Source: Arcobacter sp.
Lineage (GTDB): Bacteria; Campylobacterota; Campylobacteria; Campylobacterales; Arcobacteraceae
Assembly: GCA_965662175.1 (NCBI GenBank)
Contig: CBFIGT010000061.1
Span: 1 to 13,911, forward strand
Length of the DNA: 13,911 bases
Direction of reading: 5' to 3'
Of the stretch, positions 1 through 13,911 are shown piece after piece. Each line of letters starts with the position of its first letter. Positions within the stretch are counted from its first letter, which is position 1. A program made the translations under genes and the position numbers. The notes under the pieces are model-generated. The model was given only the letters and a program-made list of their open reading frames with translations. It ran no database searches and was not told where the DNA came from.

Positions 1-1191
1 ATTTTTATCAAAGCAGTAGAAAACTTCATCTATATATGAGCACTTCTGTAAATAGTTAACTAATTGCTTTGTATTTGAGCTTATTTTTTTTACTCTTGAT
101 TCATAGTCTTTTATTTGTAAAGCTAATCTTTGTATATCTTTTATATAAACCTTGTCACAATGTTTAAAAAACTCTACATTCATAAAAGATAGTTTTGATT
201 TTTCATTTAAAATTACAGCGCCCATTAGAACATCTGCATTACCACAAGCAAATTTGGTAAGTGATTCTACTAAGATATCTGCATACTCTTTTAAATCTAA
301 GTTATAAGGAGTTGATAATGTTGCATCTATAATCAATGGTATATTATATTTTTTACATAAAGCTTTTAATCTTACTAAGTCAACACTTTGTAAAAGCGGA
401 TTGGTTGGAATTTCAGTTATTATTCCACTAATTTTAAAGCCATCAACAGCAAGATACTCTTCAAGTAAATCAAGATTTTTAATATCAGGAAAAATCTTAG
501 TTTGTTCATAATGATGTTTTACTATATTCATTGTATCTAAATATAACCATCCTAATTGAACTAAAATATCTCGTCCATTTCTTCTTTGAATTGACCTTAA
601 ACCTTTTACTACACTATAAATTGCATTCATACCTGAGGGTGCTAAAGCAATATTATCTTGTGGCTGATTATATGCTTTTGCTAAAATTGAAGTAACAATA
701 TCTTTTGCATTTTCACTTTTTTCAATAATCTCTTCATGCTTTTTATCAATTAATCCAATATCAAATAGATAATCTTCGGCAAGTCTTGAAGATAAATTAG
801 AACCCACATGCTGAATAAACATTAAAACTTTTTGTAGTTGACTTGTCCCATTTTGAACTAAGATGACACCAAAAGGTTCATCTATTTCTATTTTATTATG
901 AATATAATATTTATCACTTACAATATCAACTGCATTTTGAGAACTTAAAAGTACAACTTCATAATCATCACATACACTATATTTTTTCTTTATATAAGAT
1001 GCAAGTATTTTTAAATATGGGTGAAGAATAAATCTAGGATAACCTGATTTTATTTTTTCAATTGCTTCTCCATGCCCCTCTTCATAATCTATAACATCTT
1101 GAAGTTTAGGCATAGAAACACTTACTGCATGAATATTATTTTGTGGTAAAGTCTCACCACACTCTATATGCTTAAAAACTTTTTTGTTCAT
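1..1191 (-). CDS. PLP-dependent trans-sulfuration enzyme resembling fungal Str2-type cystathionine gamma-synthase (3'-truncated by the window edge)
   Basis: Not in the ORF track; segments translated by hand. The ATG at 1191-1189 directly abuts the upstream TAA (TAAATG). It reads MNKKVFKHIECGETLPQNNIHAVSVSMPKLQDVIDYEEG...SGYPRFILHPYL, then ITEIPTNPLL, IIDATL and the PLP-lysine motif ADILVESLTKFACGNADVLMGAVILN. The Lys codon at 253-255 is in frame with the start, and the frame is still open at base 1. Confidence 0.85.
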   Translation of the reverse strand, partial: MNKKVFKHIECGETLPQNNIHAVSVSMPKLQDVIDYEEGHGEAIEKIKSGYPRFILHPYLKILASYIKKKYSVCDDYEVVLLSSQNAVDIVSDKYYIHNKIEIDEPFGVILVQNGTSQLQKVLMFIQHVGSNLSSRLAEDYLFDIGLIDKKHEEIIEKSENAKDIVTSILAKAYNQPQDNIALAPSGMNAIYSVVKGLRSIQRRNGRDILVQLGWLYLDTMNIVKHHYEQTKIFPDIKNLDLLEEYLAVDGFKISGIITEIPTNPLLQSVDLVRLKALCKKYNIPLIIDATLSTPYNLDLKEYADILVESLTKFACGNADVLMGAVILNEKSKLSFMNVEFFKHCDKVYIKDIQRLALQIKDYESRVKKISSNTKQLVNYLQKCSYIDEVFYCFDKN

Positions 1192-2343
1192 TTATTTAAT
1201 GGCTTGCTTAATATCATCAATTAAATCATCTACATTTTCAAGTCCAATTGAAAATCTTACAGTACTTGGAGTTATACCAATTGCTGCAAGCTCTTCTTCT
1301 GAAAATGTTGCATGGGAGATTTTAGCTGGAATTTCAACTCTAGAATCAGGACTTCCAAAAGAGCATTTTTCCCCAAATATCTTAGTATTTTCAATAAATT
1401 TTTCTGCGAACTCTTTATTTATAAATTCAGCACAAAAAACACCTGGAATAAAATCCATTTGATAAGTGGCTAATCTATGTTGAGGATGGTCTTCAAGACC
1501 TGGGTGAAGTACTGCTTTTATAAAACTCTGTTTTTTTAAAAATTTTGCTATTTTTATAGAGTTATCCTGATGTTCTCTCATTCTAATTTTTAGTGTTGGA
1601 ATTCCTAAACTTATTAAAAATACATCCATTGGATTTTGGCTTCTTCCATGGGCATTTGCATAATAATGAATCTCTTTTGCTAACTCTTCTGTTTTAGCAA
1701 CAATAGCACCTGCAACAACACTTCCATGTCCTGAGATATATTTTGTAGTTGAAAATAGTGAAAAATCAGCACCTAAATCAAGTGGTCTTTGAGATATAAA
1801 AGTTGCTAGTGAGTTATCAACAGCAAATAAAGCATTATATTTTTTTGCTATTACAGAAACCATACCTAAATCAATAATTTTAAGACCTGGATTAGTTGGT
1901 GATTCACATAAAACTAAATCAATTTTATTGTTTTTTAGGATATTTTCAAGTCCTGGTTCACTTTGAAAATCTGCAAAATGCACTTTTATATTATATTTTC
2001 CTTGAAAAATTTTTAAAAGTCTAAATGTTCCACCATAACAATCAGCTTCAACTAAAACTTCAGAATTAGCTTTTAAAACTGTTTCAAATAGAAGTGCAAC
2101 AGCTGCTATTCCAGTATGAGTACATACACATCCAGCTCCATTTTCAGCTTCTGTAAAAAGGTTTTCTAAAGCTTCACGTGTTGGATTATCACTTCTTGTA
2201 TAATCATAGATTTTTTCACCATCTTGTTTTTTTAAGTCAAATGTTCCTGTATTATATATTGGAAAGTGCGATGCACCATATGGGTCTTGAATAGTTGCGA
2301 AATCTTGAAGATGAGATAATTTTGTTTCAATATGTTTTTTCAT
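1192..2343 (-). CDS. Cys/Met metabolism PLP-dependent enzyme (MetB/MetC family), probably cystathionine beta-lyase
   Basis: Motifs DPYGASHFPIY, YDYTRSDNPTR, CYGGT, ESPTNP, VDNS, FSTTKYISGH (PLP Lys), SFGS...SHAT and VRFSIGLENVDDLIDD. Family is certain; reaction specificity is inferred. Confidence 0.88.
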   Translation of the reverse strand: MKKHIETKLSHLQDFATIQDPYGASHFPIYNTGTFDLKKQDGEKIYDYTRSDNPTREALENLFTEAENGAGCVCTHTGIAAVALLFETVLKANSEVLVEADCYGGTFRLLKIFQGKYNIKVHFADFQSEPGLENILKNNKIDLVLCESPTNPGLKIIDLGMVSVIAKKYNALFAVDNSLATFISQRPLDLGADFSLFSTTKYISGHGSVVAGAIVAKTEELAKEIHYYANAHGRSQNPMDVFLISLGIPTLKIRMREHQDNSIKIAKFLKKQSFIKAVLHPGLEDHPQHRLATYQMDFIPGVFCAEFINKEFAEKFIENTKIFGEKCSFGSPDSRVEIPAKISHATFSEEELAAIGITPSTVRFSIGLENVDDLIDDIKQAIK

Positions 2344-2376
2344 AATAAGCCTAAAAATAATTTTAGGCTTATTATA
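2342..2376 (-). promoter_or_regulatory. Candidate sigma70 -10 box inside a perfect 15-bp inverted repeat covering the RBS and part of the start codon of the trans-sulfuration operon
   Basis: ATAATAAGCCTAAAA (2342-2356), 4-nt spacer, TTTTAGGCTTATTAT (2361-2375). Minus-strand TATAAT at 2376-2371. Confidence 0.6.
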
Positions 2377-2470
2377 TCTAAGGATTTATAATTATTTGAT
2401 ATAAGTAAAATTAGTTTTATTTATTATATTTGATTTTCCATTGCGTTTGAAATTGTTATTAATGCTGTTG

Positions 2471-2503
2471 TTGCACAAAATGAGATTACTAATCTCTTTG
2501 CAA
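2471..2503 (-). terminator. Possible imperfect hairpin terminator downstream of the flavoprotein gene
   Basis: TTGCA...GAGATT-act-AATCTC...TGCAA about 45 nt after the stop codon. It lacks a clean U-tract. Confidence 0.3.
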
Positions 2504-2546
2504 TATTTAAATTTTTTTTCATTTTTTACCTTTGTTTTAATTTATT

Positions 2547-4289
2547 TTAACTATTCAAACTAGGCCAAGTTCCAAAAGGCTGTTTTTCTAACTTCATTTT
2601 TCCACTCTTACTTTTGTAAATATTTACCCAAACTTGCCAATTTTTATTATCAACATTAGGATAATCAACCCTATAATGACTACATCTACTCTCTTTTCTA
2701 TATAAAGAGGCTTTTAGTTTCATCTTTGCACTTATAATCATATTTGTTGTTTCATGGGCAAGTCTTAACTCATGCATATCTGATGCTTTTATATGGGGAA
2801 GATGTGTCTCTTCTAACTCTTCTACAAAAGCTAATGCTGCTTTTAACATACTCTCTTTTTTTATGTATAAAACAAAGTTTGGAATCATAATTCCTTGTAA
2901 AGTTTGAGTTATCCAAGCTGGAGAATAGCCAGCTCTTTTACTTAATGGTGCTAAAATCTCTTTTTTTACTTTTACTATTTTTTTATCTGATATTTTTGGC
3001 ATAGTAATTGTTTGAGAATATTTAGCAGCAGCCTCTCCTGCAATTGCCCCTTGAACAGCTGAACCTGCTAATGATGAGCCAATTTGAGTATAAATTCCCC
3101 CTGACATATGAGAACCTAAAGCATCACCTGCTGCATAAAGTCCTTTTATTGTAGATTCACAAAATTCATTTATAGGGACTAATCCCTCAGATTTATGAAT
3201 GGCTAATCCAGCACTTGAGCCACCAACAGGAGATGCACTCATACCTGGAGGTAAGCCCTCTTTATCAAAAGCATCACCTTTGGGTGGTCCATCTCTTCTT
3301 TCATCTTTAGAATTTCTTTGAAATTCAAGGGGAACAAATGGCCCACCCTCTATCTTAGAGCTTGCCATCATATGTGGTGGTCCCATTTTTACACTATTTC
3401 CACTTTTATAAGCCATATAATTTAAATCAACTCCTAAGTCATGATGAATTTCAACACTTGTAGTTGAAGGAACTCGTTCAAACATTCCATGCCAATTCCC
3501 AAAAGAGTCAGCTGAATTCTTTGCACTTCCTGGATGTCCGTCATTCCACTCTTTTCCTGTAATTTTTGCCCCAATATTATATGCCATAATAGAGCCATCA
3601 TGGGTTAAATCACAAATTGGAAAACCATTTGGTTTAAATCCCCCTGCACCTGTACATAAGATTACAGTTTTTGCTTTAAAGGTATAAATCTTTTCATCAT
3701 CCAAAGAGAATCCAGCAGCCCCTGCAATTTTACCATCCTCTTTTATCAAATGTGTAAGCATAACTCTTTCAAGTAGTGGTATATTTCGCTCATTTATTGC
3801 TTTCATAAAAGAGTCATAACATAATGCTTTGTCAAAAAAACCCCACTCTTTTAATTCATTGACTCTAGCTTTTGAATTTTGTGCTAATTGTCTTGTATAT
3901 ACTTTATTATTTGTTCCTAAAGATGAGTTTGAAACTTTTTCAACAAACTCATCAATACTTAGCTCCTCTTTTTTTTCATCAAAAGAAAAAACACCTTTTG
4001 CAAAAGGAGTTTGTCCTGATGTTCCAACTCTACCTTTTGAAACTAACATTACTTTTGCACCTGCATCATGAGCTTTTACAGTTGCAAAAACTCCTGCCAT
4101 TCCTCCACCTACAACTAAAACATCAACTTCATTTTCAGTTTTTCTTATATTTTTTTTATCAACTTTTACTATATTTTCAGCCCAAGCAGATGTTAAATTC
4201 ATAGAAGATAAAGCAGCTAGTCCTAAACCACTAGCTGAGATTTCTAAAAAACTTCTTCTTGATAATAAGTCATTACTATTTTCAATCAT
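2547..4289 (-). CDS. Tat-exported FAD-dependent oxidoreductase, SdhA/FrdA/AprA flavoprotein superfamily, substrate unknown
   Basis: Twin-arginine signal SRRSFL with hydrophobic stretch and AWA cleavage site. FAD motifs VLVVGGGMAG, ILCTGAGG, GLYAAGDA and C-terminal RKESRCSHYRVDYP. The ATG at 4289 is preferred to the GTG at 4298 because an AAGGTG SD precedes it and it lies 1 nt past the upstream stop. Confidence 0.88.
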   Translation of the reverse strand: MIENSNDLLSRRSFLEISASGLGLAALSSMNLTSAWAENIVKVDKKNIRKTENEVDVLVVGGGMAGVFATVKAHDAGAKVMLVSKGRVGTSGQTPFAKGVFSFDEKKEELSIDEFVEKVSNSSLGTNNKVYTRQLAQNSKARVNELKEWGFFDKALCYDSFMKAINERNIPLLERVMLTHLIKEDGKIAGAAGFSLDDEKIYTFKAKTVILCTGAGGFKPNGFPICDLTHDGSIMAYNIGAKITGKEWNDGHPGSAKNSADSFGNWHGMFERVPSTTSVEIHHDLGVDLNYMAYKSGNSVKMGPPHMMASSKIEGGPFVPLEFQRNSKDERRDGPPKGDAFDKEGLPPGMSASPVGGSSAGLAIHKSEGLVPINEFCESTIKGLYAAGDALGSHMSGGIYTQIGSSLAGSAVQGAIAGEAAAKYSQTITMPKISDKKIVKVKKEILAPLSKRAGYSPAWITQTLQGIMIPNFVLYIKKESMLKAALAFVEELEETHLPHIKASDMHELRLAHETTNMIISAKMKLKASLYRKESRCSHYRVDYPNVDNKNWQVWVNIYKSKSGKMKLEKQPFGTWPSLNS

Positions 4290-4290
4290 T

Positions 4291-4923
4291 TTAAGCACCT
4301 TTTATAGTTTTATTAAAAAAATAGTTTTTAAGTAAAAGTATTGAAGCTAGTAAAATAAGTACAATAATTAAACTTATCATAGAAGTACTCATATGCCTTC
4401 CCATCTCAATTGTATGCCATGCAGCAAACAAAATAAAAATTAAAGATAACACTCCATGAAATATCTTCCACGCTTTATAACTTATTTTTAATTTATTTCG
4501 AAACATTGATGTAAGTCCTAAAACTAAGATTAAAATCCATGCAAATACTCCTAAAAATATCCCCAACTTATCAAAACTTGTTATCATTAGTATAAAACTA
4601 TCAAAAGGGTTAGGGCCAACTTCAAAAAATCTTGGAACAACTATTAAAAAAGGGTGAATTAAAAGAATTGGTAAAATCGTATATCCAAAGATTTTATGTA
4701 TCTTTATTACCTTAAAACTTTTAAAGGTTTTTATTAAATCATCATTTAATCTAGATAAATAGAATTGAGCTATCATTATAAAAAAAGCTAATATTGTAAC
4801 TATTGATATAAACTCTTTTAAACTATCTCTTTTTGGAAAATCCCCTAAAATAAATAGTAGTAGTGGTAAAGCTATAAAAAGTAAGCTTCCTAAAAAAATA
4901 TATATTGATTTGCTATTTATCAT
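4291..4923 (-). CDS. Ferric reductase-like transmembrane di-heme cytochrome b (MsrQ/FRD-type membrane domain, no FAD/NAD domain)
   Basis: About 6 hydrophobic helices and two H-x13-H pairs (IHKIFGYTILPILLIHP; FHGVLSLIFILFAAWHT), plus the typical SYKAWKIFH motif. The start is probably the ATG at 4923, just after the ferredoxin stop; the ORF track uses 4935. Confidence 0.8.
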   Translation of the reverse strand: MINSKSIYIFLGSLLFIALPLLLFILGDFPKRDSLKEFISIVTILAFFIMIAQFYLSRLNDDLIKTFKSFKVIKIHKIFGYTILPILLIHPFLIVVPRFFEVGPNPFDSFILMITSFDKLGIFLGVFAWILILVLGLTSMFRNKLKISYKAWKIFHGVLSLIFILFAAWHTIEMGRHMSTSMISLIIVLILLASILLLKNYFFNKTIKGA

Positions 4924-4925
4924 TA

Positions 4926-5141
4926 TCAACCCCATGATACTATTACAGGAATAGATTTTTCAGGAGTTATTGTTATTGCATCTACGGGACAATAAAGTCT
5001 GCATAAATGACAAATTTGACAATCTTCAACATATTTTATTATTGCTTTATCTGTTTTTTTATCCATACGAATTACATCAGTTGGACAAACTTTAACACAT
5101 GTTTCACAACCAATACATCCGCTTATATCAAAGATTGCCAT
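4926..5141 (-). CDS. 2x[4Fe-4S] dicluster ferredoxin (AprB/AsfB-like)
   Basis: CIGCETCVKVCP and CQICHLCRLYCP motifs. GGAG SD at 5150-5147. No signal peptide. Confidence 0.92.
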   Translation of the reverse strand: MAIFDISGCIGCETCVKVCPTDVIRMDKKTDKAIIKYVEDCQICHLCRLYCPVDAITITPEKSIPVIVSWG

Positions 5142-5146
5142 TTTAA

Positions 5147-5179
5147 CTCCATAATTTGTTTATATGGAAGTTTATAACA
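5147..5179 (-). promoter_or_regulatory. Putative extended -10 promoter (TGtTATAAA) and RBS of the ferredoxin-cytochrome b-flavoprotein operon
   Basis: The minus strand reads TGTTATAAA at 5179-5171, about 30 nt upstream of the ATG and downstream of the mrp terminator. Confidence 0.45.
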
Positions 5180-5229
5180 GTGATTTAAATAAAAAATTAA
5201 TTGTAAGTAAACAGGAGTAAATGAAGTAG

Positions 5230-5263
5230 TTAAAAGCTAATAATTTATATTATTAGCTTTTAA
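5230..5263 (-). terminator. Intrinsic terminator-like hairpin after mrp
   Basis: Perfect 15-bp inverted repeat TTAAAAGCTAATAAT (5230-5244) / ATTATTAGCTTTTAA (5249-5263), 10 nt after the mrp stop. Confidence 0.7.
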
Positions 5264-5273
5264 AAAGTTTAGA

Positions 5274-6392
5274 TTATTTAGCAGTTGAACAAGCACTAAC
5301 ACCTGGAGGTGTTGTTGGTTGGATAGATGCATTTTCTACTTTATCACTTACCTCATCAATAAAGGCTAAAAGTTTTTCAGTTGCTTGCATATATCTTTTT
5401 GCTGAAACTGATTCAGGTTGGAAATAAACAATAGGTTTACCTGCATCTCCACCCTCTCTAATAGCAGGTTCAATTGGTAAGTTTCCTAATACTTGAGTTC
5501 CATACTCTTTTGCTAAAGCTTCACAAGTTCCCATTCCAAAAATATCTGATTCTGTATTACATGTTGGACAGATAAATCCACTCATGTTTTCAACAATTCC
5601 ACCAATTGGAATATGAAGTTTTGCAAACATATCAAGTGATCTTCTTGAATCATCAAGGGCTACATGTTGAGGAGTTGTAACATTTACACCACAAGTTACA
5701 GGTACACTTTGAGCTAAAGTAAGCTGAGCATCACCTGTTCCTGGAGGCATATCAATAAATAGAATATCTAACTCTTCCCATAAAATATCTCTTAATAGTT
5801 GTTGAATGGCTTTCATAATCATAGCCCCTCTCCAAATAAGAGCTTGACCCTCTTCCATTAATGAACCCATTGACATAACATCAACACCATAGGCATTAAA
5901 TGGTTTTGCTTTATTTCCCACAACTTCAACTTGTTTTCCATTTAAACCCATCATACGAGGAATATTTGGTCCATAAATATCAGCATCTAAAATACCTACT
6001 TTTTTACCTTGCATTGCAGCTGCAACTGCTAAGTTTACAGTTGTAGTTGATTTTCCAACTCCACCTTTTCCTGAGCTTACCATTACAAAGTTTTTGATTT
6101 GTGGTGCTATGTTTTTTCCACCTGTTGCACTATTACTTGTTTGTTTTGGTGCAGCTGGTTTTTTAATTTCAATTCCAACATTAGCTATTCCAATTGCTCC
6201 TAATACAGAAGTGATGTTTTTTCTTAATTCAGCTTCAACCTCAGGTGCACTTGATGTTATATCAACAACAACTAAACATGCTCCATCTTTAACTTCCACA
6301 TTTTTTACAAATCCAAACTCTACAATTGATTTTGTAAAACCAGGATAGATAACCTTTTCTAACTCTTTATTTATATCAGCTACATTTGCCAT
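5274..6392 (-). CDS. mrp: Mrp/ApbC (NBP35 family) Fe-S cluster carrier ATPase
   Basis: SGKGGVGKSTT deviant Walker A, DADIYGPNIP, DMPPGTGD, ENMSGFICPTC (CxxC) and an N-terminal DUF59-like domain. AAGGA SD at 6403-6399. Confidence 0.96.
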   Translation of the reverse strand: MANVADINKELEKVIYPGFTKSIVEFGFVKNVEVKDGACLVVVDITSSAPEVEAELRKNITSVLGAIGIANVGIEIKKPAAPKQTSNSATGGKNIAPQIKNFVMVSSGKGGVGKSTTTVNLAVAAAMQGKKVGILDADIYGPNIPRMMGLNGKQVEVVGNKAKPFNAYGVDVMSMGSLMEEGQALIWRGAMIMKAIQQLLRDILWEELDILFIDMPPGTGDAQLTLAQSVPVTCGVNVTTPQHVALDDSRRSLDMFAKLHIPIGGIVENMSGFICPTCNTESDIFGMGTCEALAKEYGTQVLGNLPIEPAIREGGDAGKPIVYFQPESVSAKRYMQATEKLLAFIDEVSDKVENASIQPTTPPGVSACSTAK

Positions 6393-6425
6393 TATATTTC
6401 CTTGAAAATATTTAAATTTTTTCGT

Positions 6426-6431
6426 ATTATA
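6426..6431 (-). promoter_or_regulatory. Putative -10 box for mrp
   Basis: Minus-strand TATAAT about 33 nt upstream of the ATG and downstream of the thiC terminator. The AT-rich background lowers specificity. Confidence 0.45.
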
Positions 6432-6466
6432 TTTTAAATAGGATAATTTTTGTCTTAATTAACCTT

Positions 6467-6501
6467 AAAAAAAAGGTCAAGTTTAAAATACTTGACCTTT
6501 T
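6467..6501 (-). terminator. Rho-independent terminator of thiC
   Basis: AAAAGGTCAAGT (6471-6482) / ACTTGACCTTTT (6490-6501) stem. The A-run at 6467-6474 gives a U-tract on the minus strand. It lies 16 nt after the thiC stop. Confidence 0.85.
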
Positions 6502-6517
6502 ATCTATTTATTACTTA

Positions 6518-8005
<1,488 letters not shown>

Positions 8006-10456
8006 ATGACTAAAGAATTCGCAAACTCAAACTTTTCCCTTACAACAAAAGAAGAATTTTCTAATCTTGAAGATAGTGAAATTGTAAAAGTTATAAAAAA
8101 ATATAATGTTATCAATAATGAGGATAAATTACTTGATTCAAGTGAGAACAATTACCTATCTTTAATCAATTATATTGATAATCTTTATTATAAAAAACAA
8201 GATATTCCAGAAGATTTAAAAAATATAATTCAAAATCATATATATTTTAATAAGTACTTAGTTCAATATATTGATAAGAAAATTGAGTTTCTTTTAAAAA
8301 ATGGTTCAGCTATATTTTTTAAAGAGATAATTTCAATAATTAACTTACTCTCAGATGGAAATAATTATAAAATATTTGAAAATTATAATACATATAATTA
8401 TGAACAAATTAAAGAGTTGTTTAGAAATTATGAAAAAAACTTAAGCAATATAAATGAAGATAATGAAGAGTTTTTTGATGCAAAATTTAATTGTTATACC
8501 TCCCTTTTAAAAGTTTATACAAAACTTTGTTTAATAAACTCTATTGATATAAAAAGAAAACAAACAATAACTCCAATAATTGAGATTTTGACAGAAACTA
8601 TAAATATACTTAAGTTTACTACTAAATTAAAAGAACACAATTTAAAAAAACTAAATAATACCCTTGGGCAGTTGCTATATTATTTTTCCCATTTACCTTT
8701 TATAAACTCAAATGGAAAGGATTTAAACTATTTAATTGATGAGTATTATTTACTCTTTGAAAAAATCAGTGATGGATATAGCACTTCAAAAGATATGGAT
8801 TTTGCTGGTAATAGTAACTTAAAAGATGAAGAGTATTTGAGATTTAGAAACAACTCCTCTTATTTGCTTTTGATTATGTTAAAAAAGCTTTATGAGAACT
8901 TTGACAAAAATGAGTATTTTATTTGTAACTCTTTTAAAAAATGTATGCTTTTATATGAAAAAAACTTTAATGTTTCATTTATAAAAGATGAAAAAATTAC
9001 TCTTGAATCTTTTAGAAATGATTTATTAAACTCTTTAGCCCTGACTTATGAAACGCAAAATCATAAAATAGGTGAGATAAAAGAGTATAAAAAGGCTATT
9101 AGTGATTTTATTTTAGAGTCTGATAATTTTGATATTCATAACTTAGAAACAATTCATGATATTTTACTTTTAGCTGAGATGATTGAGGATTATACTCATA
9201 TTAATATTGGTGAAACACTAATTAATTCACCACTTATAAAAAATGATTATTATGAGTTTTATAAACTTAAAACACTTGATATTATCCTAAATCATTTGAC
9301 TAAAAATAGTCCAAAAGATTCCCACAAAGCTTTTGTTAAAAATATCTACAAATATATAGAAAAGTACAAAGTAGCTTCACATTTGATGCCTATGTTCTCA
9401 AAACTATATTTAAGTATTGCACTTTTTTACTCAAAATTAGGTGATAATGAGTCTATTCAAGAGGCTAGAGATATTTATGCAATGTTTATAAATATTAATG
9501 GATATGAACTACTTAAAAATGAGTATAAATATATTGACCAAAATCTATTAAAAGAGTTTGGGAAGTTTCATTTAGTTGAACTTAATTTTGATGAAAAAGA
9601 GATGAGTAATAGTGAGCTAATAAAATTAGGTAAAATTGGAACTAAAAATTATTTAAAATATAAAGAATTAAAAATAAAATACCAAATAAATAAAGATTTA
9701 ACAAAAATCACAAATGATATTTTAAATATAGACAATTTGGATTATGAAAAACTAAATAATGAGATTTGCTCACTATTAACAGAACAAATCTTTTATGGAA
9801 TCGCTGAAATATCTATTCTTGGATTAACAAGGAAAAACTCTTTGATTGTTGATGAGGGTTATAAAAAACATTTAATAGAGATTAATGAAAACTACACTAT
9901 TCAGTTTATTTTTCCTGCTGTTTATGAAGATAACTTTAGATATATTTTAAATGAAAACAAAGAGTTTATTGTAAAAAATTTAAAAAATATACTTTCAAGC
10001 TACAAAAAAGAGAGTATTACTTTTATTAACAATACAACAGGTTTAGAAAATATTCACAAGCTTCTTTTAGATTTAAAATCTCTTGAGGGTAAAAATATTG
10101 TATTTTTGCAAATTTTTCTAAAATCTCTATCTACTATAAATATGCAGTATGGATTTAAAGTTGGAGAAAAATATTTAAACACTATTATTAGAAAACTTTC
10201 TACTATAATAAGTGATGATGATATTTTATACTACTTAAATGATGGGAAAATTGGCTTATACTTAGATAACAAGGATAAGGTTAACACAATTACAGATAAA
10301 ATATTTAAATTTAAACTTCATAAAAATGGTGAAGAATTGGATATTGATTTTGTAATTAGCGTAACAATAAGCAAAAATAATGTTTATATTAAATCATTGG
10401 ATACCTTGGATAAGGCAATAATAAGTAAAAATAATCTATTATTTTATGAACAATAG
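8006..10456 (+). CDS. Large soluble, probably helical protein with a C-terminal degenerate GGDEF-like domain
   Basis: The C-terminal ~145 aa show GGDEF landmarks: NNTTGLEN (D-x-LTGLxN), INMQYGFKVGEKYL (IND-x-YGH-xx-GD-xx-L) and YYLNDGKIGL in place of R-x-GGDEF. The N-terminal ~600 aa have no motif I recognise and no clear TM segment. Confidence 0.7.
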   Translation: MTKEFANSNFSLTTKEEFSNLEDSEIVKVIKKYNVINNEDKLLDSSENNYLSLINYIDNLYYKKQDIPEDLKNIIQNHIYFNKYLVQYIDKKIEFLLKNGSAIFFKEIISIINLLSDGNNYKIFENYNTYNYEQIKELFRNYEKNLSNINEDNEEFFDAKFNCYTSLLKVYTKLCLINSIDIKRKQTITPIIEILTETINILKFTTKLKEHNLKKLNNTLGQLLYYFSHLPFINSNGKDLNYLIDEYYLLFEKISDGYSTSKDMDFAGNSNLKDEEYLRFRNNSSYLLLIMLKKLYENFDKNEYFICNSFKKCMLLYEKNFNVSFIKDEKITLESFRNDLLNSLALTYETQNHKIGEIKEYKKAISDFILESDNFDIHNLETIHDILLLAEMIEDYTHINIGETLINSPLIKNDYYEFYKLKTLDIILNHLTKNSPKDSHKAFVKNIYKYIEKYKVASHLMPMFSKLYLSIALFYSKLGDNESIQEARDIYAMFININGYELLKNEYKYIDQNLLKEFGKFHLVELNFDEKEMSNSELIKLGKIGTKNYLKYKELKIKYQINKDLTKITNDILNIDNLDYEKLNNEICSLLTEQIFYGIAEISILGLTRKNSLIVDEGYKKHLIEINENYTIQFIFPAVYEDNFRYILNENKEFIVKNLKNILSSYKKESITFINNTTGLENIHKLLLDLKSLEGKNIVFLQIFLKSLSTINMQYGFKVGEKYLNTIIRKLSTIISDDDILYYLNDGKIGLYLDNKDKVNTITDKIFKFKLHKNGEELDIDFVISVTISKNNVYIKSLDTLDKAIISKNNLLFYEQ

Positions 10457-10464
10457 GGAAATAA

Positions 10465-11283
10465 ATGAAAAATGATATTATAGAAAAAATTGAATCTTTA
10501 CCACCATTACCAAATAGTGTTATTGAATTAGAAAATTTTAGAAGAAGTCCTGATAAAGAGCCATTGGAGCTTTTAAAGATTATTGAACAAGATCCTTTAA
10601 TTATTACTACTCTTTTAAGGGTTGCCAACTCTGCTATGTTTGGATTTAGAAGTGAAGTTGAAACTCCAAGTCGTGCGGTTAATTTATTAGGTATTAATTT
10701 TACAATTTCTATTGCTTTAGGAAGTGTTGTTCAAGATTTAATTAAAACTAACCTTTCACCTTATGGTATATCAACTGATGATTTTCTTATGACATCAAAT
10801 CTAGCTTCAACAATTATAAATAATTGGGTTGGAGATATTGATTTTGGTCTAAAAGAAGAGCTTCTTTTACCTGCATTCTTACAAGAAACAGGTAAGTTTA
10901 TTATCTCTGAATTAATACAAGAACAAGATAAAGTTGAAGAGTTTAAAAAAGCACTATTAACAGACAAACCACTTTCTGAAATAGAAGAGAGTTTTACAGG
11001 TTTTTCTTGTGCAAGAATTACTGCTAATATTTTCAAACATTGGAATCTAAGCCATAATCTAATTTTTACTATTGGTTTTGTAGGAAACTTAGAACAATGT
11101 CCTCAAGAATACAAAAGAAGAGTTAAAATTTTAGAAGTTATAAAAGTTTTATGTGACATTAGAGAACCTTTATCTGATCACAATATTACACGTGCTTTAG
11201 AACTTGCAAATAAGCATGGGCTTGAAGTTGAATCTCTAATTAGTACTATTGATAAAATTAGAGCAAAAATGGATGAAGAGTAG
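10465..11283 (+). CDS. Stand-alone HDOD domain protein
   Basis: LPPLP, IEQDPLI...LLRVANSAMFGF, AVNLLG, AFLQETGK and IFKHWNL. AGGGA SD, 8 nt after the upstream stop. Confidence 0.9.
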   Translation: MKNDIIEKIESLPPLPNSVIELENFRRSPDKEPLELLKIIEQDPLIITTLLRVANSAMFGFRSEVETPSRAVNLLGINFTISIALGSVVQDLIKTNLSPYGISTDDFLMTSNLASTIINNWVGDIDFGLKEELLLPAFLQETGKFIISELIQEQDKVEEFKKALLTDKPLSEIEESFTGFSCARITANIFKHWNLSHNLIFTIGFVGNLEQCPQEYKRRVKILEVIKVLCDIREPLSDHNITRALELANKHGLEVESLISTIDKIRAKMDEE

Positions 11284-11324
11284 CATTAACATAGCAATTA
11301 ATTTTTTGCTTTAAATAATATATA

Positions 11325-11342
11325 AGTAACATTTGTTATAAT
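11325..11342 (+). promoter_or_regulatory. Extended -10 promoter (TGTTATAAT) of ispDF-cemR-pgpA with an adjacent HP1021-box-like site
   Basis: TGnTATAAT at 11334-11342. AGTAACA at 11325-11331 (TGTTACT on the minus strand). GAGGGG SD at 11362-11367. Confidence 0.6.
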
Positions 11343-11369
11343 TTGTAACTTTTTTACACATGAGGGGAT

Positions 11370-12497
11370 TTGTTGTCTAAGGTTACATTACTTGTATTAT
11401 GCGCTGGTACTTCGTCTAGGTTTGGTTTAAGCGCCAAAAAACAATGGCTTCGTATTGATGATGAGCCTTTGTGGTTATATGTTACAAAACGTCTTTCTAC
11501 TTATTATGATTTTGATAATATTGTAATAACATCTTCAAAAGATGAACTCTCATATATGGAAAACTTTTCTGATGATTTTAGTTTTGTTCAAGGTGGAAAT
11601 ACAAGACAAGAGTCTATTTCTAATGCACTAAAAACAATCAATTCAGAATATATAATGGTTACTGATGTGGCTAGAAGCTGTGTACCTAAAGAGGTTATCA
11701 ATGAATTGATAGCAAATAAAGAAAAAGCTTCATGTATTGTCCCTATATTAAATGTTTCTGATACTGTTATATACGCAGGTGAAACCATAAATAGAGATGA
11801 AGTTAAACTTATTCAAACTCCACAACTATCTAATACTAAAATTTTAAAACAAGCTCTTGATACAAATATTGATTATACAGATGAGAGTTCAGCTATAAAA
11901 AGTATTAATGAATCTATTTTTTATATAAATGGTAGTGTTGAGAGTAAAAAATTAACTCACAATATTGATATAAAAGATTTACCTTGTTTAAAAGCTCCTT
12001 CAAAAAACTTTTTTACTGGATTTGGAATTGATATTCATCAGTTTGAAGAGAATAAAAAGATGTTTTTAGGTGGAGTTGAAATAGAGTCGAATTATGGTTT
12101 TAAAGCACATAGCGATGGTGATGTTTTAATACACTCTGTAATTGATGCACTTTTAGGGGCTTGTGGAGCTGGTGATATTGGTGAATTTTTCCCTGATAAT
12201 GATGAGCAGTACAAAGGTGCTGATTCTAAGGAGTTATTAAATCATATAGTAAAGTTTGTTTATAGTGTGGGATATGAGATTGTAAATATTGATTTAACAA
12301 TACTTGCTGAAAAGCCAAAAATTAATCCCCATAAAAATAGTATTAAATCAAAAATTGCAAAACTTCTAAATATAGAAAAACAGTTTGTAAATATAAAAGC
12401 AACTACATCAGAGAAGATGGGTTTTGTAGGAAGAGAAGAGGGAGTTGCTGTATATAGTGTAGCAACATTAAAATATTATGATTGGAAAAACATATGA
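11370..12497 (+). CDS. ispDF: Bifunctional MEP cytidylyltransferase / MECDP synthase IspDF
   Basis: IspD motifs AGTSSRFG...KQW, GGNTRQES, DVAR, QTPQ and TDESS. IspF motifs GIDIHQF, HSDGDVLIHSVIDALLGA and KATTSEKMGFVGREEG. TTG start with a good SD. Confidence 0.96.
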   Translation: MLSKVTLLVLCAGTSSRFGLSAKKQWLRIDDEPLWLYVTKRLSTYYDFDNIVITSSKDELSYMENFSDDFSFVQGGNTRQESISNALKTINSEYIMVTDVARSCVPKEVINELIANKEKASCIVPILNVSDTVIYAGETINRDEVKLIQTPQLSNTKILKQALDTNIDYTDESSAIKSINESIFYINGSVESKKLTHNIDIKDLPCLKAPSKNFFTGFGIDIHQFEENKKMFLGGVEIESNYGFKAHSDGDVLIHSVIDALLGACGAGDIGEFFPDNDEQYKGADSKELLNHIVKFVYSVGYEIVNIDLTILAEKPKINPHKNSIKSKIAKLLNIEKQFVNIKATTSEKMGFVGREEGVAVYSVATLKYYDWKNI

Positions 12498-13378
12498 ATA
12501 TATTAATTGTAGAAAATGAAATTTACTTAGCGCAAAAGGTTGTTTCTAGACTTTTAGATGATGGTCACTCATGTGATTTTGTTGAAATGCCAAATGATAA
12601 CCTAACAAAAGATTATGATATGGTTTTATTATCTACTTCACTTCCAAGTGAGCTTGTAAAAAAAACAATACATAGATTCAAAGATGCAATTATCATACTT
12701 CTTGTTTCATATATTAGTGATGAAACAGTAACTGAACCTATAAATGAGGGTGCAAAAGATTATATAATGAAGCCATTTATTATGGATGAGTTAGTTAGAA
12801 AAATCTATCACTTTAGAGAGTGTAGACAAATGAGACAAGAGCTACAAACAATGAAAACATATGTTGAGTTTTTGCTTGAAGAGATTGATACTACAGGTGT
12901 TAATATTTCCCATTCACTTCCGACTTTGGTTGAAACAAATTCACAAAGATGTACTGATAAATTAGCTTTTGAAATTTCTTCATCTTTAAAACTTCCTATA
13001 AGATTTATAGCTTGTACCAATCCAAATTGGCAAAAAGAGTTAGCAACTATTACAAATAAAGAGTTAGCTTATTTAACTGATTATCATGTATTAAAAAAAG
13101 CTGCTAAAGAGAATGTTTGTATTGCAATTGAGCATAAAAACTGTTTAATAAGCTCCCTAGAAAAAGAGAATGATTTTCCTTTTAATAAAATAGAGTTTAT
13201 GAGACCTGATATGGTTATGCTAAACAATAATATTATGACAATAAATGATTATGTAAAACTTATGGTTTTATCTTTCCAAACAAAATATCCAGATACTGAA
13301 CTATCTAAAAAACTAGGAATTTCTAGAAAATCACTTTGGGAAAAAAGAAAAAAACTTGGAATTGAGAAGAAAAAATAA
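12494..13378 (+). CDS. cemR: Atypical orphan response regulator, HP1021/Cj1608 (CemR) family
   Basis: Receiver domain ILIVENE...YDMVLLST, with Ser at the phospho-acceptor Asp position, and GAKDYIMKPF. C-terminal Fis-like HTH PDTELSKKLGISRKSLWEKRKK. It follows ispDF as in Campylobacter and Helicobacter. The ATGA overlap with the ispDF stop favours a start at 12494. Confidence 0.85.
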   Translation: MNILIVENEIYLAQKVVSRLLDDGHSCDFVEMPNDNLTKDYDMVLLSTSLPSELVKKTIHRFKDAIIILLVSYISDETVTEPINEGAKDYIMKPFIMDELVRKIYHFRECRQMRQELQTMKTYVEFLLEEIDTTGVNISHSLPTLVETNSQRCTDKLAFEISSSLKLPIRFIACTNPNWQKELATITNKELAYLTDYHVLKKAAKENVCIAIEHKNCLISSLEKENDFPFNKIEFMRPDMVMLNNNIMTINDYVKLMVLSFQTKYPDTELSKKLGISRKSLWEKRKKLGIEKKK

Positions 13379-13863
13379 TGAGAAAAGCATTTTTAACACT
13401 TTTTTATAGTGGACTAAGTCCAAAAGCACCTGGTACGGTAGGAAGTTTAGTAGCACTTTTTATGGGACTAGGACTTTTACTATATCTTCATGAATCAACA
13501 CTTTTTATGCTTTCAATTTTGATTACAGTTATTGCTGTAAAACAAATAGATATTTATGAAGCTGAAGTTGGTGTACATGATGGTAAAGAGATAGTTATTG
13601 ATGAGTTAGCTGGTATGTGGCTAGCTCTTTCTATTTGTGTGCCAAATCCACAAGATATGAATCATTTTATTATAATGGGAACTCTAGCCTTTTTATTTTT
13701 CAGACTTTTTGATATCTGGAAACCATCTATTATTGGTAAAATTGACCAAAAAGTAAAAGGTGGATGGGGAGTTATGGGTGATGATTTAGTTGCAGGATTA
13801 GCAGCTGGAATTGCTGCAGTTGGTGTTTATCAATTGATTGAGAAGTTTATATTAGCTAATTAA
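13378..13863 (+). CDS. pgpA: Phosphatidylglycerophosphatase A
   Basis: SGLSPKAPGTVGS, HDGKEIVIDELAG, FRLFDIWKP and GGWGVMGDDLVAG. TAATG overlap with the upstream stop. Confidence 0.96.
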   Translation: MRKAFLTLFYSGLSPKAPGTVGSLVALFMGLGLLLYLHESTLFMLSILITVIAVKQIDIYEAEVGVHDGKEIVIDELAGMWLALSICVPNPQDMNHFIIMGTLAFLFFRLFDIWKPSIIGKIDQKVKGGWGVMGDDLVAGLAAGIAAVGVYQLIEKFILAN

Positions 13864-13910
13864 TCCACATCATCAAATCTTAAACAAAGTATATTAACTA
13901 TTTTTTTTCT
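13860..13910 (-). CDS. Possible 3' end of a convergent gene entering from the right edge
   Basis: The minus frame reads ...RKKIVNILCLRFDDVD*, with its TAA overlapping the pgpA TAA. No terminator follows pgpA. Only 17 codons are visible. Confidence 0.25.
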   Translation of the reverse strand, partial: RKKIVNILCLRFDDVD

Positions 13911-13911
13911 A

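Follow-up and report, generated by a model that had tools for sequence, protein, structure and literature searches.

The window, i.e., the whole 13,911-nt stretch of DNA that was analysed, carries three intact genes for a ferredoxin (fdx), a ferric-reductase-domain (FRD) membrane protein and a flavoprotein, which lie among the following features:

2413..5273, minus strand: inserted segment of ~2.9 kb with the entire module, lacking in five same-genus genomes
2424..2522, minus strand: 32-aa ORF, signal-peptide remnant of a small Cys-rich secreted protein (match to a protein of the related locus L001)
2547..4289, minus strand: 580-aa flavoprotein (FAD), FrdA/SdhA/AprA superfamily, Tat signal at the N-terminus (Pfam, profile, model)
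nt 4289-4179, minus strand: Tat signal, flavoprotein residues 1-37 (SRRSFLE motif)
4291..4923, minus strand: 210-aa six-helix FRD membrane protein, predicted di-haem b (PF01794, invariant His)
4926..5141, minus strand: 71-aa 2x[4Fe-4S] ferredoxin, no signal peptide (motifs, Pfam Fer4 1.7e-11)
5147-5150, minus strand: GGAG ribosome site (sequence)
5171..5176, minus strand: -10-like TATAAA, aligning with TATAAT of related promoters (alignment A4)
5205..5221, minus strand: direct-repeat operator TTTACTCCTGTTTACTT, predicted OmpR-family response-regulator site (exact match, conserved position)
5230..5263, minus strand: hairpin between mrp and the operon (15-bp stem, -14.2 kcal/mol)

The sequence and its ORFs agree with the tight, co-oriented packing that an earlier note on this DNA had described: all three genes lie on the minus strand, separated by 2 nt (TA) between fdx and the membrane gene and by 1 nt (A) between the membrane gene and the flavoprotein gene. 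The starts chosen are those with homologue support; an in-frame ATG at 4935 (membrane gene) and a GTG at 4298 (flavoprotein gene) are the alternatives. The insertion separates mrp from the gene of a Cys/Met PLP enzyme. In five of five congeners these two are neighbours, and thiC, mrp and the PLP gene are contiguous, with ~146 nt separating mrp from the PLP gene. Homology to the congeners' intergenic region ends directly past the mrp stop codon and is back at ACTTATATCAAAT, at about window position 2412. The hairpin said to separate the trio from mrp is well beyond chance (z = -6.4; 0/200 shuffles fold as well) and differs from the one that congeners have at the same place. Additionally, the 32-aa ORF is 52% identical (E = 4e-9) to residues 1-31 of an 89-aa protein (L001:8532-8801). 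In related loci the gene for this small Cys-rich secreted protein comes after the flavoprotein gene; the mature part of the protein is absent at this locus, where a stop follows residue 32.

The ferredoxin has the two CxxCxxCxxxCP motifs expected from the first inspection (C9-x2-C12-x2-C15-x3-C19-P and C41-x2-C44-x2-C47-x3-C51-P) and, likewise as expected, lacks an N-terminal signal. All eight Cys are invariant (30/30 aligned sequences), and every one of 60 distinct homologues is 71 aa long, with a median identity of 77%. Its sequence is that of a generic dicluster ferredoxin, most similar in the PDB to polyferredoxin modules rather than to AprB; against the aprB model TIGR02060 it reaches 29.3 bits (cut-off 135.65). 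Its residues 1-58 align end to end with 8a8o_C, from a PAPS reductase.

The membrane protein, whose predicted topology comes from visual inspection of hydrophobic stretches and of loops rich in K/R, belongs to the FRD superfamily of NOX, STEAP and MsrQ (Pfam Ferric_reduct, PF01794, 40.9 bits, cut-off 28). The four His described earlier as two H-x13-H pairs are indeed H76/H90 and H156/H170, conserved at 0.99-1.0 in 68 aligned sequences, in which a fifth His, H177, is likewise invariant or 99% conserved; the two pairs, on two helices, are predicted to bind two b haems. At E <= 0.01 the NCBIfam MsrQ model gave no match to this protein, the only NCBIfam match being MamZ at 18 bits, and a Pfam search of the window returned no MsrP-like gene. 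MsrQ proper was ruled out, as both the equivalog match and an adjacent MsrP molybdoenzyme are lacking.

The Tat signal proposed for the flavoprotein is borne out by an S-R-R-S-F-L-E motif followed by a hydrophobic stretch and AWA, that is, the motif, hydrophobic region and AxA site of a Tat substrate, from which export itself is predicted. R11, R12 and F14 are invariant in 32/32 sequences, and this genome has a fragment of TatC at the edge of a contig. A structure model of the flavoprotein with a pLDDT of 88.8 (an earlier one from the shallow alignment A1, pLDDT 51, was set aside) finds PAPS reductase alpha, AprA and FrdA as its best folds in Foldseek, with a probability of 1.00 to 8a8o, 2fja, 6b58 and 7d6x and TM of 0.66-0.70.

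Both FAD_binding_2 (PF00890, 4e-22) and Succ_DH_flav_C (PF02910, 2e-13) match the flavoprotein, placing it in the FrdA/SdhA/AprA/NadB superfamily, and JGI pipelines label its homologues 'succinate dehydrogenase/fumarate reductase flavoprotein subunit'. These matches speak for an ordinary quinol:fumarate reductase, Campylobacterota methylmenaquinol:fumarate reductase (MFR), APS reductase or L-aspartate oxidase, a reading that is nevertheless extremely improbable. All curated models stay far below their cut-offs: the highest-scoring one reaches 167 bits against 587, and others are NF005331 (125 against 557), TIGR01812 (118 against 567), aprA TIGR02061 (98.7 against 641.75), nadB (87 against 453), PRK09231 (77 against 854) and the MFR equivalog NF042982 (54.3 against 1100). 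In addition, a dicluster protein of 71 aa takes the place of a three-cluster B subunit, Gln93 occupies the position of the His of KAHTVMAEGG in 7d6v, which we take to be the flavin-binding His of SdhA (covalent FAD), and the genome has separate FrdA/SdhA-type paralogues on other contigs (C2 and C8). On these grounds all four readings were rejected. The suspicion that this combination is not a characterised enzyme is strengthened by the tree, in which the flavoprotein falls in its own tight clade (100% support) with a long stem (0.78) and short internal branches; the tree consists of unnamed representatives and, together with the curated HMM scores and PDB matches, replaces a phylogeny against named AprA, AsfA and MfrA.

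Some superfamily residues can be followed into the flavoprotein. E247...H252-P aligns with EFIQFHP of 7d6v and NQFHP of NadB, and H365 pairs with the His of AHYTCGG in NadB, where the alignment is weak. This His/Arg set is presumably dicarboxylate-binding in the relatives, whose capping domain presumably holds the proton-donor Arg; this domain does not align. None of the three proteins is claimed by a curated family model, RefSeq names for the trio go no further than "FAD-binding protein" and similar, and atlas and cluster look-ups returned generic names only.

The expected co-occurrence of the three genes holds in other genomes, the order ferredoxin, membrane protein, flavoprotein being found in 71 of 75 loci with enough upstream DNA (70/74 of those in plus orientation with no less than 900 nt of upstream DNA, and L013). 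None of the outcomes that the earlier note had named as refuting was observed. Many water and sediment bacteria keep this order, whereas the trio did not turn up in 400 further genomes of the same phylum. Among the best 120 homologues identity is at least 61%, and these span at least six phyla. Homologues number ~1550 in all. On a megaplasmid of Paracoccus seriniphilus the same trio lies beside a divergent two-component system. At three loci (L004, L042 and L071) fdx directly precedes the flavoprotein gene with no FRD gene between. In the first of these genomes the window's FRD protein finds no match, and the only PF01794 protein is a 445-aa ORF ~550 kb away; a TatC gene directly follows the flavoprotein gene, and three genes further comes a NapH-like one. 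The existence of three loci with fdx and the flavoprotein gene and without the membrane gene favours a ferredoxin-flavoprotein pair.

The same loci count against a NOX-like conduit, in which a cytoplasmic ferredoxin would feed the inner haem and electrons would cross the membrane by way of both haems and pass directly from haem to FAD in the exported flavoprotein. The classical entry point for electrons in FRD-family proteins is on the cytoplasmic side, the ferredoxin lacks a signal peptide, and the genes are arranged in the order of such a path (fdx, FRD, flavoprotein). K77, Y149 and W152, close to where the haem helices end on the cytoplasmic side, are also invariant. In line with this alternative, MsrQ-like clusters with cytoplasmic NuoF-like proteins are mentioned in excerpts of a published survey (PMC8238504). 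However, the loci lacking the FRD gene keep fdx tightly coupled to the flavoprotein, the close structural relatives of the flavoprotein all receive electrons through a bound Fe-S subunit, and the ferredoxin is more conserved across homologues than the membrane protein (69-93% vs roughly 40-63% identity), so that this conduit appears rather unlikely.

A reading with the opposite direction of electron flow was also considered. If the system were a periplasmic dehydrogenase, electrons would run from substrate to FAD, Fe-S, haem b and the quinone pool; sulfite, another reduced sulfur compound or an organic compound are candidate substrates for such a reaction. The superfamily works both ways, as in Sdh vs Frd and in AprAB of sulfur oxidisers, the carriers include the sulfur-cycling Sulfurimonas, Thiothrix, Desulfobacter and Desulfocapsaceae, and the closest solved relatives of the flavoprotein handle sulfite adducts. 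Nevertheless, the fermenters or heterotrophs Labilibaculum, Paracoccus and Vibrio are also carriers, and Asn74 of AprA, presumably catalytic, aligns with the invariant Phe101 in a single weak HMMER alignment. This reversal is considered quite unlikely.

The genes around the trio elsewhere suggest an envelope-stress-like setting: neighbours among 88 loci include response regulators (22), small secreted Cys proteins (21), histidine kinases (18) and Spy/CpxP-like proteins (13), as well as MacAB-type efflux, ECF sigma and MarR genes. Neither a two-component system nor stress genes adjoin the trio in this genome. Upstream of fdx lies the operator, TTTACT-N4-TTTACTT, with two TTTACT hexamers at a 10-nt period; the match is exact and the sole one in the window even when one mismatch is allowed. 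It is kept at the same place upstream of fdx in all seven Campylobacterota loci whose upstream DNA was inspected in addition to the window (L001, L002, L003, L013, L014, L015 and L016). The same operator precedes an orthologous OmpR-type response regulator-histidine kinase operon of this genome (on C48), whose products are 69% and 49% identical, respectively, to the pair adjoining the trio in L002. Additionally, this genome has an operator-like site, its period 11 nt, ahead of an EF-hand gene whose homologue adjoins the regulator-kinase pair in L002. Genome-wide, the strict operator occurs 5 times, and shuffles predict ~2.1; taken by itself the motif is therefore weak, and the case rests on its conserved position.

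A direct repeat beside the -10 region, common to the trio and to the regulator's own promoter, is the arrangement of an OmpR/PhoB-type regulon, and control of the trio by the OmpR-type regulator through this predicted site is thus suggested. Of the promoter that the earlier note had assigned to the trio, the conserved operator and -10 region stand, whereas the generic sigma-70 scan gave no above-chance signal (17 sites vs 16 expected) and is uninformative; the promoter is better described as a predicted response-regulator-dependent one. DccR of C. jejuni, a possible parallel, reportedly binds a TTCAC direct repeat, with a period unlike that of the operator here, and is said to control periplasmic and efflux genes. 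In three wastewater libraries labelled 'METAGENOMIC RNA-Seq' (possibly DNA), contigs cover the operon and its flanks alike.

Taken as a whole, the trio probably forms one extracytoplasmic redox enzyme, in which an exported flavo/Fe-S pair is docked on a two-haem membrane protein. The flavoprotein would be exported folded through Tat, probably carrying along the signal-less ferredoxin, and the pair would dock on the membrane protein, which could draw electrons either from membrane quinol or from a donor in the cytoplasm. Electrons may then pass from the haems to the Fe-S clusters, FAD and a periplasmic small molecule. The nearest solved relatives (8a8o and AprAB) consist of a flavoprotein and a small dicluster subunit, which speaks for the ferredoxin as the flavoprotein's partner. 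The data establish the genes with their motifs and kept order, the class of fold, the inserted segment and the operator common to the two-component system's promoter; export of both proteins, haem binding, quinol as donor, the path and direction of the electrons and control by the regulator are inferred, and the interpretation in the earlier note is supported in part. Points against this reading are the generic type of the ferredoxin, the debated donor of MsrQ-type proteins, the low genome-wide excess of the operator and, in this genome, the truncated Cys-rich neighbour and the lack of an adjoining two-component system or stress genes. As for its role, our best guess, held with low confidence, is a stress-inducible periplasmic reductase that may detoxify or respire a compound of sulfidic or organic-rich waters. 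The stress-regulon part of this guess draws on gene neighbourhood only, and the logic of the role is analogous to that of MsrPQ. A bolder reading, which we regard as speculative and doubtful, is that of a new extracytoplasmic class: a Tat-exported AprAB-like pair with a NOX/MsrQ-type wire. Such a module would spread across phyla as a cassette of 3 kb, bring along its own two-component switch and act on a compound outside the range of known periplasmic enzymes. A sulfur oxyanion handled through flavin-N5 chemistry and a toxic unsaturated acid are examples of such substrates.

Periplasmic reductases set which compounds bacteria can breathe or detoxify, and this family is highly conserved, mobile and nameless in public annotation. 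New here are the ~2.9-kb insertion, the negative search of the 400 genomes, the conserved operator common to the trio and the two-component system, the envelope-stress-like context and the loci without the membrane gene. With the operator and culturable carriers at hand (Poseidonibacter ostreae, Paracoccus seriniphilus, Vibrio ulleungensis and Labilibaculum species), the function of the trio becomes testable. Its substrate, once found, would extend the known redox chemistry of sediments and wastewater by one enzyme and provide a second worked example, after MsrPQ, of the role of a bacterial stand-alone ferric-reductase-domain protein. The three building blocks are known ones, in an arrangement for which no description was found in the literature text searched, including portions of PMC8238504 and PMC9449129.

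MfrABE and QFR/SQR have the flavoprotein superfamily in common with the trio. MfrA is Tat-exported and takes a signal-less Fe-S subunit along. However, MfrB/FrdB is a three-cluster subunit of ~240 aa, vs the two-cluster 71-aa protein of the trio, and the anchors of MfrABE/QFR are unrelated to the FRD family. The Tat-exported flavin reductases of gut bacteria and Shewanella are likewise extracytoplasmic members of the FrdA superfamily, with diverse small-molecule substrates. Such respiratory enzymes include urocanate, itaconate, cinnamate and methacrylate reductases (bioRxiv 10.1101/2022.12.26.521950; PMC8238504). In passages of PMC8238504, extracytosolic enzymes of this kind work together with cytochromes or with flavinylated FMN-binding domains, and the fumarate reductase of Shewanella has a multi-haem cytochrome c domain. 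The text searched contains no description of a ferredoxin plus FRD-type haem-b input module.

MsrPQ (YedYZ) of E. coli resembles the trio in combining a small FRD-family di-haem membrane protein with a Tat-exported periplasmic reductase and in being under OmpR-family two-component control, features that are predicted for the trio. In MsrPQ the two-component regulator is HprSR. The catalytic partner differs, being the molybdoenzyme MsrP in one case and a flavo/Fe-S pair in the other. The donor of MsrQ-type proteins is debated; extracts of one paper call MsrQ a flavohaemoprotein and report a ubiquinone cofactor (PMC12525009).

In both sequence and fold, the flavoprotein is closest to AprAB (1jnr/2fja) and the PAPS reductase of Methanothermococcus thermolithotrophicus (8a8o), with profile matches at E = 2e-31 and 3e-27 and Foldseek ranks 1-3 and 5 (TM ~0.67-0.69). 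Identity with AprAB itself was ruled out by aprA and aprB scores far under the cut-offs and by the Tat signal on the flavoprotein. The AprAB-like make-up pointed out earlier does hold, in the small dicluster partner and the non-covalent FAD position; like the trio, AprAB and the PAPS reductase each combine a flavoprotein and a small subunit with 2x[4Fe-4S], and an AprA-type C-terminal domain is common to them. In contrast to AprB, the ferredoxin has no tail, and the capping region of the flavoprotein (~residues 222-370) is unaligned with AprA. Finally, AprAB and the PAPS reductase are soluble enzymes of the cytoplasm whose substrate is nucleotide-activated sulfate, whereas the trio has a Tat signal and a predicted haem-b membrane partner.

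The minus-strand module of a ferredoxin (fdx), a ferric-reductase-domain (FRD) membrane protein and a flavoprotein is a real, intact and horizontally acquired operon, whose product is predicted from sequence to be an uncharacterised extracytoplasmic redox enzyme. The earlier note had described three tightly packed, co-oriented genes, and this arrangement holds, with stop-to-start gaps of 2 nt and then 1 nt:

Genes of the module
5141-4926, minus strand: ferredoxin, 71 aa, two CxxCxxCxxxCP motifs, without signal peptide; Pfam Fer4
4923-4291, minus strand: membrane protein, 210 aa; Pfam Ferric_reduct (40.9 bits vs cut-off 28)
4289-2547, minus strand: flavoprotein, 580 aa; Pfam FAD_binding_2 and Succ_DH_flav_C

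Alternative starts are an in-frame ATG at 4935 for the membrane gene and a GTG at 4298 for the flavoprotein, the homologues of which start at ATG. The other features claimed in that note were borne out as well: the ferredoxin has the two motifs and no signal; the flavoprotein N-terminus, MIENSNDLLSRRSFLEISASGLGLAALSSMNLTSAWA, carries a Tat motif whose R11, R12 and F14 are invariant in 32/32 aligned homologues; the membrane protein has four His in two H-x13-H pairs (H76/H90 and H156/H170; conservation 0.99-1.0 in 68 aligned sequences); and a 15-bp hairpin at 5230-5263 (z = -6.4) lies between the operon and mrp/apbC. A fifth His, H177, is invariant in the same 68 sequences and would lie in a periplasmic loop, according to a topology read by eye.

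Conserved three-gene synteny, which the earlier note had named as a check, was found in 70 of the 74 plus-oriented loci whose sequence reaches 900 nt or further upstream of the flavoprotein, where ferredoxin, membrane protein and flavoprotein are colinear, and the order is identical in L013 on the other strand. The 87 related loci compared came from species genomes (6), one relative and metagenomes (80); upstream DNA was too short to judge gene order in 12. In three loci (L004, L042 and L071) the ferredoxin gene adjoins the flavoprotein gene without a membrane gene, and L006, from Flavivirga jejuensis, holds a deletion remnant (5661-6063), in which the first 27 ferredoxin codons run almost straight into the last ~114 flavoprotein codons. 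The ferredoxin is 71 aa long in all 60 distinct sequences (identity 69-93%, median 77%). Flavoprotein homologues numbered 1550 at E <= 0.001 (7999 candidates scored); the best 120 of these are all at least 61% identical and include Sulfurimonas, Labilibaculum, Mangrovibacterium, Desulfobacter, Thiothrix, Calditrichaceae and Melioribacteraceae. The same trio is borne by a Paracoccus seriniphilus megaplasmid, where the RefSeq labels go no further than '4Fe-4S dicluster domain-containing protein', 'ferric reductase-like transmembrane domain-containing protein' and 'FAD-binding protein'.

The flavoprotein belongs to a distinct, unnamed subfamily of the FrdA/AprA superfamily, because every curated NCBIfam model scores it far under its cut-off (PRK08275, the best, 167 bits vs 587; TfrA 164 vs 718; AprA models 125 vs 557 and 99 vs 642; nadB 87 vs 453; MFR 54 vs 1100) and because the trio flavoproteins form one clade with 100% support, a stem of 0.78 and short internal branches. 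This separate placement comes from a tree of 105 unnamed representatives and two paralogues from the window's genome, in which Tat signals occur in several neighbouring clades and are absent from others. The nearest solved chains by sequence are AprA 1jnr (2e-31, family profile), mycobacterial SdhA 7d6v and the alpha subunit of 8a8o, an AprAB-like PAPS reductase. An initial structural model, its alignment shallow, was of poor quality (pLDDT 51); after 96 diverse representatives were added, the model reached pLDDT 88.8 and pTM 0.90, and Foldseek grouped 8a8o, 2fja/1jnr, FrdA and SdhA at TM 0.66-0.70. Gln93 aligns with the SdhA His of KAHTVMAEGG, E247...H252-P with EFxQFHP and, in a weak stretch, H365 with the presumed second catalytic His of NadB. 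The capping region (~222-370), which contains a variable Pro/Gly/Arg-rich insert, gave no alignment to any solved structure. In make-up, the subfamily is closest to AprAB.

The arrangement we consider probable is a Tat-exported periplasmic flavo/Fe-S heterodimer: the flavoprotein would be exported via its own Tat signal, the signal-less ferredoxin would hitch-hike through Tat with it, and the pair would be tethered to the di-haem membrane protein and receive electrons from it. Pairing of ferredoxin with flavoprotein is argued for by the loci that keep the two tightly coupled without a membrane gene, among them L004, which has a TatC gene adjoining the pair, a NapH-like gene nearby and no trio-type membrane protein found elsewhere in its genome; by the AprAB/PAPS-reductase precedent; and by the greater conservation of the ferredoxin. 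The ferredoxin is nevertheless of a generic kind in sequence, which counts against the pairing, and a NOX-like conduit with the ferredoxin staying cytoplasmic is the main rival, though an unlikely one given these couplings. Less likely still is the opposite electron flow, with the same subunits making up a dehydrogenase. Under the preferred reading, electrons would instead run from the membrane protein to the exported pair.

The flavoprotein is present in 1/60 relatives, in 0/7 same-genus genomes and in 0/400 other genomes sampled from the phylum (E <= 1e-100). In 5/5 congeners thiC, mrp and a Cys/Met PLP-enzyme gene lie side by side, mrp and the PLP-enzyme gene being ~146 nt apart. Since the window's homology to this spacer ends directly after the mrp stop codon and restarts at ~2412, the ~2.9 kb at 2413-5273 is an insertion. 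Its right end interrupts a gene: a 32-aa ORF (2522-2424, minus strand) resembles the signal peptide (52% identity, E = 4e-9) of a small Cys-rich secreted protein (motif PPxEAIxAC...GTC), the gene of which comes after that of the flavoprotein in L002, L014 and L003 and at a greater distance downstream in L001. The ORF is a truncated signal-peptide remnant, the mature part having been lost at the insertion edge. A metagenome contig differing in 8 letters spans mrp, spacer, ferredoxin, membrane gene and the 5' part of the flavoprotein; though an independent record, it may stem from the source sample. At the right edge, a sludge-metagenome contig (X1) stops at 2412, another (X14) at 2410, and a third (X5) has a loose end at 2425; these ends, weak evidence from contigs alone, may mean strains with another junction. 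The window's G+C is ~28% and lowest (0.21-0.24) at 8006-11283 (plus strand), where a protein of 816 aa, its C-terminal GGDEF domain a weak match (E = 3.9e-7), precedes an HDOD-domain protein.

Upstream of fdx, the window and all seven Campylobacterota loci compared (L001-L003, L013-L016; L013/L015 and L002/L014 are near-duplicate pairs) have a common layout: (C/T)ATTTACT-N4-TTTACTT, ATTAAAT, TATTTAAA and a TATAAT-like box. In L001-L003, L014 and L016 the stretch just upstream encodes an OmpR-type regulator and an ArsS-family kinase (NF038389, 414 bits vs cut-off 250); L013 ends too soon to reach any regulator gene. In the window's genome this pair sits away from the trio, on contig C48 (12720-14575; 69% and 49% identity to the L002 genes), preceded by the same operator motif and downstream boxes. 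Within C48:12580-15400, the stretch that includes operator and pair, a 321-aa polytopic membrane protein, probably YeiH/PSE-like, comes next. A comparable site, of 11-nt period, stands before an EF-hand protein gene on contig C30, whose product has a homologue beside the L002 two-component system and clusters with same-position genes of L003, L014, L016 and L027. In C30:13024-13992, which takes in this site, the protein is 298 aa, acidic and Ser-rich, with two EF-hand-like loops, and putative cytochrome bd genes (cydAB, read from translations) lie ~150 nt downstream. The strict motif occurs genome-wide 5 times vs ~2.1 expected; therefore, the operator argument rests on conserved position, not counts. 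The C48 kinase has no orthologue in the five congeners (best match 37% identical), and the EF-hand protein occurs in 2/5 of them; the switch and cassette thus look co-acquired.

Neighbourhoods over 88 loci include a response regulator (22), a kinase (18), the small secreted Cys protein (21), a Spy/CpxP-like protein (13; a related cluster in 4 loci matches PF13801 under cut-off) and Lcl_C lipoproteins (12). Recurrent too are CotH kinases with VTC, DUF4956 and DUF2490, EF-hand proteins, MacAB/HlyD/OEP efflux genes, and ECF sigma and MarR regulators. By association in gene neighbourhood, the surroundings resemble an envelope-stress regulon. At L071:2958-8750, ferredoxin, flavoprotein, a 70-aa ORF, VTC, CotH, DUF4956 and DUF2490 stand under an ECF sigma factor, the FRD gene being absent. 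Two unrelated families of small secreted neighbours, the Spy/CpxP-like and the small Cys proteins, both have Gly/Gln/Arg-rich mature starts ending GPPP (L084:4054-4458, L044:6229-6501 and other trio neighbours); the flavoprotein's variable insert is likewise Pro/Gly/Arg-rich, and CotH kinases are frequent neighbours. A common recognition or modification motif is possible.

Full-text literature searches turned up no account of the three-part architecture. In the available parts of Meheust et al. (2021; PMC8238504), MsrQ-like clusters appear in flavinylation contexts only, and extracytosolic fumarate-reductase-like enzymes are tied to FMN-binding or cytochrome domains; a 2023 preprint (bioRxiv 10.1101/2022.12.26.521950) deals with gut respiratory flavin reductases. 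The window contributes the cassette's insertion boundaries and an operator that the trio has in common with its cognate two-component system; variants lacking the FRD gene bear on subunit pairing. The trio joins two known kinds of system, FrdA/AprA flavoenzymes and MsrQ-type electron input.
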